Virus record (IMG/VR): IMGVR_UViG_2854208954_000001
Coordinates: 1-64,000 of that record
Source: a virus
Lineage: Duplodnaviria > Caudoviricetes
Length of the DNA stretch: 64,000 bases
Direction: 5' to 3' (one strand)
Under the pieces are notes generated by a model. The model saw nothing but the letters and a program-made list of their open reading frames with translations. It was not told the DNA's origin and did not search any database. The position numbers and the translations under genes are program-made. Positions within the stretch are counted from its first letter, which is position 1. Each line of letters starts with the position of its first letter. Below are positions 1 to 64,000 of this stretch, piece after piece.

Positions 1-2
1 CT

Positions 3-1043
3 GGTTTTCCTTGTCAAGCATTTTCACAGGCTGGATTAGGGATGGGTTTTCAGGATACAAGGGGAACTTTGTTCTTTGATGTAGCAAAAATATTGATGGA
101 AAAAAAACCGCTTGGATTTGTTTTAGAGAATGTTGAAGGGCTAGTAAATCATGATAAAGGCAGAACTTTCAAAGTGATTGTCAACACGCTGATTGAATTA
201 GGCTACAGTGTTGAGACAAAAGTACTAAACGGTAAAGACTTTGGTCTTGCACAGTCGAGAAACAGAATCTATTTTATAGGGTATAGAGGTAGAAAGGTAA
301 ATAATCTTGAAAATTTTACTGTCTCACATAGCGTTCTTAAAGATATTATAGATTATAGTATCCCAGCTAAACATACATTTTTTACAGAAAAACTATTAGA
401 GCATTATAAAGTTGAAGAATTATATGGTAAGTCAATCAAAGATAAGCGTGGTGGTGATAATAATATTCACAGCTGGGATATAGGATTAAAGGGCGAAATT
501 TCAGATGATCAACGAGAACTGTTAGAGTTATTATTACGACAGAGGCGAAATAAAAAGTGGGCAGATATAATAGGAATAAAGTGGATGGATGGAATGCCGT
601 TAACTGAAAGTATGATCAGTACTTTTTATCCCCATGAAAACCTACATGAATTGCTGACCGATTTAGTAGATAAAGGATATTTAGCCTATGAATATCCTAA
701 ACAGCTAGTAGGTAACCGAAGAATACCAGATGAAACGCTGGAGAGGGGTTATAATATTGTCACAGGCAAATTATCTTTCGAATATTCAAAAATACTTTCT
801 CCAAATGATGTGACCCCTACACTTGTGGCTACTGATATACAAAAATTGGCAGTACCAGTACAAGATGGGCTTCGAACACTTTCTATAAATGAAGGACTTA
901 AGCTTTTTGGTTATCCAGAAGATTATAATTTAGAGTTTTTAAAAGAAGCAGAGGCTTTTGATTTGTTAGGCAATACAGTATGTGTGCCTGTAATAAAAGC
1001 AGTTTCTGAAAAATTATTAGATACCTATTTGGAAGACAAATAA
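3..1043 (+). CDS. DNA (cytosine-5) methyltransferase of a type II R-M system, 5'-truncated by the window edge
   Basis: Frame is open from base 3: GFPCQAFSQAG (motif IV), FVLENVEGL (VI), QSRNRIYF (VIII), LGNTVCVPVI (X). Confidence 0.95.
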   Translation, partial: GFPCQAFSQAGLGMGFQDTRGTLFFDVAKILMEKKPLGFVLENVEGLVNHDKGRTFKVIVNTLIELGYSVETKVLNGKDFGLAQSRNRIYFIGYRGRKVNNLENFTVSHSVLKDIIDYSIPAKHTFFTEKLLEHYKVEELYGKSIKDKRGGDNNIHSWDIGLKGEISDDQRELLELLLRQRRNKKWADIIGIKWMDGMPLTESMISTFYPHENLHELLTDLVDKGYLAYEYPKQLVGNRRIPDETLERGYNIVTGKLSFEYSKILSPNDVTPTLVATDIQKLAVPVQDGLRTLSINEGLKLFGYPEDYNLEFLKEAEAFDLLGNTVCVPVIKAVSEKLLDTYLEDK

Positions 1044-1086
1044 AGAATATGGCAGTTGCTAATTTTTTAAGCAACTACCATATTTT

Positions 1087-1743
1087 TTAATATTGTGAAA
1101 CTTTTTGATACCATTCTTCCGGACTAAAGGTTAATACTGGATTAGGAAACATTTCGAATGTTTCTTTCACTGCCAGTATAAATTCCTGCTTGTTTTGAAA
1201 ACACTTATCTGGTTTCTTATAGAAATTAAATGGACGCATTGCATACGGATTTCCACGTTTTACCTGGAGCCCAACTGGATATTTTGTTGTAGAAGATGTT
1301 ATTTCCCATATGTGTTTCAAAAATACCTTTTGGACAGTAAACCCTTGAGAAAAACCATCGTCTTCGGGTTTATAACCTAAAATAAAATATTGTGCGTTTA
1401 GTTTTCCTGGTGATGAATATGTTGTTTCCAGAAAACTCTGAAAATTTGCTAGGTCAAAAGCGGGAGAATTATTTATATTCCAAGCTTTGACTTCTACAGC
1501 ATATTCTACTCCGTTGAATTTTGCCATGAAATCTGGAAATACCTGTGTTCCACTCCCAGGTTGAATATCCACACCAATAAATTGAAACCAGTTCGGCAAC
1601 CACTCTTGCAAACAATTACCTATAACATCATTGCCAGAATATACGTGATTTCTATTGGCAAAAGTAATGGTAATTGTACCATGTTGACCTTCAAGTTTTT
1701 CTTTAGAAAGTTCATACAAGTCGTTTAATGTATTGATTTTCAT
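1087..1743 (-). CDS. Type II restriction endonuclease, NgoBV/NlaIV-like family
   Basis: PD..(V)EVK core (FPDF...VEVKAW), GNCLQEWL, LQVKRG..MRP; convergent with the C5 MTase. Family recalled from motifs, not searched. Confidence 0.75.
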   Translation of the reverse strand: MKINTLNDLYELSKEKLEGQHGTITITFANRNHVYSGNDVIGNCLQEWLPNWFQFIGVDIQPGSGTQVFPDFMAKFNGVEYAVEVKAWNINNSPAFDLANFQSFLETTYSSPGKLNAQYFILGYKPEDDGFSQGFTVQKVFLKHIWEITSSTTKYPVGLQVKRGNPYAMRPFNFYKKPDKCFQNKQEFILAVKETFEMFPNPVLTFSPEEWYQKVSQY

Positions 1744-1760
1744 TTCTATACCTCCTATGA

Positions 1761-1982
1761 TTAATTACTTGAGTTATTCGTATCTCTTACGGTTTCAAAT
1801 AAATCTTCAACTTTACAATCTAATGCATCTGCTATCTTCATTAGAATATCAAGTCGAACAGGTTCATTTTTACCGAGTTTTGCGACGGAGTTAGCACTGA
1901 TTTCTGCTTTCTCACGAAGGTCAGCTTTCTTCATATTCTTATCAATCATTAATTTCCAAAGTTTGTTATATTGAATTCTCAT
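1761..1982 (-). CDS. Small Cro/C1-type HTH regulator (possible R-M controller)
   Basis: MRIQYNKLWKLMIDKNMKKADLREKAEISANSVAKLGKNEPVRLDILMKIADALDCKVEDL; start re-assigned to ATG at 1982. Confidence 0.85.
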   Translation of the reverse strand: MRIQYNKLWKLMIDKNMKKADLREKAEISANSVAKLGKNEPVRLDILMKIADALDCKVEDLFETVRDTNNSSN

Positions 1983-3627
1983 GTGTCGAGTCCTTTCTGC
2001 CCCATTGTTTTCCGAATAAAGCTTCTCCTTCAGCATCAATTTTAAGTACCTTATATTTCTGCAATAATTCATTGGTTTCTTTGCCGTAATTTTCTTCATG
2101 GTCAAAGGAAATAAAAATCTGCTTATCTTTTTCTTCAGAATATAGTTGCAATAATCTGCAAATGTTTCTATCAGAAATATATGGAAATAGCAGAGAATCG
2201 TGAGCGATTGCCGGCAGGTTTGTGAGCTTTAAAATGCTTAGGTCGTAAAACAGCATACCTTTATAGTTTGTTCCGGTTCCAGTGTTTCTTGGAGTTTCAA
2301 AGGTATAACTGTCTGCTTCATTGATTCTAATAACAGGAAAGTTGTCAATACCTTCCGAAACAAAATCACTTATTTCTGTCAGCTTTTCTTGGATTTGTAC
2401 TTCTAATTCATGCAAGATGATTTTCATATGTTCTTTCAATCGTTTGTTTGCCAGCTTTTTTTCATTCTGCAGTCTATTCCTGGTGATGAATGCATCATTT
2501 TCATCTTCAAGTTTATGAATTCTGCGATCAAGCTGTGTATAGGCATCCAAAAATTCATGACTAAATGCCATAGATGGCTTAATTTCTTCAATCTGCCTTT
2601 GCAAACTTTCAACAACCTCTTCTAAAGGCTTAATTGCCTGCTCTGCATCTTTTTTGGCTTCTAATAATTCTTCCTCAAGAATCGCCTGTATTTTATTATG
2701 AAATCTTTCAATATCCATAAGTTTTCTAAAGTTTGCTTCTGGAAAGAAATCAGAAAGACTTTTCAGGTCAGCTTCAGTAGGATATACACCTTGACTAATA
2801 TTTAAATTGATGAGGTGCAAATCACTTTTCTTTTGTTGCAATTTAACACGAGCATCTCTTAACTGCAATTTCAAGTAATTAGATTCATTTGCTTTTTCTA
2901 TATCGTTAGAGGTAATGCCGCTATTGTTGGTTGCTTCAAGTTGTTCTTTTTCATGTTTGAGTGAGGATATCATAGAGAGATTTTCCTCATATTTTTTTGT
3001 GCCATCAACTGCGGACGGTATAAATTCATATTTTCTAGCTTCTCTAAATGCAGTTATACGTTTGTCGACATCACTGATTTGTTCCTCGAATGCTTTTATT
3101 TCTGAGTATCGATCAAATAGTGTTACCAGAATTTTAATAGCATCTTTTTTTGACTCAGTACCACCACGTGTTTGAAGAGGGTGCAACTCACTATAGTTGT
3201 TTTTTCCGTATATGCGAAAAAATCTACTAAGTGTGTTTCTAAACTGCATTCCTTCATAATCCATATGATATTGGTGTTCTAACCATTTAATATAATCCCC
3301 TTTCGTTTGTGTAGTGATAATATTGCCATTGGCATCAACGATGCCAATGTTTGCAGAAGAATTCGTAGATCTAGCAAAGTGGTGGTCTTTGCCATTAAAG
3401 TTAAAAGTAAAATATATAGTATGGTTACCAAGTTCCTTTACTGCATCACTTTTAGAATAGGTATCTCCACCAAATACGAAATCAATAATCAATAGAGAAG
3501 TTGATTTTCCGATGGATGTAGTGCCAACTTTACTTCCTAATATTACATTTAGACCATTGTGGAAGATAATCTTGCCACTTGGTCTTGTTTTTGTTTTTAA
3601 GAGTTCACAGTATATCTCCTTTAGCAT
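1966..3627 (-). CDS. lmuB: SMC-like ABC ATPase (DUF2326 type), ABC-3C/Lamassu LmuB-like
   Basis: N-terminal P-loop GSKVGTTSIGKST, long coiled coil, C-terminal Walker B-like AIAHDS and FISFD. Confidence 0.8.
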   Translation of the reverse strand: MLKEIYCELLKTKTRPSGKIIFHNGLNVILGSKVGTTSIGKSTSLLIIDFVFGGDTYSKSDAVKELGNHTIYFTFNFNGKDHHFARSTNSSANIGIVDANGNIITTQTKGDYIKWLEHQYHMDYEGMQFRNTLSRFFRIYGKNNYSELHPLQTRGGTESKKDAIKILVTLFDRYSEIKAFEEQISDVDKRITAFREARKYEFIPSAVDGTKKYEENLSMISSLKHEKEQLEATNNSGITSNDIEKANESNYLKLQLRDARVKLQQKKSDLHLINLNISQGVYPTEADLKSLSDFFPEANFRKLMDIERFHNKIQAILEEELLEAKKDAEQAIKPLEEVVESLQRQIEEIKPSMAFSHEFLDAYTQLDRRIHKLEDENDAFITRNRLQNEKKLANKRLKEHMKIILHELEVQIQEKLTEISDFVSEGIDNFPVIRINEADSYTFETPRNTGTGTNYKGMLFYDLSILKLTNLPAIAHDSLLFPYISDRNICRLLQLYSEEKDKQIFISFDHEENYGKETNELLQKYKVLKIDAEGEALFGKQWGRKDSTHENSI

Positions 3628-3839
3628 TTATAGATTCTCCCTTCCTGATCAATCTCAATTTTATAAAGTGCGTATAGGCAATCCAGCACATCCATAAATT
3701 CCATAGGACTACTAATAGCATTCCGCATATTTAGATATAACTCCTTTGGTGTTTGTGGTCTATCAAGGCTTTCCAGAAATGAAGGTATTTTAGAAAGGAC
3801 ACTTTGATTGTATGAAAATAATTTATTTGGTAATATCAT
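3621..3839 (-). CDS. lmuC: ABC-3C middle component / LmuC-like small protein
   Basis: 72 aa MILPNK...FMDVLDCLYALYKIE, between effector and ATPase, overlapping both; GAGGTG RBS upstream. Confidence 0.75.
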   Translation of the reverse strand: MILPNKLFSYNQSVLSKIPSFLESLDRPQTPKELYLNMRNAISSPMEFMDVLDCLYALYKIEIDQEGRIYKC

Positions 3840-4974
3840 GAAACACCTCACACGATTGTACAAAATACGAAACTACGATATAGCAAAAACGAATATCCTG
3901 CTTTGTTATTCTTCGGATTCGTTCTGACAGTTCATAAAATATTTGTTCCGGTGACAGCTTTTTAGCTGCTAATTGCTTATAGGACTCTTTCATTTGAGCA
4001 CGAATAAGGTCATCACTATAAACATTTTTTATGGATAGATTTCGCATTGTATTTTTTATGTACTGGTAATATCGAGTAACATTATTTTTGATATCATTCA
4101 CAAGGAAATAACTTGTATTCTCATCAATTTTTCTCGACACAGAAACAGGATCATATGTTAATTTCTTCAATTCAGATGGCTTAGCATTTGAAAGATTTTC
4201 TATAACAAGGTCTATACCTTTGTTGATTTCAATATCATCTAAAGTTTGTCTGCTACTCCTTGCATCGGCTTGGAGTTTTTTTATTGCTTTTAAATTCTTT
4301 TCATCTGCATTTGTGTGTGAAAGGGTATATTTTTGGAAACATTCATGGCATACGGCAATCAAATTGTCATATGTTAAGCCTTTTGACTCATCAATAAGGA
4401 TGATTTCATAGTCAGCAACACTCTGATTGTGAATTCCGAGTGTTTGTAAGTGTTTACCGCACAAGGACATGGAACAAGTATATTTACAGTCATCAACGAG
4501 ACCAGAACCGAAATTGCCCTTTGCCTTATCGGAGTAATGTTGTGCCTGTCTGATTTTTCTATCGTTTTCCAATTCGGGGTTGACAATGTATTCCAAGGAT
4601 TTGTGAAACAAATCAAACAGCACATCTGCAACATTTAAGACGTCTAGATTGTCATTATAAAAGGGTCGGATGTCATTTACTAAGCCTTCAAGAACAACAT
4701 CATTTCTATCAGGATCGTTAATAGACTCAACGAAGTTATCTTTGTTAAGTCTTCCCAGCATTGATTTCGCAAGTTTCTTAGTTAAGCCTCTATTATAAAA
4801 TTTTCGTAAGGACTCATCTTTGTACCTTTGTTCTGAAGATGGGTCTTTTTTTGTATACCAATCTTTTTCTGGGATGTCACACAGCATCTGAATAATATTC
4901 CTTGTAAAGGATGGTACATCTGCATCTTTCATCAAGTGAGGATGGATTGAATGCATAAGTTCTGTAAATAACAT
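3823..4974 (-). CDS. lmuA: ABC-3C/Lamassu effector (LmuA-like): helical N-domain, degenerate HNH-like Zn module, CTD
   Basis: CSMSLC...NLIAVCHEC cysteine pattern; C-terminal YFVQSCEVF typical of ABC-3C CTDs; first gene of the operon. Confidence 0.7.
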   Translation of the reverse strand: MLFTELMHSIHPHLMKDADVPSFTRNIIQMLCDIPEKDWYTKKDPSSEQRYKDESLRKFYNRGLTKKLAKSMLGRLNKDNFVESINDPDRNDVVLEGLVNDIRPFYNDNLDVLNVADVLFDLFHKSLEYIVNPELENDRKIRQAQHYSDKAKGNFGSGLVDDCKYTCSMSLCGKHLQTLGIHNQSVADYEIILIDESKGLTYDNLIAVCHECFQKYTLSHTNADEKNLKAIKKLQADARSSRQTLDDIEINKGIDLVIENLSNAKPSELKKLTYDPVSVSRKIDENTSYFLVNDIKNNVTRYYQYIKNTMRNLSIKNVYSDDLIRAQMKESYKQLAAKKLSPEQIFYELSERIRRITKQDIRFCYIVVSYFVQSCEVFHDITK

Positions 4975-4980
4975 CGTTTT

Positions 4981-5025
4981 GTCCCCTTTTTTGTCCTGCT
5001 TGTCCTACACCGTCCTAAACTGTCC
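4981..5025. repeat. Five GTCC direct repeats at about one helical-turn spacing
   Basis: GTCC at 4981, 4993, 5002, 5012 and 5022. Confidence 0.8.
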
Positions 5026-5065
5026 AATTTTGAATGAGACCATTTTGTATAGTAGTAGTAGGTTC

Positions 5066-5179
5066 TTAAAGCCAATGCGAAGATCCATATGTATATTATA
5101 TCAGAACTTTGTACTTTTTACAAATAAAATTGACAAACACCAACTTTTTTAATCAAAAAAATATGTAAATTGGCTTTAA
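5066..5179. promoter_or_regulatory. 11-bp inverted repeat in the divergent control region
   Basis: TTAAAGCCAAT (5066-5076) and ATTGGCTTTAA (5169-5179). Confidence 0.55.
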
Positions 5180-5217
5180 ACCAACAGAATACTCAATTTG
5201 TGAGGAGGTGATTGGCA

Positions 5218-5355
5218 ATGGCTAAAAACTCAAAGCAGACATCAAGTGCAGTTGCTTCAAAGGCAAGCAAAATCCTCAAAGACGGTCGTTACGGTAAGAC
5301 TGCAAAATCTGTTGCAGGCAGTGCATTATCGCAGACGAAACCTGGCAGAAAGTAA
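5218..5355 (+). CDS. 45-aa basic small protein absent from the ORF track
   Basis: MAKNSKQTSSAVASKASKILKDGRYGKTAKSVAGSALSQTKPGRK; strong GAGGAGGTG RBS; followed by a hairpin. Confidence 0.8.
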   Translation: MAKNSKQTSSAVASKASKILKDGRYGKTAKSVAGSALSQTKPGRK

Positions 5356-5366
5356 TTTTACCAAAT

Positions 5367-5412
5367 GATAGGCAGAAAAAATCCGAATAATCTATCTGCC
5401 TATCTTCCCTTT
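5367..5412 (+). terminator. Hairpin/terminator after the small ORF
   Basis: GATAGGCAGA...TCTGCCTATC followed by a pyrimidine tract. Confidence 0.55.
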
Positions 5413-5439
5413 GTGAGAGAACACAAAAATTAATATCAC

Positions 5440-5636
5440 AAGGCCTGATTAGCTATAAGGGCGTTGGGATACAGATATCGGCACTAGCCACAGGACAACC
5501 TGTGGTTGGGTGCGATAGAAGTACCCATGTTTCCTTCTGCTCTTTTTCAGGCGATATGGGTCGGTACTTCTAAAGCACCGGCCTTATTTTTATCCCTTTG
5601 CCCTTCCGCTAAGAGTCAGGCGGAAAGGACAAAAGA
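5440..5636 (+). ncRNA. Candidate structured 5' leader RNA of the sigma-like gene
   Basis: Nested stems AAGGCC/GGCCTT, CCACAGG/CCTGTGG, GAAGTACC/GGTACTTC, then TTCCGC/GCGGAA next to the RBS. Confidence 0.45.
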
Positions 5637-6122
5637 ATGAAGTTAAAGATTCGTTATGAAAACAAGTATCAAATCTTAGAGGTAAACAGTGAAGAGATGT
5701 GGGTCAGCCTTTCTTTAGAGGGTGACGAAAATCTTACACAGGAAGAAAAAGAAGCGATGATACAGGAAGCTTTTGAAGAACAGTTTAATAGGCCAGAGTA
5801 CAACAGCTGGCACAAGTTCAATCGACACCGTGGTAACTTGAAAAGACAGTTCAGAAAAGATGACGAGGAGCCTGATGAGAGTGATGGTATTGATACTGTT
5901 GCTGATAATTCGCAGGAAGAAGAACGCAACGGTCAATATGAATACGAGGCATTGTGTCAGCAAATCCGTGAGATGCTAAAACCTGAGTATGCCGATGTAA
6001 TCATCGCAGTTTGTCTTGATGATATGACACCTGAGGAATATGCACAAAGAAACGGATTGAAAAGGGGTACGGTATACAAGCGTTTGCAGAGAGCCAAGAA
6101 AAAACTTCAGGAAATTTTCTAA
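5637..6122 (+). CDS. Phage sigma-70 region 4-like transcription factor
   Basis: C-terminal HTH DMTPEEYAQRNGLKRGTVYKRLQRAKKKL. Confidence 0.8.
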   Translation: MKLKIRYENKYQILEVNSEEMWVSLSLEGDENLTQEEKEAMIQEAFEEQFNRPEYNSWHKFNRHRGNLKRQFRKDDEEPDESDGIDTVADNSQEEERNGQYEYEALCQQIREMLKPEYADVIIAVCLDDMTPEEYAQRNGLKRGTVYKRLQRAKKKLQEIF

Positions 6123-6126
6123 AGTT

Positions 6127-6168
6127 GTCCAATCTGACCCTCTCCCAAGGCTATGAGGTAGAGGGTCA
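6127..6168 (+). promoter_or_regulatory. GTCC-N18-GGCTA hairpin motif, copy A
   Basis: GTCC 6127; stem TGACCCTCT/AGAGGGTCA; 16-nt loop containing GGCTA. Confidence 0.6.
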
Positions 6169-6197
6169 ACCTCAATAAAATGCAGGAGGTAATTCTA

Positions 6198-6995
6198 ATG
6201 AGTGAATTACAGATTTTTAAGAATGCGGAATTTGGCTCTGTCCGTACATTGACAATAAATGATGAGCCATATTTTTTTGGTAAGGATGTAGCTGAAATCC
6301 TCGGTTACACAAATCCAAGCAAGGCATTAGCTGACCATGTGGACGAAGATGACAAACTCAATAACGAATCGTTATCGAGTTTAGGACAGCGTGGTGGCTG
6401 GATTATTAATGAATCAGGTCTTTACAGCCTTATCCTTTCAAGCAAACTTCCAAATGCCAAAAAGTTCAAGCGTTGGGTTACAAGTGAAGTTCTACCTGCT
6501 ATCCGTAGGCACGGCATCTATGCAATAGATGAGGTTCTGAACAATCCCGATATGCTGATTGCAGCACTTACTGAATTAAAGGCTGAGCGAGAGAAAACAA
6601 AATTGTTAACGGAAACTGTGGCTGTTCAGAAACAGCAGATTTCTGAAATGAAACCAAAAGCATCATACTATGATGTTGTTCTTAACTGTAAAGACCTTGT
6701 TGCGATTTCGGTAATTGCGAAGGACTACGGTTGGAGTGCAAACCGAATGAATCAATACCTTCATAAAAAAGGTGTGCAGTACAAGCAGGGCAATAAGATA
6801 TGGCTTTTGTATCAGAAATACTCAGAGTTAGGTTACACAAGCACTAAAACGAACAGCTATTCCGGTAGTGACGGAACAGTTCATACAAAACCGCATACCT
6901 ATTGGACGCAAAAAGGTAGATTGTTTATATATGAGCTTTTGAAGTCTGACGGTATTCTTCCAAATATTGAAAGAGAGAAAAAATATGTCGATTGA
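6198..6995 (+). CDS. BRO-N / KilA-C phage antirepressor
   Basis: FKNAEFGSVR, INESGLYSLILSSKLPNAKKFKRWVTSEVLPAIR, WTQKGRLF. Confidence 0.93.
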   Translation: MSELQIFKNAEFGSVRTLTINDEPYFFGKDVAEILGYTNPSKALADHVDEDDKLNNESLSSLGQRGGWIINESGLYSLILSSKLPNAKKFKRWVTSEVLPAIRRHGIYAIDEVLNNPDMLIAALTELKAEREKTKLLTETVAVQKQQISEMKPKASYYDVVLNCKDLVAISVIAKDYGWSANRMNQYLHKKGVQYKQGNKIWLLYQKYSELGYTSTKTNSYSGSDGTVHTKPHTYWTQKGRLFIYELLKSDGILPNIEREKKYVD

Positions 6996-7413
6996 TAAAT
7001 ACAACGCAGAAGGTTACTTCGACCCGGTTACATATGAGGCCTTGACAAAAATTGAAAAGGAAGAGCGAGCGGCACGAAAAGCCGCCGCCTTCCGACCTAT
7101 GGTTTATATCTGCAGTCCTTATTCCGGTGATATAGAAAGAAATACAGCTAATGCCAGAATGTATTCAAGATTTGCTGTTGCAAAGAACACTATACCCTTT
7201 GCCCCACACCTTCTTCTTCCTCAATACTTATCAGAACAGCACGAAAGAGGTCTTGCAATGTTTATGAATAAAGTATTTCTCGGAAAATGTGCTGAACTGT
7301 GGGTGTTTGGTTATTGCATTACCGAAGGTATGGCAGAAGAAATTGCACTGGCAGAAAAAATGAAAAAGAAAATCAGATATTTCACTGAAGATTTGAGGGA
7401 GATAACAGAATGA
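6985..7413 (+). CDS. DUF4406-like (nucleoside deoxyribosyltransferase-fold) phage protein
   Basis: VYICSPYSGD...PFAPHL...CAELWVFG. Confidence 0.75.
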   Translation: MSIDKYNAEGYFDPVTYEALTKIEKEERAARKAAAFRPMVYICSPYSGDIERNTANARMYSRFAVAKNTIPFAPHLLLPQYLSEQHERGLAMFMNKVFLGKCAELWVFGYCITEGMAEEIALAEKMKKKIRYFTEDLREITE

Positions 7414-9659
7414 TTAAACTAACTATTTATACGGCAGACTGTACTCACAGTCTGTCTAATTGCATTTATCCTAATAAACATATTATCACAGATGAAACAT
7501 CTATGAAAGAGGCAATGAAATATGACCATGTCACGGCAGAATATAAGGATAACTATCGCAGTAATTCCAATTTTATCAGTGCTGATAATGTTCCTCTCGA
7601 TTGTGACAATGACCACAGTGATAATCTTGATGATTGGATTACACCTTTTGAAGTTGCTATGGCTTTCCCTGATGTTGCTTTTGTTGCTGTTTACAGTAAA
7701 AGTCATATGAAAGTAAAAGACGGCAGGTCTGCTCGTCCAAGATTTCATGTGTACTTTTCTATACCTAAAATGACAGACTCTAGAGAATACACGCTCCTTA
7801 AGAAAAGGATAGTTTCTTCTTTTCCCTACTTTGATAGTAACGCACTGGACAGTGCAAGACTGCTCTTTGGTGTGGCAGAACCACAGGTAGAATTCTATGG
7901 CGGCAGCAATAACATCGTAGATTATCTTGATGATAAGGATTTCGAGAGTTGGGATAATCAGCAGAGTGAAATTCCGCAGGGTAAAAGGAACAGCACAATG
8001 TCACATTATGCGGGAAGAATCATCAAACGCTACGGTGATACCGACGAGGCTTATAAGTTGTATTTACAGAAAGCAGAAAAATGCAATCCTCCTCTTGCTG
8101 ATGAAGAACTGAAAATTATATGGAACAGTGCTTTAAAGTTCGGTGAAAAGGTTTCCTCACAGGCAGGATATATTCCGCCCGAACAGTACAATGCAAACTT
8201 AAAACTGAAACCGGAAGATTACTCGGATGTAGGACAGGCAGTTGTGCTTGCAAGAGAATACAATGAAAGTTTAAGGTATTCACCATCAACGGGTTACCTT
8301 GTTTACAACGGCAGTTTTTGGGAAGAATCTGACCCGTTGTCACAGGCTGTGGCACAGGAGCTTACCACAAGACAACTTGCCGAGGCGGAAACAGAGATAA
8401 ATAAAAGGCTCAAAGAAATGGAGCAAAACGGTGCTTTTGAAATTCTTGCACAGATGGGTGCTAAAAAAGCAGTATCTGCTTTCAACAAATTGCAGGCACA
8501 CTCCTATGAAATGTATGAGGATGCATTAATTTACAAGAAATATGCAATTAAACGCAGAGATTCAAAGTACATTTCTTCTGCACTCAAGGAAGTCAGACCT
8601 ATGGTGTGTATTACGCAGGACCTTTTGGATAAGAACGAATTTTTGCTCAACACACCAAGCGGTACATATGACCTTCGCAAAGGGACAGACGAAATACAGG
8701 AGCACAATAACTTTGACTATATTACAAAGCAAACAGCAGTCAATGCCGATAAGGTGGGTACTGATTTATGGGAGAATGCACTCGATACCTTCTTCTGCAA
8801 TGACAATGACCTTATTGAGTATGTGCAGAGAATAGTAGGCCTTTCAGCTATCGGCAAGGTATATGTTGAGGCTCTGATTATTGCCTACGGAGAAGGTCGA
8901 AATGGAAAATCTACATTTTGGAATGTAGTATCCCGTGTGCTTGGTACTTACAGCGGTAATATTTCTGCCGATGTACTGACGGTTGGGTGTAAAAGGAATG
9001 TGAAACCCGAGCTTGCCGAGGCAAAAGGAAAAAGACTGCTTATTGCAGCGGAATTAGAAGAAGGTATGCGACTTAATACCTCAAATGTAAAGCAGCTTTG
9101 CTCTACTGATGAAATATATGCTGAAAAGAAATACAAAGCACCATTTTCATATATTCCGAGCCACACACTCGTGCTTTACACAAACCACCTGCCAAAGGTC
9201 GGTGCTATTGATAAAGGTACATGGCGAAGACTGATTGTAATTCCCTTTGAGGCGAAAATTGAAGGCAGTAACGATGTGAAAAATTTTGCTGACTATCTAT
9301 TTGAGAACGCAGGCAGTGCTGTTTTATCCTGGATTATTGAGGGTGCAAAAAAAGTCATTGAGGAGAACTACCATATCGAACCGCCACAGAAAGTAAAGGA
9401 TGCAATTCGCAAGTACAAGGAAAACAATGACTGGATGTCGCATTTTCTTTCGGAGTGTTGTGAGGTTGATGAAAACTATACGGCCAAATCCGGTGAAGTG
9501 TATAACGCATATCGTTCCTATTGCACACAGGTGGGTGACTTTATTCGCAGTACGGCTGATTTTTACACTGCCTTGGAAAGCAGCGGTTTCGACCATAAAA
9601 AGACAAGGGATTGTAACCTTATTATCGGTTTGAGATTAAAGTCAGAATTCCTTGAATAA
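7410..9659 (+). CDS. P4-family primase/SF3 helicase
   Basis: PriCT-like GKRNSTM region, Walker A GEGRNGKST, YTNHLP, GTWRRLIVIPF. Confidence 0.93.
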   Translation: MIKLTIYTADCTHSLSNCIYPNKHIITDETSMKEAMKYDHVTAEYKDNYRSNSNFISADNVPLDCDNDHSDNLDDWITPFEVAMAFPDVAFVAVYSKSHMKVKDGRSARPRFHVYFSIPKMTDSREYTLLKKRIVSSFPYFDSNALDSARLLFGVAEPQVEFYGGSNNIVDYLDDKDFESWDNQQSEIPQGKRNSTMSHYAGRIIKRYGDTDEAYKLYLQKAEKCNPPLADEELKIIWNSALKFGEKVSSQAGYIPPEQYNANLKLKPEDYSDVGQAVVLAREYNESLRYSPSTGYLVYNGSFWEESDPLSQAVAQELTTRQLAEAETEINKRLKEMEQNGAFEILAQMGAKKAVSAFNKLQAHSYEMYEDALIYKKYAIKRRDSKYISSALKEVRPMVCITQDLLDKNEFLLNTPSGTYDLRKGTDEIQEHNNFDYITKQTAVNADKVGTDLWENALDTFFCNDNDLIEYVQRIVGLSAIGKVYVEALIIAYGEGRNGKSTFWNVVSRVLGTYSGNISADVLTVGCKRNVKPELAEAKGKRLLIAAELEEGMRLNTSNVKQLCSTDEIYAEKKYKAPFSYIPSHTLVLYTNHLPKVGAIDKGTWRRLIVIPFEAKIEGSNDVKNFADYLFENAGSAVLSWIIEGAKKVIEENYHIEPPQKVKDAIRKYKENNDWMSHFLSECCEVDENYTAKSGEVYNAYRSYCTQVGDFIRSTADFYTALESSGFDHKKTRDCNLIIGLRLKSEFLE

Positions 9660-9675
9660 AAGCGTTTTTCTTTTA

Positions 9676-9774
9676 ATGTGGAAGTCTATGGATGTCTTTT
9701 CTATAACTTCTCTTAAAGAGATAAAATAAATGTATATATAAAATTACGGAAATACACTCCATAGACCTCCACAT
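9676..9774. promoter_or_regulatory. Candidate replication origin: 17-bp inverted repeat around an AT-rich core
   Basis: ATGTGGAAGTCTATGGA versus TCCATAGACCTCCACAT (16/17 match), right after the primase gene. Confidence 0.5.
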
Positions 9775-9781
9775 ATCACAT

Positions 9782-10081
9782 TTGATGGAGGTTGCACGAT
9801 TGAAAGAAAAGATAACAGAAGAAAAATTGGTAATAGCAGTAAAGCAAATGGGCGGCATCTGTCCTAAATTTGTATCTCCCGGCTTTGACGGAATGCCGGA
9901 CAGGCTTGTGCTGTTGCCTTTCGGGAAAATTGCCTTTGTTGAAGTAAAAGCACCGAACAAAAAACCTCGCCCTTTGCAAAAGGCAAGGCATAGATTACTT
10001 AAAAAACTCGGTTTCAAGGTGTATGTGCTTGATGATGCAGAACAGATTGGAGGGATAATTGATGAAATACGAACCGCATAG
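9782..10081 (+). CDS. VRR-NUC domain nuclease
   Basis: GMPDRLVL...AFVEVKAP..KPRPLQ. Confidence 0.92.
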   Translation: MMEVARLKEKITEEKLVIAVKQMGGICPKFVSPGFDGMPDRLVLLPFGKIAFVEVKAPNKKPRPLQKARHRLLKKLGFKVYVLDDAEQIGGIIDEIRTA

Positions 10082-11432
10082 CTATCAGAAATATGCTATT
10101 GAATATTTGAAGTCACACCCTGTTTCAGCTTTGTTTTTGGATTGCGGTTTAGGAAAAACTTCAATCACGCTGTCTGCAGTAAACGAGCTGTTGTTTGACA
10201 GTTTCGAAGTGCGTAAGGTACTTGTTATAGCACCTGTACGTGTTGCAAAATTTTCATGGCCTGACGAGATAAAGAAATGGGATCACCTTTCAGAACTGAG
10301 ATACTCATTAGCTGTTGGTACAGAGGAACAACGAATTGCGGCGCTTAATGCAGATGCAGACATCTACATAATCAACCGAGAAAATATTCAATGGCTTGTT
10401 GAGAAAAGCGGCATTTCCTTTAACTTTGATATGCTTGTAATAGACGAGCTTTCATCATTCAAAAATCATCAGACAAAACGCTTTAAAGCACTGATGAAGG
10501 TAAGACCAAAGGTGAAACGCATAGTCGGCTTAACAGGCACTCCGTCATCAAACGGACTTATGGATTTATTTGCAGAATTTAAAATTCTTGATATGGGAGA
10601 GCGACTTGGGAGATTTATCGGACAGTACAGAAATAAGTATTTCAAACCAGACAAGATGAACGGACAGGTTATTTATTCATACAAGCCTTTACCGTATGCA
10701 GAACAAGCCATATATGAAAAAATCTCCAACATTACAGTTTCAATGAAAGCCAATGAATATCTGAAAATGCCGGAGCTTGTAGTCAGTAATTATGAGGTTG
10801 AGTTACTGGACAAAGAGAAAAAGCACTATGACGAAATGAAGAAAAATTTAGTCCTTGAAATTGCAGAGGGAGAAATCACTGCATCAAATGCCGCATCACT
10901 TTCAAATAAGCTATGCCAGATGTCAAACGGTGCTATTTACGATGATAAGCAGAACATCATTGAAATTCACAGTCGAAAGCTTGACGCACTTGAGGACATT
11001 ATCGAAAGTATGAACGGAAAACCTCTTTTAGTGGAATATTGGTACAAACACGATTTTGAGCGAATTGCAGAACGGCTTAAAAGTCTGCATATTCCGTTTT
11101 CAAAACTTGATACAGATACAAGTATCAGCAAATGGAATAAAGGCGAAATCCCGGTAGCACTTATACACCCTGCAAGTGCAGGTCACGGACTTAATCTTCA
11201 AAGCGGAGGTTCAATACTTGTGTGGTTCAGCTTAACCTGGAGTCTTGAACTGTATCAGCAGACAAATGCAAGGCTGTACCGTCAAGGTCAGAAAAACACC
11301 GTTGTAATTCAGCACATAATCGCAAAAGGCACTATTGATGAGCAGATTTTGAAAGCACTTCAGCGAAAGGATAAAACACAGTCGGATTTGATAGATGCCG
11401 TTAAGGCAGATTTGGGAGGTTTTCTAAAATGA
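10059..11432 (+). CDS. SNF2-like phage helicase
   Basis: LDCGLGKT, VIDELS, GLTGTP, HGLNLQ, QTNARLYRQGQ. Confidence 0.93.
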   Translation: MMKYEPHSYQKYAIEYLKSHPVSALFLDCGLGKTSITLSAVNELLFDSFEVRKVLVIAPVRVAKFSWPDEIKKWDHLSELRYSLAVGTEEQRIAALNADADIYIINRENIQWLVEKSGISFNFDMLVIDELSSFKNHQTKRFKALMKVRPKVKRIVGLTGTPSSNGLMDLFAEFKILDMGERLGRFIGQYRNKYFKPDKMNGQVIYSYKPLPYAEQAIYEKISNITVSMKANEYLKMPELVVSNYEVELLDKEKKHYDEMKKNLVLEIAEGEITASNAASLSNKLCQMSNGAIYDDKQNIIEIHSRKLDALEDIIESMNGKPLLVEYWYKHDFERIAERLKSLHIPFSKLDTDTSISKWNKGEIPVALIHPASAGHGLNLQSGGSILVWFSLTWSLELYQQTNARLYRQGQKNTVVIQHIIAKGTIDEQILKALQRKDKTQSDLIDAVKADLGGFLK

Positions 11433-11839
11433 CGGCAAAGGAATATTTAAGTCAGGCATATCACCTTGACAAGAGAATAGACTCAAAGATTGAACAGTTG
11501 AAAGCACTCAATCTTCTTGCAACAAAATGCACATCTACATTATCGGATATGCCGAAAAGTCAAAGCATCAGTAACTCCCGTTTAGAGGATACTGTTGTAA
11601 AGATTGTTGATTTGCAGGAAGAAATCAACAGGGACATAGACAGACTTGTGGATTTAAAGCGTGATATTGTGAGGACAATAAAAATGGTTAAAAAGCCTGA
11701 ATATCAGATACTTCTTGAACTGCGATATTTATGCTTTAAAACCTGGGAGGAAATTGCGGTTAAGATGAATTGCAGTATTGACAATGTGTTTAAGATGAGG
11801 AATAAAGCCTTAAAAATTTTTGAAATTCCTGAAAGTTGA
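11429..11839 (+). CDS. DUF1492/RinA/ArpU-like late transcriptional regulator
   Basis: MTAKEYLSQAY...LELRYLCFKTWEEIAVKM; sits before the packaging genes. Confidence 0.8.
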   Translation: MTAKEYLSQAYHLDKRIDSKIEQLKALNLLATKCTSTLSDMPKSQSISNSRLEDTVVKIVDLQEEINRDIDRLVDLKRDIVRTIKMVKKPEYQILLELRYLCFKTWEEIAVKMNCSIDNVFKMRNKALKIFEIPES

Positions 11840-11960
11840 CAGTAAATTCCATAGAACTACAGTATGAACATCTGCTATAATATAAACAGTGAAATAGACT
11901 TTGAAAGCCTTGTGGAGAAATCCGCAGGGCTTTTCTTATGCCAAAAAGGAGGTGTGACAC

Positions 11961-12320
11961 TTGCCCAAAAAACCGAAAAGGCCTTGTGCTTTCCCGGGAT
12001 GTCCCAACCTTACTGACAAACAATATTGTGAACGGCACGAGAAAGAACAGAACAGACGCTACAACAAATATGAACGCAGAGCTGATGTAAACATCAGGTA
12101 CGGCAGAGCATGGCGAAAGGTTCGTGAGCGTTATGTTTCAGCTCACCCGTTGTGTGAGAGGTGCCTTGAGGAAGATAGAATCACTCCTGTTGATGAAGTG
12201 CATCATATTATTCCTGTTTCTCAAGGCGGAACGAATGAGGAAAGCAATCTGATGTCACTTTGTAAAAGCTGTCACAATAAAATTCACCTTGAAATCGGTG
12301 ACAGACAAATAAGACGGTGA
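11961..12320 (+). CDS. HNH endonuclease (packaging-associated)
   Basis: PLCERC, EVHHII, NLMSLCKSCHNKIH. Confidence 0.93.
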   Translation: MPKKPKRPCAFPGCPNLTDKQYCERHEKEQNRRYNKYERRADVNIRYGRAWRKVRERYVSAHPLCERCLEEDRITPVDEVHHIIPVSQGGTNEESNLMSLCKSCHNKIHLEIGDRQIRR

Positions 12321-12428
12321 CCGGTAGGGGGTAAAAATCTCTACAGCCTTCATCTCGGACAACGGCCCGGGGTGTCACACACGAAAAAAGCGAAATCAAA
12401 CGGGGTATTACCCTACGGAGGTGATTGT

Positions 12429-12980
12429 ATGGCGAAAGACGGCACAGCAAGAGGCGGTGCGAGAGCCGGGAGCGGCAGAAAATCCAAGGCTTTGAAAGAA
12501 AAACTTGATAGCGGAAATCCCGGTGGCAGAAAGCTGACAGTAATGGAACTGCCTGCTGAGTCGGATTTAAGCGGTGAGGATATGCCCGAGCCTAAAAGCT
12601 ATATGCTGGACAGACAGAAAAACGGCGGTGACCTTGATGCAGAAGATGTGTTCAGAGAAACCTGGCTGTGGCTTAAGGAGCGTGGCTGTGAAAACCTGGT
12701 AAGTACTCAACTTGTGCGAAATTATGCCATGAGCGTTTCAAGATGGATTCAGTGCGAACACGCTATCTCGGAATACGGCTTTCTTGCAAAGCACCCTACA
12801 ACAGGTCAGGCAATAGCAAGTCCGTATGTCAGTATGAGTCAGAACTATATGAAACAGGTAAACAATCTGTGGTATCAGATTTTTCAGATAGTAAAGGAAA
12901 ACTGCTCGGCAGATTTTTCGGGTGCAACACCGCAGGACGATGTTATGGAGAGATTATTACGCTCTCGGAGAGGAAACTGA
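12429..12980 (+). CDS. terS: Terminase small subunit (P27 family)
   Basis: GGARAGSGRK, HPTTGQAIASPYV; start at ATG 12429 after GGAGGTG. Confidence 0.88.
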   Translation: MAKDGTARGGARAGSGRKSKALKEKLDSGNPGGRKLTVMELPAESDLSGEDMPEPKSYMLDRQKNGGDLDAEDVFRETWLWLKERGCENLVSTQLVRNYAMSVSRWIQCEHAISEYGFLAKHPTTGQAIASPYVSMSQNYMKQVNNLWYQIFQIVKENCSADFSGATPQDDVMERLLRSRRGN

Positions 12981-12981
12981 T

Positions 12982-13173
12982 ATGAATTTCAGATTAAACA
13001 GATTTATGAAAAAGCTTAAAAACAGCAGACCAAATCTTACAAAGCAACAGTACCGCACAATCAAAGGTCAGGCTCTGTCGGGAGATATTGACGGTGCAGA
13101 GAAAGGTCTGAACTCACTTTTGAGGAGGTGTGTATATGAACACAACAACAGAAATGCAGCTTGTTCCCGTTGA
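12982..13173 (+). CDS. Small hypothetical phage protein
   Basis: MNFRLNRF...QQYRTIKGQALSGDIDGAEKGL; RBS GGAGAGG. Confidence 0.65.
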   Translation: MNFRLNRFMKKLKNSRPNLTKQQYRTIKGQALSGDIDGAEKGLNSLLRRCVYEHNNRNAACSR

Positions 13174-14383
13174 AAAGCTGATACCATATATCAACAATGC
13201 ACGAACACATAGCGAGGAGCAAATAAAGAAACTGCGCTCATCACTGCGTGAGTTCGGCTTTATCAATCCTGTAATCATCGACAGAGATTTCAATGTCATA
13301 GCCGGACACGGAAGAATTTTAGCTGCAAAGGCTGAAAACATTTCAGAAGTTCCTTGTGTGTTTGTAGATTATCTCTCCCCTGCTTAAAAGAAAGCCTATA
13401 TACTGGCAGACAACCGTATGGCTATGGACGCCGGCTGGGACGAAGAACTCCTGAGAGTTGAAATTGAGTCCTTACAGGGTGCTGATTTTGATATCGGTCT
13501 TACGGGATTTGATGAAACAGAAATCGCAGAGCTTTTTGCCGATGATAACGATGATGTAAAAGATGATGATTTTGATGTGGATGGTGAACTAGAAAAACCG
13601 CCTGTAACAAAAAGCGGTGACCTGTGGCTGCTCGGCAATCACAGACTTATCTGCGGTGACAGTACAAAGGAAGAAACCTACACTCGCCTTATGGACGGTA
13701 AGAAAGCAAACCTTGTTGTTACTGACCCACCGTACAATGTCAACTACGAGGGCAGTGCAGGAAAAATCAAGAATGATAACCTTGAAAACGATAAGTTCTA
13801 TCAGTTCTTGCTTGATGCCTTTCAGAATACTGAAAAAGCTATGGCAGATGATGCGAGCATCTATGTTTTCCACGCAGATACAGAAGGACTAAATTTCAGA
13901 AAAGCATTTTCAGACGCAGGCTTTTATCTTTCCGGAACTTGTATCTGGAAAAAGCAAAGCCTTGTACTTGGCAGAAGTCCGTATCAGTGGCAGCACGAGC
14001 CTGTTCTGTTCGGTTGGAAGAAGAACGGCAAACACAAGTGGTACTCCGACAGAAAGCAGACCACAATATGGGAGTTTGACAAACCGAAGAAAAACGGCGA
14101 CCACCCCACAATGAAGCCTGTTCCGCTGATTGCATATCCGATTAAAAATTCAAGTACGACAAACTGCATCGTACTTGATCCCTTCGGCGGCAGCGGAAGT
14201 ACACTTATAGCCTGTGAGCAGACAAATAGAATCTGCTACACATCAGAGCTTGATGAAAAATACTGCGATGTAATCGTGAAAAGATATATTGAACAGGTTG
14301 GCACAACGGAGAATGTGTATGTAATGCGTGACGGTCAAAAAATCAAGTTTGATGATTTGGAGGTTAATGCTGATGAACAGTAA
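13136..14383 (+). pseudogene. ParB-N + N4/N6 DNA methyltransferase interrupted by in-frame TAA at 13385-13387
   Basis: Both ORFs share a frame: YLSPA*KKAYILADNRMAMDAGWD; DPPY and DPFGGSGST motifs intact. Confidence 0.85.
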
Positions 14384-16601
14384 GGCATTAACCCTTGGCA
14401 GTCTGTTTGACGGTTCAGGAGGGTTTCCGTTAGGAGGACTTCTTTCCGGTATTACACCTGTGTGGGCATCGGAAATAGAGCCGTTCCCAATTCGTGTGAC
14501 AACGAAAAGACTGCCGCAGATGAAACACTACGGTGATGTATCAAAATTAAACGGAACAGAACTTCCACCTATTGATATTATCACATTCGGAAGTCCTTGC
14601 CAGGATATGAGCGTTGCAGGGAAAAGAGCCGGTCTGTCGGGAGCAAGAAGTAACCTCTTTTATGAGGCGGTAAGAATTGTAAAGGAAATGAGGTGTGAAA
14701 CGAATGGCGAATATCCAAGATTTGTGGTGTGGGAAAATGTCCCAGGAGCATTCTCGTCAAACAAGGGCGAAGACTTCAAGGCAGTCCTCGAAGAAATCTG
14801 TAAAATCAAAGACGATACATTATCTGTATCTCAACCTGAAAGCGGAAAGTGGACAAACGCAGGAGAAATCGTGGGAGATGCGTTCTCCGTTGCGTGGCGA
14901 GTGTTTGACGCTCAATATTGGGGAGTCCCCCAACGAAGAAAACGCATCTACCTTGTCGCAGATTTTGCAGGAGAATGTGCCGGAGAAATACTATTTGAGC
15001 AAAAAAGCCTGTCAGGGGATTCTCCGCAGAGCATCGGCACGAGGAAAACAACTACCACCGATGTTAAAGATTGCATTGGAGCAACAGGCTTTGACGGATA
15101 CAATGGTCAGCTGACAGGAGATGTATCCTCGACAATCGGTGTGAACTGCGGAATGTCCACAGGCAGAAACGGTATAGTTCTCAACGACCAGGGCGGCAAC
15201 AGAATGGATATTACCGAAGATGTGACCTGCACACTCCGTGCCGAGGCACACCACTCACCTTGTGTGTTGGAGTCGGCAGGCTTTTGCACGGAACATTCTG
15301 CAAAGAGCCGCGGCATAGGTTATGAGGAAGAAACCTCACCTACGATTCGTGCCGGTACAGTTCCGGCAGCTGTGATGTTTGAAAACCACAGTCAGGATAC
15401 AAGATACACAGGACCCGTTGAGAAAGCTCCCACAGTTCTTTCAACCTACGGCACTGGTGGGAACAATCAGCCGTTTGTAATTGAAACACCAAAGACACTT
15501 AAAATCAGAAGTGGCTGTGACGGTGGCGGAAAGGGTGCTTTAGTTCAGGACAATAAGTCTGCTACTCTGTCCTGCAACAATGACCAGACGGTATTTGTAC
15601 CGCAAGCCTACGGCATCTGCTCAAAGGACAGCAATTCAATGAAGTCAGATAATCCGAACAGTGGTTTTTACAAGGCGGAAACTTCACGAACACTTGATTT
15701 AAACGGAGGAAATCCCTCTTGTAATCAAGGCGGTATTGCTGTTGTTTGTGTAGATCAGGGTGGTGGAAAATCATCTTGTAGCATTACAGAAAACTACTCA
15801 CCAACACTCACTTGCACACACGGAGGAGAACCTGCAGTCTGTTTACAAGGTTCAATGATTGGAAGAAAAGATGAGAACGGTCCACAGGGTGACGGTATAA
15901 ACGAAGATGTCAGCTTTACCCTTAATGCAACGGACAAACATGCGGTTGCCTATGGGATTGACCGTTCAGCTTTTAATCAAGGGCAAAACGCAAAGTACGG
16001 CTTTGCCGTTGAAACGGAAAAACAGCCGACAATGGTTGCAAAAGGCCCGGGTGCTGTTGCTGCTCCTACATACAGTTCGAGCAAAGCGTCTTTCTTTACG
16101 AAAGTTCAAGAAGAAAAAGCAAATACACTGGTTGCTACCGATTACAAAGACCCACCTATCGTAAATGATAATTCAAGCTACGGCTTTTATCCGCAGATGA
16201 AAGCGGAATGTATTACCTTTACAAAAGAAAAAAGCGGATGCATTGTAAACGGAACAAATCCGGGATTTCAGAACGGAGTCCTTGAATCAAGCTATATCGT
16301 GAGAAGATTAACACCAACGGAATGCGCCAGACTGCAAGGCTTTCCCGATTGGTGGTGCAGTAACCTGGAAACGGAAAACCCCACAGATGAAGAACTTGAT
16401 TTTTGGAGAGATGTTTTCAGAACCTATACCGAGATTAACGGCACAAAAGTTAAATCTGACAAACAGATAATCAAGTGGCTGAAAAATCCTCATTCTGATT
16501 CAGCCGAGTACAAAATGTGGGGCAACGGAGTGGCACTCCCTTGCGTTTGTTTTGTACTTTCAAGGATTGCAAGCCTTAACAAAACTATATCTACGGATTG
16601 A
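14373..16601 (+). CDS. Phage C5 DNA methyltransferase with a long multi-module TRD region
   Basis: LFDGSGG, GSPCQD, ENVPG, PQRRKRIY, RRLTPTECARLQGFPD, GNGVALP. Confidence 0.95.
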   Translation: MNSKALTLGSLFDGSGGFPLGGLLSGITPVWASEIEPFPIRVTTKRLPQMKHYGDVSKLNGTELPPIDIITFGSPCQDMSVAGKRAGLSGARSNLFYEAVRIVKEMRCETNGEYPRFVVWENVPGAFSSNKGEDFKAVLEEICKIKDDTLSVSQPESGKWTNAGEIVGDAFSVAWRVFDAQYWGVPQRRKRIYLVADFAGECAGEILFEQKSLSGDSPQSIGTRKTTTTDVKDCIGATGFDGYNGQLTGDVSSTIGVNCGMSTGRNGIVLNDQGGNRMDITEDVTCTLRAEAHHSPCVLESAGFCTEHSAKSRGIGYEEETSPTIRAGTVPAAVMFENHSQDTRYTGPVEKAPTVLSTYGTGGNNQPFVIETPKTLKIRSGCDGGGKGALVQDNKSATLSCNNDQTVFVPQAYGICSKDSNSMKSDNPNSGFYKAETSRTLDLNGGNPSCNQGGIAVVCVDQGGGKSSCSITENYSPTLTCTHGGEPAVCLQGSMIGRKDENGPQGDGINEDVSFTLNATDKHAVAYGIDRSAFNQGQNAKYGFAVETEKQPTMVAKGPGAVAAPTYSSSKASFFTKVQEEKANTLVATDYKDPPIVNDNSSYGFYPQMKAECITFTKEKSGCIVNGTNPGFQNGVLESSYIVRRLTPTECARLQGFPDWWCSNLETENPTDEELDFWRDVFRTYTEINGTKVKSDKQIIKWLKNPHSDSAEYKMWGNGVALPCVCFVLSRIASLNKTISTD
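14704..15114 (+). CDS. Overlapping +1-frame gene inside the C5 MTase (EcoHK31I-beta-like polypeptide)
   Basis: GAGGTG RBS 8 nt before ATG 14704; protein-like STLSQILQENVPEKYYLSKKACQGILRRASARGKQLP. Confidence 0.7.
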   Translation: MANIQDLWCGKMSQEHSRQTRAKTSRQSSKKSVKSKTIHYLYLNLKAESGQTQEKSWEMRSPLRGECLTLNIGESPNEENASTLSQILQENVPEKYYLSKKACQGILRRASARGKQLPPMLKIALEQQALTDTMVS

Positions 16602-16887
16602 TAACATAATCGTCAGTACCTTCAATATATTTTTCATAGTCAATACGGATAGCTGTGTTACCGCCGTAGTGATAGCACATTCTGCCTGCCCAACCGAGGA
16701 AACATATCGTTTCGTCAGAATTAAGTGCCATAATATCATCTGCATATCGTTCTATGGGTTTCACCTTATCTCCGAAGGTAATGCCCTCACGCTCGGCATC
16801 GCTCATAAAGCGAGCTTCGATAGCTTTGTTTTTCAGAAAGATATACACCTTCTTTTCCGGATTGATGAGTTGTCTGATTGTACGCAT
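16591..16887 (-). CDS. Hypothetical 98-aa protein, antisense to the late operon
   Basis: AAAGGAG RBS; own structured leader upstream. Confidence 0.75.
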   Translation of the reverse strand: MRTIRQLINPEKKVYIFLKNKAIEARFMSDAEREGITFGDKVKPIERYADDIMALNSDETICFLGWAGRMCYHYGGNTAIRIDYEKYIEGTDDYVINP

Positions 16888-16928
16888 AAAAAATACGCTC
16901 CTTTCATTAGTTTCCTAAAAAAGAGCGT

Positions 16929-16959
16929 AAAAAACAATCCCATCGTTCCGACAGGATTG
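16929..16959 (-). terminator. Intrinsic terminator in the leader of 16591-16887
   Basis: Minus strand CAATCC...GGATTG followed by a U6 tract. Confidence 0.7.
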
Positions 16960-16980
16960 CAAAAATCTTTATAACCCTAT

Positions 16981-17040
16981 CGGTCAAGCTTTAGCACCTT
17001 ACCTTTTGGCAGGTTGCTGTGCGGTCAACGAGCTTGTCTC
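16981..17040 (-). ncRNA. c-di-GMP-I-like riboswitch candidate (variant)
   Basis: Minus strand CGCACAGCAACC-UGCC-AAAA-GGUA-AGGUGCUAAAGC resembles GGCAAACC..GAAA..GGGACGCAAAGC; terminator downstream; P3 not convincing. Confidence 0.35.
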
Positions 17041-17102
17041 TCACGCACTCTTTATAGGCTATTTTTAAATTAACACAACAATACAGAATTGTCAAGCAAA
17101 AA

Positions 17103-17278
17103 TTAGTCCTTATCCACTTCAATCTCGCCGTGATTTTCCTCAAAGGCTTTTACCCTCTGCTTAATATACTGCTCAATCTCACGGTTTGCTGAACGGCCTC
17201 GTAGTCTGCAATATATCTGAACTTTTGAAAAAGCGTTCGGTTTACTCTGAGTGTGTATCTTAAAATGTTATCGTCCAT
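17103..17278 (-). pseudogene. Arc/ribbon-helix-helix DNA-binding protein with a 1-nt frameshift near 17198
   Basis: MDDNILRYTLRVNRTLFQKFRYIADYE then, in the shifted frame, GRSANREIEQYIKQRVKAFEENHGEIEVDKD*; not in the ORF track. Confidence 0.75.
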
Positions 17279-17300
17279 AATCAAATCTCCTCGATGTTAT

Positions 17301-17362
17301 TATGACATCATTTTAACGCAATTATTGCACCATAACGAAAATGGTGGTATTATGATGTCATA
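17301..17362. promoter_or_regulatory. Perfect 11-bp inverted repeat, putative RHH operator
   Basis: TATGACATCAT (17301) and ATGATGTCATA (17352) between the divergent genes. Confidence 0.65.
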
Positions 17363-17396
17363 GTGGTGTCATATTTTTAAAAGGAGATTGAAATTT

Positions 17397-17729
17397 ATGA
17401 AGGTAGCAGTAGTAGGTTCAAGAAATCTAACAATCAACAATCTGGGTGACTATCTGCCCAAAGATACAACGGAAATAGTCAGCGGCGGTGCAAGAGGAAT
17501 TGACAGGTGTGCAAGAATGTATGCGAAAACTCATAACATCAGGCTGACGGAATTTTTTCCCGAATATGAACGATATGGACGGTCAGCACCTTTAAAGAGA
17601 AATTTGGAAATAATCAGATATGCCGATATAGTTCTCGCCTTTTGGGACGGTAAATCCCACGGAACACGATTTGTAATTGAAAACTGCAAAAAGGAGAATG
17701 TTCCCATTAAGGTATTTACTACTGTTTAA
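17397..17729 (+). CDS. SLOG-family (DUF2493/YspA-like) protein
   Basis: KVAVVGSR, IVSGGARGID, APLKRN, LAFWDGKSHGT. Confidence 0.88.
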   Translation: MKVAVVGSRNLTINNLGDYLPKDTTEIVSGGARGIDRCARMYAKTHNIRLTEFFPEYERYGRSAPLKRNLEIIRYADIVLAFWDGKSHGTRFVIENCKKENVPIKVFTTV

Positions 17730-17854
17730 TACTCACACTTAAAACCGCTGGATTTTCGGCGGTTTGTTTATTTGGCAGAATTTCAAAATTACACTTGCAA
17801 TTACAGCTGTTCTGAGTGATATATGTTACTGATAAAATTCAGGAGGTCACTAAG

Positions 17855-18073
17855 ATGAATTTTCCAAACAAAGAGATTGTTGAAAAAGTACGGGCAGAAT
17901 ACCCCATCGGAACAAGAGTTGAGCTTTTAAAAATGAACGATGTTCAGGCACCGCCCGTTGGTACGAAAGGAACTGTAAGAGGTGTTGACGATACAGCAAG
18001 TCTGCTCGTTGATTGGGATAACGGCTGTGGTCTGAATGTAATACATTGTGAGGACATTGTAATCAAAATATAG
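17855..18073 (+). CDS. DUF4314 domain protein
   Basis: YPIGTRVELLKMNDVQAPPVGTKGTVRGVDD...VDWDNG. Confidence 0.85.
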   Translation: MNFPNKEIVEKVRAEYPIGTRVELLKMNDVQAPPVGTKGTVRGVDDTASLLVDWDNGCGLNVIHCEDIVIKI

Positions 18074-18211
18074 AAATATACAGCATAGATATACACAATA
18101 TATTGTATTAAAGATTGTGTATATTACTTTTTAAAATTGCTTGATATATCCTCAAAAAAGAGCGAATATGTGTGTACCGAAGGGAAATACACACAATTAC
18201 GGAGGATAAAA

Positions 18212-19159
18212 ATGAACGCAAAGACATTAAGACAAATCGAGGAAATGAAAAAGCAGACAATCGGTGTTGAGGTTGAGATGAACAACATCACAAGGAACAA
18301 AGCCGCAAAAATCGCAGCCGAGTTCTTCGGCACAGGCAGATTTGAAAACACAGCCGACAGAAACGGCTACTGCACTTGGTCAGCATATGACGAGCAAGGC
18401 AGAGAGTGGAAATTCCAAAAAGATGTCAGCATTGCAGGAATTGACAGTGAGAAATGCGAAATGGTCACACCAATTTTAAACTATTCAGACATTGAAACCT
18501 TGCAGGAGCTTGTAAGGATATTAAGAAAAGCGGGTGCAAAGAGCGACTCAACAAGAGGTTGCGGAGTACACATTCACATCGGTGCAAAAGGCCACACGGC
18601 AAAGACACTCAGAAACCTTGCAAACATTATGGCAAGCCACGAACAGCTTTTGATTGACGCCTTAAACCTTGACGAGGTGAGAATAAGAAGATACTGCAAA
18701 ACGGTAGATCCACGCTTTTTGGAACAGGTCAACAGAACTAAGCCTGAAACGATGTCACAACTTGCCGATGTATGGTACAAGAGCCACGATGAAAACTACG
18801 GCAGCAATCACCACTACAACGACAGCCGATACCATATGCTAAACCTACACGCAACCTTTACAAAGGGAACGGTTGAGTTCAGACTTTTCCAATTTGACAA
18901 GCCCGCAAACGGCAAGCAGAACGGACTTCACGCCGGACAGCTTAAAAGCTACATTCAGCTTTGCTTGGCACTCAGCCAAATGGCAAAGGAAGTTAAATCG
19001 GCAAGTGCAAAGCCTCAGCAGACAGAAAATCCAAAATACGCAATGAGGACTTGGCTTTTGCGACTCGGCTTTATCGGTGACGAGTTCAAGACAGCAAGAG
19101 ATGTGTTCACAAGCAGACTTTCGGGAGACACGGCTTTTAGGAACGGCAGAGTTGCTTGA
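18212..19159 (+). CDS. Putative amidoligase (COOH-NH2 ligase family)
   Basis: IGVEVEM, CEMVTPIL, CGVHIHIG, RYHMLNL, TVEFRLF. Confidence 0.9.
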   Translation: MNAKTLRQIEEMKKQTIGVEVEMNNITRNKAAKIAAEFFGTGRFENTADRNGYCTWSAYDEQGREWKFQKDVSIAGIDSEKCEMVTPILNYSDIETLQELVRILRKAGAKSDSTRGCGVHIHIGAKGHTAKTLRNLANIMASHEQLLIDALNLDEVRIRRYCKTVDPRFLEQVNRTKPETMSQLADVWYKSHDENYGSNHHYNDSRYHMLNLHATFTKGTVEFRLFQFDKPANGKQNGLHAGQLKSYIQLCLALSQMAKEVKSASAKPQQTENPKYAMRTWLLRLGFIGDEFKTARDVFTSRLSGDTAFRNGRVA

Positions 19160-19241
19160 AGGAATTAGGTTAAATGCCCCACTGACCGCTTTGGCGGTCT
19201 TAAGGTGGTAGAAGAACATATCTTCGGAAAGGATTGATTTT

Positions 19242-19712
19242 ATGAAAAGGTTATACATAGCCTACGGAAGTAACCTGAATGTAAGGCAGATGAAAACGAG
19301 ATGTCCGAATGCGAAAATTCTAGGTACAGCAAAGCTGAAAGGCTGGGAGTTGCTTTTCAAAGGTAGTAAGTCAGGTTCGTACCTCACGATTGAGGAAAAG
19401 GAAAACGGCATTGTGCCTGTGGTAATCTGGGAGGTAAGCGAATCCGATGAAAAAGCACTCGACCGTTATGAAGGCTATCCGACCTTCTACTACAAGAAGG
19501 ACATCAAGGTGCAATACAAGGACATCAGAACAGGCAATCGCAGAACGGTTACCGTCTTCGCCTACATTATGCACGAGGAAAGGCAAATCGGTGTACCAAG
19601 CCTTTTCTACCTCAACACCTGCCTTGAAGGTTACAATACCTTTTACTTTGACAAGCAAATACTACTTAATGCCTATCACAAGTCAAAGGAGCTGTACGAA
19701 AATGACCGATAA
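19242..19712 (+). CDS. Gamma-glutamylcyclotransferase (AIG2-like)
   Basis: YIAYGSNL, LDRYEGYP. Confidence 0.92.
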   Translation: MKRLYIAYGSNLNVRQMKTRCPNAKILGTAKLKGWELLFKGSKSGSYLTIEEKENGIVPVVIWEVSESDEKALDRYEGYPTFYYKKDIKVQYKDIRTGNRRTVTVFAYIMHEERQIGVPSLFYLNTCLEGYNTFYFDKQILLNAYHKSKELYENDR

Positions 19713-19899
19713 CCTTGTTCAGTTACGCACCTGTCCCCGTTGTGGCGGTGTTTATTCCGGACACGGTGCAGTTTCAAGGGCAGACAATTTAACCGTTATC
19801 TGTCCCGACTGTGGCACACGAGAGGCCCTCGAAAGCATTGGTGTTGATGAGAAAGAGCAGGAGAAAATTCTTGATACTATTCATAATTCCGTAATGTAA
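19702..19899 (+). CDS. Small zinc-ribbon phage protein
   Basis: CPRC...ICPDCGTREAL; RBS AAAGGAG. Confidence 0.75.
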   Translation: MTDNLVQLRTCPRCGGVYSGHGAVSRADNLTVICPDCGTREALESIGVDEKEQEKILDTIHNSVM

Positions 19900-20215
19900 A
19901 TTATTAAAAATTTTTTTGCTATCAATTGATTTTTAACAATGAATTTGATAGGATAAGTTGTGTAAGGATAAAAGTCGAATTTCTTTTGATACAGGGTATG
20001 GAGTATGACAAGAAGAATTTTGATAATAAAATCTTTAGATTTATTTATACTGAAGCCATGAAAGGCACTGTTATTTCGTTATCCTATAAGGGTGAGAAAA
20101 CGGACTTATGAAATAAGATTTACTGGATTTTTTATAAGGTGAAATTTAATCTCTAATTATAAAGTACTAAATAACTAGAAAGCAAATGATTCAAGCATAA
20201 TAACGGGGTGATGAT

Positions 20216-20923
20216 ATGATTCGAGCTGACCGAAACGCGGAGATAAATGAGATACTACGAAATGAGTATTATAGTTTTACTGTTCCGTTTCTTACGGAAT
20301 GGTCTGCTGCGTTTGATAAAGAAGTCCCTCCTTCCAGAATAAATGAGTTCGGTATAATCGACGAAAAACGCTACGATACTGACAAAGGAGTCCTCTTTGT
20401 TGGCAAAGAAACAAATAATTGGGATAATGAGGACTATGAAAAAGGGATACTTTTTCGTGGTTGGATGGAGGGCATTACTCAGCATGGACTTGCCGGTGGA
20501 GATCATATCAGCCAGCATCCGAATATGTGGTACAACATAGGCAGATGGGCAACACTGATTTGTGGTCCATCCACTTCTATTGATGAGATAGCTGATATGA
20601 AGGCTTCTGCTATTTCTGCTATTGGTATGATAGCATTTACAAACATAAACAAAGTTCGTGGGAAAAAAAGCAGCAGAAACGAATACCATCAACTTGCAAA
20701 GTCCCGTATTGCAGGAGAACTGCTGCAACGAGAAGTTGAAATAATAAAGCCTCAACTGATTGTCTGCTGCGGTACATATAACACAGTTGTTAAGTCACTC
20801 CATGATTACGAGGGGCAGATCATTAAAATGCCCCATCCGGGAGCAAGAAAGAAAAAAACCAAGATGCTGTATGAATTGCTAAGGCAGATAACACCCAAAA
20901 AGGAGGACTACTGTAATGATTGA
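20216..20923 (+). CDS. Moron: uracil-DNA-glycosylase-like fold protein
   Basis: VLFVGKE, FTNINK, LQREVEIIKPQLIVCCG, MPHPGAR. Confidence 0.55.
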   Translation: MIRADRNAEINEILRNEYYSFTVPFLTEWSAAFDKEVPPSRINEFGIIDEKRYDTDKGVLFVGKETNNWDNEDYEKGILFRGWMEGITQHGLAGGDHISQHPNMWYNIGRWATLICGPSTSIDEIADMKASAISAIGMIAFTNINKVRGKKSSRNEYHQLAKSRIAGELLQREVEIIKPQLIVCCGTYNTVVKSLHDYEGQIIKMPHPGARKKKTKMLYELLRQITPKKEDYCND

Positions 20924-21218
20924 GAGTTTCCCTTACATATACAAAGGAAAGTCAAAAGATGCAATTAAACAATTTATAAAATCTGAAACTGGAATAGAAA
21001 TATCAAATCTGCTAAATAAATATATTGCTAACCCCACTTTAGTTCATACAGCTAATAAGCAAACCTTATTGCTATTGGCAGAAGAATTCGAACCGATATA
21101 TCAAAAATACATAGGAATATTAGATGGTCCTAATGAGATTGGAGAGATTAAAATATTTGGATTTTTTCTAAAATCTCGAATTGAAAGAATACCCGAACTA
21201 CAACAATATCTTATGTAA
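20916..21218 (+). CDS. Moron: hypothetical 100-aa protein
   Basis: Very AT-rich, overlaps the previous stop, followed by a terminator. Confidence 0.7.
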   Translation: MIESFPYIYKGKSKDAIKQFIKSETGIEISNLLNKYIANPTLVHTANKQTLLLLAEEFEPIYQKYIGILDGPNEIGEIKIFGFFLKSRIERIPELQQYLM

Positions 21219-21239
21219 GGATTATAAAGTGCACTTTAT

Positions 21240-21268
21240 TAGCTTGCCAATATAGGCAGGCTATTTTT
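21240..21268 (+). terminator. Terminator closing the moron
   Basis: TAGCTTGCC/GGCAGGCTA followed by TTTTT. Confidence 0.65.
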
Positions 21269-21289
21269 ATGCCATTCGGAGGTGAAATT

Positions 21290-22891
21290 TTGAGAAAACT
21301 TAAGAATTATAAGCCTACAAAATTCAAAGCGAAAGGTAGCTATTACGATAAAGAATACGCCGACTTCGCTGTTGCTTTTATTGAAAGCCTATGTCACACC
21401 AAAGGTACATGGGCCGGCAAGAAATTTGAGCTTATCGACTGGCAGGAGCAGATTATTCGTGACCTTTTCGGCATTTTAAAGCCTAACGGATATAGGCAGT
21501 TCAACACTGCATATATTGAGATTCCGAAAAAGAACGGCAAGTCTGAATTAGCTGCGGCTGTTGCACTTCTGCTCACCTGCGGTGACGGTGAACAGCGAGC
21601 CGAGGTTTACGGTGCGGCTGCTGACAGACAACAGGCGTCAATCGTTTTTGATGTTGCCGCCGATATGGTGCGAATGTGTCCGGCTCTGAACAAAAGAGTA
21701 AAGATACTTGCATCACAGAAAAGGCTGATTTATGAACCTACAAACAGCTTTTATCAGGTGCTATCCGCCGAGGCATACAGCAAGCACGGCTTTAATGTTC
21801 ACGGTGTTGTGTTTGATGAGCTGCACAGTCAGCCGAACAGAAAACTCTATGATGTCCTTACAAAGGGTAGCGGTGATGCACGAATGCAGCCGCTCTTTTT
21901 TCTGATCACAACAGCCGGCACAGATACACATTCAATCTGCTATGAGGTTCATCAAAAGGCACAGGATATTATTGACGGGCGAAAAATCGACCCTACATTC
22001 TATCCTGTCATTTTCGGTGCTGATGATACCGAGGACTGGACAAGTCCGAAGGTCTGGAAAAAGTGCAATCCCTCCCTCGGTGAAACTATCGGCATTGACA
22101 AAGTTAAAACTGCCTGTGAAAGTGCAAAGCAGAATCCGGGCGAAGAAAATTCATTCCGACAGTTAAGACTTAATCAGTGGGTAAAGCAGGCAGTCAGATG
22201 GATGCCGATGGACAAATGGGATAAGTGCGCCTTTGCTGTAAACGAAGAACAGCTTGAAGGCAGAGTTTGTTACGGTGGACTTGACCTTTCAAGCACAACG
22301 GATATTACGGCATTTGTACTCGTGTTCCCACCGCTTGATGAAGAAGATAAGTACATCATACTGCCATACTTCTGGATACCGGAGGACACACTTGACCTGC
22401 GTGTAAAGCGTGACCATGTTCCGTATGATGTTTGGGAACGACAGGGATACTTGCAGACCACAGAGGGAAATGTCGTTCATTACGGCTACATTGAAAAGTT
22501 TATTGAACAACTCGGTAAAAAATTCAATATTCGGGAAATCGCATTTGACCGTTGGGGTGCTGTTCAGATGGTGCAGAACCTTGAGAGTATGGGATTTACC
22601 GTTGTTCCCTTCGGACAAGGCTTTAAGGATATGTCACCACCCACAAAGGAACTTATGAAACTAACCCTTGAGCAGAAAATTGCACACGGTGGACACCCTG
22701 TCTTGCGTTGGAATATGGATAATATTTTCATTCGCACAGACCCTGCCGGAAACATCAAGGCAGATAAAGAAAAATCCACAGAGAAAATTGACGGTGCAGT
22801 AGCCACGATTATGGCACTGGACAGAGCAATTCGCTGTGGAAATGATACCTCGGAGTCGGTATACGATTCACGAGGGATTTTGTTTATATAA
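21290..22891 (+). CDS. terL: Terminase large subunit (Terminase_1)
   Basis: EIPKKNGKSE, VVFDELH, GGLDLSSTTD, KIDGAVA. Confidence 0.97.
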   Translation: MRKLKNYKPTKFKAKGSYYDKEYADFAVAFIESLCHTKGTWAGKKFELIDWQEQIIRDLFGILKPNGYRQFNTAYIEIPKKNGKSELAAAVALLLTCGDGEQRAEVYGAAADRQQASIVFDVAADMVRMCPALNKRVKILASQKRLIYEPTNSFYQVLSAEAYSKHGFNVHGVVFDELHSQPNRKLYDVLTKGSGDARMQPLFFLITTAGTDTHSICYEVHQKAQDIIDGRKIDPTFYPVIFGADDTEDWTSPKVWKKCNPSLGETIGIDKVKTACESAKQNPGEENSFRQLRLNQWVKQAVRWMPMDKWDKCAFAVNEEQLEGRVCYGGLDLSSTTDITAFVLVFPPLDEEDKYIILPYFWIPEDTLDLRVKRDHVPYDVWERQGYLQTTEGNVVHYGYIEKFIEQLGKKFNIREIAFDRWGAVQMVQNLESMGFTVVPFGQGFKDMSPPTKELMKLTLEQKIAHGGHPVLRWNMDNIFIRTDPAGNIKADKEKSTEKIDGAVATIMALDRAIRCGNDTSESVYDSRGILFI

Positions 22892-22906
22892 AGGACAGTG
22901 ATATAT

Positions 22907-24256
22907 ATGGGTATATTTTCAGGGCTTTTTCACTCAAGAGATAAGCCTAAAAACAGAACAGCAGGCAGTGCCTACACATTCTACACAGGCAGAACAACAG
23001 CCGGAAAAGCTGTGACACAGCGTTCTGCTATGCAAATGACAGCGGTGTATTCCTGTGTGCGTATTCTGTCGGAGGCGATTGCCAGTCTGCCCTTACACCT
23101 TTACAGATACACAGAATGCGGCGGCAAGGAAAAAGCTACGGACAGTCCTCTGTACTTTTTGCTCCACGATGAGCCGAACCTGGAAATGACATCATTTGTT
23201 TTTAGAGAAACTCTGATGACTCATCTGCTTTTGTGGGGTAATGCTTATGCACAAATCATAAGAAACGGCAAGGGTGAAGTAACAGCCTTGTACCCTCTTA
23301 TGCCGGACAGAATGACAGTTGACAGAGATGAAAACGGCAGACTGTATTATGAGTACATGGTAAGCACAGACGATGCGCCAATCAACAAAAAGTCAACCGT
23401 AAGACTGCTCCCCTTTGATGTTCTGCATATTCCCGGACTTGGCTTTGACGGGCTTGTTGGTTACTCACCTATCGCTATGGCAAAGAACTCAATCGGTATG
23501 GCTATTGCCTGCGAGGAATACGGTGCAAAGTTCTTTGCAAACGGTGCCGCACCAAGCGGTGTGCTTGAACACCCCGGCACAATAAAAGACCCGTCAAGGG
23601 TAAGAGAAAGCTGGACTCAGACCTTTGGCGGCAGTTCAAACGCACACAAGGTTGCAGTGCTTGAAGAGGGAATGAAATATACACCTATTTCAATCTCACC
23701 AGAGCAGGCACAATTCCTTGAAACAAGAAAATTTCAGATAGATGAAATAGCTCGAATTTTCCGAGTACCGCCACATATGGTCGGTGATTTGGAAAAGTCG
23801 AGCTTTTCTAATATTGAGCAACAGTCACTTGAATTTGTGAAATACACACTTGACCCTTGGGTGTCAAGATGGGAGCAAAATTTGGTGCGTTCCCTTCTGA
23901 CAACCGATGAAAAGAAAAAGTATTTTATCAAATTCAATGTTGACGGACTGCTCCGAGGTGACTATCAAAGCCGAATGAACGGATATGCAACAGCAAGGCA
24001 GAACGGCTGGATGTCGGCAAACGATATCAGAGAGCTTGAAAACCTTGACCGCATATCATCAGAAGAAGGCGGAGATTTGTACCTCATAAACGGTAATATG
24101 CTGCCGCTCAAAAATGCAGGTGCATTTGCCAACACAGACGAAACGAAGGAGGAAGAAAATGAAGAAGTTCTGGAAGTGGAAGAATCAGACGGAGAACAAT
24201 CCGACCGAGAGAGTTCTGACTCTCAACGGCACAATCACCGAGGAAAGCTGGTTTGA
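22907..24256 (+). CDS. HK97-family portal protein
   Basis: LLLWGNAYA, GLVGYSPI, IARIFRVPPHMVG. Confidence 0.97.
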   Translation: MGIFSGLFHSRDKPKNRTAGSAYTFYTGRTTAGKAVTQRSAMQMTAVYSCVRILSEAIASLPLHLYRYTECGGKEKATDSPLYFLLHDEPNLEMTSFVFRETLMTHLLLWGNAYAQIIRNGKGEVTALYPLMPDRMTVDRDENGRLYYEYMVSTDDAPINKKSTVRLLPFDVLHIPGLGFDGLVGYSPIAMAKNSIGMAIACEEYGAKFFANGAAPSGVLEHPGTIKDPSRVRESWTQTFGGSSNAHKVAVLEEGMKYTPISISPEQAQFLETRKFQIDEIARIFRVPPHMVGDLEKSSFSNIEQQSLEFVKYTLDPWVSRWEQNLVRSLLTTDEKKKYFIKFNVDGLLRGDYQSRMNGYATARQNGWMSANDIRELENLDRISSEEGGDLYLINGNMLPLKNAGAFANTDETKEEENEEVLEVEESDGEQSDRESSDSQRHNHRGKLV

Positions 24257-24911
24257 CGATGATGTCACTCCACAGCTTTTCAAAGACGAGTTGAACAGTG
24301 GAACAGGAAACATCACTGTATGGATAAACTCTCCCGGTGGTGACTGCGTTGCCGCCGCACAGATTTACAATATGCTGATGGACTACAAGGGTAATGTCAC
24401 AGTCAAGATTGACGGTATTGCAGCATCTGCAGCATCAATAATTGCAATGGCAGGAAACACAGTGCTGATGTCACCTGTTTCAACAATGATGATACACAAT
24501 CCTGCAACCGTTGCTATGGGTGACCACAACGAAATGCAGAAAGCTATTGAAATGCTTAACGAAGTCAAGGAAAGTATCATAAATGCGTATGAAATCAAGA
24601 CCGGATTAAGCAGAGCAAAGCTGTCGCACTTAATGGACTTTGAAACCTGGATGAACGCAAACAAGGCCGTTGAACTCGGCTTTGCAGACGGTATTATCGC
24701 AAGAGAAAATCCTAATACAGAGCCTGATGAAGATGAAGAGGACGAAGATGAAAAGGAGAAAAAGAAATCTCCGTGTGATTCAGTCCTGTTTTCAAGAAAG
24801 GCTGTAAATACGGCACTGATAAACAAAATTGAAAAGCATTACTCAAATGACAAAGGCACTCCTGTTTCTGACATAAGGGAGCGCCTTAATTTTATCAAAA
24901 AATTTATTTAG
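24159..24911 (+). CDS. ClpP-like prohead protease
   Basis: INSPGGD, GIAASAAS, MMIHNP. Confidence 0.95.
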   Translation: MKKFWKWKNQTENNPTERVLTLNGTITEESWFDDDVTPQLFKDELNSGTGNITVWINSPGGDCVAAAQIYNMLMDYKGNVTVKIDGIAASAASIIAMAGNTVLMSPVSTMMIHNPATVAMGDHNEMQKAIEMLNEVKESIINAYEIKTGLSRAKLSHLMDFETWMNANKAVELGFADGIIARENPNTEPDEDEEDEDEKEKKKSPCDSVLFSRKAVNTALINKIEKHYSNDKGTPVSDIRERLNFIKKFI

Positions 24912-24923
24912 GAGGTCACAGAT

Positions 24924-26108
24924 ATGACTATTAAGGAATTAATTGAAAAAAGAGCAAAGGTGTGGGAAACTGCAAAAAGCTTTGTTGATACCCACGAGGA
25001 TAAAAATGGTCTGCTTTCTGCAGAGGACACTGCAACCTACAACAAGATGGAAAAGGAAATTGAGGATTTAACTGCGGCTATTGACCGTCAGCAGAGAGCC
25101 GCACAGCGTGAGGCTGAACTGAACAAACCGATTAATTCTCCCCTTACAAACAGACCGTACAAGGGTGAGCAGTCGGAGAAAAAGAGCGGAAGAGCAACTG
25201 ACGAGTACAAAAATGCGATGCTTTCTGCTATGCGTTCCAACTTCAGAAATATAAGTAATGTTCTGCAGGAAGGTGTTGACTCCGATGGCGGTTACCTTGT
25301 TCCCGAGGAGTATGACAGCAAACTGATTGATGTGCTTGAAGAGGAGAACATTATGCGTTCTCTCGCAACCACAATCACAACAAGCGGTCAGCACAAGATT
25401 AATATTGCCGCCACAAAGCCTGCGGCTGCGTGGATTGAAGAGGGCGGCGCACTCAGCTTTGGTGATGCAACCTTTGACCAGATTTATCTTGATGCATACA
25501 AGCTCCATGTTGCAATCAAGGTGACAGAGGAACTTCTCTACGACAACGCATTCAACCTTGAAAACTACATTATTACACAGTTTGGCAAGGCTCTGGGAAA
25601 TGCCGAGGAGGACGCTTTCCTAAACGGTGACGGCAAAGGCAAGCCTATCGGTATTTTTGACGCTAAAGGCGGTGGTAATGTTATAGGCACACTGACAGCT
25701 GCCGTCAAATCAGATGATATGCTTGACCTTGTGTACGGCTTAAAGCGCCCGTACAGAAAAAGTTCCTCTTTCATTATGAACGACTCAACCCTTGCACTGC
25801 TTAGAAAGCTGAAGGATAACAACGGAGCATATATCTGGCAGCCGTCATACAAAGAGGGCGAGCCTGACAGAGTGCTTGGATATGCAGTTAACACTTCTTC
25901 GTATGCTCCCACAAATGCTATTGCATTCGGTGATTACAGCTACTATAACATTGGTGACAGAGGAAGTCGTTCCTTTGCAGAACTGCGTGAGCTTTTTGCA
26001 GGCAATGGTATGGTAGGCTTTGTTGCAAAAGAGCGTGTTGACGGCAAGCTGATTCTGCCGGAGGCAGTGCAGATTCTCAAGCTTAAGGAAACCACAAGTG
26101 CCGGCTGA
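24924..26108 (+). CDS. HK97-fold major capsid protein
   Basis: DGGYLVPEE, AAWIEEG, FLNGDGKGKPIGI. Confidence 0.96.
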   Translation: MTIKELIEKRAKVWETAKSFVDTHEDKNGLLSAEDTATYNKMEKEIEDLTAAIDRQQRAAQREAELNKPINSPLTNRPYKGEQSEKKSGRATDEYKNAMLSAMRSNFRNISNVLQEGVDSDGGYLVPEEYDSKLIDVLEEENIMRSLATTITTSGQHKINIAATKPAAAWIEEGGALSFGDATFDQIYLDAYKLHVAIKVTEELLYDNAFNLENYIITQFGKALGNAEEDAFLNGDGKGKPIGIFDAKGGGNVIGTLTAAVKSDDMLDLVYGLKRPYRKSSSFIMNDSTLALLRKLKDNNGAYIWQPSYKEGEPDRVLGYAVNTSSYAPTNAIAFGDYSYYNIGDRGSRSFAELRELFAGNGMVGFVAKERVDGKLILPEAVQILKLKETTSAG

Positions 26109-26122
26109 TAGGAGTGCTTTAA

Positions 26123-26437
26123 ATGACTGATGAGCTTTTACAAAAGGTAAAACAGAACCTGATTCTTGAACACAACGAAGATGATGAACTTCTGAAAATG
26201 TACATAACTGCCGCAGTATCCTATGCCGAAAGCTATCAACACATTGATGAGGGTTACTACTCCACACACGCAATGCCTGCAACTACCGAGCAGGCAGTTA
26301 TTATGCTTGCGAGCCATTTCTACGAAAGCAGAGATGGCTCAACGGGCGGATTCTTTGCTGACAGCACAAACGCATCGGCTCAGGTGTGGAACACGGTCAA
26401 TTTACTTTTAAGGCTTGACAGAAACTGGAAGGTGTAG
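26123..26437 (+). CDS. Head-tail connector (gp6-like)
   Basis: Position plus AVIMLASHFYESR. Confidence 0.88.
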   Translation: MTDELLQKVKQNLILEHNEDDELLKMYITAAVSYAESYQHIDEGYYSTHAMPATTEQAVIMLASHFYESRDGSTGGFFADSTNASAQVWNTVNLLLRLDRNWKV

Positions 26438-26439
26438 CT

Positions 26440-26772
26440 ATGAGTTTTGGAAACATGAACACACCTGTTGAAATTATGAAAAAGGTGATTGAAACCGATG
26501 ATGAGGGGTTTAAGAATGAAAGACTGAAAACAGTAGCAAGCGTGAGAGCATATCGTGAGGGCAGACACGGCAGTGAACGGTGGGCGAATATGGCGACATT
26601 TTCCGTTGCGACTGACTTGTTTCGCCTAAGGTGTATTCCGCATATTGAAGTTACCGCAGATATGCTTATTCTTTGTGACGGGAAAAGGTTCGAAATCACC
26701 TCTGTTGAGAATGTAAAAGGCAGAGGAATGTATCTTGAAATTCTTGCAAAGGAGGTTGAAGCAAGTGGCTAG
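26440..26772 (+). CDS. Head-tail adaptor/closure protein
   Basis: Synteny and typical size and motif. Confidence 0.85.
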   Translation: MSFGNMNTPVEIMKKVIETDDEGFKNERLKTVASVRAYREGRHGSERWANMATFSVATDLFRLRCIPHIEVTADMLILCDGKRFEITSVENVKGRGMYLEILAKEVEASG

Positions 26773-27196
26773 ATGCACAATGAAAATGTCGGAGGAGTTT
26801 TTACTCAAAATTTCAAGACTTGGGAACAAAACCGATGAAGTGTGTGAAAGGGTACTCAATGCCGGTGCTGAGGTTGTTCTTAAAAAGGTGAAAACAAATC
26901 TCAGAAATGTCATCAGCAAGGACACAAAAACGCAGTCACGCTCAACGGGTGAGCTTGAACACTCGCTCGGCGTGTCCCCTGTTTTATCAGACAAGAACGG
27001 CAATATGAATATCAAGATAGGCTTTTCAGAGCCGAGAACAAATGGTGAAAGCAATGCAAAAATTGCGAGTGTAATTGAATACGGCAAAAGCGGTCAGCCA
27101 CCAAAACCGTTTATGAAGCCTGCAAAATCAGCGTCACGCAAGGAGTGTATGACGGTTATGATTAACACGCTTGATGAGGAGGTAAAGAGCATATGA
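26765..27196 (+). CDS. HK97 gp10-like neck protein
   Basis: STGEL, EYGKSGQPPKPFMKPA. Confidence 0.85.
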   Translation: MARCTMKMSEEFLLKISRLGNKTDEVCERVLNAGAEVVLKKVKTNLRNVISKDTKTQSRSTGELEHSLGVSPVLSDKNGNMNIKIGFSEPRTNGESNAKIASVIEYGKSGQPPKPFMKPAKSASRKECMTVMINTLDEEVKSI

Positions 27197-27558
27197 GTTT
27201 GCTTGCTGAAATCAAGAGCATTGCAGAAGGTTTAAATATCAGAGTTGAAACAGGTGCTTTTTCAGACAAAGCACCTGACGAATACATTGTTCTCACACCG
27301 CTTTCGGACGGCTTTGATATGCACTGCGACAATATGCCGACCTTTGACAGACAGGAAGTGAGAATTTCTATATTTTCAAAGGGTAATTATTCTGCACTTA
27401 AATACAAGCTTGTGACCGCTCTTTTTCAAAGTGATATTTCAATAACCGACAGGCTGTATATCGGTTACGAGAGCGACACGGGCTATCATCACTATGCTAT
27501 TGACGCATTAAAAACTTATGAACTGGAGGAGATAGATTATGGCAACAATCGGACTTGA
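27193..27558 (+). CDS. Tail completion/terminator protein
   Basis: Synteny; GYESDTGYHHY. Confidence 0.75.
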   Translation: MSLLAEIKSIAEGLNIRVETGAFSDKAPDEYIVLTPLSDGFDMHCDNMPTFDRQEVRISIFSKGNYSALKYKLVTALFQSDISITDRLYIGYESDTGYHHYAIDALKTYELEEIDYGNNRT

Positions 27559-28123
27559 TAAGCTGTATTACGCAAAAATCACGGAGGACTCTGACGGAAA
27601 CGAAACCTATGACACACCTATTCCGCTTGCAAAGGCGATGAGTGCGGAACTTTCGGTAGAGCTTGCCGAGGCAACACTTTATGCCGATGACGGTGCATCT
27701 GAGGTTGTAAAGGAATTTCAGAGCGGTACGCTCACACTCGGTATTGACAACATCGGAACAGCCGTTGCAGAGGATTTGACCGGTGCGACAATCGACAAAA
27801 ACAAGGTGTTGGTTTCCGCATCTGAGGACGGAGCACCGCCCGTTGCAATCGGTTTTCGTGCAAAGAAAGCGAACGGCAAGTATCGTTACTTTTGGCTTTA
27901 CAGAGTGAAGTTTGGCATTCCTGCAACTAATCTTACCACAAAGGGCGAAAGCATCGAGTTTTCCACTCCGTCGATTGAGGGTACGGTTATCCGCAGAAAC
28001 AAGGCTGACAAGCTCGGCAAGCACCCGTGGAAGGCTGAAATTTCAGAGGACGATACAGGTGTTGCAATCGACACAATCAGCGGTTGGTACACTCAAGTGT
28101 ATGAGCCGACCTATGCTGAATAA
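27539..28123 (+). CDS. Major tail protein (phi13-like)
   Basis: IGLDKLYYA, LYADDG, YFWLYRVKF. Confidence 0.92.
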   Translation: MATIGLDKLYYAKITEDSDGNETYDTPIPLAKAMSAELSVELAEATLYADDGASEVVKEFQSGTLTLGIDNIGTAVAEDLTGATIDKNKVLVSASEDGAPPVAIGFRAKKANGKYRYFWLYRVKFGIPATNLTTKGESIEFSTPSIEGTVIRRNKADKLGKHPWKAEISEDDTGVAIDTISGWYTQVYEPTYAE

Positions 28124-28138
28124 ATACGGAGGTGCGTT

Positions 28139-28519
28139 ATGACTGACAGAGGAAGTATTATTAAAATTGGTGAAAACGATTATGAGCTTATTCTCACAAC
28201 AAGGGCAACAAAGGAAATTGCCAAAAGATACGGCGGACTTGAAAACCTCGGTGACAGGCTTATGAAAAGTGAAAATTTTGAAATGGCACTTGATGAAATC
28301 ATCTGGCTTATCACACTGCTTGCAAACCAGAGCGTTATGATTTACAATCTGAAAAATCCGAACAGCAAAAAGCTTTTGCTTTGTGAGGACGAGGTTGAGC
28401 TTTTAACCTCACCGTTTGACCTTGCAGAATACAAGAATGCAATTATGGACTCAATGAACAAAGGTACAAAAAGGAATATTGAAAGTGCGTCTGACTCAAA
28501 AAACACGAAAGTCGGGTAA
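28139..28519 (+). CDS. Tail assembly chaperone (G-like)
   Basis: Lies between the major tail and tape measure genes. Confidence 0.85.
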   Translation: MTDRGSIIKIGENDYELILTTRATKEIAKRYGGLENLGDRLMKSENFEMALDEIIWLITLLANQSVMIYNLKNPNSKKLLLCEDEVELLTSPFDLAEYKNAIMDSMNKGTKRNIESASDSKNTKVG

Positions 28520-28707
28520 CGGACGATGAGCTGTTCACCCGACTTCTTTATTACGGACTTGCACATTTGAACCTTTCGCAAGATGAGGTGTGGCTGATGC
28601 CGTTCGGACTTTTGCTCGACCTGTGGGAATGTCATAGACAATACAACGGCATTGCAAAGCCAAAACGAGTTGCTTGCATTGATGATGTTATTCCTTATGG
28701 GGTTTGA
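28498..28707 (+). CDS. -1 frameshift extension of the chaperone (GT-like)
   Basis: Slippery A-AAA-AAC at 28498-28504; -1 frame reads TDDELFTRLLYYGLAHL...DDVIPYGV*. Confidence 0.8.
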   Translation, partial: KKHESRVTDDELFTRLLYYGLAHLNLSQDEVWLMPFGLLLDLWECHRQYNGIAKPKRVACIDDVIPYGV

Positions 28708-28818
28708 ATATATTTCCATTGATTCTTAATAATCAATATGGTATGATTCAATTATAACAAATATGCTTAAATTTTGGCAGTTGATTTGTTGTAATATACT
28801 TGAAAGGTAGATGATAAA

Positions 28819-29574
28819 GTGACAAGAGAAAATCAAATTAAATCATTAATTGAATGTTACGAAAAAGAGTATAAGGAATTTATGGGAATTGAAAAATTTC
28901 CTGAATACGAGTTAGAGTTGTATAAAGAACAAATTGGTAAAGTATGTAGCTATGGATTCGGAACTTTAGCTGAAGCTAAATATAATCCAAAAACCGATAA
29001 ACATTTATTACGCATTTGTATAAGTTATGAGATAAATAAGTATGTTATATTTCATGAGTTCACCCATATTTTAGATGCAGAAATGTATGCAAAAAAAGAT
29101 TCAAACAAATATCTTTATGTTACTGGATATACAGAATATCACGCTTCACAGGTGGAATTGATGGCTTTATTAGGGGTAAAAAAAGTCTTTCCAAATGAAT
29201 TTACTTTTTCAATCAATTCTGTCATTGATGTATATCCCAATGCTTGCACTATAAAAAATTATTTATTATCCAAGCATCAGTTTGTTGTGGATATGATGAG
29301 TAGGATGGATTATTCAGCAAATATTGAAATACTAAAACCAACAATAAGCTTACTATACAATTATTTTGGATTGCGTTCAATCTGTAAAATGTATGCGAAA
29401 GATTATGAAGAATGCGTAGATAATACTGCTATTATCAAAATACTTTCCTTACAATTATTCTCGGAACTAAATATATTTATGAACGGACAATTCGATGAGA
29501 AAAAAATTGAACTGAGTTTTGTTCCTTATTCAAATGTAATATTCTCATTAGTGGAAAAGTACAATCTTTCGTAA
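28819..29574 (+). CDS. Moron: HExxH zinc-metallopeptidase-like protein
   Basis: IFHEFTHILD and downstream GYTEYHAS; very AT-rich; inserted within the tail operon. Confidence 0.65.
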   Translation: MTRENQIKSLIECYEKEYKEFMGIEKFPEYELELYKEQIGKVCSYGFGTLAEAKYNPKTDKHLLRICISYEINKYVIFHEFTHILDAEMYAKKDSNKYLYVTGYTEYHASQVELMALLGVKKVFPNEFTFSINSVIDVYPNACTIKNYLLSKHQFVVDMMSRMDYSANIEILKPTISLLYNYFGLRSICKMYAKDYEECVDNTAIIKILSLQLFSELNIFMNGQFDEKKIELSFVPYSNVIFSLVEKYNLS

Positions 29575-29661
29575 CAATTAATTGAGTAAACAAATAACAA
29601 CATCATCAAGGGGAGTAACCACACGGTTGCTCCTCTTTCATATATGCACATATAACACTAC

Positions 29662-29682
29662 GAGCCGAAAGGCTCTTTTTTT
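29662..29682 (+). terminator. Terminator after the moron
   Basis: GAGCC-GAAA-GGCTC-TTTTTT. Confidence 0.6.
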
Positions 29683-29703
29683 ATGTCTTGAGGAGGTGAG
29701 AAT

Positions 29704-32309
29704 ATGGCGGACAGTTTTGGACTTAAGCTTGGCATTGAGGGCGAAAAGGAATTTAAAAAGTCGCTTGCCGAAATCAATCAGAGCTTTAAGGTGCTTGGCT
29801 CTGAGATGAAGCTTGTGTCCTCGCAGTTTGATAAGAATGACAATTCCGTTCAGGCTTTGTCTGCAAGAAATACGGTTCTTAACAAGGAGATTGATGCACA
29901 AAAGCAGAAGATGAAACCTTGCGACAGGCACTTGCAAATGCATCAGAGTCATTTGGTGAAACTGACAGGAGAACACAAAGCTGGCAAATTCAGCTTAACA
30001 ATGCCGAGGCATCACTCAACAGTATGGAGCGTGAACTGAACAGTAATAATTCTGCACTTGAACAGGCAAAGACGGATATTGAGGGGACAGAAAAATCTCT
30101 TGAAAAGGTTGACGGTCGGCTTGATGATACTGCCGAAAGTGCCGATGATATGGGCGATGAAATCAAGGACGCAGGCGACAAGGCGGATAAGTCAAAGGAG
30201 AGGTTTTCAAAGCTTGGTTCGATACTCAAGGGTGTGGGCATTGCGATGGGTGCGGTTGTTACTGCGGCTGCCGCAACTGCCGTTAAGCTCGGCAAGGAGG
30301 TAGTTAATGCCTATGCCGACTATGAACAGCTTGTCGGCGGTGTTGATACGCTTTTCAAGGGTTCATCACAGAAGCTGCAAAGCTACGCATCTAATGTCTA
30401 TAAAACGGCAGGCCTTTCTGCAAATGACTATATGGAAACTGTTACAGGCTTTTCCGCAAGCCTTATTCAGTCGCTTGGCGGTGATACGGACAAGTCGGTA
30501 AAGTATGCCGATATGGCAATCACGGATATGGCGGATAACGCAAACAAGATGGGTACAGATATGTCACTCATTCAGAATGCGTATCAGGGCTTTGCCAAGC
30601 AAAACTACACCATGCTCGATAACCTTAAACTTGGCTACGGCGGTACTAAAGAGGAAATGCAAAGACTTCTCTCTGACGCAGAAAAAATATCTGGCGTGAA
30701 ATATGATATTTCGTCATATGCCAATGTGGTCGATGCAATCCATGTTATGCAGGAGAGTATGGATATTGCCGGCACTACCGCAAAGGAGGTGGAGGGTACA
30801 ATTTCGGGTTCGGTTAATGCGTTGAAATCCTCGGTTACTAACCTTGTGGTAGGATTTGGTGACGCAAATGCTGACCTCGGTGTGTTGTGTGAAAATGTTG
30901 TAACAGCATTTCAGACCGTGCTTGAGAATATCTCGCCTATTGTGAAAAATCTCATCTCAGCCTTGCCGACAGTCATTACCACACTGCTTGAATCGGCAGG
31001 TGAAATGCTTCCCACTGTTCTGGAAACTCTTGCAGAATTGTTTGCACAGGTGCTTGAGGGATTGCTTCAGCTTTTGCCACAGCTGATTCCCGTTGCGGTA
31101 TCGGCTTTATTAACAATTACGAATGCAATTGTTGAAAATCTGCCCTTGCTGATTGAGTCGGCAACCTTACTCGTAGCAACTCTCGTACAGGGCCTTGCAG
31201 ATGCACTGCCTACACTAATTCCTACTACGGTCAATGCGGTTATGACGATTGTACAGGGACTTCTGGACAGCTTGCCGTCAATTCTTGACGCAGGACTTGA
31301 ACTTGTGTCAGCACTTGCACAGGGTATTCTTGATGCACTTCCCGACCTCATATCTAAACTGCCTCAGATTATTATGGGCATAGTTACATTTCTTTTAAAT
31401 TCAATACCGCAAATCATACAGACAGGCATTAAGCTGCTGACCTCTCTTGTTAGTGCCTTACCCGATATTATCACAGCAATAGTTAAGGCTATTCCGCAGA
31501 TTATCAACGGGATTATAAATGCGGTAATAAATTCAATTCCGCAGATTATTCAGGCAGGCATTGACTTGCTCATTTCACTTGTCAAGGCTCTGCCCACCAT
31601 TATAGTCACAATCGTGAATGCAATACCCGACATCATTTCAGGCATTGTTAATGCTCTTATTGACAATATTCCGGCAATAATTCAGGCGGGTATTGATTTG
31701 TTGATTTCGCTTGTTAAGAATCTGCCGACTATCATTAAGGGAATTGTAAAGGCAGTACCTAAGATTATTGAAGGCATTGTAAAGGCCTTTGGTTCACTTA
31801 TGTACAAGATTGTTGAAATTGGCGGTAACATTGTAAAAGGCTTGTGGGACGGTATCTGCGGTCTTGCATCGTGGCTCTGGGATTCAGTCAGCGGTTGGAT
31901 TTCGGGTATCTGGGACGGCATCTGCGACTTTTTTGGCATTCACTCACCGTCAAAGGAAATGGCATGGGTTGGAGAAATGCTCGTCAAGGGCCTTGCCGGC
32001 TCTATTGACAAGAACGGTGATATGGCTGTTCGTGCCGCCGAGGGTATGAGCAGTGATGTTTCAAGTGTTATGAACTCACTTGCTGATGATATGAAAACTG
32101 CCTTGCCGACTGATTTCAGCATTGACGGAAATGTTAAAGGATTGGTTGATAATTCAAATTCTGTTGCTTTCGGCAAGAGCGGTCTTTCGCTTGTGCTGAA
32201 TATTGCAAATTTTAACAACTACTCAAATGACGATATTTCTCAGCTTACAAACGAGATTATGGAAACTGCAGGTCAGTTTGCCAAAAGGAAAGGAATGGTA
32301 TTTGCGTGA
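29704..32309 (+). pseudogene. Tape measure protein split by a 1-nt frameshift at about 29912 (real or artefactual)
   Basis: MADSFGLKLG...QKQK frame joins ETLRQALANASESFG frame; periodic helical repeats such as IIQAGIDLLISLVK. Confidence 0.85.
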
Positions 32310-33361
32310 ACTATTTTGAATACAACGGCATGAGGTCATCTGATATGGGGCTTCATATACAGAGAAAGAATGTGTACTCCTCGCCAAAGTATGACTCTTC
32401 CTTTGTATCAATCCCCGGTCGCAACGGTGACCTGATTGTACCGAATCGCAGATATGAAAACACACAGGTGAGCTATTCTGTATATCTGTCTGCAAAGAAC
32501 AGTCAACAGCTTGCTGACAGCATTACAAAAATCAAGGCTTGGCTGTATGCACAGCCCGACAGGTATCACATACTAAAGGACAGCTACGATAAAAGATTTT
32601 TCAGATATGCTCTTTTTAACTCATCGCTTGATATTGAAGATGAGCTCAACAAAATCGGTGTGTTTACCGTAAGCTTTAACTGCAAGCCATTTAGATATGA
32701 CATTGACGGTGAGTTACCGCACAGCATTGATGTGGTGCTGAATTTTCCGTATATGATTTTTTGCAGAATGGACGGTTCAAAGCCGGAAAACGACTGGAGC
32801 AACCGTTGGAATCAGACGGCAGACCTTGTTGTGCCGAGTGGAAAGAATATGTTTGTACTGAATACAAATTCGTGGACAGACGGCTACTGGGACTACTATT
32901 CAGATGCTGACAAGAGCAGAATATATCTTAAGGTGAACGAAAACTGGAAGAAGGAGAATGCAAGGTTTGCCCTCTACACATTTCTCGGTGACGAAACCGC
33001 ATGGTATTCTCTCGAGAAGGTCAGCGAGGATATTTACAGAGTGACCTTGCCGTCAAAGGGTGAAACCGTACTTGTGAATCCGTACAGCTTTGAGAGCAGA
33101 CCACTTATTCATCTTAACGGCAACGGTACGGGTACGCTTACCATTGATAACGAAAACGGCAGACACGAATGGACATTCAGCAATATTGACGAGTTCATTG
33201 AGATTGACAGCGAAAAAATGTGCTTTTACAAGGACAACACGCTGAAAAATGATACGGTTACAGGCACGGGTTTTCCTTTGCTTGTAAGGGGTGAAAACAG
33301 GTTTATTCTCGGCGGTGGCATAACAGACGGTTCAGTATTTCCAAGGTGGTGTTCGTTATGA
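32306..33361 (+). CDS. Distal tail protein (Dit) with an inserted Trp-rich module
   Basis: Dit motifs IPGRNGDL, FNCKPFRY, PRWCSL flank a ~115-aa insert. Confidence 0.85.
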   Translation: MNYFEYNGMRSSDMGLHIQRKNVYSSPKYDSSFVSIPGRNGDLIVPNRRYENTQVSYSVYLSAKNSQQLADSITKIKAWLYAQPDRYHILKDSYDKRFFRYALFNSSLDIEDELNKIGVFTVSFNCKPFRYDIDGELPHSIDVVLNFPYMIFCRMDGSKPENDWSNRWNQTADLVVPSGKNMFVLNTNSWTDGYWDYYSDADKSRIYLKVNENWKKENARFALYTFLGDETAWYSLEKVSEDIYRVTLPSKGETVLVNPYSFESRPLIHLNGNGTGTLTIDNENGRHEWTFSNIDEFIEIDSEKMCFYKDNTLKNDTVTGTGFPLLVRGENRFILGGGITDGSVFPRWCSL

Positions 33362-35643
33362 TGCCGATTTTATACAGAGCAGATGAAACCGAGTTTGACA
33401 CCTACGGAATCGGTATGCTGTCGGACTGCACCTTTTGCGAAGTTACAGAGGAGCGAAACGGTGCGTTTGAATGTGTGATGAAATATCCTCTGCACGGTGC
33501 ATTGTTTGATGAGATTAAAAACGACAGGGTTATACTCGTTAAGCCGAATGACACATCAAGGTCACAGCCGTTTCGTATATACAGAATTACAACACCGATG
33601 AACGGCATCATCACAGTGTATGCACAGCATATGTCATATGATTTGTCGGGCATTGGTGTGCTATGCTTTGAGAGCAAATCGGTTTCGCCACAGCTTGCAC
33701 TTGAAAGAATTTTTGCGAATACTTCATCAAAGCACGGCTTTAAATGCAGGACAGACCTTTCAGCACCGAGGGCATTTTCAGTCAGTAAACCTATGAGTAT
33801 CAGAGCCTGTCTTGGCGGTACGGAGGGTTCTGTACTTGATGTATGGGGCGGTGAGTATGAATGGGATATGTTCGATGTCATTCTTCACTCAAAGCGTGGT
33901 AAGGATAACGGTGTGGTAATTGAATACGGTAAGAACCTCACCTCACTTGAGCAGGACAATGATTTTTCATCGGTATATACACACCTTTTGCCCTATGCCG
34001 TAATTAAAAACGGAGATACCGAAAGTGTGGTTACTCTGTCGGAAATCACAATTCCTATTGTGGAAACATATGCAAGGGAGAAAACACTCATCAAGGATTT
34101 TTCGTCCTTCTTTAAGGACGGAGAAACCGTTACCGAGGACACACTTCGAGCAAAGGCGAAGTCATACATCAAACAGAATCCGTTCGGTGACGAAACTCCC
34201 ACGGTGAAGGTGTCGTTTGAACCGCTATGGCAACAGCCCGAATATTCGCAGTTTCTCGAAAAGGTGAACCTCTGCGACACAGTGATCGTCAGACACCCAG
34301 ATATGAATATTGAGGTAAAGACGAAGGTTATTGAAACCGTATATGACGCACTGGCCGAGAAATATTCATCAATCACACTCGGAACGGCAAAATCAAACTT
34401 TGTGAATACGGTTGCAGAAATCAAAAGTACAACCGATGAAATCAAAAAGGAAACCGACAGCTTTCCGTTACTTATGAATACTGCTATTAAAAATGCCACT
34501 TCGCTGATTTCAGGTCAGCAAGGTGGCTTTGTTGTTATGCACACGGATTCTGTTACAGGCAAGCCGTATGAACTTTTGATTCTTGACAACGAAAATCTGT
34601 ACGATGCAAGGAATGTGTGGCGGTGGAATGTCAGTGGCTTAGGTTTTTCAAAGAGTGGATACAACGGCCCGTATGAAACTGCGATTACGGCTGACGGAAA
34701 AATCGTGGCTGACTTTATCACAAGCGGAACGCTTATGGCAAATATCATCAAGGCGGGAGTAATCAGTTCGGCTGATAATTCTTCATGGTGGGATTTGGAA
34801 AGCGGAGAGGTACACCTAAGTGCATATACAAAAACAGAGGATACCGACAAACTCAGCGACAGTATTGCTGAAATTACAGAAAGGACATCAACACTTGAAC
34901 AGACCGCAGAGGACATTTCATTTAAAATCAATGAGCAGTCCACTGGCGGAAAGAACTATCTTCTTAATTCATCGGCTCTCAACGGACTTTCGGATGATTG
35001 GGAGTATTCGGGATTGGTCACTGTACTTTCCGATACAGATGTAATCAGTCATACCTCTTCGGGTTCTGCTTTTGTACTCGGTGCGGAAAGCACCTTGTCG
35101 CAAAGTGTGTATAACTCGGTTGCCGACAGATCCTTTGTGCTGTCACTCAGAGCAAAGAAAAGCTATTCACAGCTTAGTGCATATATGTATGTTCAGTACA
35201 ACGGAGTTAAAAGAGAATATCTTTTTAATACAAAGGAGAGCTTTGATTGGACAGATTTTTCCGTTGTACTCCCCGATGTTTCGGACGGTGAAATCACGGT
35301 ATTCATTTACAGCCGTGACACCTCTCTTACGGTAAGTGACCTTATGCTTACTGACGGAAGTATTATCCAACACTGGTCGCCTGCACCGAACGAGATATAC
35401 ACAAACGAGGTAAAGATTGACCGCAAAGGCATTGAGGTTTCAAACAGCAAGTCCTCGCAGAAAACAGTAATTACAAACACTGAATTTTCCGGCTACTACA
35501 ACGGTGAAAAGATATTCACCCTAAACAAGGACGAAACTCAGACGAAGAAAACCACAGTTGACGGTGAGCTTACAATCGGCAGAACAAAGCTGATTCCGAT
35601 GTCAAACAGTTCACCGGGACTCAACATTGTAATTCTTGATTAG
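33358..35643 (+). CDS. Tail spike/Tal (phage endopeptidase family) with C-terminal beta-sandwich
   Basis: EERNGAFE, QPFRIYRI, WGGEYEWD, ITADGKIVADFI. Confidence 0.88.
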   Translation: MMPILYRADETEFDTYGIGMLSDCTFCEVTEERNGAFECVMKYPLHGALFDEIKNDRVILVKPNDTSRSQPFRIYRITTPMNGIITVYAQHMSYDLSGIGVLCFESKSVSPQLALERIFANTSSKHGFKCRTDLSAPRAFSVSKPMSIRACLGGTEGSVLDVWGGEYEWDMFDVILHSKRGKDNGVVIEYGKNLTSLEQDNDFSSVYTHLLPYAVIKNGDTESVVTLSEITIPIVETYAREKTLIKDFSSFFKDGETVTEDTLRAKAKSYIKQNPFGDETPTVKVSFEPLWQQPEYSQFLEKVNLCDTVIVRHPDMNIEVKTKVIETVYDALAEKYSSITLGTAKSNFVNTVAEIKSTTDEIKKETDSFPLLMNTAIKNATSLISGQQGGFVVMHTDSVTGKPYELLILDNENLYDARNVWRWNVSGLGFSKSGYNGPYETAITADGKIVADFITSGTLMANIIKAGVISSADNSSWWDLESGEVHLSAYTKTEDTDKLSDSIAEITERTSTLEQTAEDISFKINEQSTGGKNYLLNSSALNGLSDDWEYSGLVTVLSDTDVISHTSSGSAFVLGAESTLSQSVYNSVADRSFVLSLRAKKSYSQLSAYMYVQYNGVKREYLFNTKESFDWTDFSVVLPDVSDGEITVFIYSRDTSLTVSDLMLTDGSIIQHWSPAPNEIYTNEVKIDRKGIEVSNSKSSQKTVITNTEFSGYYNGEKIFTLNKDETQTKKTTVDGELTIGRTKLIPMSNSSPGLNIVILD

Positions 35644-35651
35644 GAGGCAAT

Positions 35652-37001
35652 ATGGCAAAGACAACGGTTGTCAATAGAATTGACACGATTTACATAGATA
35701 CGGAAAATCCGACCGTATCAGTGAACACAACGGTAAATGACGCAGGTCTTAAACACAGCATTACGATTACCATACGAGGTATTCCGATAACTGGCATATC
35801 GGGACTTGCGTGGAACAAGGGGACGGCAAACAGGATTATTCCCATTCCTACGGACAGCAGAACGGGTATTCTCAAGGCAATGTATGAGGACAAAAGCATT
35901 ACGGCAAAGCTAACGGTCACCACATACAAGGGTTCAACCTATGTAGGCATTTCTGAAAGGAATTGTCAGATTACCACCACATCGCACAGCTCAAGGCCTG
36001 TAATTAACGGATTTATCTATCTTGACACCAATTTAAAGACCACTGCCGTTACGGGCAACTCAAAGCTGTTTATTCAGAACTATTCAAATCTCAAGGTTAC
36101 TCCGCTTACGGCAAAACCGAGAAATGAATCGAAGATTACAGGCTACACGGTAAGCTGTAACGGTGTGAGCAAATCAAGTACAACTGCAAAGGAATTGAAT
36201 CTTGGTACAATCACCAAAAGCGGTGATGTGGTGGTTATGGTCACGGTCACGGACTCAAGAGGTTACACAACGAGCATTAAAAAGACGATTACAGTTATTC
36301 CGTACAGCAGTCCGAATCTCAGTAAGATTACACTAAGACGAACAAATGAGATTGAGTCGGAAATTCAGCTTATTTTCAACGGCTCATACTCACCAATTAC
36401 AATTGACGGGGTAAATCACAATCAGCTTTTATCCTTTCGCTACCAATACAAGAGGACAAGTGATGCAAACTACGGAAATTTTGTTGACATTTTAAGCAAC
36501 CTTAAAATGAACGACACAAGCTATTCGTACTCAAATCTTCAGCTTATGAATCTTGATGTGAATATGTCATATGACTTTCATATTGAAATCCGTGATACTA
36601 TGGAAAAGTCGGTTATTACAGACCTGTACTATTTAATTCCGCAGGGCACTCCGCTTGTTGCATTACGCAAGCAGAAGGTAGACATTAACAATCCAAACCC
36701 ACAATCCGCACTTGATGTGACGGGTGAAATACATATGAACGGCTTTCCTGTTATGGGCATTATACAGACCTCTGTTGAGGACGATGTCAGCCTTAACAGT
36801 CTTACAACGCAGGGTATTTATTTCAGACGAAGAGTACCGCAGGAGAATATGAACTATCCGGCACTTGTATTCGGTATGCTTGAAGTATTTTCTTGCAGTA
36901 CAAATCTTGTGACACAGAGATATACGGCAAGGGACACTCCGTTTGATGTATATATCCGTTCAAAGGTGAATTCAAGCTGGAGCAAGTGGGTTAAAAAATA
37001 G
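35652..37001 (+). CDS. Minor tail/baseplate protein (DUF859-like) with a C-terminal knob domain
   Basis: VTVTDSRG repeats; LNSLTTQGIY...GMLEVF...QRY...WSKW knob pattern. Confidence 0.7.
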   Translation: MAKTTVVNRIDTIYIDTENPTVSVNTTVNDAGLKHSITITIRGIPITGISGLAWNKGTANRIIPIPTDSRTGILKAMYEDKSITAKLTVTTYKGSTYVGISERNCQITTTSHSSRPVINGFIYLDTNLKTTAVTGNSKLFIQNYSNLKVTPLTAKPRNESKITGYTVSCNGVSKSSTTAKELNLGTITKSGDVVVMVTVTDSRGYTTSIKKTITVIPYSSPNLSKITLRRTNEIESEIQLIFNGSYSPITIDGVNHNQLLSFRYQYKRTSDANYGNFVDILSNLKMNDTSYSYSNLQLMNLDVNMSYDFHIEIRDTMEKSVITDLYYLIPQGTPLVALRKQKVDINNPNPQSALDVTGEIHMNGFPVMGIIQTSVEDDVSLNSLTTQGIYFRRRVPQENMNYPALVFGMLEVFSCSTNLVTQRYTARDTPFDVYIRSKVNSSWSKWVKK

Positions 37002-37016
37002 ACACAGGAGGTATTT

Positions 37017-37430
37017 ATGAAACAGATTTGGAACAGCATTCAGACTGCATTCATCGCACTTGGAGGAACACTCGGATGGTTTCTCGGAGGTGCAGACGGC
37101 TTTCTGTATGCACTCATTGCATTTGTAGTTATCGACTACATTACAGGAATGATGTGTGCCGTTGCCGACAAAAAGCTTTCGAGCAAGGTCGGTTTCAAGG
37201 GCATTTGCAGAAAGGTGATTATCTTTCTGCTTGTGGGAGTGGCGAATCTCCTTGATGTGTACATTATCGGCACGGGCAGTGTGCTGAGAACGGCAGTGAT
37301 TTTCTTCTATCTCTCAAATGAGGGCTTGTCACTGCTTGAAAACGGAGCGCATCTGGGACTTCCCATTCCCGAAAAGATTAAAAATGTGCTTGCACAATTA
37401 CACCACAGAAGTGAAAAGGAGGACGACTGA
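37017..37430 (+). CDS. Holin (phage holin family 4)
   Basis: DYITGMMCA, GFKGICRKV, SNEGLSLLEN, GLPIP. Confidence 0.95.
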   Translation: MKQIWNSIQTAFIALGGTLGWFLGGADGFLYALIAFVVIDYITGMMCAVADKKLSSKVGFKGICRKVIIFLLVGVANLLDVYIIGTGSVLRTAVIFFYLSNEGLSLLENGAHLGLPIPEKIKNVLAQLHHRSEKEDD

Positions 37431-38288
37431 ATGTCATACACAAACAGCAAATTAGTTAGCTACACAAAAATCTCACCAAACAAAAACATCAATCGCAATC
37501 ACAAGATTGATACAATTTCAATCCACTGCGTAGTCGGACAGTGCTCTGTTGAAACACTCGGCTCAATTTTTGCATCTGCAAGCAAAGAGGCAAGCTCAAA
37601 CTACGGTATCGGTTATGACGGCAGAATTGGAATGTATGTTGAGGAAAAGGATCGTAGCTGGTGCACCTCATCTGCGTCAAATGACAACAGGGCGATTACC
37701 ATTGAGGTTGCGTCAGATACCTACCACCCATACAGAGTAAATGATGCTGCGTACAAGTCTTTGATTAAACTGCTTGTTGACATCTGCAAGAGAAACGGCA
37801 TCAAAAGGCTTGTGTGGTCAACAAACAAGTCAGAGAGAATGAATCACCTTAACGGCTGCAATATGACGGTTCACAGGGATTATGCGAACAAGTCCTGCCC
37901 CGGTGATTATCTCTACAATCTTCACGGACAGATTGCAAAGGAGGTGAACGCTCAGCTTGGCTTAGGCAGTTCAAAACCTGCGACTTCAAAGAAAACTCTC
38001 TATCGTGTACGCAAAAGTTGGAAGGACGCAAAGTCGCAAAAGGGTGCTTTCTATGACCTTTCAAATGCCAAGAAATGTGCCGACAAAAACAGCGGTTACT
38101 CTGTTTTTAATGAAAGCGGAAAAGTTGTGTACACACTAAAGTCATCGGGCAAAAAGTCAGTTGATGCCATTGCAAGAGAAGTAATTCAGGGCAAATGGGG
38201 CAACGGTGCCGACCGCAAAAACCGCCTCACCAAAGCCGGCTATGACTACAACGCCATTCAGAAAAGAGTAAACGAGATTTTATCTTAA
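37431..38288 (+). CDS. Endolysin: Amidase_2 plus Cpl-7 cell-wall-binding repeat
   Basis: ISIHCVVG, SSNYGIG, ITIEVA, VHRDYANKSCPG; C-terminal AREVIQGKWGNGADRKNRL. Confidence 0.93.
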   Translation: MSYTNSKLVSYTKISPNKNINRNHKIDTISIHCVVGQCSVETLGSIFASASKEASSNYGIGYDGRIGMYVEEKDRSWCTSSASNDNRAITIEVASDTYHPYRVNDAAYKSLIKLLVDICKRNGIKRLVWSTNKSERMNHLNGCNMTVHRDYANKSCPGDYLYNLHGQIAKEVNAQLGLGSSKPATSKKTLYRVRKSWKDAKSQKGAFYDLSNAKKCADKNSGYSVFNESGKVVYTLKSSGKKSVDAIAREVIQGKWGNGADRKNRLTKAGYDYNAIQKRVNEILS

Positions 38289-38318
38289 CAGACAATAGAA
38301 CAGTATTCTAACAAAGCC

Positions 38319-38361
38319 AAATCCCCATCGAGGAAGTTTTATTCCTTGATGGGGATTTTTT
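38319..38361 (+). terminator. Terminator after the lysis module
   Basis: AAATCCCCATC...GATGGGGATTT followed by a T tract. Confidence 0.75.
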
Positions 38362-38402
38362 GCTTACGAATAAATAATAAAAATAAAAATTTTTCAAAAA
38401 GC

Positions 38403-38442
38403 GTCCTTTTAAGCACTCTCCCGTGGCTAACAGACAGAGGGC
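38403..38442 (+). promoter_or_regulatory. GTCC-N18-GGCTA hairpin motif, copy B
   Basis: GTCC TTTTAAGCA CTCTCCC GT GGCTA ACAGAC AGAGGG. Confidence 0.6.
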
Positions 38443-38473
38443 AACAATGCTCTCGGAAACGGAGGTACAATAT

Positions 38474-38689
38474 ATGAAACACAATCTTCAAATCAGTGTT
38501 TCGGACAAACCACAAAGAAACAGTATGGTATCCTGCAAAAACATCACCTTGCGAGAACGATTTTTGCGAATGCTGTTCGGCAGAAAACAGAAAATCACAA
38601 TCCTTGTTCCAAGTGATTCTATTGAGGAACTCGCCATTACCAAGGTTAAAAAAGGAGGCAGTTATGAACAAAATAACAGCATTACTTGA
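38474..38689 (+). CDS. Conserved small phage protein
   Basis: MKHNLQISVS...LRERFLRMLFG...ILVPSDSIEEL; GGAGG RBS. Confidence 0.75.
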   Translation: MKHNLQISVSDKPQRNSMVSCKNITLRERFLRMLFGRKQKITILVPSDSIEELAITKVKKGGSYEQNNSIT

Positions 38690-39002
38690 TGCGATTACCG
38701 AGGTAATCAAAAACATTGGCACACTTACAGAAAGTCTGCAGACTGTTTCAAATCTCTTGAATGAGATAAAGATTACTGAAATTTCGAAGAAGTCAACCGT
38801 ACATACTTCTGAAAGTACAGGAAATTCAAAGGTGTATTCACTTGAAGATGTAAGGGGTGTTCTTGCTAAAAAAAGTCAAAGCGGACTCACTTCTGAGGTT
38901 AGAGAAATCATTGTAAAGTATGGTGGAAACAAACTGTCAGAAATTGACCCCTGTCATTACGAAGAAATCATCAAAGATGCGGAGGCACTTAAGAATGAGT
39001 AA
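38664..39002 (+). CDS. Conserved phage protein preceding DUF2800
   Basis: LEDVRGVLAKKSQSG...LSEIDP; GGAGG RBS. Confidence 0.75.
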   Translation: MNKITALLDAITEVIKNIGTLTESLQTVSNLLNEIKITEISKKSTVHTSESTGNSKVYSLEDVRGVLAKKSQSGLTSEVREIIVKYGGNKLSEIDPCHYEEIIKDAEALKNE

Positions 39003-40125
39003 TCACGCTTTCCTCTCCCCTTCAAGTTCTCACAGATGGCTCAATTGTACACCAAGTGCCGTGCTTGAATCAAAGTTTGAGAACAAATCAACCAAAGCAT
39101 CTGAAGAAGGCACAGTCGCCCATGCGTGGTGTGAGCATAAACTGAAAAACATATTATGCAGAAAAAGTGACGAGCCTGTCTCCCCTTACACAAACGATGA
39201 AATGCAGGAATACACCGACTTATATGTTGATTTTGTACTTGAACAATTCAATCTTGCAAAACAGAAATGTAAAGATCCTTTGATTCTTATTGAACAAAAG
39301 GTTGATTTTTCAGAATATGTACCAAATGGTTTTGGAACAGCCGACTGCATTATTGTTTCTGAAAGCAAAATACATATCATTGATTTCAAATATGGAATGG
39401 GAGTATTGGTTGATGCCTTTGATAACCCGCAGATGAAATGTTATGCTCTCGGTGCTTTAAAAATCTTTGACCGCCTATATGACATTAAAGATGTGTCAAT
39501 GTCAATTTTTCAGCCACGCAGAGATAATGTCAGCACTTGGACTGTTTCTGCTGATGAGCTCAAAGGCTGGGCAGAAAATGTACTAAAGCCAAAAGCAGAA
39601 TTAGCTGTTAAAGGTGAAGGTGATTACTGTGTCGGTGATTGGTGTACATTCTGCAAAGCATCAGTAAGATGCAGAGCAAGAGCCGAAAACAATCTGAAAC
39701 TTGCACAGGAAGAATTCAGACTTCCCCCACTTCTTACTGATTCTGAAATTGAAAAGATTTTATCTGTTATCCCCAATCTCACGAAGTGGGCAAATGAAAT
39801 AATGGCATATGCTACCGAATCAGCTGTCAATCACGGCAAGCATTGGAACGGTTTTAAAATTGTTGAAGGACGGTCTGTACGAAAGTATAAAGATGAAACC
39901 GCAGTGGCTAAAGCATTGGAAGATGCCGGCTACAAAGACATTTATCGCAAGAGTCTTATCACACTTACAGAAATGCAAAAGCTTTTAGGTAAGCAAAATT
40001 TCAACGAGATACTTGGAAATCTCATCATTAAACCAAAAGGCAAGCCTGCTCTTGTTCCCGAAACGGACAAAAGAGATGCTATGACAATCACAGATGTTAA
40101 AAACGAATTTAAAACGGAGGACTAA
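38995..40125 (+). CDS. DUF2800 Cas4-like PD-(D/E)XK nuclease
   Basis: HAFLSPSSSHRWLNC, GTADCII, IDFKYG, WCTFCK..CRAR. Confidence 0.9.
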   Translation: MSNHAFLSPSSSHRWLNCTPSAVLESKFENKSTKASEEGTVAHAWCEHKLKNILCRKSDEPVSPYTNDEMQEYTDLYVDFVLEQFNLAKQKCKDPLILIEQKVDFSEYVPNGFGTADCIIVSESKIHIIDFKYGMGVLVDAFDNPQMKCYALGALKIFDRLYDIKDVSMSIFQPRRDNVSTWTVSADELKGWAENVLKPKAELAVKGEGDYCVGDWCTFCKASVRCRARAENNLKLAQEEFRLPPLLTDSEIEKILSVIPNLTKWANEIMAYATESAVNHGKHWNGFKIVEGRSVRKYKDETAVAKALEDAGYKDIYRKSLITLTEMQKLLGKQNFNEILGNLIIKPKGKPALVPETDKRDAMTITDVKNEFKTED

Positions 40126-40130
40126 TTATT

Positions 40131-40679
40131 ATGGCTAATTCAAACAAAACAAAAGTTATCACAGGCAAAAACACAAGACTTTCATATTTTCACGGTTGGG
40201 AACCTGTTTCAATCAACGGCAGTCCTGAAAGATACAGCGTATCCGTACTTATTCCAAAAGATGATACTGAAACCGTTAATGCGATTAACAACGCTGTAAA
40301 TACTGCAATTGAAGAAGGTATCGGTAAATTTGGTGGTAAAAAGCCAAACAAAGCATCACTTAAACTTCCTCTTCGTGACGGTGATACCGAGCGTAATGAT
40401 GAGGCTTATGCAGGTCACTGGTTTATCAATGCAAACAGCAGAACCGCTCCACAGATTGTTGATAAGGCTGTAAAACCTATTCTTGACAGAGATGAGGTGT
40501 ACAGCGGTTGTTATGCAAGAGTGTCTCTGAATTTTTACGCATTCAATTCAAATGGCAACAAAGGTATTGCCTGTGGTCTTGGCAACATTCAGAAAATAAA
40601 GGACGGCGAACCGCTTGGTGGCAGAAGTTCGGCTGCTGATGATTTCAGAACAGAAACAGATGATGATTTCTTATCCTAA
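40131..40679 (+). CDS. DUF2815 single-stranded DNA-binding protein (T7 gp2.5-like)
   Basis: PLRDGD, VYSGCYARV, GNKGIACGLGNIQK; acidic tail ending DDDFLS. Confidence 0.9.
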   Translation: MANSNKTKVITGKNTRLSYFHGWEPVSINGSPERYSVSVLIPKDDTETVNAINNAVNTAIEEGIGKFGGKKPNKASLKLPLRDGDTERNDEAYAGHWFINANSRTAPQIVDKAVKPILDRDEVYSGCYARVSLNFYAFNSNGNKGIACGLGNIQKIKDGEPLGGRSSAADDFRTETDDDFLS

Positions 40680-40699
40680 CATAATATGAGGTAAACGAT

Positions 40700-40879
40700 A
40701 TGAACGAATTTTATGAACTTGCAAAATTGTTTGATGTAGTTGTTATCTTCTGTTTCTTCTTAGGAATAGGTATGTACGGCATCATAAGCACCGTAACGGA
40801 TTTAATTTTCCTTATTCACAAGACTTTTAGAAAGCACAGAATAGCGAGAAGGGCTAAGAAAAACAACTTAGATAATTAA
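40700..40879 (+). CDS. 59-aa membrane protein absent from the ORF track
   Basis: MNEFYELAKLFDVVVIFCFFLGIGMYGIISTVTDLIFLIHKTFRKHRIARRAKKNNLDN; GAGG RBS. Confidence 0.65.
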   Translation: MNEFYELAKLFDVVVIFCFFLGIGMYGIISTVTDLIFLIHKTFRKHRIARRAKKNNLDN

Positions 40880-40886
40880 CAATTTT

Positions 40887-40922
40887 GGACGGTGGAGAGA
40901 TACTCTCTGCCGTCCGTTTTTT
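40887..40922 (+). terminator. Terminator before the polymerase gene
   Basis: GGACGG..GAGAG/CTCT..CCGTCC followed by TTTTTT. Confidence 0.7.
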
Positions 40923-40942
40923 ATATATAAGGAAGTGAAAAC

Positions 40943-42895
40943 ATGAAATCAATCAGTATTGACATAGAAACATATTCAAGTGCTAATCTTCAGAAATCCG
41001 GTGTTTACCGTTATGCGGAAAGTGATGATTTTGAAATTCTGCTGTTTGGCTATTCTGTTGACGGCAGTGATGTCAAAGTCATTGACTTGTGTATGGGAGA
41101 AAAGATACCCGAGGATATTCTTGATGCACTGACCGATACTTCGGTTATCAAATGGGCATTCAACGCACAATTTGAGAGGGTATGCTTATCAAGGTATCTT
41201 AAAGATTTAGGTATAGATTTTGACGGCAAATATCTTAACCCGTCATCTTGGCATTGTACTCTTGTCTGGTCGGCAACACTTGGTCTTCCCCTTTCTCTTG
41301 AGGGTGTGGGTGCTGTATTAGGCCTTGAAAATCAAAAGCTGTCAGAGGGTAAAAATCTCATACGATATTTTTGTATTCCCTGTTCCCCTACAAAAATCAA
41401 TAATGGCAGAACAAGAAATATGCCATATCACAATATAGAAAAGTGGAATAATTTCAAAGCATACAATATTCGTGATGTTGAAACTGAGATGAGAATTCAA
41501 AAGAAATTATCAAGATTTCCTGTAAGTGATTCAATATGGAACGAATACCACCTTGACCAAAATATAAATGACCGTGGCATTGGTGTAGATATGTTTTTAG
41601 TTGAAAACGCAATAGTTATTGATGAAATGGTTAAAAAGTCGCTTGTCAATGATATACAATCCCTTACCAATCTTGATAATCCAAATTCCGTTCAGCAAAT
41701 GAAAAACTGGCTCTCCGAAAGCGGATTTGAAACCGAAAGTCTTAACAAAACATCAGTTTCAGAAATGCTGAAAACTGCACCGTATCATGTACACAAAGTG
41801 TTATCCCTCAGACAGCAACTAACAAAAAGCAGTGTTAAGAAATACACAGCAATGAAAAATGCCGTTTGTAAAGACAGCCGTGCAAGGGGAATGTTTCAGT
41901 TTTACGGTGCAAACAGAACAGGTCGATTTTCAGGCAGACTTGTGCAATTACAGAATTTACCGCAAAACCATATGAGTGATTTGGCAGATGCACGAAGTCT
42001 TGTAAAATGCGGAAATTATGATGCACTCAGTATTCTTTATGATGATATTCCGGACACACTTTCACAACTTATCCGCACCGCTTTTATTCCACAGCACAGT
42101 TGCAAATTCATAGTAGCCGATTTTTCTGCTATTGAGGCAAGGGTTCTTGCGTGGCTTGCAGGTGAGAAATGGAGAAACAAAGTTTTTAGTGAGGGCAAAG
42201 ATATTTATTGCAGTAGTGCATCACAGATGTTTGGTGTTCCTGTTGAAAAGCATGGAATAAACGGGCATCTGCGACAAAAAGGCAAAATCGCCGAGCTTGC
42301 ACTCGGATACGGCGGTTCTGTCGGGGCATTGAAAGCTATGGGTGCTATTCAGATGGGACTTTCAGAGGATGAACTTCAACCTCTAGTGTGTGCGTGGAGA
42401 AACTCTAATCCGTCAATTACTAAACTCTGGTGGGACATTGATAAATGTGTTAAAGAAACTGTTACCAAAAGGATACCGACTGAAACCAACGGCATATCTT
42501 TTACCTACGAAAGCGGATTTCTGTTCATCACTCTCCCCTCCGGCAGAAGACTTGCATATGTTAAGCCGAGAATCGGAATAAATAAATTTGGCGGTGAATC
42601 AGTTACCTATGAGGGCATTGGCAGTACGAAGAAATGGGAACGGCTTGAAAGCTACGGCCCTAAGTTCTGTGAAAATATCATTCAAGCCATTGCAAGAGAT
42701 ATATTATTATACGCAATGCAAACACTAAAAAATTACCGCATAATCGCTCATGTTCATGACGAGGTTATTATTGAATGCCAAAAAGATGTTTCCGTAAACA
42801 CTATCTGCGAACAAATGAGCAGAACTCCGCCTTGGGCAAAAGGTCTTTTACTCCGTGCGGACGGTTATGAATGTCAATTTTATATGAAAGATTAA
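40943..42895 (+). CDS. Family A DNA polymerase with 3'-5' exonuclease
   Basis: IDIETYS, ADFSAIEARV, KIAELALGYG, VHDEV. Confidence 0.96.
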   Translation: MKSISIDIETYSSANLQKSGVYRYAESDDFEILLFGYSVDGSDVKVIDLCMGEKIPEDILDALTDTSVIKWAFNAQFERVCLSRYLKDLGIDFDGKYLNPSSWHCTLVWSATLGLPLSLEGVGAVLGLENQKLSEGKNLIRYFCIPCSPTKINNGRTRNMPYHNIEKWNNFKAYNIRDVETEMRIQKKLSRFPVSDSIWNEYHLDQNINDRGIGVDMFLVENAIVIDEMVKKSLVNDIQSLTNLDNPNSVQQMKNWLSESGFETESLNKTSVSEMLKTAPYHVHKVLSLRQQLTKSSVKKYTAMKNAVCKDSRARGMFQFYGANRTGRFSGRLVQLQNLPQNHMSDLADARSLVKCGNYDALSILYDDIPDTLSQLIRTAFIPQHSCKFIVADFSAIEARVLAWLAGEKWRNKVFSEGKDIYCSSASQMFGVPVEKHGINGHLRQKGKIAELALGYGGSVGALKAMGAIQMGLSEDELQPLVCAWRNSNPSITKLWWDIDKCVKETVTKRIPTETNGISFTYESGFLFITLPSGRRLAYVKPRIGINKFGGESVTYEGIGSTKKWERLESYGPKFCENIIQAIARDILLYAMQTLKNYRIIAHVHDEVIIECQKDVSVNTICEQMSRTPPWAKGLLLRADGYECQFYMKD

Positions 42896-42900
42896 AAAGC

Positions 42901-42941
42901 GTCCTTTTTCACCTTCTGCTATGGCTATATGGTAGGAGGTG
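42901..42941 (+). promoter_or_regulatory. GTCC-N18-GGCTA hairpin motif, copy C (3' arm is the RBS)
   Basis: GTCC TTTTTCACC TTCTGCT AT GGCTA TATGGT AGGAGGTG; ATG at 42948. Confidence 0.6.
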
Positions 42942-42947
42942 CTTTTT

Positions 42948-43358
42948 ATGACAGACAATGAGAAAAAGCAAATTGAAAGCTACCGAAAGAACGGTTACGG
43001 ATACAAACAGATTTCAAATCTCACAAACCTATCCGTTAATACAATAAAATCATACTGTAAAAGGAACAAACTGATGAGTGCCGATTTGCAAAGCAATGAT
43101 AACCACACTCTTTGTTGTGAACAATGTGGAAAACCGGTTGAGCAAAACGAGCACCGCAAACGCAAGAGATTTTGTTCAGACGCTTGCAGAAACAAGTGGT
43201 GGAACAATCATCTTGATTTAGTCAAAAGGAAAGCCATTTATGAGCTGACTTGTCATTATTGCAGAAAAACTTTTACAGTTTACGGCAATGCAAAAAGAAA
43301 ATTTTGCAATCATAGTTGTTATGTCAAATACAGATACGGAGGAAAACAAAATGGATAA
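42948..43358 (+). CDS. HTH plus zinc-finger regulator
   Basis: GYGYKQIS...NTIKSYCKR; CEQC, FCSDAC, CHYC, FCNHSC. Confidence 0.8.
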   Translation: MTDNEKKQIESYRKNGYGYKQISNLTNLSVNTIKSYCKRNKLMSADLQSNDNHTLCCEQCGKPVEQNEHRKRKRFCSDACRNKWWNNHLDLVKRKAIYELTCHYCRKTFTVYGNAKRKFCNHSCYVKYRYGGKQNG

Positions 43359-43545
43359 GCCTACATACGCAGAGCGTTACACCCTAACTGTCAAAGAAGC
43401 GGGATTATATTTTAACATTGGCATTAAAAAAATGAGAAAACTTGCCAAGGATAATCTCGGAATTTTTTCAGTTTTGAGCGGTAATCGCTATTTGATTATA
43501 CGAACAAAATTTGAGGAATATCTGTGCAATAATTCTACGATATAG
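43351..43545 (+). CDS. xis: Excisionase (Tn916 Xis-like) 1
   Basis: LTVKEAGLYFNIGIKKMR...GNRYLIIRTKFEEYL. Confidence 0.88.
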   Translation: MDKPTYAERYTLTVKEAGLYFNIGIKKMRKLAKDNLGIFSVLSGNRYLIIRTKFEEYLCNNSTI

Positions 43546-43626
43546 TTTCCTTTTATCTGCTGAAAGTAGTTGCTATTCTGAGAGTTTTACGGCAATATAT
43601 GAGTACCAAACGAGGAGGTAAAAAAT

Positions 43627-43869
43627 ATGAATAAACCATCACTGCATGACAAAGATTTTTTGACGGTAATTGAAACAGCCGAATTATTTGGACTCAGCAG
43701 AAGAAAAATGTTCCGTCTTACAAGCCAAAGCGGTCTTCCCTTTATGGCTAAATACGGAACACGAAAGTTAATCATCAAAGATGAATTTATAAAATATCTT
43801 AATAACTCAGGAATGAAGGGAAAACTCAAAAATGGCGAGCCGAGGACAAAGACGAGATTCAAAGCATAG
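43627..43869 (+). CDS. Excisionase-like HTH protein 2
   Basis: FLTVIETAELFGLSRRK...GTRKLIIKDEFIKYL. Confidence 0.8.
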   Translation: MNKPSLHDKDFLTVIETAELFGLSRRKMFRLTSQSGLPFMAKYGTRKLIIKDEFIKYLNNSGMKGKLKNGEPRTKTRFKA

Positions 43870-45103
43870 ACTTTTGCACAACGGAGAATCAATAAGAGCA
43901 AACGGAAAATATCAATTCAAGTATTTAGTTGACGGCAAGCCAAAATTTGTATACAGCTGGCGACTTGTTCCGACAGATCCACAACCAATAGGCAAACAGC
44001 CTTGCCTGTCACTAAGAGAATTAGAAAAGTTGGTCGGTAAAGACGTTGACTCAAGACTTGACATAACCGGCAGAAATATCACCGTCAACGAGTTAATCTC
44101 CCGTTATCTCAAAACAAGGACAGGTGTAAGACACAACACACTTTCAAATTACAACTTTGTGCAAAACATTATGAGCAAAGAGGAATTTGGCAGTCGCAAA
44201 ATCGGTGAAATCAAAACTTCCGATGCAAAGCTGTTTCTCATTAAATTACAGGAAGACGGAAGAGGCTCGAGTACAATAAAAACAGTGCGAGGTGTTTTAA
44301 GACCGGCATTTCAAATGGCAGTTGATGATGATATTCTAATGAAGAACCCTTTCGGTTTCCAATTACTCGGCATTATCATAAACACTGAACACACCCGACA
44401 GGCTCTGACAAAAGAGCAAATGAACAAGTTTTTGAAATTTGTTCGTTACGATAATGTTTACTACAAATACTATGATGTCTTCTACATTCTCTTTCACACT
44501 GGTTTGAGAATTTCAGAATTTTGTGGGTTGACGATAAATGACCTTGATATGAACAACAGAATCATCAATATTGACCACCAGTTGCAGAGAACCTCAAAAA
44601 TGGAGTATGTGATTGAATCAACAAAAACAAATGCCGGCACAAGAAAACTACCTATGACGGAAGATGTTTATCAGGCCTTCAAAAGAATACTTGAAAACAG
44701 ACCCACAAATCTTCCTGAAATTATGGTTGCAGGACATTGCGGTTTTCTGTTCAGAGATTCGAAAGGAATGCCAGAAGTAGCAATGCACTGGGAGCATAGG
44801 TTTAATCACTCGGTCAAGAGATACAATGATATTTTCAGAGAGCAACTGCCTAATATCACCCCTCACATTTGCAGACATACCTATTGTTCAAATATGGCAA
44901 AGGCAAGAATGAATCCGAAAACATTGCAATACCTTATGGGACATTCCGATATAGGTGTCACGATGAACACCTATACCCATCTTGGTTTGGATGATGCCAA
45001 GGATGAAATGATAAGGCTCGAAGAACTGGAACAAGCAAGAAAAGAAGTTGAGAAAACATTAGGCACAAAACCGATACAACAAAATATGTTTAAGACGGTG
45101 TAA
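43832..45103 (+). CDS. int: Tyrosine integrase, Tn916 family
   Basis: N-terminal RRDSKHRLL..GE arm-binding domain; HTGLRISE, PHICRH, LMGH...TY. Confidence 0.95.
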   Translation: MASRGQRRDSKHRLLHNGESIRANGKYQFKYLVDGKPKFVYSWRLVPTDPQPIGKQPCLSLRELEKLVGKDVDSRLDITGRNITVNELISRYLKTRTGVRHNTLSNYNFVQNIMSKEEFGSRKIGEIKTSDAKLFLIKLQEDGRGSSTIKTVRGVLRPAFQMAVDDDILMKNPFGFQLLGIIINTEHTRQALTKEQMNKFLKFVRYDNVYYKYYDVFYILFHTGLRISEFCGLTINDLDMNNRIINIDHQLQRTSKMEYVIESTKTNAGTRKLPMTEDVYQAFKRILENRPTNLPEIMVAGHCGFLFRDSKGMPEVAMHWEHRFNHSVKRYNDIFREQLPNITPHICRHTYCSNMAKARMNPKTLQYLMGHSDIGVTMNTYTHLGLDDAKDEMIRLEELEQARKEVEKTLGTKPIQQNMFKTV

Positions 45104-45150
45104 AAAACAACACTCTCATCATTGAACAAGTCCAGTAAAAACGAGCAATA

Positions 45151-45194
45151 AAAACCTCCTATGGTATGATAAAAATGACCATAGGAGGTTTTTT
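45151..45194 (+). terminator. Hairpin after the integrase
   Basis: AAAACCTCCTATGGT/ACCATAGGAGGTTTT. Confidence 0.65.
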
Positions 45195-45281
45195 ATGCCT
45201 TGAAGATACAGACACATATAAAAGAGTATTTAGCGTTATCACAAAAAGCAGAGAAGGTCACTGCAGAGTTACAGTTTCACA

Positions 45282-45615
45282 GTGGCCAAGAGTTCGCAAT
45301 ATGTATCTCATGAATACCATTTGCTAACTAAGTCATGCGACATTACGCTGTCAATGTCAAGGCGTGGTAATCCATATGACAATGCTCCTATGGAAAGATA
45401 TTTCAATGCATTGAAAAATGATCTTATTTACCAGCATTATTATCATACAGAAGTTGAACTCTACGCAGCCATCGAAGAATTTGCGTATGTACAATATAAT
45501 CATGTACGTCCGCATTCTTATAATAATTACAAAACGCCTTATGAGGCACGCTATGGGGTTGCATAAACCCTGTGGCAGAAATTAGGTCGTAGTGTTACAA
45601 AAAACTTGACCACAA
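45282..45615 (+). pseudogene. IS3-family transposase C-terminal remnant with probable right end
   Basis: SMSRRGNPYDNAPMERYFNALK, YNHVRPHSYN; GTGTTACAAAAAACTTGACCA end-like sequence. Confidence 0.85.
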
Positions 45616-47119
45616 GAGACCGCCGAAAAGTTTGTGTAAAAGTGAATAATAGACTTCCTTTCAAGCAATAATGGAAATAGAAAAAGTTAAAGCTTGAAAG
45701 AAAGTTTTTTAATGGAAAAAGCACCGGCAGAAATGATGAGAGAATTTGTAAGAAGCCAAAATTTCACATCAACAGATGAAGTGATGACAGCGATGAAAGA
45801 TATGTTCAAGGACATTCTTCAGGAGATTATGGAATGTGAGCTTGCAGATGAGCTTGGCTACGAGAAAAGCGAAAGAGTGTCGAATGATGAATGTAGCAAT
45901 AAGTCGAAAAATTACAGAAACGGCTACTCAAAAAAGACGGTCAAAACGCAGCTTGGTGAGCTTGATATTAAGGTTCCGAGGGACAGAAACGGCGAATACG
46001 AGCCAAAAATAATCAGCAAATACAACCGTAATGCAGACGGTATGGAAGAGAAAATTCTCTCACTTTATGCCTGCGGAATGAGCCAGCGTGATATTTCCGA
46101 ACAAATCAAAAATCTGTATGATGTAGAAATCTCTCCCGAGTTTGTCAGCAAAATCAGCGAGAAGATTATGCCCGATGTGACTGCATGGCAAAATCGACCT
46201 CTTGAAGCTGTATATCCGTTTGTGTTTATGGATGCAATTCATTACAAGGTCAAGGAAAATCATCAGTATATCACGAAGGCTGCATATGTAGTTCTGGGCA
46301 TCAATCTTGACGGTCAGAAAGATATTCTCGGCATATGGATTGGCGAAAATGAGAGCAGTAAATTTTGGCTAAATGTGTTGAACGAACTCAAAACCCGTGG
46401 AATTAAAGATGTATTTCTGTTCTGCGTGGACGGCCTGACAGGTTTCAGACAGGCTATTGAAGCGGCTTTTCCAAATGCACAAATCCAGCGTTGCATCATT
46501 CATCAAATACGCTCAAGCACAAGGTTTGTCAGATACAAACATATCAAGGAGCTGATGGCTAACTTGAAGAAAGTATATCAAGCAATCAGCGAGGAAGAAG
46601 CTATGAACAACCTGATTTTGTTCAAGGACAAGTGGGGCAAAACTTATCCTTCCTGTGTGAAAAGTTGGGAAGAAAATTGGGATATTCTATCCACATTCTT
46701 CGCATATCCGCCCGAGGTTCGGAAGATAATATATACAACGAATATTATCGAAGGTTTGAACCGTCAGTTCAGGCAGATTACGAAGAACAAGCCGTCATTT
46801 ACGAATGATGACAGCCTGCGCAAAATGTTGTATTTAGCGTCGCAAAAGATTGTCGAACGCTGGACACAAAGATGTCGAAACTGGGATATTGTTTTAAGCC
46901 AGTTATCGATAATATTTGAGGACAGAATACCGGCTTGATTTGCCCCCGAGAATAGAATTTCCTGTACGCAAAATGTTATTCACGCAAGGCGTGCATAACA
47001 TTCCGCAGACAGGAAAGAAAAGTTGACACGGGGCAAATCAGAAAGCCTGATTACACCGCAATCCGCTGTTTTATTATTGCTTGAAGGATTATTATTTACA
47101 CAGAATTTTATGGGGTGCC
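45616..47119 (+). mobile_element. IS256-family insertion sequence
   Basis: Imperfect 25-bp IRs GAGACCGCCGAAAAGTTTGTGTAAA and TTTACACAGAATTTTATGGGGTGCC (18/25); no target duplication seen. Confidence 0.9.
45712..46938 (+). CDS. IS256 (Mutator) transposase
   Basis: NYRNGY, VPRDRNG, FMDAI, CVDGL, QRCIIH, YTTNIIE. Confidence 0.97.
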   Translation: MEKAPAEMMREFVRSQNFTSTDEVMTAMKDMFKDILQEIMECELADELGYEKSERVSNDECSNKSKNYRNGYSKKTVKTQLGELDIKVPRDRNGEYEPKIISKYNRNADGMEEKILSLYACGMSQRDISEQIKNLYDVEISPEFVSKISEKIMPDVTAWQNRPLEAVYPFVFMDAIHYKVKENHQYITKAAYVVLGINLDGQKDILGIWIGENESSKFWLNVLNELKTRGIKDVFLFCVDGLTGFRQAIEAAFPNAQIQRCIIHQIRSSTRFVRYKHIKELMANLKKVYQAISEEEAMNNLILFKDKWGKTYPSCVKSWEENWDILSTFFAYPPEVRKIIYTTNIIEGLNRQFRQITKNKPSFTNDDSLRKMLYLASQKIVERWTQRCRNWDIVLSQLSIIFEDRIPA

Positions 47120-47411
47120 ATTTCAAAACCGCTTCCGCAACCGCATTCTACATATGTTCTCACTCAAATCAGTAAAAGACAATACAAAACAAGCGGCAGT
47201 TTAAACAACTACCACTTGTCAATTTCAATTATTCTGTTTTAATGCTACCCCAACTATTGACATAGAGCCTCAAAAACATCTGTTCGATAGCAACATGATG
47301 GTAACATTAACTTTATTCAACTGTCAAGTGATTAAATCAAATACATCAAATCGCATAAAATATTTAGAACACTTGTAAAAAATTAATTTTAATATAGTAC
47401 AACATGTTTTT

Positions 47412-48299
47412 TCACTTAGCTTCTGGCTCATATACATCATATGTAATTAAGGAAATAATATCTTGTAACATTTTTTCCTTTTCATATATATGATTGTCAC
47501 AATAATCATCATAATATAGAGTTCTATCTTTAGTAGGACCATAAAACACCTCTATACGATTATCATTTTGCTCCAAATTGCTTAACTTGATAGTGTAATC
47601 ATGTTCAGATATTTCAACCCACTCACCCGAAATATACTCGTAGTATGTGTATATATTATCAGAGTCACTTCGATTATCTGGTGAATATGTAGTTTTGTTT
47701 AATAAAGGCTTGATTGTTATCTGTGTTCCATCGAAAACAAGTTCAAACTTAATACTTTTATAATGATATTCGTCAATTTTTGCGAATTTCTCTCCTATGA
47801 CTACATACTCCCCTCTTTCTTTATCAAAATAAGCCGTATAATTGTTATCATAACCATCCTCATCATCCAATTCGTTTACCACTGTTGCTTTCACTAATCG
47901 CCCATTCTCAAGATAATATGCATTAGCATGAAAATAAAAATCATCTGGATAAAGATTATCAGTAACAATAAACTCTAATTGTCCATCAAAGTTCAAATCT
48001 GCAAACTCTACAAAATAAATATCTTTCTCAGATTCAAACTCTCCTGTCCAAATTTCTTCGTCTTCAACTACAGCAGTTATCATCTCCTCACTTTGAAAAA
48101 GTGTAGGAGAAAAAAAACCATTTTTCACATATTTTGTCATCTCTTTTGTAGGTTCTTCTATTTGAATTTGAGTTTCAGCATTATCAGCTATATTTGAATA
48201 ATCAATCTCATTTTTATCATCTTGACTTGAACAACCACACATAAAAGCGAAGCACAAAATTACAGACAAAATCAAACATAAGTATTTTTTTATTTGCAT
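47412..48299 (-). CDS. Hypothetical acidic lipoprotein
   Basis: Signal peptide with lipobox FMCGC; FADLNFDGQLE FG-GAP/EF-like motif. Confidence 0.75.
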   Translation of the reverse strand: MQIKKYLCLILSVILCFAFMCGCSSQDDKNEIDYSNIADNAETQIQIEEPTKEMTKYVKNGFFSPTLFQSEEMITAVVEDEEIWTGEFESEKDIYFVEFADLNFDGQLEFIVTDNLYPDDFYFHANAYYLENGRLVKATVVNELDDEDGYDNNYTAYFDKERGEYVVIGEKFAKIDEYHYKSIKFELVFDGTQITIKPLLNKTTYSPDNRSDSDNIYTYYEYISGEWVEISEHDYTIKLSNLEQNDNRIEVFYGPTKDRTLYYDDYCDNHIYEKEKMLQDIISLITYDVYEPEAK

Positions 48300-48311
48300 A
48301 TCTTTACCTCC

Positions 48312-48842
48312 TTATGCACCATAACCAACTAAACTTTCCGCTTCACGATTAAAATAATATCTAATCACATAAGTAAAACCTTCATCAGTTTGTTTCAACA
48401 TATAAACACCATCACCACAAACATTAAGGAATCTGTAACCCTTGTAGTACGCATTAAATGGTACTGCACTACTATCATTATCATTAACTTGATAGAAATA
48501 AACTGTGTCCCAGCCAGAATAATATAAAGCATAATTGTCAAATTTCAGAACACTATAAATACTTTCATCAGACATTCTAAAAGAGCCTGAATCTCTAGCC
48601 TTATATTTTATGCAGTTTTTTTCCTTCGTACTTAAATTCATCCTATAATTAGTATATCCCGCACCACCTATATAATAATATAGATAATTTTCATCTACAT
48701 ACTGAATAGCAACTACATCGGCATTTTCTTTTAATTTTAAAACATTTTCAACTGATCCATCCAAAAGATTATATTTAAAAACTTCACAATCAACTTTTGT
48801 ATGATACTCCTTATCACTACCTAGTTCAGAATTATATTGGTT
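48312..48842 (-). pseudogene. 5'-truncated Tyr-rich beta-propeller-like (DUF5050-like) gene
   Basis: Frame stays open upstream of 48764 (QYNSELGSDKEYHTKVDCEVFKYNLLDG) with no ATG before the phage-end DNA. Confidence 0.55.
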
Positions 48843-49279
48843 TGTTGTAAGTTTTCGGAGAGAATAGGAAAAACCGTAAAAAGCCGTTAAAAAAAGTTAA
48901 AAATATGAAAATGTAGAAAACAAGCCGTTTTTTAGGTGTAAAAAGAAATTACACTTTGAAAAAACAGCTTGTTTTTTTATTTAGTGCGAAAACGAAAAAG
49001 CCGAGCAAATCACGAAAAATTTGTGAACCTGCTCGGCTTTAATTTTTTAAAAATAACCTTTTAAAAGCGTTTAAAATGGCTTTAAATCGGCATAAATTGG
49101 ATTTTAATATACTTTTATCTATACGATTAAAACATTTAAACAATAGGAACTATTTTAATTTTAAAGGGAAGTAACTTCCTATTCCGATGAAATCTATACT
49201 TTTTAACATATTGACCTTTTTAATGTTAAAAAATCCGATAATTCAAATTATGTAAAAAAATACAATTAAATGAATGTTT

Positions 49280-50212
49280 TTACATATTAAGTGTACCAAG
49301 CACCTTACCTACACAACGAACATCATCAAATCCGTGTAAAGGTATAGGCTTATAGGCTGGATTAAGTGAAACAAGCTCCTTTTTTCCTAATTTTTTAATA
49401 TACGATTCACCGTTAAGTACAAAAACCCCGATTTCGCCTTCAAAGACACTTGATGTTTGCTTAACAAGCACGGTTTCGCCGTTTGAAAATTTAGGTTGCA
49501 TACTATCACCTGATATTTTTAACGCAAAATCAGCTGAAGTAGTCATATCATTTCGTGGAACAGTAAGCCATTCAGCTAAAATATCATCGCCAAGCCATGA
49601 GCCAGTACCTGCTGAAACCGGTGTTTCATAGAACGGAATTACAATAGTGCTTTCAGCAACAGGCTTCTGCTCAGGAGTTATAAGATTAGTAATTCTTTTT
49701 AATACGGCAACTTCACCGTTGATAAATCTTTTATTGTGAAAACTATAATCGAACACTTTCCCGAAATCCGTTGCTGTTCGAAAATCATCAACATATCGTT
49801 CAATTCTACCTATCAATTCAGTTATTGCAGAAAACAAGTACTGTTTATCTTTGGCAAATAAAGCATCATTATATTGAATTCTTCTTAAAGAATATAAAAC
49901 AGAATGAATTCTATCCAAACTATGTTCATCAAGCTCGTCACACATCTTCTCAAAATTAAACATAGATAAGCTATGGTCATCACGAATTTCTTCCTTATTT
50001 GTTTCATCTCTGCCAAGTAAAATATCAACACTTACATCAAAATAATCAGCCATTTTTATAAGTGTTTTTATATCTGGTTCTCTTTTTCCTGCCTCATAAA
50101 GAGAAATGGTACTTTCAGAAAGACCGAGAATTTTTCCTAATTCTTTCATTGATAATTTGTGTTCTTTTCGTAATTCTTTTAGTTTAGTCATAAGCTCAGC
50201 CCCTATTGTCAT
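49280..50212 (-). CDS. CI/LexA-like repressor (HTH plus S24 peptidase)
   Basis: HTH_3 N-terminus; VSAG cleavage site, SGDSM serine, YIKKL lysine. Confidence 0.93.
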   Translation of the reverse strand: MTIGAELMTKLKELRKEHKLSMKELGKILGLSESTISLYEAGKREPDIKTLIKMADYFDVSVDILLGRDETNKEEIRDDHSLSMFNFEKMCDELDEHSLDRIHSVLYSLRRIQYNDALFAKDKQYLFSAITELIGRIERYVDDFRTATDFGKVFDYSFHNKRFINGEVAVLKRITNLITPEQKPVAESTIVIPFYETPVSAGTGSWLGDDILAEWLTVPRNDMTTSADFALKISGDSMQPKFSNGETVLVKQTSSVFEGEIGVFVLNGESYIKKLGKKELVSLNPAYKPIPLHGFDDVRCVGKVLGTLNM

Positions 50213-50220
50213 TATTATAA

Positions 50221-50328
50221 ACTTTACTATTAGTAAAGTAAATTAAACTTTGCAAAATGTCAAGAAAAAACTTGACAAATAGTAAATAAAGGCGTATTAT
50301 ATACTTGAAACTTGACAATATGCAAAGT
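50221..50328. promoter_or_regulatory. Four 19-bp operators and a sigmaA promoter of the genetic switch
   Basis: ACTTTACTATTAGTAAAGT (50221), ACTTTGCAAAATGTCAAGA (50247), ACTTGACAAATAGTAAATA (50270), ACTTGACAATATGCAAAGT (50310); TTGACA-17-TATTAT at 50272-50300. Confidence 0.8.
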
Positions 50329-50344
50329 TGAGGACGGTGATTAA

Positions 50345-50572
50345 ATGAAAAAGCGTGTTTATCTCATTGATTTGAGAAATAAAAAGGGGCTAACTCAATT
50401 AGATATATCTAAAAGTATGGGAATATCTGAGAGTTACTACAATCTTATTGAACAGGGACAAAGACAAAAGAATATGAACATCGCTATTTTATATGGTCTT
50501 TCTAAAGCATTGAAGGTATCAGTAAACACACTGGTAGATAAGGAAATAAATTTTGCAAGAAAAGGAGATTGA
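50345..50572 (+). CDS. Cro-like XRE HTH protein
   Basis: LRNKKGLTQLDISKSMGISESYYNLIEQG. Confidence 0.9.
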   Translation: MKKRVYLIDLRNKKGLTQLDISKSMGISESYYNLIEQGQRQKNMNIAILYGLSKALKVSVNTLVDKEINFARKGD

Positions 50573-50778
50573 TTATGATAGGTAAAACAATCAACAGATA
50601 CAAAATAATCGGCAACATAAACAATCGTGTTGTTATGGCTCACAACCCAAATGCAGTTGAACCGTGGGTTGTGTGGTGGCTGGACAGCGACGGAGATCCT
50701 TACAGCGGCAGTTACTTTGCAAGCAGAAATGCCGCTGCCAAAGAATTTATGGAGAGAGCATTTTGTGTAATAAAGTGA
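50569..50778 (+). CDS. Hypothetical phage protein
   Basis: Operonic, RBS AAAGGAG. Confidence 0.7.
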   Translation: MIMIGKTINRYKIIGNINNRVVMAHNPNAVEPWVVWWLDSDGDPYSGSYFASRNAAAKEFMERAFCVIK

Positions 50779-50954
50779 ACCCTCGCTGTAAAGGGTGCGG
50801 ACACCGCAGACCATTAAACCATAGTAACAACAAAGGCTATTCGATTTGTTATTACATTCTTGATACGGGACAGCCACGAGATTGCACAGTTGAAGAATGT
50901 ACGCACTACACAAATAAGGAATGTCACATCAAGGAGGACTTATGGACAGATTAG
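50775..50954 (+). CDS. Cys-rich small protein
   Basis: GTG start overlapping the previous stop; CKGC...C...C..EECTHY. Confidence 0.65.
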   Translation: MNPRCKGCGHRRPLNHSNNKGYSICYYILDTGQPRDCTVEECTHYTNKECHIKEDLWTD

Positions 50955-51127
50955 ATTTATTTGAAAGGAAAAATTTAACTAAAACCGAAAAACTTGAAAA
51001 AATACTCAGAAAATACGGAATAAATTTTGACGATTTAAGACAGCTTAATGAATCTCAGATTAAAGCAGTAGAAACAGACTATTATTCAACTTATGGTGAA
51101 TCAATATCAATAATGTTTGATTTTTAA
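50939..51127 (+). CDS. Hypothetical phage protein
   Basis: AGGAGG RBS, MDRLDLFERK. Confidence 0.65.
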   Translation, partial: LMDRLDLFERKNLTKTEKLEKILRKYGINFDDLRQLNESQIKAVETDYYSTYGESISIMFDF

Positions 51128-51189
51128 GCCGAAACCGCCGCAAGGCGGTCAGCAGGAAATGACCTACCTGCTCTGATGATGGCAGGTCA
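51128..51189 (+). ncRNA. Hammerhead ribozyme, type II, with loop I pseudoknot
   Basis: GCC-GAAAC-CGCC/GGCG-GUC-AGCAGG/CCUGCU-CUGAUGA-U-GGC; loop UGACCU pairs with tail AGGUCA. Confidence 0.88.
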
Positions 51190-51204
51190 AAAGGATGTGA
51201 TTTT

Positions 51205-53163
51205 TTGATTTATCTAACGGCAAAGGAAGTTGCTGGGATAAAAGGTTGCTCTGAACGATATGTAAAAATGCTCATAAACAATGGAAGTCTTCAGGGTGAT
51301 GAAACAATAAACCAAAACAACCGCAAAAAATATTTGATACCTTTAAATGAACTATCCCACTCGGAACAGCTTAAATACTACAAATCGCACGCAATAGCAA
51401 TTCCTGAGGATTTGCTCCCCGAACGCAAGACGGAGCGACCCCACAAGGAATTTGATGAATTTTCGGCGGTACAGCGTGAAGAGATTGCCGAATGGATAAG
51501 GATACTTAATGCTTGGGATGAGTATTGTGCAACATCAAAGTTACAGAAAGTACCTGCAACAGAAAAATTTGTACAACTGCAAAAGGTCGCTAATCCCGAC
51601 CTTAACATATCGAAGGGAATTTTGTACCGGAAAAAAAAGGCTTTAAAAGCCGATGATCTTGCAGGACTGCTTGACAATCGTGGAAGTTGGAAAAAAGGTA
51701 CATCGTCAATTCCTGAAGAAGTGTGGCAATGCTTTTTAAGTTTTTATCTTGATGAGGCACAGCACCCTATACAGGCGTGCTATGAATACACCGAAATGTG
51801 GATTAAGCGAGAAGCTCCACAGCTGTTACCTCTCCCTGCTTATGCATCGTTTTACAGGAAAGTACAAACGGCAATACCTAAGCCTGTTGAAATTATGGGA
51901 CGGCAAGGTATGAAAGCCTTTAGGGACAGGTGTGCTCCGTACATACGCAGGACATACGAAGGAATGGCGTCAAACGAATGGTGGATTGCAGATAACCACA
52001 CATTTGATGTGCAGACAAAGGGAGAAAACGGAAGTATCCACAGGCTTTATCTTACAGCGTTTTTTGATGCTCGTTCGGGTATTTTTACAGGCTGTTATGT
52101 GACCGATGCACCGTCATCGCAGGCTACATTGATAGCTCTACGAAAGGGCATAGTTAAGTACGGCATACCCGAAAACATATATGTAGATAACGGTCGAGAG
52201 TTTCTGACATTCGATGTCGGCGGACTTGGTCATAGATTGAAAAAGAGTCAAAAGGACAAGTTTGCACCGCCGCCTGTTTTTGAACGGCTGGGCATTAAAA
52301 TGACAAATGCTATCGTACGAAATGCGAAGGCAAAGATTATTGAAAGACGATTTCGAGATGTTAAAGACCGACTTTCAAGACTGTTTCCGACTTATACAGG
52401 CGGTAATGTAGTCGAACGACCGGAAAGACTTAAAAAGGTAATCAGGGACACCGACAACATACCCACGGATTATGAATTCACTCAGGCAGTTGAGGACATT
52501 TTAACCTACTATATGAATGAAAAACCATATAGCGGAGCGGTAAGCTCAGACAGCGGTAAAAGCCGAATGCAGGTTTACAGAGAACAACTTAAAGAAAAAC
52601 GAGTCGCCGCAGAACTTGACCTCAACTTGATGTTAATGAGAAGCACAAGAAGTCAGAAAGTCGGCAGGCGTGGAGTACATCTTACTGTTGCAGGCGAGAA
52701 AATTGATTACTACAATGATGACCTTATTTTAAATCATTTTGGAGAATCTGTTTACTGTCGATATGACCCGGAAGATATTTCGGAAGTCAGAATTTATGAC
52801 CTTGATGATAACTACATAATGACCGCTCCAACAGACAATGAAGCAGTCCTTGCCTACGGAGCATCTAAAGATGCAGTTGCTCAGGCACTCCGTAAGGTTA
52901 AGAGCCTTGAAAAACTCACTAAACAGGAACTCAAGGCAAGTCAGATTACAGCATTTGGCAAAGAAACAGCACTCAATCTTGTGCTTGCAACCGCTGAGGA
53001 AAACAAAGCAAATGCCGAGGAAATCAATCCGAAGGTTATATCAGTACACCGTGCCGATGAAACGGCAGAGCAGTTGCCTATGGCAGTTGGTCAGTCGAAT
53101 ATCGTAACGATAGATAAGGCAAAAATGATAAGAAATCTTGAACAGCGACAAAAGGAGGAATAA
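51205..53163 (+). CDS. Mu-type DDE transposase (MuA-like)
   Basis: WWIADNHTFD, YVDNGREF, KIIERRF, Mu C-terminal YCRYDPED. Confidence 0.95.
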   Translation: MIYLTAKEVAGIKGCSERYVKMLINNGSLQGDETINQNNRKKYLIPLNELSHSEQLKYYKSHAIAIPEDLLPERKTERPHKEFDEFSAVQREEIAEWIRILNAWDEYCATSKLQKVPATEKFVQLQKVANPDLNISKGILYRKKKALKADDLAGLLDNRGSWKKGTSSIPEEVWQCFLSFYLDEAQHPIQACYEYTEMWIKREAPQLLPLPAYASFYRKVQTAIPKPVEIMGRQGMKAFRDRCAPYIRRTYEGMASNEWWIADNHTFDVQTKGENGSIHRLYLTAFFDARSGIFTGCYVTDAPSSQATLIALRKGIVKYGIPENIYVDNGREFLTFDVGGLGHRLKKSQKDKFAPPPVFERLGIKMTNAIVRNAKAKIIERRFRDVKDRLSRLFPTYTGGNVVERPERLKKVIRDTDNIPTDYEFTQAVEDILTYYMNEKPYSGAVSSDSGKSRMQVYREQLKEKRVAAELDLNLMLMRSTRSQKVGRRGVHLTVAGEKIDYYNDDLILNHFGESVYCRYDPEDISEVRIYDLDDNYIMTAPTDNEAVLAYGASKDAVAQALRKVKSLEKLTKQELKASQITAFGKETALNLVLATAEENKANAEEINPKVISVHRADETAEQLPMAVGQSNIVTIDKAKMIRNLEQRQKEE

Positions 53164-53166
53164 TAA

Positions 53167-54087
53167 ATGTCGGTAATGTCAGCCAATCCTGAATTACAGG
53201 AGAAATTAAGGAACTTTATCGAAGAGTGCGGCTCACAAACCAAAGCCGCAAAAGCTCTCGGAAAGTCAGCAGCGACTTTGTCAACCTACTTGAACAACCG
53301 TTATAACGGTAATTTAAGTGATTTTGAAAAGTTTTTAACAGAGACTTTTGAAACAAAAGCCGCTGCAGAAAATCTCAAATCAGCTCAGGTGCTTAACAGC
53401 TACAAGCCTACAAGCATAAGCTCAGAGGTTTATGATACAATCCGCTTGTGTCATCTTAAGGGCGGTCTTGCAATTGAGTGTGGCGATGCAGGCATAGGAA
53501 AAACAATGGCTTGTAAAAAGTATGCAGAAGATTATCCGGCTACTGCGATTTATGTGTCTGTAAATCCTTGCTTGGTAACTTTGAGTGCCTTTTTAAAACT
53601 GCTTTGCAGAACACAGAAAATCACCGCAACAGGTCGCAAAGATGAAATGTGGTTAAGACTTGCAGATAGCTTTGAAGGTGAACGCAAGGTACTCATCATT
53701 GATGAGGCACAGCATCTGCCGATTAAAACCATTGAGGCTATCAGAGCTTTTTTTGATAGCAACCCACAGCTTGGTATTTGCCTTGTCGGAAACATTGAAA
53801 CCGTTACAAATACCGGCAAAAGCAAAGAAGCGTTCGCTCAGATTCGTAACCGTACAAAACTTACCGAAGTAAGGCATACATCAGCAATTAAAAACAGCGA
53901 CATTGAGCTGTTGTTTCCTGCCGTTAAGTCCGATGAACGAGCAGTAAGTTTTTTACTTGGCATTGCAAGGTCTGAACAGGGCATCAGAGGAGCAAGCAAT
54001 GTTTTTGGAAATGCCGTTGACAACGGAAACATCACCTATGAAGGCTTAATCGCAATGGCAAAAGCTATGCGTATCAAGGTGTTTTAA
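53167..54087 (+). CDS. MuB-like AAA+ transposition ATPase
   Basis: GDAGIGKT, LIIDEAQHL, N-terminal HTH. Confidence 0.93.
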   Translation: MSVMSANPELQEKLRNFIEECGSQTKAAKALGKSAATLSTYLNNRYNGNLSDFEKFLTETFETKAAAENLKSAQVLNSYKPTSISSEVYDTIRLCHLKGGLAIECGDAGIGKTMACKKYAEDYPATAIYVSVNPCLVTLSAFLKLLCRTQKITATGRKDEMWLRLADSFEGERKVLIIDEAQHLPIKTIEAIRAFFDSNPQLGICLVGNIETVTNTGKSKEAFAQIRNRTKLTEVRHTSAIKNSDIELLFPAVKSDERAVSFLLGIARSEQGIRGASNVFGNAVDNGNITYEGLIAMAKAMRIKVF

Positions 54088-54109
54088 ATAATATTCGGAG
54101 GGATTTTAA

Positions 54110-54346
54110 ATGTCGTTAAGAAAAATCGTGTTACTGCTCGCCGCAGGGTTCAGCACGGGAGTAGTAATGACCGCCGCATTCGGTCAAATGGGTACAAGGA
54201 GCTTTACAGCAGGCGGAGAAATTTGCTTTGTGCCTATGGTGCTCCTGCTTGTATGGGTCGGTTGGATGATCCGTGGCGAAAGCCGAAAGGTAAAAAAGAG
54301 TAAAAGGAGGGGTAACAATGACCGCAGAAGAGTGGAAAAAGGTTGA
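54110..54346 (+). CDS. Small two-TM membrane protein
   Basis: Two hydrophobic segments and a basic tail; GGAGG RBS. Confidence 0.7.
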   Translation: MSLRKIVLLLAAGFSTGVVMTAAFGQMGTRSFTAGGEICFVPMVLLLVWVGWMIRGESRKVKKSKRRGNNDRRRVEKG

Positions 54347-54704
54347 CGAAGCCCTTACATCTGTATGGAGTCCGTATGTACATCTCAAAATTGACGGATA
54401 TAAAGTATCTCTGAACCTCACTCAAAAATCACGATTTCAAAATGTTATTGCAGTTTATATCAACGATGAATTTCGTGGCAAGTGGCTTATGGAGGACTGC
54501 GAAGAACGCAGGAGATTTTGTTGCTGTAAGAGACAGTCGGTAGTTACCGAAAAAGATTGCAAACTTTACGGAGCTCGTAGCAAGAAAGCTAAGCAGGAAC
54601 TCAAAGAGAAGTTTGGCTATGATGTGTATTTACCATATTGGACAAACTTTGAGAAAATGAAAAAACATTTTATTGCTAATAACAAAAGCATTGAACTTTA
54701 TTAA
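54318..54704 (+). CDS. Hypothetical phage protein
   Basis: AGGAGG RBS, operonic. Confidence 0.75.
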   Translation: MTAEEWKKVDEALTSVWSPYVHLKIDGYKVSLNLTQKSRFQNVIAVYINDEFRGKWLMEDCEERRRFCCCKRQSVVTEKDCKLYGARSKKAKQELKEKFGYDVYLPYWTNFEKMKKHFIANNKSIELY

Positions 54705-54721
54705 ATTTCGGAGGGATAAAA

Positions 54722-55018
54722 ATGGAAGATTACACAGTTGAATTTGGAAATGAATTGAGTGGTGCGATAATAGATTCGTTTGCTAAAAAAGCCAAAACCG
54801 CTGTTTGTGAAAAAAAGGTAGTAATAATTTCGGTTGAAAATTCTGACAAAACAACCGACTCTGTTGTAACAGGAAATGCTATCGATATTCTTGGAAAAAT
54901 AGGGTCATTAACAATTGAAGTTATAAAAAAGCTCGAAAAAAATATGGGCAAAACTTTTGCAGATAGAACTTTAGAAGGCTTTATATGTGCAATAAAAGAG
55001 GTTAATGAGCGGAGATAA
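54722..55018 (+). CDS. Hypothetical phage protein
   Basis: GGAGG RBS, operonic. Confidence 0.7.
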   Translation: MEDYTVEFGNELSGAIIDSFAKKAKTAVCEKKVVIISVENSDKTTDSVVTGNAIDILGKIGSLTIEVIKKLEKNMGKTFADRTLEGFICAIKEVNERR

Positions 55019-55026
55019 TCCGCTCA

Positions 55027-55085
55027 CCTTAATGCAACTTCCGCCAACGGGAACGGTCACAAGTCCGTATGAATGCAGAGTGAGG
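55027..55085 (+). ncRNA. Twister ribozyme, P1 type
   Basis: CCU-UAA-UGCA-AC-[UUCCG/CGGGAA]-CGG-UCACAAGU-CCG-UAUGAA-UGCA-GA-GUG-AGG; both pseudoknots pair (CAC/GUG, AC/GU). Confidence 0.85.
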
Positions 55086-55119
55086 ACAACAATACATATT
55101 GAACAGGAGGTCAATTTAT

Positions 55120-55374
55120 ATGAAAACATCAAAGAAAATCTGTAAAAACGGCTCTATTACTCTGCCAAAGCAGATAAGAGGCGAAGCAGGATTGTTTCCG
55201 GGCAATGCTGTTGACATTGAAACAAGTACAGACGGCACTGTTACAATTAAACCGTCTGCTCCCTGTTGTCGCTTTTGCGGTACAGTTGAAAATGTAATCA
55301 TTGCAGATAATGTTATCATCTGCCGCAAATGTGCCGAAAAATTACTTGCAAAGGTGGATAAAACAAATGACTGA
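55120..55374 (+). CDS. AbrB/SpoVT-family DNA-binding protein with C-terminal Zn ribbon
   Basis: GSITLPKQIR...DGTVTIKP; CRFC...CRKC. Confidence 0.88.
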   Translation: MKTSKKICKNGSITLPKQIRGEAGLFPGNAVDIETSTDGTVTIKPSAPCCRFCGTVENVIIADNVIICRKCAEKLLAKVDKTND

Positions 55375-56002
55375 TTTAAAAAAGCAGATTGATGAGCTTG
55401 CAGGCATTAAAGCAGATATGAGCAAACTCAAAGCACGCAAGGACAAGCTCGAAGCAGAGATTATTATGCAGTGCTCGGAAGACCTTGAAAACACCAAATA
55501 TAAAAGTGTCCATTACGCAGGCACAGAATCAGAGCTTACAGCGGTAACTTCGGAATCTCTCAAAATTACATACAACTCATTTTTGCTCTCAATTTTTGGC
55601 AAAGCATACAAAGATGCGGTTACGGAAAAGACAGAATATTCCCTCTCTGCTCCGGCAAAAAGAATGCTCATCGGTTTGTGGAAGGGCAATTTTGTAAGAT
55701 GCACCGTCAAAGAAGTTATTGAACAGATGAACGGCGTGTCTGATGACGAACGCAAACAGCTTGTCAAAAAATGCAAGGGCATTAACTACGATAAGGATGT
55801 AAACAACATTTTAAAGTTCACAAACCTTTCGGAGGACGATGCAAAAGAGTATGCCTACCTCATTTCAGAGGCGGCTGTATGGCAGGACTTCAAAAACCTG
55901 CTGACCGTCAACTGTATGGACGAAAGTCATATTGACGATATCCTAATGAAGATACAGAGCAGTTTTGTTGTTGAGGACAGCACAAAGATATCTTTAAGCT
56001 GA
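55367..56002 (+). CDS. Hypothetical Mu-like early protein
   Basis: Long operonic ORF overlapping the previous stop. Confidence 0.75.
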   Translation: MTDLKKQIDELAGIKADMSKLKARKDKLEAEIIMQCSEDLENTKYKSVHYAGTESELTAVTSESLKITYNSFLLSIFGKAYKDAVTEKTEYSLSAPAKRMLIGLWKGNFVRCTVKEVIEQMNGVSDDERKQLVKKCKGINYDKDVNNILKFTNLSEDDAKEYAYLISEAAVWQDFKNLLTVNCMDESHIDDILMKIQSSFVVEDSTKISLS

Positions 56003-56003
56003 G

Positions 56004-56516
56004 GTGATTGATTTGTTAAAGCCACAGCAGACACAAAGAATATACGCAATGGCGGCACGGCTCGGTGTGTTGGAATCGGGCAACAAAAACGATATGCTGC
56101 ACACGATTGTTTATCGTCTTACTCAAAAGGAGAGCATACGCACTCTTGATGAAAACGAATACCGAACAGTTGTCGCAGAACTTGCCGAAAGGCTGAAATT
56201 GCAGAGCCTCACAGAGCCGCCGAAACCGTATAAGAAGAAAAGATACGAGGACAGCGGCAGAGGAAAAATGTCAGACGGTCAGAAACGCAAAGTGTGGCAG
56301 TTGATGTACCAGCTTGAAAAATACGATACCGAGCCTACCACAGCTAAACTCGGCGACAGACTCTGCGGTATTATAAAGAAAGAGTTAAAAATTGACTGTA
56401 CATCAAAGCAGCCTTTTAGGTGGCTGACATATAATCAGGGCATAACCTTGATTGAAAAACTTAAAAAGTACATTGACAGTGCTCAAAGGAGGAAGGCTGG
56501 TGAAAATAAATCTTGA
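56004..56516 (+). CDS. GemA/gp16-like (DUF1018) regulatory protein
   Basis: RIYAMAARLG, LIEKLK; lies before mor. Confidence 0.75.
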   Translation: MIDLLKPQQTQRIYAMAARLGVLESGNKNDMLHTIVYRLTQKESIRTLDENEYRTVVAELAERLKLQSLTEPPKPYKKKRYEDSGRGKMSDGQKRKVWQLMYQLEKYDTEPTTAKLGDRLCGIIKKELKIDCTSKQPFRWLTYNQGITLIEKLKKYIDSAQRRKAGENKS

Positions 56517-56787
56517 TGATTTGGTAGGCACTCAAAGGGATATAGCGGAGATAATAGGAATTGAAAGCTATATTAAACTCTGTCAAACATTTGGTGGAGA
56601 TACAATATATATCCAAAAATACAGCGAGTTACAAAAACTTGAACGCAATGCTGAAATCAAGGCGAAGTACAATGGATACAACAGCAGTCAGCTCGCAAGA
56701 GAGTATGATTTGTCTGAAAGGTATGTGAGAATCATATGCTCAAACGGTAATCTTGACGGTCAGTTAAGTATTTTTGATGATATATAA
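56500..56787 (+). CDS. mor: Mor-family transcription activator
   Basis: FGGDTIYI, ERNAEIK..YNGYNSSQLAREYDLSERYVRII. Confidence 0.9.
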   Translation: MKINLDDLVGTQRDIAEIIGIESYIKLCQTFGGDTIYIQKYSELQKLERNAEIKAKYNGYNSSQLAREYDLSERYVRIICSNGNLDGQLSIFDDI

Positions 56788-56834
56788 CAATGAAGAAAAA
56801 ATAGGATATTCTTCCTCTACGGGAGTACGGTTTT

Positions 56835-56879
56835 ATAAGGTATTATTAAGTTACAGACTTAATGATACCTTATTTTTTT
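56835..56879 (+). terminator. Hairpin terminator between the middle and late regions
   Basis: ATAAGGTAT-TATTAAGT/ACTTAATG-ATACCTTAT followed by T7. Confidence 0.65.
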
Positions 56880-56891
56880 GGAGTAGTTTTT

Positions 56892-57233
56892 ATGAACTTT
56901 GCGTCAGACACTTGGTGGCTCTTCGGTCTTATCATTTCGGGAGCTATTGCTATTATCAGTTTTTTTCTTAAAAGGACAATTAACGAAGCGGATAGACACG
57001 ACAAGGAAATCAAAGAAATTCAGCTGTCATATGTTACGAAAGATGAATTAAAAGATATTAAAACCGATGTCAACAAATCTATCGGTAAGTTGCAAACTGA
57101 TGTTGAGCAAATAAAGGAAAACTGTTTGACCAAAAAAGATTACTACAACTCTATCAACGAAGTTAAGGACGAAATAAAGACACAAAACAAGCTCATTTTG
57201 GAGCTTTTAAGAGGAGGTAATAATAATGACTAA
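56892..57233 (+). CDS. N-terminal TM plus coiled-coil protein (holin/XhlA-like)
   Basis: WWLFGLIISGAIAIISFFLKR followed by a coiled coil. Confidence 0.6.
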   Translation: MNFASDTWWLFGLIISGAIAIISFFLKRTINEADRHDKEIKEIQLSYVTKDELKDIKTDVNKSIGKLQTDVEQIKENCLTKKDYYNSINEVKDEIKTQNKLILELLRGGNNND

Positions 57234-57558
57234 CGATGCTGAGGCATATATGCAGAAAATCAAGGCAAGAAACTTTGTTCAGAACAACGGACAGATTTTG
57301 AGAACTATTAACATACTTCATGTGAATTATGAAAAACTGTCCGATGTTAAGTACGCAATCGGGAATGTTTCGGAGCATGACTTTTTGTCATCGGTTAATT
57401 ACCTCTTTTTGTCGGAATACATTTTGCTCCGTCATATCAAAACAAAAGAACCTGCCGACATCGCAGATGTTCCGTATGAAGAACTTGAGGCAAAACTCTC
57501 ATCAAAGGGCATTAAGCTCCTCGAAGGTTCTGTTACCGATAACTCGATTGAGGTTTAG
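57226..57558 (+). CDS. Hypothetical (winged-helix-like) Mu-like late protein
   Basis: Operonic; YLFLSEYI...LSSKGIKLLEG. Confidence 0.7.
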   Translation: MTNDAEAYMQKIKARNFVQNNGQILRTINILHVNYEKLSDVKYAIGNVSEHDFLSSVNYLFLSEYILLRHIKTKEPADIADVPYEELEAKLSSKGIKLLEGSVTDNSIEV

Positions 57559-57560
57559 CT

Positions 57561-58115
57561 ATGGGCAGAAACAACCGCAGAGCTTGCGGAAAAATCGACA
57601 AATTGCCTCCTGACCTCAAGGACACCGTAGATCAGATGCTTGTCAGCGGACAGACCTATCGTGAAATTGTGTCATACCTTGCTGATAACGGCGAACAGCT
57701 GTCACAGGCAGCAGTTAGCCGTTACGCATCAAGGTTTTTGGCGAACGCTCAGCAGTTACGAATCGCACAGGAAAATTTCAGAATGATACTCACCGAAACC
57801 GAGCGTTATCCTGAAATTGACCCTGCAGAGGCTATTTTGAGAATGGCATCACAAAAGGTTTTTGATGCCATATCAAAACTTGACGAAGGACAATTCGATA
57901 AAGTGTCTGCCGAAGACCTTTTAAGACAGGCTACTGCCCTTGCGAGAGCAGTAACATACAAGCGTAAGACCGACACGGATGTCAAGTCAGACAAGCGTCT
58001 TGCCCTCGAGGAAAATCAGAGCCTGCTTTATGACACTATCAAGAAAAGTAACCCACGGCTCTACAACGAGCTTATGGATGAAATCAACAAGCTCAAAGCA
58101 AAGGAGCAAGGATGA
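57561..58115 (+). CDS. DUF3486 / Mu gp27-like protein
   Basis: KIDKLP, TYREIV..L, SQAAVSRY. Confidence 0.85.
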   Translation: MGRNNRRACGKIDKLPPDLKDTVDQMLVSGQTYREIVSYLADNGEQLSQAAVSRYASRFLANAQQLRIAQENFRMILTETERYPEIDPAEAILRMASQKVFDAISKLDEGQFDKVSAEDLLRQATALARAVTYKRKTDTDVKSDKRLALEENQSLLYDTIKKSNPRLYNELMDEINKLKAKEQG

Positions 58116-58621
58116 TGAACATCAAGTGGTATGTTTTGTATGTAAACACAGGACAAGAACATGCTGTTGCGGAACAGCTCCGACATCGTGGTTATGATGC
58201 CATTGTGCCGATTGAAAACAAACTGATACGCTCAAAAGGCAAGTGGATAACCCAACCGCATATACTTTTTGACGGCTATGTTTTCGTTCGTATGGATTAC
58301 GAGTGGTCAAAATATTATGTGTTTAAGGGCATTCCGAACATTATTAGATTGCTCGGAGGTGGAACAAGCCCTATCCCTCTTACGGACACAGAATCAGAGT
58401 TTATTTTGACTTTGAGCGAACTTTTGAAAACTCCCTCGGTGCTTAAATTCACTGATGACGGTTACGAAACAGTCAGCGGATTTTTGGCTGAGAATAAAGA
58501 TAAAATTGTGAAAGTACAGAAACGATACAAGAAAGCAACGGTCAAAATTACCCTTGCAAGTGAGCCGACTGAGCTTACAGTATCGTTTACCGAACAAATG
58601 CCCGAACAGACGGCGGATTGA
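58112..58621 (+). CDS. NusG-paralogue antitermination factor (LoaP/UpxY/RfaH-like)
   Basis: WYVLYVNTGQE, ILFDGYVFV, IIRLLGGG; C-terminal KOW-like VSGFL. Confidence 0.85.
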   Translation: MMNIKWYVLYVNTGQEHAVAEQLRHRGYDAIVPIENKLIRSKGKWITQPHILFDGYVFVRMDYEWSKYYVFKGIPNIIRLLGGGTSPIPLTDTESEFILTLSELLKTPSVLKFTDDGYETVSGFLAENKDKIVKVQKRYKKATVKITLASEPTELTVSFTEQMPEQTAD

Positions 58622-58871
58622 TTCGTCTCCACCCGATGCAACGGCTGACATACGGCGAAGTCACCGATAACCTCAGGTTAGCGGATGGCGAAGCTATACC
58701 CAAGTTAAAAACAGCGGTTTGTTCGTTCATGGATAATCCCTCCGGTAATTAGTTCATATGGCTGACATTAAAATTAACACCACAAACCGCTGTTTTTTAT
58801 ATACATTAAAATGCTTTTAAACACCTTTTAACGGGTGTTTATTTTTATGCAAAAAAGAAAGAAGGTGCAAA

Positions 58872-59207
58872 ATGAATAAGCTGTCAAAACTTGAACAACT
58901 GCTCAAAGAAACAAACACGAAGCAGGAATTTAATATTGTTGAAGATTTAAAGTCACTTGCTCTGTCCTATGGAGTTGTTAAGTCAAGAGAGTTCAGAAAA
59001 AAATTAAATGCTCTTATTACGAAATATGAAAACGACGAACTAACGGCAATTCGGCAGGCACTTATAAATAAATGTCGAAACGGCGACACACAGGCTATCA
59101 AACTGTATGCCGACTATTTTAAACCGGAAACAGTAACAACCATTGATGACGGATTGATTGAGGCACTTGAAGGGGCAGGCGAGGAGGCTTTTAAGGATGA
59201 AGTTTAA
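58872..59207 (+). CDS. Possible terminase small subunit-like protein
   Basis: ALINKCRNGDTQAIKLY; directly upstream of terL. Confidence 0.5.
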   Translation: MNKLSKLEQLLKETNTKQEFNIVEDLKSLALSYGVVKSREFRKKLNALITKYENDELTAIRQALINKCRNGDTQAIKLYADYFKPETVTTIDDGLIEALEGAGEEAFKDEV

Positions 59208-60444
59208 GCCTTTTTCGAGAAAACAGCTAAAAGTACTTAGCTGGTGGAAAGTTGACGGGATAAAGGATAAATATGATGCGATAATTGCAGACGGATCAGT
59301 TCGTTCGGGAAAAACCGTAAGCATGAGTATATCTTTTATCTTTTGGGCAATGGCAACATTCGCTGACTGTAACTTTGCTATTTGCGGTAAAACCGTAGGC
59401 TCTTGCAGACGAAATGTTATTAAGCCTCTTATCAATATGCTCAAACATCGCTATGACATAAAGGATAAACGGTCGGAAAACTTGCTGATAATCAGCAAAG
59501 ACGGCAAATCTAATACATTTTACATTTTTGGCGGTAAAGATGAAAGCTCACAGGACTTGATTCAGGGTGTTACGCTTGCAGGTGTCCTCTTCGATGAGGT
59601 TGCTCTGATGCCAAGGTCATTTGTTGAGCAGGCTCTTGCCCGTTGCTCGGTTGAGGGTGCAAGGTTTTGGTTCAATTGCAACCCCGATAACCCTAACCAT
59701 TGGTTTTATCGTGAGTGGGTTTTAAAGGCTTCTGAAAAGCACGCTTTAAGGCTCAAGTTTTTAATGGACGATAACCTATCATTATCCGATAAGGTGAAAC
59801 AGCGGTATTACAGCCTTTATCAAGGCACTTTTTACCGCCGCTTTATTCTTGGTGAGTGGGTTATTGCAGAAGGTCTTGTTTATCAGGATTACAACGACCA
59901 CATCAAGGAAAAGTTGTGGGACGGCAACCCTGATGAGCTTGTCGGACTATGGTACATATCAATGGACTACGGTACTATTAACCCTTGCTCTATGGGACTG
60001 TGGTGCGTAACTGACAACGAGGCAATCCGTGTTGATGAATACTACTACAACAGCCGAAAAGAGGGTTATCAGCGAACTGACGAAGAGCATTATGCGGAAC
60101 TCGAAAAACTTGCAGGTGACCGCTATATAGAGCGTGTGATAATTGACCCGTCCGCCGCCAGTTTTAAAGCTACGATCAAAAGACACGGCAAGTTTTTTGT
60201 TAAGTCAGCGAAAAATGATGTCATAAACGGTATCCGAACTACAAGCCAAATGCTGACCGACGGCAGAATTAAAATCGGCGTTAAGTGCAAGGCATCACAA
60301 GAGGAGTTCGGAATGTACCGCTGGGACGATAAAGCTGAGGTTGACAAAGTAGTTAAGGAAAATGACCACGCAATGGACGATATACGCTATTTTGCTTATA
60401 CAGTCCTAAAGCGTGAATTTAAATACAAGGAGGTGAGCAGTTGA
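59197..60444 (+). CDS. terL: PBSX-family terminase large subunit
   Basis: GSVRSGKT, LFDEVA, NCNPD, MDYG, DHAMDDIRY. Confidence 0.96.
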   Translation: MKFKPFSRKQLKVLSWWKVDGIKDKYDAIIADGSVRSGKTVSMSISFIFWAMATFADCNFAICGKTVGSCRRNVIKPLINMLKHRYDIKDKRSENLLIISKDGKSNTFYIFGGKDESSQDLIQGVTLAGVLFDEVALMPRSFVEQALARCSVEGARFWFNCNPDNPNHWFYREWVLKASEKHALRLKFLMDDNLSLSDKVKQRYYSLYQGTFYRRFILGEWVIAEGLVYQDYNDHIKEKLWDGNPDELVGLWYISMDYGTINPCSMGLWCVTDNEAIRVDEYYYNSRKEGYQRTDEEHYAELEKLAGDRYIERVIIDPSAASFKATIKRHGKFFVKSAKNDVINGIRTTSQMLTDGRIKIGVKCKASQEEFGMYRWDDKAEVDKVVKENDHAMDDIRYFAYTVLKREFKYKEVSS

Positions 60445-61859
60445 AAAGGCGTGCTAAATATGTGTTTTTAAGTTGGTTAAGGAGTATTGTAAACAAACTT
60501 GACCCCGAAAACGCTACGAGTAATTATCAATTTGATAATATGGAAGAGGCTATGGAAGTATGGCTTGAAATATATGCCGATGAGCCGTCTTGGAGCAAAG
60601 ATTGCCACAACAAGACACTTAACCTCGGTGCAACGATAGCGTCCGAATTTGCACGGTTAATTATGATTGAATTTGAGAGCGAAATAACGGGTTCAGAGCG
60701 TGCGGATTATTTACAAGAACAGTATGAAAGATTGCTTGAACAGCTCAGAGTAAGGCTTGAGGCAGGTTGTGCGGTCGGCGGCATAATGTTTAAACCGTAT
60801 GTTCGTAATGGTGTAATCCTCCCCGATTGCATCACGCAGGACAAGTTTATCCCTCTTAATTACAGCAACGGCATAATAACCGCTGCCGTGTTTTTTAATC
60901 AAGAGGTCAAAGGCAAGAACTATTACACAAGAGTTGAAAAGCAGACTTACAGCTACGAAAACAAATCACACACAATCGAAAGTCACTTTTTTGTTTCATC
61001 CAGTCCCGACAACATCGGGGCGGAAATAAATCCTGAAAGTCTTGACAGCGATATGTGGTCGAGAATTGACCCATACATAGTTATCAATGATGTTGACCGT
61101 CCTTTATTTGCTTTTTGGTCTGTACCTTTTGCTAATAACATCGAAAGTGGCAGTCCCTTAGGTGTGTCTGTTTACAGCCGAGCAATTAAGCTGCTTAATG
61201 AGGCTGACTTGCAGTGGGACAGATATTTGTGGGAGTTTGAAGGCGGCGAGCTTGCAGTTGATGCCGGCGAAGAAGTTCTTCGACAGCGACCGGGCGAAGA
61301 TACGCTCGGAACACCGTCAACCCGTGATAGATTGTTTCGCAAATTTAACATTGATGCAGACGATAACAAAGATAAGTCTTTTTATGAAGTTTTTAACCCG
61401 ACTTTGCGTGATGATAACTACTCAAATGGACTAAACGAAATAAAAAGACAGATTGAGTTTAACTGCTCCCTTGCTTACGGCACATTGTCAAACCCACAAA
61501 ATGTAGATAAGACAGCGGAAGAAATCAAAGCATCAAAACAGCGTAGCTATACAGCTGTGTCTGATATGCAGCACTCGCTTGAGGCTGTACTTGAGGACTA
61601 CATATATGCGTGCAATGCTATGGCTGATGCCTGTAATCTTGCTCCAAGCGGAGAGTACGAAGTTAGCTTTAATTGGGGCGATGGCGTGCTTGAAGATAAG
61701 GACAAAGAGCAGGCTATACAGCTCAATGAGGTCAACAGCGGTATCCGCAAAAAGACCGACTACCTCAAATGGCGGTATGGAGTTGATGATAAACAGGCGG
61801 CAGAAATGTTACCCGAAAGCGGTGTACAAAGTTTTTTTGATGAAGGCGGTGGCACTTAA
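60441..61859 (+). CDS. Portal protein (A118/SPP1-like)
   Basis: SPLGVSVYSRA, IEFNCSLAYGTLS, KTAEEI, VSFNWGDG. Confidence 0.9.
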   Translation: MKRRAKYVFLSWLRSIVNKLDPENATSNYQFDNMEEAMEVWLEIYADEPSWSKDCHNKTLNLGATIASEFARLIMIEFESEITGSERADYLQEQYERLLEQLRVRLEAGCAVGGIMFKPYVRNGVILPDCITQDKFIPLNYSNGIITAAVFFNQEVKGKNYYTRVEKQTYSYENKSHTIESHFFVSSSPDNIGAEINPESLDSDMWSRIDPYIVINDVDRPLFAFWSVPFANNIESGSPLGVSVYSRAIKLLNEADLQWDRYLWEFEGGELAVDAGEEVLRQRPGEDTLGTPSTRDRLFRKFNIDADDNKDKSFYEVFNPTLRDDNYSNGLNEIKRQIEFNCSLAYGTLSNPQNVDKTAEEIKASKQRSYTAVSDMQHSLEAVLEDYIYACNAMADACNLAPSGEYEVSFNWGDGVLEDKDKEQAIQLNEVNSGIRKKTDYLKWRYGVDDKQAAEMLPESGVQSFFDEGGGT

Positions 61860-63681
61860 TGCTCACACCCGAACAGCTTGCCCATTGTGCCGATAATATC
61901 ATCAATCTTTACTCGCAACTTGAAGAACAAATCGTCCGTGACATTGCCCGAAGAATTGCCAAAACGGGTACAATGACCGACACGGGCATATGGCAGGCAC
62001 AGCATATGCAGGAGCTCGGCATTCTTCACTCTGAAGTGCTGTCAAGTGTCGCTAAGTATAGTGACAAAACAGAATCAGAACTAAAAAAACTTTTTGAAGA
62101 TGCAGGTGTGACCGCTACGGAGTATGATAACGAAATTTACCGTCAGAACGGTATGAATCCAAAGTCACTCAAGGTGTCTGATGTACAAATGCAATTACTT
62201 GAGGCAGGTTTTAAGAAAACGCAGGGCAATCTTAGCAATCTTACTCTGACCACAGCTGTGTCATCGCAAACGAGCTTTATTAATGCCTGCAGTCTTGCTG
62301 AACTAAAAGCATCAAGCGGAGCATTTACTCCGCAACAGGCAATTGCCGATGCAATTAAACAGGTAGCTCAAGACGGAGCGTATGTAATCTATCCCTCCGG
62401 TCATCGTGACCGACTTGATGTTGCTGTACGGCGTAATGTTATGACCGGCATAGGTCAAACCACGGGTCAGATATGCCTATCAAATGCCCAAGAGCTTGGC
62501 TGTGACCTTATGGAAATTACCGCCCACGCAGGAGCTCGACCGAGCCACTCGGCTTGGCAGGGACAGATTGTAAGCCTGAGTGGTCAAAGAGGTTACTTGT
62601 CCTTATCTGATATTGGTTACGGCACAGGTGACGGATTTAAAGGCTGGAACTGCCGACACGATTGGTATCCGTTCTTTGAGGGTAGTAGTCGAATGTACTC
62701 GGCAAAAGACCTCGAAGAACTGAATGCTAAAAACATTGAATATCCCGACGGCTCAATGCACACGCTGTATGAGGCAGAACAACAGCAAAGAGCCTACGAA
62801 CGCAAAATCAGGGTAACAAAAAGAACACTTGCCGCTTGTGATGAGGCTTTGAATAATCTTTCCGATGAACAGCTGTTACAAAAGTTAGAAAAAAATTTCA
62901 GCCACTATTCAAGCAAGTTGAAACGGCAGGAGTCAGAACTGAATAGCTTTTGTAAAAAACAGGATTACTTCCCGACCGTTCTCGTCAACAGGCTTATGGT
63001 TTTGGCAGAAGTACTGCTCAAAAAGCGGTGTGGAAAAATAAGAAAGCTGTTGCAAATTCCGCTGAAAAGAGTATAATTAAAACTATAAGTAAATCGGTGA
63101 AAATTCCTGATAATTGTAATTATTTATTAAAATCAGAAACTAATTTTGAAAAATATAATGACAGCGAGTTATCTGCAGATATTCTTAAAGCAATTAACGG
63201 TGCAATCGAAAAAAGATTATCCGAAAATGACGATTTCATATTTGATGAAATTAAAATTGCTAAATTTCCTATTGGGAATAAATCTGTATTCATTACTAAC
63301 TATGAAACAGGTGTACACCCTAAAACTCAGTTGTATTTAAATAGAGATTATTTTTTAAATGTAACATTAGATGAGTTTAATGCTGCTTGTTTGAATTATT
63401 ACGATTCAGGTTGGTGGCAAAGTGAGAACATCGAAGATTTAGTAAATCACGAAATAATGCATGCTCGCATTAACTACTATAATTCGTTTGAAAAGACTGA
63501 ACAGTTATATCAATTTTTAAATGAAGATACTCGTGTAAAAGGTTTTTGTAAATTGGTTGATAAATATCCTGATGAGTTTCTTAATGAGGTGTATGTTGCT
63601 ATAAACAAAGGAAAAAGTATAAGCAAGAAATATTTGGATGTATATTATGAATATATAGACACTTATTTAAGGAGATATTAA
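61859..63681 (+). CDS. MuF-type minor capsid protein fused to an HExxH metallopeptidase domain, split by a frameshift in A6 at 62954-62959
   Basis: AHAGARPSH, GWNCRH; the -1 frame continues KTGLLPDRSRQQAYGFGRSTAQKAVW into ORF 63028-63681 with NHEIMHA and EFLNE. Confidence 0.75.
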
Positions 63682-63682
63682 A

Positions 63683-63871
63683 ATGGCAAATTTACCAAGG
63701 TGTAGTAGTTGTGCTAACAGAAAAAACAAATTTGGTACTATATGTAAATATTATTTAAAAGGAATTCCAAAAGAGTTTTTAGCCGAAAAGCAATTTTGCA
63801 AGCATTATACAATAGAAACAGAAAGAGCTGAGAGTAATTATGATGATTTGCCTGTAGCAAAAGGTAGATAA
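63683..63871 (+). CDS. Small Cys-rich protein, candidate immunity protein
   Basis: CSSC...CKYYLKGIP...FCKHY; immediately after the peptidase domain. Confidence 0.6.
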   Translation: MANLPRCSSCANRKNKFGTICKYYLKGIPKEFLAEKQFCKHYTIETERAESNYDDLPVAKGR

Positions 63872-64000
63872 TTATTTATGCTTATTTTCAATTGTATCGG
63901 CTTTAATTACTGAAAGGTAAAGTTACATAGTTGATTTGATTAAAACAAAATTAAACGAATTTAAACGGGTATTAAAGGGGGTGTTTGAAACATCCCTTTT

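Follow-up and report, generated by a model that had tools for sequence, protein, structure and literature searches.

A conserved +1 reading frame inside phage C5 cytosine methyltransferase genes probably encodes a protein that works with the enzyme

The window analyzed here, a 64,000-nucleotide stretch (positions 1 to 64,000 of the IMG/VR record IMGVR_UViG_2854208954_000001), belongs to the provirus of a Ruminococcus phage and shares 99% identity with PV036439.1 (NatCom_28274, Ca. Heliusvirales); the provirus record itself (G000) is 79.5 kb long. On the plus strand at 14373..16601 lies a gene for a C5 cytosine methyltransferase of 742 amino acids (PF00145, E 1.9e-42), the product of which is 99.3% identical to a PV036439.1 protein annotated there as hypothetical. 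The PF00145 motifs I, IV (PCQ), VI (ENV), VIII (QxRxR), IX and X are all present in the main frame. The first ~195 residues (1-195) hold motifs I–VIII, with motif VIII (QRRKR) at 14931..14945 on the plus strand serving as our anchor for comparing frames across homologues. Downstream of this motif, the main frame runs through a long stretch of repeated T-L/T-V target-recognition (TRD) modules before it reaches motif IX (RRLTPTECARLQGFP), which has its normal form and lies near 16302-16349 on the plus strand, and the C-terminal motif X, near 16521-16541 on the same strand. A second C5 methyltransferase, of canonical type, is encoded in the same provirus at window positions 3-1016.

Embedded in the larger gene, in its +1 frame, we observe an open reading frame of 136 codons (14704..15114, plus strand; protein P0001) that begins with an ATG at 14704 and closes with a TGA at 15112-15114. 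The listing of open frames gives the same ORF as 14695..15114 with a GTG start and 139 amino acids, of which 136 remain when counting from the ATG. It spans the region from just before motif IV/VI to ~55 codons beyond the QRRKR of motif VIII, and in the rest of the methyltransferase gene the +1 frame is interrupted by 35 stops in 618 codons. A Shine–Dalgarno-like GAGGTG (14690..14695, plus strand) stands 8 nt 5′ of the ATG and is itself encoded by the main-frame Met-Arg-Cys codons of a conserved K-E-M-R stretch. The original prediction, made from the letters of the window, had described a 136-codon open +1 frame inside a methyltransferase, a correctly spaced GAGGTG ribosome-binding site and a protein-like C-terminal peptide, and all three are found at this locus, the peptide in the translation of the embedded ORF.

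The embedded ORF falls into two parts. Its N-terminal ~85 codons (14704..14958, plus strand) lie over motifs IV–VIII of the main frame, and they are followed by a conserved C-terminal domain, residues 86-131 (14959..15096, plus strand), characterized by the motif LSxIL..VPEKYYLSxKACxGILRRAxxRGKxLPxxLxxAL. In an AlphaFold2 (AF2) model, built from a 50-sequence alignment, residues 1-85 are predicted to be disordered (pLDDT 48-58), and the C-terminal domain is predicted to form two helices spanning residues 100-113 and 119-131 (pLDDT 73-89).

The open frame is shared by nearly all of the homologous phage genes that we compared. A set of 80 viral loci was fetched by alignment of the main-frame N-terminal domain, a procedure blind to the +1 frame, and motif VIII (QxRxR) provided an anchor in 75 of them. 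About 71 of these 75 have the same 130-160 codons free of stops in the +1 frame, from 54-111 codons (mostly 82-97) before the anchor to 49-68 codons past it, and the +2 frame is closed in every anchored locus 8-25 codons downstream of motif VIII. Frequent interruption of the frame in homologues, which the original prediction had named as evidence that would count against it, is thus not what we find. As a null expectation, we shuffled synonymous codons of the main ORF while leaving the main-frame protein unchanged; a stop-free +1 span emerged from 2.3% of the shuffles of the window gene and from 0.05-18% of those of 16 other divergent homologues, and the span is actually open in 17/17 of these divergent lineages.

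The same +1 ORF lies unannotated within the methylase genes of Streptococcus phage Javan105, Escherichia coli phage P1 (dmt), Vibrio phage 24, mycobacteriophages Porcelain and Omega, Pseudomonas phage UF_RH7, Caulobacter phage BL94 and Morganella phage Mecenats66, and we checked the +1 offset from the annotated coding sequence in all eight. The P1, Omega and NatCom records all lack it. An exhaustive search with a profile of the embedded protein returned 5215 representative clusters at E ≤ 1e-3. A word-indexed search returned 530 proteins of 129-137 amino acids from the embedded frame, mostly on short contigs in which the main gene is cut. The sole match in the profile library is PHROG 16143, a 139-position profile labelled DNA methyltransferase that is evidently made up of the embedded ORF. 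The embedded ORF is known only inside this methylase clade, and it is retained wherever the main gene is intact.

To learn which of the two frames is under selection, we calculated entropy by codon position in a codon alignment of 58 non-redundant loci. Over residues 5-85 of the +1 ORF, the entropy at +1 codon positions 1/2/3 is 0.73/1.35/0.85 bits, a pattern dominated by the wobble position of the main frame; the N-terminal ~85 codons are stop-free, but their sequence is set mainly by the main frame. Over residues 88-131, the corresponding values are 0.76/0.67/1.28, so that the wobble position of the +1 frame dominates, and many first and second positions of the +1 codons are invariant among the 58 loci. 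The peptides encoded by one stretch of 96 nt (KYYLSxKACxGILRRAxxRGKxLPxxLxxAL in the +1 frame) differ in the same sense. When the window is compared with phages whose hosts belong to six genera (Escherichia, Vibrio, Pseudomonas, Caulobacter, Morganella and Mycobacterium), the +1 peptide is identical at 18-25 of 32 positions (56-78%), whereas the main-frame peptide, which is of low complexity, is identical at only 3-11 of 32 (9-34%). The phages in this comparison infect Firmicutes, Proteobacteria and Actinobacteria.

Because variation moves to the +1 wobble position and the +1 peptide is the better conserved of the two, we take the +1 frame to be the coding frame under selection over the final ~45 codons, whose main-frame reading is an unconserved linker. 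Signals in the RNA or DNA are a poor explanation for these observations, since a codon-phased pattern with conservative amino acid replacements in the +1 frame is not expected from them. It is very likely, from these comparisons, that the embedded ORF is a real and selected coding frame.

The start site provides a separate line of evidence. In the subfamily to which the window belongs, a start codon occupies one alignment column in 52 of 71 loci (47 ATG and 5 GTG). The ATG is built from a main-frame Asn or Asp codon together with the G of the following Gly codon, and the Asn/Asp codons that supply its first two letters end in T in 39/39 cases, against a background of 55-58%. The Arg codon of the E-M-R stretch is likewise AGG at 38 of 40 distinct homologous sites, compared with 15% of all Arg codons in the same genes, and this choice yields a GAGG 8-10 nt 5′ of the ATG. 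In a second subfamily, the ATG lies ~10 codons further upstream and is preceded by AAGGAG. Phage P1 has a GGAG 7 nt ahead of the ATG at L003:2186 (embedded ATG at about 66728 of NC_005856.1), and in Vibrio phage 24 a GGAG stands 9 nt ahead of the embedded ATG. The original prediction had looked to synonymous-site constraint across homologues as a check on the gene, and the synonymous codon choices at the start site are of this kind. Taken together, these sequence features indicate that the embedded ORF is almost certainly translated.

Could the ORF nonetheless be a product of chance, or an untranslated relic whose conservation is a side effect of constraint on the main frame or on the nucleic acid? 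Overlapping ORFs are frequently artefacts, and the N-terminal two thirds of this one are indeed accounted for by conservation of the main frame. This account founders on the last 45 codons, where the main-frame protein is not conserved and variation settles at the +1 wobble position in phages of three bacterial phyla, on the 17 divergent lineages that are all open contrary to the shuffle expectation and on the synonymous choices that keep the start site, and we find it scarcely credible. Greater weight, though still improbable, belongs to the proposal that +1 ribosomal frameshifting or transcriptional slippage carries translation from the main frame into the C-terminal domain, giving not a free 136-residue protein but a truncated trans-frame isoform composed of motifs I–VI or I–VIII followed by the domain. 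The ~85 open codons upstream of the domain would serve such a mechanism well, since a shift anywhere among them would suffice, and many database proteins of 240-250 amino acids (P0123, P0141 and P0209), along with phage FP_Toutatis, join motifs I–VI straight to +1 sequence, as do P0239 and P0205. The junctions, however, differ in position from protein to protein, as random mutations or sequencing errors would, and our search was enriched for proteins of this kind; we saw no shift site shared among homologues, and the natural frame-fused variants have no junction in common; and the Shine–Dalgarno sequence and start codon conserved in each subfamily at the 5′ end of the open frame are not needed by this model. 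Since start codon and Shine–Dalgarno sequence are kept by synonymous choices in the main frame, independent internal initiation is favored over frameshifting. One of these I–VI/+1 proteins stems from an isolate for which two independent assemblies differ by an indel in the methylase gene. Given the differing junctions and the conflicting assemblies, we prefer to attribute such proteins to frameshift mutants or sequencing errors than to programmed frameshifting.

Searches for relatives of the embedded protein offer little guidance to its function. Neither the protein nor its profile has a significant match in Pfam or NCBIfam; comparison of the protein with the PDB, by sequence and by Foldseek, gave no significant match; and the ESM Atlas holds nothing beyond the protein's own unnamed clusters. 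The one suggestive resemblance is to E. coli Dcm. In hhalign, the C-terminal domain aligns directly after motif VIII of Dcm (E 0.0095, probability 4%), and an HMM of the domain matches Dcm residues 310-326 (LAQLLDPMVEAKYILTP), ~26 residues past motif VIII, with a score equalled by 3 of 1000 shuffles; the matching segment of the embedded protein is LSQIL..V.EKYYLS. The embedded domain thus bears a weak likeness to the stretch just past motif VIII of the Dcm/EcoRII-type enzyme, although in Dcm this stretch is in the main frame, the likeness is marginal and it is not seen with another canonical enzyme, the second C5 methyltransferase of the same provirus, which gave no match to the domain.

The strongest indication of what the embedded domain does comes from natural variants of the locus. 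In 8 of the 75 anchored loci, the +1 ORF extends past its usual stop, and in three of them (L037, L054 and L068) it stays open across the recognition modules and both motif IX and motif X, with frame 0 ending ~57-68 codons past motif VIII. Proteins of this beta type, in which the embedded ORF is fused to the TRD–IX–X part, are spread over several lineages (P0227, comprising 333 member sequences, P0147, P0135, P0150, P0235 and P0131) and make up about half of the best 150 representatives of the 5215, although gene callers are biased toward such proteins. An AF2 model of one such natural fusion, P0147 (17-sequence alignment), had a mean pLDDT of 38.9, too low for use. The standard layout is found in L051, which is closely related to L054, and therefore single indels after the domain appear to switch one layout into the other. 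If the enzyme is active in the alpha/beta layout, translation from the embedded start must be needed for it. The fusions place the embedded domain beside the recognition domain, which is our main reason for regarding the embedded domain as an enzyme module. Decaying genes or assembly errors may account for part of the fused and frameshifted variants.

We propose that the small protein would be translated from its own Shine–Dalgarno sequence and ATG, which lie within the methylase mRNA a short way ahead of motif IV. A disordered leader of ~85 residues, a by-product of main-frame motifs IV–VIII, would come first, and function would reside in the remaining ~45 residues. These would form a basic two-helix domain, and over its codons the main frame provides a flexible linker from motif VIII to the target-recognition modules. 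In most phages, the domain would be produced as a small chain of its own, docking non-covalently at or near the junction of the catalytic and recognition domains; in a minority of lineages, it would form the N terminus of a beta chain carrying the recognition domain and motifs IX–X, with motifs I–VIII on the alpha chain. A single indel after the domain would interconvert the two layouts. The embedded protein thus probably works together with the methylase, and the best-supported mechanism, for which we judge the chances to be about even, is that it is a methyltransferase module supplied in trans or as part of a beta chain. The statement as a whole, namely that a translated overlapping gene runs across a large clade of phage and prophage methyltransferases and that its product has the role of a subunit, is one that we lean toward accepting. 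A bolder version holds that thousands of phage C5 methyltransferases, P1 Dmt among them, are obligate non-covalent two-chain enzymes in which the segment after motif VIII has been displaced to the +1 frame and is supplied in trans or as the head of a beta chain, with single indels switching between the layouts; we put this forward tentatively.

How such an arrangement might have arisen is more speculative still. A canonical enzyme could first have acquired a frameshift past motif VIII, giving an alpha/beta pair with a long overlap, and a second indel could then have joined the recognition modules and motifs IX–X back to frame 0, so that the displaced segment was left over as a small protein on its own. 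This two-indel history would fit the junk-like linker of the main frame, the junk-like leader of the +1 frame and the ease with which the layouts interconvert.

Two-chain C5 methyltransferases are known, and their layouts help to place the present case. M.EcoHK31I is an alpha/beta enzyme whose beta subunit is encoded in another frame within the alpha gene; the beta polypeptide (61 amino acids) carries motif IX, which is absent from alpha, and is required for activity (Lee et al. 1995, as summarized in PMC2836561 and PMC3404938). The likeness to the window is that a small polypeptide is encoded wholly within a C5 methyltransferase gene in a different frame, and the two differ in that the ORF in the window overlaps motifs IV–VIII and not the distal region. 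In the window, moreover, the main chain has both IX and X, the embedded protein is without a detectable motif IX and the conserved part of the ORF is a 45-residue two-helix domain. The original prediction had suggested a two-chain architecture unlike that of M.EcoHK31I; the placement of IX and X in the main frame does set the two apart and there is a conserved gene within the gene, whereas the role of second chain is one that we infer. A beta chain of the M.EcoHK31I type, providing motif IX to the enzyme, is accordingly a very improbable identity for the embedded protein: the shared layout of a small chain in another frame within the methylase gene (PMC2836561) speaks for it, and the normal motif IX of the main chain and the dissimilarity of the +1 family profile to the motif IX–X region speak against it. 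That dissimilarity was measured by hhalign (E 0.38 over 3 columns), and we rejected the supposed likeness of the embedded protein to motif IX on this result.

A closer parallel for the fused variants is M.AquI, in which alpha comprises motifs I–VIII and beta the distal variable region with motifs IX–X (PMC3404938). C5 methyltransferases are able to reassemble from fragments, as seen with M.AquI itself, with artificial splits and in fragment complementation (PMC3404938). Judging from their sequences, L037, L054, L068 and P0227 are likewise split after motif VIII, with the TRD and motifs IX and X on the second chain. Unlike that of M.AquI, however, the beta chain here starts ~85 codons upstream, inside alpha and in the +1 frame, and is headed by the embedded domain, and the enzyme of the window is a single 742-residue chain accompanied by a predicted free small protein.

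A main chain with motifs I–X looks complete on paper and may therefore have no need of a partner. This is one argument for supposing that the +1 protein is translated but acts outside the enzyme, for example as a regulator of methylase expression or activity, a small DNA-binding protein or a counter-defence factor. Such a role would suit a polypeptide that matches no known family and, in the manner of many regulators and inhibitors, is mostly disordered with a basic hairpin of helices. Confinement of the ORF to the methylase clade, along with its retention in every intact main gene, argues for a closer tie, and repeated in-frame fusion to the recognition and IX–X part is easier to explain for an enzyme module; a role outside the enzyme is consequently unlikely in our estimation, although it deserves more consideration than frameshifting or a motif IX chain.

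If the protein is translated, as the comparisons strongly suggest, phage anti-restriction methylases of an entire clade come with a second product that has gone unrecognized. Gut phages and prophages carry this clade in abundance, and it occurs in P1, the streptococcal Javan prophages, vibriophages and cluster J mycobacteriophages; the embedded frame, if it is a gene, would rank among those same-strand overlapping genes of tailed phages for which the widest conservation is known. The annotation of phage genomes is affected, as the P1, Omega and NatCom records illustrate. Where broad-specificity methylases are used as expression tools, codon optimization would silently destroy the second gene. 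The arrangement also bears on the assembly and evolution of split and multi-TRD methyltransferases.

A gene hidden in the +1 frame of a functionally linked gene has a familiar phage counterpart in the Rz/Rz1 spanin genes of lambdoid phages, where Rz1 is nested within Rz in the +1 frame and its protein joins that of Rz in a single complex. The likeness extends to a phage gene lying wholly in the +1 frame of another and, as we propose for the window, to the cooperation of the products; the proteins and their function are unrelated, and the interaction in the window is a predicted one. The putative embedded-frame partner of a C5 methyltransferase described here is unusually widespread, and phage P1 is among its carriers. 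Our literature searches found no paper describing an overlapping ORF in phage C5 methylases. The insertion in the ShiLan methylase contains a hidden out-of-frame HNH, which is a different element (PMC11855218).

In a homologous phage locus (L041, positions 2501-4000), the main-frame methylase ORF is interrupted by three in-frame stops, all of them TAG, and the embedded +1 ORF is unbroken. TAG recoding may be in use by this phage. An indel within the methylase also separates two assemblies, an NCBI draft and an independent one, of the same prophage-bearing Cellulosilyticum ruminicola isolate (L086 versus L087), and this disagreement indicates that some of the frameshifted forms in the databases are sequencing or assembly errors. 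The conserved C-terminal domain of the +1 ORF is lost at a single locus in our sample, L066 (positions 2495-3947), where an indel in a run of G residues places the linker, target-recognition region (TRD), and motifs IX and X of the main frame directly behind the +1 leader, and frame 0 ends 12 codons past motif VIII. The methylase at this locus is probably a broken gene.

The methylase of cluster J mycobacteriophages is annotated as two coding sequences, one carrying motifs I-VIII and the other motifs IX-X, as seen in Porcelain (L005, positions 1511-2711) and Omega (L098, positions 411-1715). In Porcelain, the second methylase coding sequence shares its reading frame with the embedded ORF, with stop codons between them. 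Taken with the presence of the embedded ORF, the two-part annotation indicates that these phages combine a natural split enzyme with an embedded ORF.

We also observed a natural circular permutation in one methylase subfamily, comprising L063, L067, L070, L072-L074, L057, L068 and L090 (phage FP_Toutatis). These proteins begin near MKHLGDITK..PCQ (motifs III/IV); at their C-terminal end, motif X precedes GSLFDGIGGFPL..WASEIEEFPIAVTK, which corresponds to motifs I-II. The genes of this subfamily retain the +1 ORF.

Positions 3-1016 of the window (plus strand) encode another C5 methyltransferase, this one canonical (PF00145, E = 2.8e-54) and cut by the window start; this gene has neither a homologue of the embedded ORF nor similarity to the +1 domain. 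A 321-aa ORF on the plus strand (positions 13418-14383), whose product contains a DPPYN motif, lies immediately upstream of the C5 gene that hosts the embedded ORF and shares 11 nt with the start of that gene. In PV036439.1, a relative 99% identical to the window, the corresponding gene bears the annotation DNA methyltransferase; in L086, its syntenic equivalent encodes ParB_N plus N6_N4_Mtase. The 321-aa ORF and the C5 methylase appear to form a single translationally coupled module. Between motifs VIII and IX, the main frame of the latter contains roughly nine to eleven short modules of the T-L/T-V type that resemble recognition modules (positions 15078-16292, plus strand).

Follow-up and report, generated by a model that had tools for sequence, protein, structure and literature searches.

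A type II hammerhead ribozyme placed directly before the transposase gene in Mu-like prophages of gut Clostridia

The window studied here (the whole stretch of 64,000 nt that was analysed, from IMG/VR record IMGVR_UViG_2854208954_000001) holds a Mu-like transposable prophage of gut Clostridia. Sequence comparison confirmed that its positions 51127-51191 belong to the type II hammerhead class, and this ribozyme stands immediately upstream of the MuA-like transposase gene (muA). Two observations are added to previous knowledge: the near-universal placement of the hammerhead before muA among relatives, and the bracketing of the transposition genes by this hammerhead and a downstream twister ribozyme. 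Type II hammerheads themselves, their pseudoknot, their prophage context and the idea of RNA processing were already published (2011, PMC3088659). In this large phage family of gut Clostridia, conservation of the hammerhead equals that of the transposase behind it; a single ribosome-binding site (RBS) mostly separates the ribozyme from the start codon, and a twister usually accompanies it downstream of the ATPase gene. On balance, we lean towards an active hammerhead acting as a constitutive intercistronic processing site, which would give the transposase mRNA a fixed 5' end. The locus sharpens, without answering it, the question of what purpose hammerhead and twister ribozymes serve in bacteria. 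The succession ribozyme, muA-muB, ribozyme is a concrete and testable unit, present in cultured strains.

Organization of the hammerhead

An Rfam scan for the Hammerhead_II family (RF02276, gathering score 37 bits), proposed as a check in the preliminary description of this DNA, was carried out on the 64-kb window with cmscan. It returned a match at 51127-51191 (+) with a score of 42.5 bits (E 2.5e-5), and our own covariance model R1 scored the same element at 89.1 bits. The Rfam scan revealed no second Hammerhead_II match in the 79.5-kb provirus record containing the window, and 14 control genomes gave none above the cut-off.

All parts of the ribozyme could be read on the + strand. The 5' strand of stem II (GCC, 51128-51130) is followed by core residues G12, A13 and A14 (51131-51133) and by the stem III hairpin (51134-51149), whose 6 bp join 51134-51139 to 51144-51149 under a GCAA loop. 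The Rfam alignment places C17 at C51150, so that the predicted scissile bond C17/A1.1 lies between 51150 and 51151. The stem I hairpin (51151-51172) is made of 6 bp (51151-51156 with 51167-51172) and a 10-nt loop, inside which lies the pseudoknot loop arm UGACCU (51160-51165). Further downstream come the core segment CUGAUGA (51173-51179, also covered by the Rfam match), a U inserted between A9 and G10.1 (51180), the 3' strand of the 3-bp stem II (GGC, 51181-51183, paired with 51128-51130) and the pseudoknot 3' arm AGGUCA (51184-51189), a perfect 6-bp complement of the loop arm. The conserved core is thus complete, with CUGAUGA, GAA, the pair A51134-U51149 (A15.1-U16.1) and C51150 as H17. The three-way junction was the minimum-free-energy fold of the window sequence (RNAfold), and the permutation is that of type II, since loops close stems I and III and stem II is open. 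Direct reading thereby upheld the full core, stems I and III, the pseudoknot and the cleavage-site C51150 of the preliminary description. Its assignment as a genuine type II hammerhead was borne out by the Rfam match and by covariation in relatives.

Conservation and covariation among relatives

Relatives were collected in two ways. The transposase protein used as a query yielded 80 viral contigs (100-53% identity), and an alignment of diverse transposases yielded 80 loci in bacterial genomes (83-41% identity). The combined set comprised 160 loci with MuA-like transposase relatives, from 100% down to 41% identity. Relatives were binned as Ruminococcus, Oscillospiraceae, Lachnospiraceae, Acutalibacter, Anaerotruncus, Enterocloster and, in some cases, Collinsella; cultured carriers were Anaerotruncus colihominis DSM 17241 (L155) and Enterocloster lavalensis KCTC 15153 (L118 and L128).

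A covariance model of 34 distinct hammerhead copies gave 119 and 105 matches in the viral and bacterial sets, respectively, every one of them on the transposase strand. A hammerhead was present on the MuA strand in about 150 of the 156 MuA loci having upstream DNA, down to 41% protein identity, and all viral loci with upstream DNA displayed a hammerhead or hammerhead-like sequence directly 5' of the transposase gene. In nearly all loci, one hammerhead ended 10-30 nt 5' of that gene. Rfam Hammerhead_II scores of the relatives ranged from 39.8 to 56.6 bits.

The 34-sequence alignment displayed clear covariation. Overall, 95.7% of pair cells were paired (23-50% with slid partners), and compensatory changes occurred in 13 of the 23 pairs. 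This was observed in stem I (91.7% paired, 5/8 pairs compensatory), stem II (99%, 1/3), stem III (99%, 4/6) and the pseudoknot (95.6%, 3/6), and none of 500 shuffles reached the observed covariation score. Covariation in all helices that no shuffle matched indicates a selected RNA structure; on this comparative evidence, selection of the hammerhead as an RNA structure can be considered settled and a chance match ruled out. That the element might be a chance match or a decaying relic devoid of present function is, more generally, hardly credible. Its Rfam score is just 5.5 bits over the cut-off and one lineage (L075/L124, see below) shows that decay is possible, but the compensatory changes in all helices and the recurrence at about 150 loci across bacterial families, on one strand and in one place, argue strongly against such a reading.

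It had been feared that the extra U and the short stem II could inactivate the ribozyme. Both turned out to be family traits. The inserted nucleotide after A9 was found in 31 of the 34 distinct relatives and absent in three, suggesting that it is tolerated or preferred, and the middle pair of stem II covaries from C-G to U-A in 10 of the 34 sequences. An extra base at the A9/G10.1 site is also tolerated in a chrysanthemum viroid hammerhead. Fast cleavage is documented for type II hammerheads that have a stem II of one to three pairs together with a 6-bp pseudoknot, and natural core insertions and U4C variants are on record, although near-core insertions can slow hammerheads (PMC3088659).

Departures from the canonical organization were also encountered. 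In L075 and L124 (2900-2990 in each), the hammerhead is decayed, with GAAG replacing the core GAAA and a broken stem I, and still lies in its customary position before muA; the downstream twister is intact in both despite this decay. A U4C core (CCGAUGA) appeared in three separate lineages (L067, L068, L071-L074, L120, L137 and L147), and the L063 hammerhead carries a U16.1C change. In a few loci, 50-146 nt separate the hammerhead from the start codon. Since decayed copies, U4C cores and these longer spacers are tolerated, exact placement is not essential. In the L067 clade, the U4C core is found together with 80 nt of spacer before the start codon, and canonical hammerheads lie farther upstream.

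In many relatives, the successive small early genes are interspersed with two to four type II hammerheads, each lying on the coding strand (multiple copies upstream of MuA were recorded in L089, L120, L113, L131, L140, L153, L036 and L049). The phage of the window has a single one, before muA.

Gene setting in the prophage

The early region of the window prophage contains a promoter-like sequence motif, the near-consensus TTGACA-17-TATTAT at 50272-50300, behind which lies a Cro-like HTH gene (50345-50572). Divergent from the early operon is a repressor gene combining an HTH and an S24 peptidase domain (LexA/CI-like; 49280-50212, -). An S24-type repressor divergent from a near-consensus promoter-like site and a Cro-like gene is unusual in a Mu-type phage.

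Two small ORFs separate the Cro-like gene from the ribozyme. The small early ORF at 50921-51127 (+; alternative start at 50942), which matched no family in Pfam and PHROG searches, ends in a TAA stop (51125-51127) adjoining the first ribozyme base. On the other side, the Shine-Dalgarno sequence AAAGGAUGUGA, a spacer and a TTG start occupy 51190-51207 (+), AAAGGA covering 51190-51195 and the TTG at 51205 opening a 652-aa ORF; the distance from core to start is 25 nt. Since the upstream stop touches its 5' edge and the transposase RBS follows its last base, the ribozyme makes up the entire 77-nt intergenic region.

The 652-aa ORF (51205-53163, +) codes for a MuA-like DDE transposase (Mu-transpos_C 9e-15, HTH_Tnp_Mu_2 6e-12, rve) and is followed by a MuB-like AAA+ ATPase gene (53167-54087, +; AAA_22 4.6e-16). 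Downstream of the latter were found small ORFs, GemA, gp27, a NusG-like antiterminator (58112-58621, phrog_6386), terminase and portal genes. No + strand terminator was found between the promoter-like site and the ribozyme, in agreement with the earlier placement of the ribozyme within the early operon.

Position relative to the transposase start

The contact noted earlier between the pseudoknot arm AGGUCA and the AAAGGA RBS of the TTG-initiated MuA gene proved to be a conserved feature of the family. In 131 of 149 loci, the end of CUGANGA is 22-30 nt from the start codon (mode 25, as in the window), which means that the Shine-Dalgarno sequence begins 0-4 nt past the pseudoknot arm. Most relatives combine a strong Shine-Dalgarno sequence with an ATG start; the clade of the window displays a TTG start and AAGGA. 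Compaction of the phage genomes and common ancestry may account for part of this tight spacing, as twisters in the same phages likewise lie at most 50 nt from the next gene start (91 of 97 cases). In the literature covered, with Roth 2014 and Weinberg 2015 as represented in later summaries, placement directly before the MuA start was not found stated.

The flank 5' of the ribozyme is mosaic, consisting of stop codons of various unrelated ORFs or of a divergent gene with its own promoter. This indicates that the ribozyme travels with the transposase gene and not with the preceding sequence. A minus-strand gene lies directly upstream in many relatives (L005:2892-2921, L059, L115, L122, L130 and others), and in these the 5' edge of the hammerhead borders directly on the extended -10 of that gene (TGGTATAAT, minus strand); the window has no divergent gene directly upstream of the ribozyme. 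A recurring ATTATACCACAAA motif was considered as a promoter just 5' of the ribozyme and rejected, because it reads as the extended -10 of the opposite strand (TGGTATAAT).

A regulated switch was also considered, in which the pseudoknot arm would engage loop I or, alternatively, the region of the start codon, thereby coupling ribozyme folding to transposase translation, and a ligand or protein might modulate cleavage. RNAfold indeed paired AGGUCAAAAG with UUUUUGAUUU across the start codon in the window, and regulation of some phage hammerheads was speculated upon by Perreault et al. (PMC3088659). However, this hairpin is weak (-5.5 kcal/mol, z about -0.4, no better than shuffles) and was encountered only in close relatives of the window (11 of 80 distinct sequences), the family median z being -0.2. 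Moreover, the pseudoknot partners are transcribed first, and the alignment of relatives contains no extra conserved domain able to bind a ligand. A switch is consequently improbable, and a conserved alternative pairing between arm and start codon was rejected as weak and limited to close relatives. The preliminary description had also coupled ribozyme folding to translation; that part found no comparative support.

Downstream twister and bracketing of the transposition genes

A permissive Rfam scan revealed a type P1 twister (RF03160) at 55026-55086 (+), with a predicted cut at 55030/55031; its 52.2 bits (E 2e-9) are below the gathering score of 67.2 bits. It lies between an ORF (54722-55018) and an antitoxin/AbrB-like gene (55120-55374, phrog_4681). 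In 40 relatives, the twister fold was well supported, with 96.6% of cells paired, 14 of 21 pairs compensatory and covariation in both pseudoknots, so that the low score of the window copy is attributable to compensated changes.

Directly 5' of the twister, and outside its Rfam model, lies a 7-bp hairpin (55007-55025, +), whose loop contains the upstream ORF's stop codon. A covarying hairpin of the same kind, ending at most 2 nt from twister P1, was found in 79 of 94 distinct relatives.

A twister was found 2.9-4.2 kb past the MuA start, always on the same strand, in 116 of the 129 loci with enough sequence. In the 13 twister-less loci, Rfam at gathering level gave only upstream hammerheads and one RAGATH-28 RNA (L113). 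In L136, a hammerhead takes the place of the twister, which suggests that cleavage, rather than a particular motif, is what matters. The RAGATH-28 of L113 (6090-6174) lies 3.1 kb after the MuA start, roughly in the usual place of the twister.

Hammerhead and twister might act as a conserved pair that releases the complete transposition module, comprising muA, muB and a few small genes, in the form of a discrete RNA of about 3.9 kb. Its 5'-OH would be backed by a terminal helix and its 2',3'-cyclic phosphate by a terminal hairpin, and an RtcB-type ligase might circularise it. We regard this as improbable. If it were true, the excised RNA would be invisible to decay depending on 5'-phosphate or 3'-OH ends, and transposable phages would possess a transposase message that is defined by ribozymes and is unusually long-lived or circular.

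The stricter version, in which an RtcB-type ligase joins the ends of the excised 3880-nt RNA (51151-55030) to yield a transposase mRNA that is circular or special in some other way, appears very unlikely. RtcB substrates bear 5'-OH and 2',3'-cyclic phosphate ends, which the predicted end chemistry matches, and 116 of 129 loci preserve the hammerhead/twister bracket. Against it, no ligase gene was seen in the prophage module by Pfam/PHROG annotation, and the several ribozymes lying between single genes in many relatives are better suited to plain processing. Furthermore, circular or spliced products of tandem phage hammerheads were sought by Perreault et al., who found none (PMC3088659).

Proposed role as processing site and insulator

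The intercistronic processing that we favour would proceed as follows. During synthesis of the early transcript, stems I-III would form and be locked by the pseudoknot between loop I and the 3' tail, and self-cleavage after C51150 would detach the transposase message from the upstream RNA. Such a separation was already put forward in the preliminary description. Hammerhead cleavage leaves a 2',3'-cyclic phosphate on the C17 side and a 5'-OH on the A1.1 side. The upstream product would thus end with the stem III hairpin and a cyclic phosphate, and the first base of the transposase-ATPase message would be A51151, bearing a 5'-OH and paired in stem I, with a 39-nt stem I/pseudoknot cap abutting the Shine-Dalgarno sequence. 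Leader and 5' end would become independent of context, whatever lies upstream, similarly to the synthetic RiboJ insulator. At the other extremity, downstream of the MuB block, the hairpin-preceded twister would define the 3' end of this message, and the hairpin at 55007-55025 would end the hammerhead-to-twister RNA.

The first nucleotide past the predicted cut is paired in all 34 sequences (pair 30-54), and a cleaved message would consequently open with a blunt helix, followed by the pseudoknot and the RBS. Taken with the end hairpins, the fixed RBS distance and the mosaic upstream sequence, this points to insulation, and probably stabilisation, of the message. Ribozyme and transposase travel together, as would be required of an insulator. 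We infer from sequence that the hammerhead would cleave in vivo and, by extension, that cleavage would act on translation or stability, insulation combined with stabilisation being the favoured outcome. Three type II hammerheads near phage genes do cleave in vivo in Desulfovibrio (PMC8782182), and RiboJ raises the expression of downstream genes (PMC6206723).

The main rival to insulation reverses its outcome: constitutive cleavage would leave a 5'-OH that exposes the transposase message to 5'-to-3' degradation by RNase J, keeping transposase low relative to the upstream early genes. We consider it rather unlikely. 5'-terminal hairpins are classic mRNA stabilisers in Firmicutes, and the new 5' end would be fully base-paired, with no single-stranded overhang; hairpins would in fact stand at both ends of the product. 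A pure decay tag would not need a fixed place beside the RBS, and the strong Shine-Dalgarno sequence and ATG start of most relatives do not fit low expression, which the weak initiation region of the window clade (TTG start, AAGGA) would suit. A Firmicute precedent exists in glmS: according to PMC3328962 (citing Collins 2007), the 5'-OH left by the glmS ribozyme in Bacillus subtilis is a degradation signal for RNase J1, so that hammerhead cleavage could lower rather than protect expression.

Comparison with known systems

The window hammerhead closely resembles the type II hammerheads with a loop I/3'-tail pseudoknot described previously (PMC3088659, RF02276), with which it shares the core, an open and short stem II, the 6-bp pseudoknot and a prophage setting near 'integrase'-type genes. 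It differs from them by the A9/G10.1 insertion, a 3-bp stem II and a near-invariant site before the MuA start. Processing of polycistronic phage RNA by type II hammerheads was already proposed by Perreault et al. in 2011 (PMC3088659).

According to two later papers (PMC10085705, PMC6765202), Mu-like phage genes are those with which hammerhead and twister ribozymes are most strongly associated, for an unknown reason. The association reported by Roth 2014 and Weinberg 2015, as relayed there, concerns both ribozyme classes described here and phages of this type. As relayed, it is statistical, whereas exact places are given here, the hammerhead at the 5' edge of muA and the twister after the muB block; some overlap of these placements with the supplements of Roth 2014 and Weinberg 2015 is possible.

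A hammerhead variant in haloviruses HF1 and HF2 (PMC3088659) offers a comparable arrangement. Here, 13 nt separate the ribozyme from the start codon of an early replication gene at the head of a polycistronic transcript, and a 5' end was mapped near the cleavage site. These are, however, archaeal viruses with a variant high-salt core and another hammerhead architecture, and the gene concerned is a helicase rather than a transposase. The type II hammerheads of Desulfovibrio vulgaris (PMC8782182) likewise lie beside phage-like and HTH genes. Their 5'-OH and cyclic-phosphate ends were detected in vivo. They belong to a different phylum, have been assigned no function and are not reported to be associated with the start codon of a transposase gene.

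RiboJ was engineered from a satellite-RNA hammerhead and an added hairpin. Placed just before the RBS, it strips variable upstream RNA and raises or normalises expression (PMC6206723). By analogy, the window element most plausibly works like this insulator and would be a natural equivalent of synthetic ribozyme insulators; RiboJ was characterised in E. coli (PMC6206723), whereas the window element uses a pseudoknot. The glmS ribozyme (PMC3328962), also located in the 5' leader of a Firmicute mRNA, cleaves itself and leaves a 5'-OH product that decides the fate of the mRNA. It is metabolite-dependent, has another fold and destabilises its message, whereas the window hammerhead has no ligand-binding domain.

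Other structured RNAs were also recorded in the window. The prophage bears a RAGATH motif, in keeping with the association of Roth 2014 and Weinberg 2015 as relayed in PMC10085705 and PMC6765202. This RAGATH-28 RNA (58612-58694, +; 67.1 bits) overlaps the end of the NusG-like gene, upstream of the terminase genes. A SAM riboswitch (16937-17060, -; 61.5 bits) lies outside the Mu-like region, presumably in host DNA.

Follow-up and report, generated by a model that had tools for sequence, protein, structure and literature searches.

A predicted type-P1 twister ribozyme between cistrons of the early operon in a Mu-like Clostridia prophage

The 64,000-nucleotide stretch of viral DNA analysed here (the window) probably encodes a functional type-P1 twister ribozyme at positions 55026-55086 of the + strand, with self-cleavage predicted from its fit to the family model, from covariation and from conservation. 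The twister lies within the rightward early operon of what is, judged from sequence, a Mu-like prophage with Ruminococcus-like hosts among the gut Clostridia. Transcript ‘punctuation’ is the likeliest role of this RNA. Specifically, with a probability of roughly 0.75, which includes uncertainties of direction, the ribozyme would cut the early polycistronic RNA during transcription and so yield messages with separate stabilities.

Structure and conservation of the twister candidate

A permissive Rfam scan of positions 54850-55300 (451 nt) matches 55026-55086 (+) to the twister-P1 family (RF03160, clan CL00120) over the full model, positions 1-68 of 68, with a score of 52.2 bits and an E value of 6.1e-11. 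When the search extends across the whole 79.5-kb provirus record, the same twister has an E value of 2.5e-12. The original prediction, made by inspection of the letters, had proposed a twister with stems P1 to P4 and both pseudoknots and had suggested comparison with the twister-P1 covariance model. The full-length match and a reading of its alignment bear out that proposal, and homology places the predicted cut at the very position that had been named. The elements are as follows, all on the + strand, with the helices and pseudoknots located by reading the alignment against the sequence.

55026-55086 (+): predicted type-P1 twister ribozyme, from the RF03160 match, covariation counts and the minimum free energy (MFE) fold
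55027-29 / 55083-85 (+): P1, 3 bp only (CCU/AGG)
55033-36 / 55074-77 (+): P2
55039-43 / 55048-52 (+): P3
55053-56 / 55065-68 (+): P4
A55037-C55038 / G55063-U55064 (+): pseudoknot T1
C55058-A-C55060 / G55080-U-G55082 (+): pseudoknot T2
U55030/A55031 (+): cut site predicted by homology

This architecture is that of other type-P1 twisters, which carry P1, P2, an optional P3, P4, two pseudoknots, conserved unpaired nucleotides and a U|AA cut, and the window RNA is a bacterial or phage example of the type that includes P3. In this family, T1 joins the two nucleotides that follow P2 to a GC in loop 4, and T2 joins a CNC in loop 4 to the GNG that precedes the 3′ strand of P1. Type-P1 twister ribozymes are said to have been described by Roth et al. 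in 2014. The ViennaRNA MFE structure of positions 54995-55125 alone comprises an upstream hairpin followed by P1-P4 as expected. The end coordinate first given, 55119, is too far downstream: the last position of the ribozyme is 55086, and positions 55087-55119 are a spacer and a ribosome-binding site outside it.

The twister is not reported in a gathering-threshold Rfam scan of the whole window, which lists three other RNAs, because the curated cut-off for RF03160 is 67.2 bits and the window twister, at 52.2 bits, falls below it. This cut-off is a curation threshold and not a structural feature. The low score arises because the covariance model cannot credit two compensated pairs, those in the pseudoknots. 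At paired positions the RNA departs from consensus by G12>A with C46>U, C41>A with G63>U and C14>U with G34>A, and all of these changes compensate one another pairwise. Unlike the RF03160 consensus, T1 thus uses A-U in place of G-C, and the middle pair of T2 is A-U. Other differences from the type-P1 consensus, besides the score, are that P1 has just 3 bp and that a separate hairpin abuts its 5′ side. The unpaired core is present at U55030/A55031-A55032, A55061-A55062-G55063, A55072-A55073 and G55078-A-G55080, all of which are invariant in an alignment of related twisters (described below). The second of these stretches is the AAG of loop 4, in which the G is the general base. The sole departure in this core is A53>G, that is, G55071 where the consensus has A, at a junction position that varies within the clade.

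Relatives were retrieved with the downstream AbrB-like protein as query, which yielded 35 IMG/VR proviruses at 77-99% identity as well as five loci from metagenome-assembled genomes (MAGs) titled Clostridia, Clostridiales or Ruminococcus. A twister occupies the same junction in 35/35 of these proviruses and in 5/5 of the MAG loci. For covariation analysis, we aligned 24 distinct twisters, including four unrelated ones from 151 genomes of the same bacterial order. Standard pairs fill 96.7% of the pair cells in this alignment, compared with 18-40% when partners are slid, and changes on both sides occur in 12 of the 22 pairs, with P3 and P1 varying by double changes. P1 is a weak helix: it is 84% paired across the alignment, and two single-sequence variants (L006 and L011) each break one of its pairs. 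Pseudoknot pair 12-40 of T1 is G-C in 13 sequences, A-U in 11 and unpaired in none, and T2 is 100% paired, its middle pair being A-U in 23 sequences and C-G in one. Covariation therefore backs the helices P1, P2 and P4 (P3 being optional), and both pseudoknots are present.

The substitutions that had been noted relative to the rice twister, CAC/GUG in T2 and AC/GU in T1, are real and compensatory. We also surveyed phage twisters by a pattern scan of viral contigs (L164-L277), in which the matches listed reduce to 62 sequence clusters. Among these clusters from the matches listed, the T2 forms are CAC/GUG in 40, CCC/GGG in 14, CGC/GCG in 4 and CUC/GAG in 3. We therefore reject the view that CAC/GUG is an unusual variant; among the matches listed it is the majority form, and the usual one in phages. 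A search of viral contigs with an exact 14-mer of the core proved not to be specific and gave mostly unrelated contigs among the matches listed. A blastn comparison of positions 54300-56000 with the GenBank phage collection gave no match.

Of the six twisters found in the 151 bacterial genomes, one reaches the RF03160 cut-off. Genome G144 (contig 27, locus L159), a bacterial genome of the same order as MAG host G003, carries two twisters on the same strand, at 1092-1143 and 1501-1562 of the locus and 409 nt apart. Both have a preceding hairpin, and together they bracket a short stretch.

We consider it almost certain that 55026-55086 is a genuine member of the twister family, as judged from its sequence. 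It is conceivable that the element is an inactive relic, or a look-alike that adopts the twister structure without cutting, and its score under the Rfam cut-off, its short P1 and the G55071 substitution would all fit such an RNA. However, every paired departure is compensated, the pseudoknot pairs covary and G55071 occupies a variable junction position within an otherwise conserved clade. Moreover, large-scale assays report natural twisters to be tolerant of many imperfections, provided that these spare the pseudoknots and catalytic residues (PMC11662667). A relic or look-alike is thus extremely unlikely.

Operon context and proposed transcript processing

The twister lies among Mu-like genes on its own strand, namely those for MuA, MuB, GemA, Mor and Mu gp27. 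Features of the surrounding region are listed below.

49280-50212 (-): CI-like repressor, from the gene map
50272-50300 (+): strong promoter-like site, predicted from sequence by a promoter scan
Between this promoter-like site and the hammerhead (+): Cro-like helix-turn-helix gene, from the gene map
51127-51191 (+): type II hammerhead ribozyme (RF02276, 42.5 bits against a cut-off of 37)
C51150/A51151 (+): predicted hammerhead cut site, just upstream of MuA
51205-53163 (+): MuA-like transposase (PF09299, PF09039, rve and DDE_2; phrog_310, E 2.9e-117)
53167-54087 (+): MuB-like AAA+ transposition ATPase (PF13401; phrog_296, E 7.6e-55)
54722-55018 (+): small ORF of 98 aa without a family match, final cistron in the MuA-MuB segment
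55006-55026 (+): G+C-rich hairpin of 8 bp with loop GAUAA, from the MFE fold, running directly into P1
55105-55110 (+): AGGAGG, the ribosome-binding site for the AbrB-like gene, 19 nt past the ribozyme and kept in relatives
55120-55374 (+): AbrB/MazE-fold (SpoVT-AbrB) gene (PF04014, E 7.8e-07; phrog_4681, E 2.5e-13)
56004-56516 (+): GemA (PF06252)
56452-56787 (+): Mor-family activator (PF08765)
56835-56873 (+): terminator-like hairpin with a clean T run, from a terminator scan, after Mor
58112-58621 (+): NusG-paralog gene (PF02357, E 1.6e-19)
58612-58694 (+): RAGATH-28 RNA (RF03052, 67.1 bits against a cut-off of 45.3)
58818-58841: terminator-like hairpin 3′ of RAGATH-28, followed by the terminase genes

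Three small ORFs separate MuB from the hairpin and twister. On the other side, the AbrB-like gene is the first cistron of the predicted downstream cleavage product, as the original prediction had placed it, and is followed by an ORF without a known family. Beyond 56873 come Mu gp27 and the NusG paralog, among other genes, then RAGATH-28, the terminator-like hairpin and the terminase genes. Terminator scanning of the + strand finds none from the hammerhead to the twister, the next with a clean T run being that at 56835-56873. The hammerhead and twister cuts delimit the segment 51151-55030 just as had been proposed, and this segment contains MuA and MuB. The gene order would fit a split of the transcript into regulatory, transposition and late-activation segments. 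The hammerhead lies at the same place in 14/14 related loci scanned, and the trio of twister, hammerhead and RAGATH-28 recurs in 14/14 close relatives. Elsewhere in the window, a SAM-I riboswitch is found at 16937-17060 (-) with 61.5 bits against a cut-off of 44.4, which is unusual cargo for a phage.

In the mechanism that we propose, the early promoter (the promoter-like site at 50272-50300) would drive one long transcript, on which the twister would fold during transcription and cut between U55030 and A55031. The upstream RNA, carrying MuA, MuB and the three small ORFs, would then end in a 2′,3′-cyclic phosphate four bases past the G+C-rich hairpin (hairpin-CCUU), and this stable structure near the new 3′ end would shield the RNA from 3′ exonucleases. 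The downstream RNA, carrying the AbrB-like gene, the ORF without a known family, GemA and Mor, would begin with a 5′-OH and the compact folded body of the ribozyme, located 19 nt before the ribosome-binding site. Together with the hammerhead before MuA, the twister would yield regulatory, transposition and late-activation messages, and so uncouple their stability and translation.

The fate of the downstream product could differ from this proposal. In B. subtilis, the 5′-OH product of the glmS ribozyme is reportedly degraded by RNase J1 (a finding attributed to Collins, 2007, a paper that PMC6765202 cites), and the downstream fragment could therefore be destabilised rather than stabilised. Cleavage might then mainly lower downstream expression, with the 5′-OH marking the AbrB-GemA-Mor fragment for RNase J-type decay, such that Mor-dependent middle and late expression would be delayed or damped relative to transposition. 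The glmS precedent comes from Firmicutes, the hosts here are Clostridia, and the downstream fragment carries Mor, which activates the next stage; all three points agree with such an effect. However, a compact, pseudoknotted ribozyme body would remain at the 5′ end of the downstream product, and crystal structures of twister are reported to show the 5′ end of the product buried (PMC8782182). In addition, among the phage clusters from the matches listed, a strong ribosome-binding site commonly follows the twister at close range (see below), and a structured 5′ end and a ribosome-binding site are both usual in protected, translated messages. We regard decay of the downstream fragment as an unlikely main outcome of cleavage.

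The glmS ribozyme is otherwise an instructive comparison. Both are self-cleaving RNAs in Firmicutes mRNA, and the glmS cut alters message stability. In contrast, glmS depends on a metabolite and resides in a 5′ leader, whereas the twister has no known ligand and lies between cistrons.

A companion hairpin beside phage twisters

The hairpin at 55006-55026 holds the stop codon of the upstream ORF (TAA, 55016-18) in its loop. At the same place in relatives the stem sequences are wholly different, with pairing kept. To score such hairpins among phage twisters, we counted perfect stems of 5 bp or longer, with three or more G-C pairs, that end from -4 to +2 nt of P1. A 5′-abutting hairpin of this kind accompanies 39 of the 62 phage twister clusters among the matches listed, compared with 1-7/62 at shifted positions, a mean of 4.4/62 in shuffles and 1 in a downstream control. 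On the other side of the ribozyme, a ribosome-binding site and start codon follow within 60 nt in 38 of 61 clusters among the matches listed (controls, 10/62 and 7.75). This pattern suggests a hairpin-twister-ribosome-binding-site module between cistrons. As read from its alignment, the type II hammerhead ends the corresponding upstream product with a stem-loop of its own and one further base. These arrangements support, without proof, a cut that creates a protected 3′ end upstream and a structured 5′ end downstream, and it is the position of the hairpin alone that points to a protective role.

Two other functions were considered for the hairpin. That it compensates for a short P1 is rejected, as the median length of P1 is 4 with a hairpin and 3 without (one-sided Mann-Whitney p = 0.94). 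It also lacks the hallmark of an intrinsic (Rho-independent) terminator, since no T run directly follows its G+C-rich stem on the + strand.

The original prediction had raised the prospect that the hairpin ends early transcription, in which case the twister would belong to a separate transcript and never share one RNA with the hammerhead. A stable 8-bp G+C-rich stem at the stop codon of the upstream ORF could act in this way, and a weak promoter-like site at 54744-54771 (9/12 matches, with TG) could supply the second transcript. However, promoter-like sites are no commoner in the region than in shuffles (20 versus 25.8, thus no excess), and none follows the hairpin in the promoter scan. The stem is followed by CCTTAATGCAAC, with no T run on the + strand, and is unreported in the + strand terminator scan. 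Furthermore, a twister 0-2 nt past a terminator would be transcribed only by read-through, and the hairpin-plus-twister unit recurs in most of the unrelated phage clusters among the matches listed. Termination at the hairpin is thus very unlikely, and we favour a single early transcript that the twister would cut.

Ribozyme positions across the wider phage family

To view the wider family, an alignment of MuB homologues was used to collect 80 Mu-like proviruses; the 47 more distant loci (L297-L355) have MuB identity of 36-84%. A clade covariance model built from the 24 twisters detects 70 twisters in 41 of these 47 distant loci, and 70/70 lie on the operon strand. Gathering-threshold Rfam scans of 30 distant loci report type II hammerheads in 24, RAGATH-28 in 10 and twister-sister in one. 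No twister is reported by such scans in 44 related loci (14 close and 30 distant), although direct reading locates one in each of the 14 close loci, the clade model finds twisters in most of the 30 others, and RF03160 itself gives such phage twisters E values of 1e-9 to 1e-12. Thus, the Rfam cut-off misses twisters of the Mu-like phage family, and annotation that relies on it will pass over them.

Ribozymes recur at two junctions in this wider family, which extends to more distant phages the survey of positions that had been suggested. The first, about 2.0-2.4 kb ahead of where MuB starts, lies just before MuA. A hammerhead occupies it in the window and in about 17 of the loci scanned, L297, L313, L341 and L343 among them, whereas L332-L336, L338, L342 and L350 have a twister there. 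In L332, for example, an ORF ends at 3013, the twister spans 3024-3076 and a 642-aa MuA-sized ORF starts at 3086. Ribozyme class is therefore interchangeable at this fixed operon position. The second junction follows MuB by 0.02-1.2 kb and usually holds a twister. In the mechanism that we propose, the conserved element would be the cut at the junction, whichever ribozyme class makes it.

Two of these loci carry features of separate interest. In L332 (3024-3088), the 3′ strand of P1, AGGAGG, is also the Shine-Dalgarno sequence of MuA and is paired to CCUUCU, such that cleavage and loss of the 5′ strand of P1 could unmask the MuA ribosome-binding site. In L322, a twister-sister ribozyme at 1519-1588 (43.9 bits against a cut-off of 34) shares a Mu-like early operon with three hammerheads and one twister, and hence three ribozyme classes occur in one operon.

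Hammerhead and twister ribozymes leave ends of established chemistry, and the 5′-OH and 2′,3′-cyclic phosphate expected from both predicted cuts are the ends that RtcB joins. The MuA-MuB RNA (51151-55030, 3880 nt) might consequently excise itself and be circularised by an RtcB-type ligase of host or phage, or its flanks might be spliced together, and the hammerhead-twister bracket around MuA-MuB is kept in 14/14 close relatives scanned. If true, a bacterial virus would have a circular transposase mRNA proof against exonucleases, or else a message in which regulatory and late parts are spliced together. Yet the number of ribozymes per operon varies from 1 to 5 across the wider family and the gene blocks between them differ, which fits punctuation at many junctions better, and the hairpin beside the newly formed 3′ terminus points to a linear end that is meant to last. 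In addition, a search by Perreault et al. for spliced or circular RNAs from clustered prophage hammerheads detected none (PMC3088659). We give very little credence to ligation of this kind, and prefer cutting into separate linear messages.

The third RNA of the trio, RAGATH-28, starts at the stop codon of the NusG-paralog gene. A NusG paralog is also next to RAGATH-28 in L297, L298, L319, L320 and L326. This adjacency is absent in L340, L343 and L351, in which the upstream ORF is small and without a family match. One possibility is that a LoaP-like antiterminator recognises RAGATH-28 in the RNA and thereby opens the late operon. We found no mention of RAGATH-28 in the literature searched, nor does RAGATH appear in the main text of a 2017 paper on 224 candidate RNA motifs.

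Twister cleavage as a means of processing polycistronic mRNA is an idea attributed to Felletti, Bieber and Hartig (2017; reference 148 of PMC6765202), who reportedly considered bacterial twisters in 3′ UTRs and polycistronic mRNAs, worked with reporters in E. coli and found that upstream message stability depends on the structures that cleavage leaves at its 3′ end. The broader pattern is also documented. In bacteria, hammerhead and twister ribozymes are enriched close to particular genes, above all those of Mu-like phages, and close to each other, for a reason stated to be unknown (PMC10085705). Shared gene neighbourhoods were the clue that twister is a ribozyme, and processing of polycistronic transcripts into parts of different stabilities was suggested (PMC6765202). 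Several hammerheads flank genes in prophages; their cleavage was shown both in vitro and in E. coli, and the authors proposed that long phage transcripts are processed in this way (PMC3088659).

The window conforms to these clustered prophage ribozymes, with several ribozymes of two classes on the coding strand between Mu-like cistrons and a RAGATH RNA nearby, and we see no essential difference from them (Perreault 2011, PMC3088659; work of the Weinberg group as summarised in PMC10085705 and PMC6765202). The original prediction was right that the operon holds a second ribozyme class, given the type II hammerhead at 51127-51191, but the pairing is no surprise, as such co-occurrence is published in the same three papers and was the signature by which twister and the RAGATH motifs were discovered. 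Its proposal of an ‘RNA-only processing system’ restates a published hypothesis. The ribozyme itself thus adds nothing new to the twister class and is an ordinary example of a published arrangement. What the present analysis adds, for one phage family, is a pair of fixed junctions, one in front of MuA and one behind the MuB block, the swapping of ribozyme class at the first of these and the survey of 5′ hairpins.

The value of this phage family is as a test bed for the clustering of hammerhead and twister ribozymes near Mu-like phage genes, the reason for which is stated to be unknown (PMC10085705, PMC6765202). It offers fixed junctions, classes that are swappable at one junction and many natural variants. 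The companion hairpin is a further handle, since its position beside the cut suggests that it may serve as a predictor of which cleavage product is stabilised.
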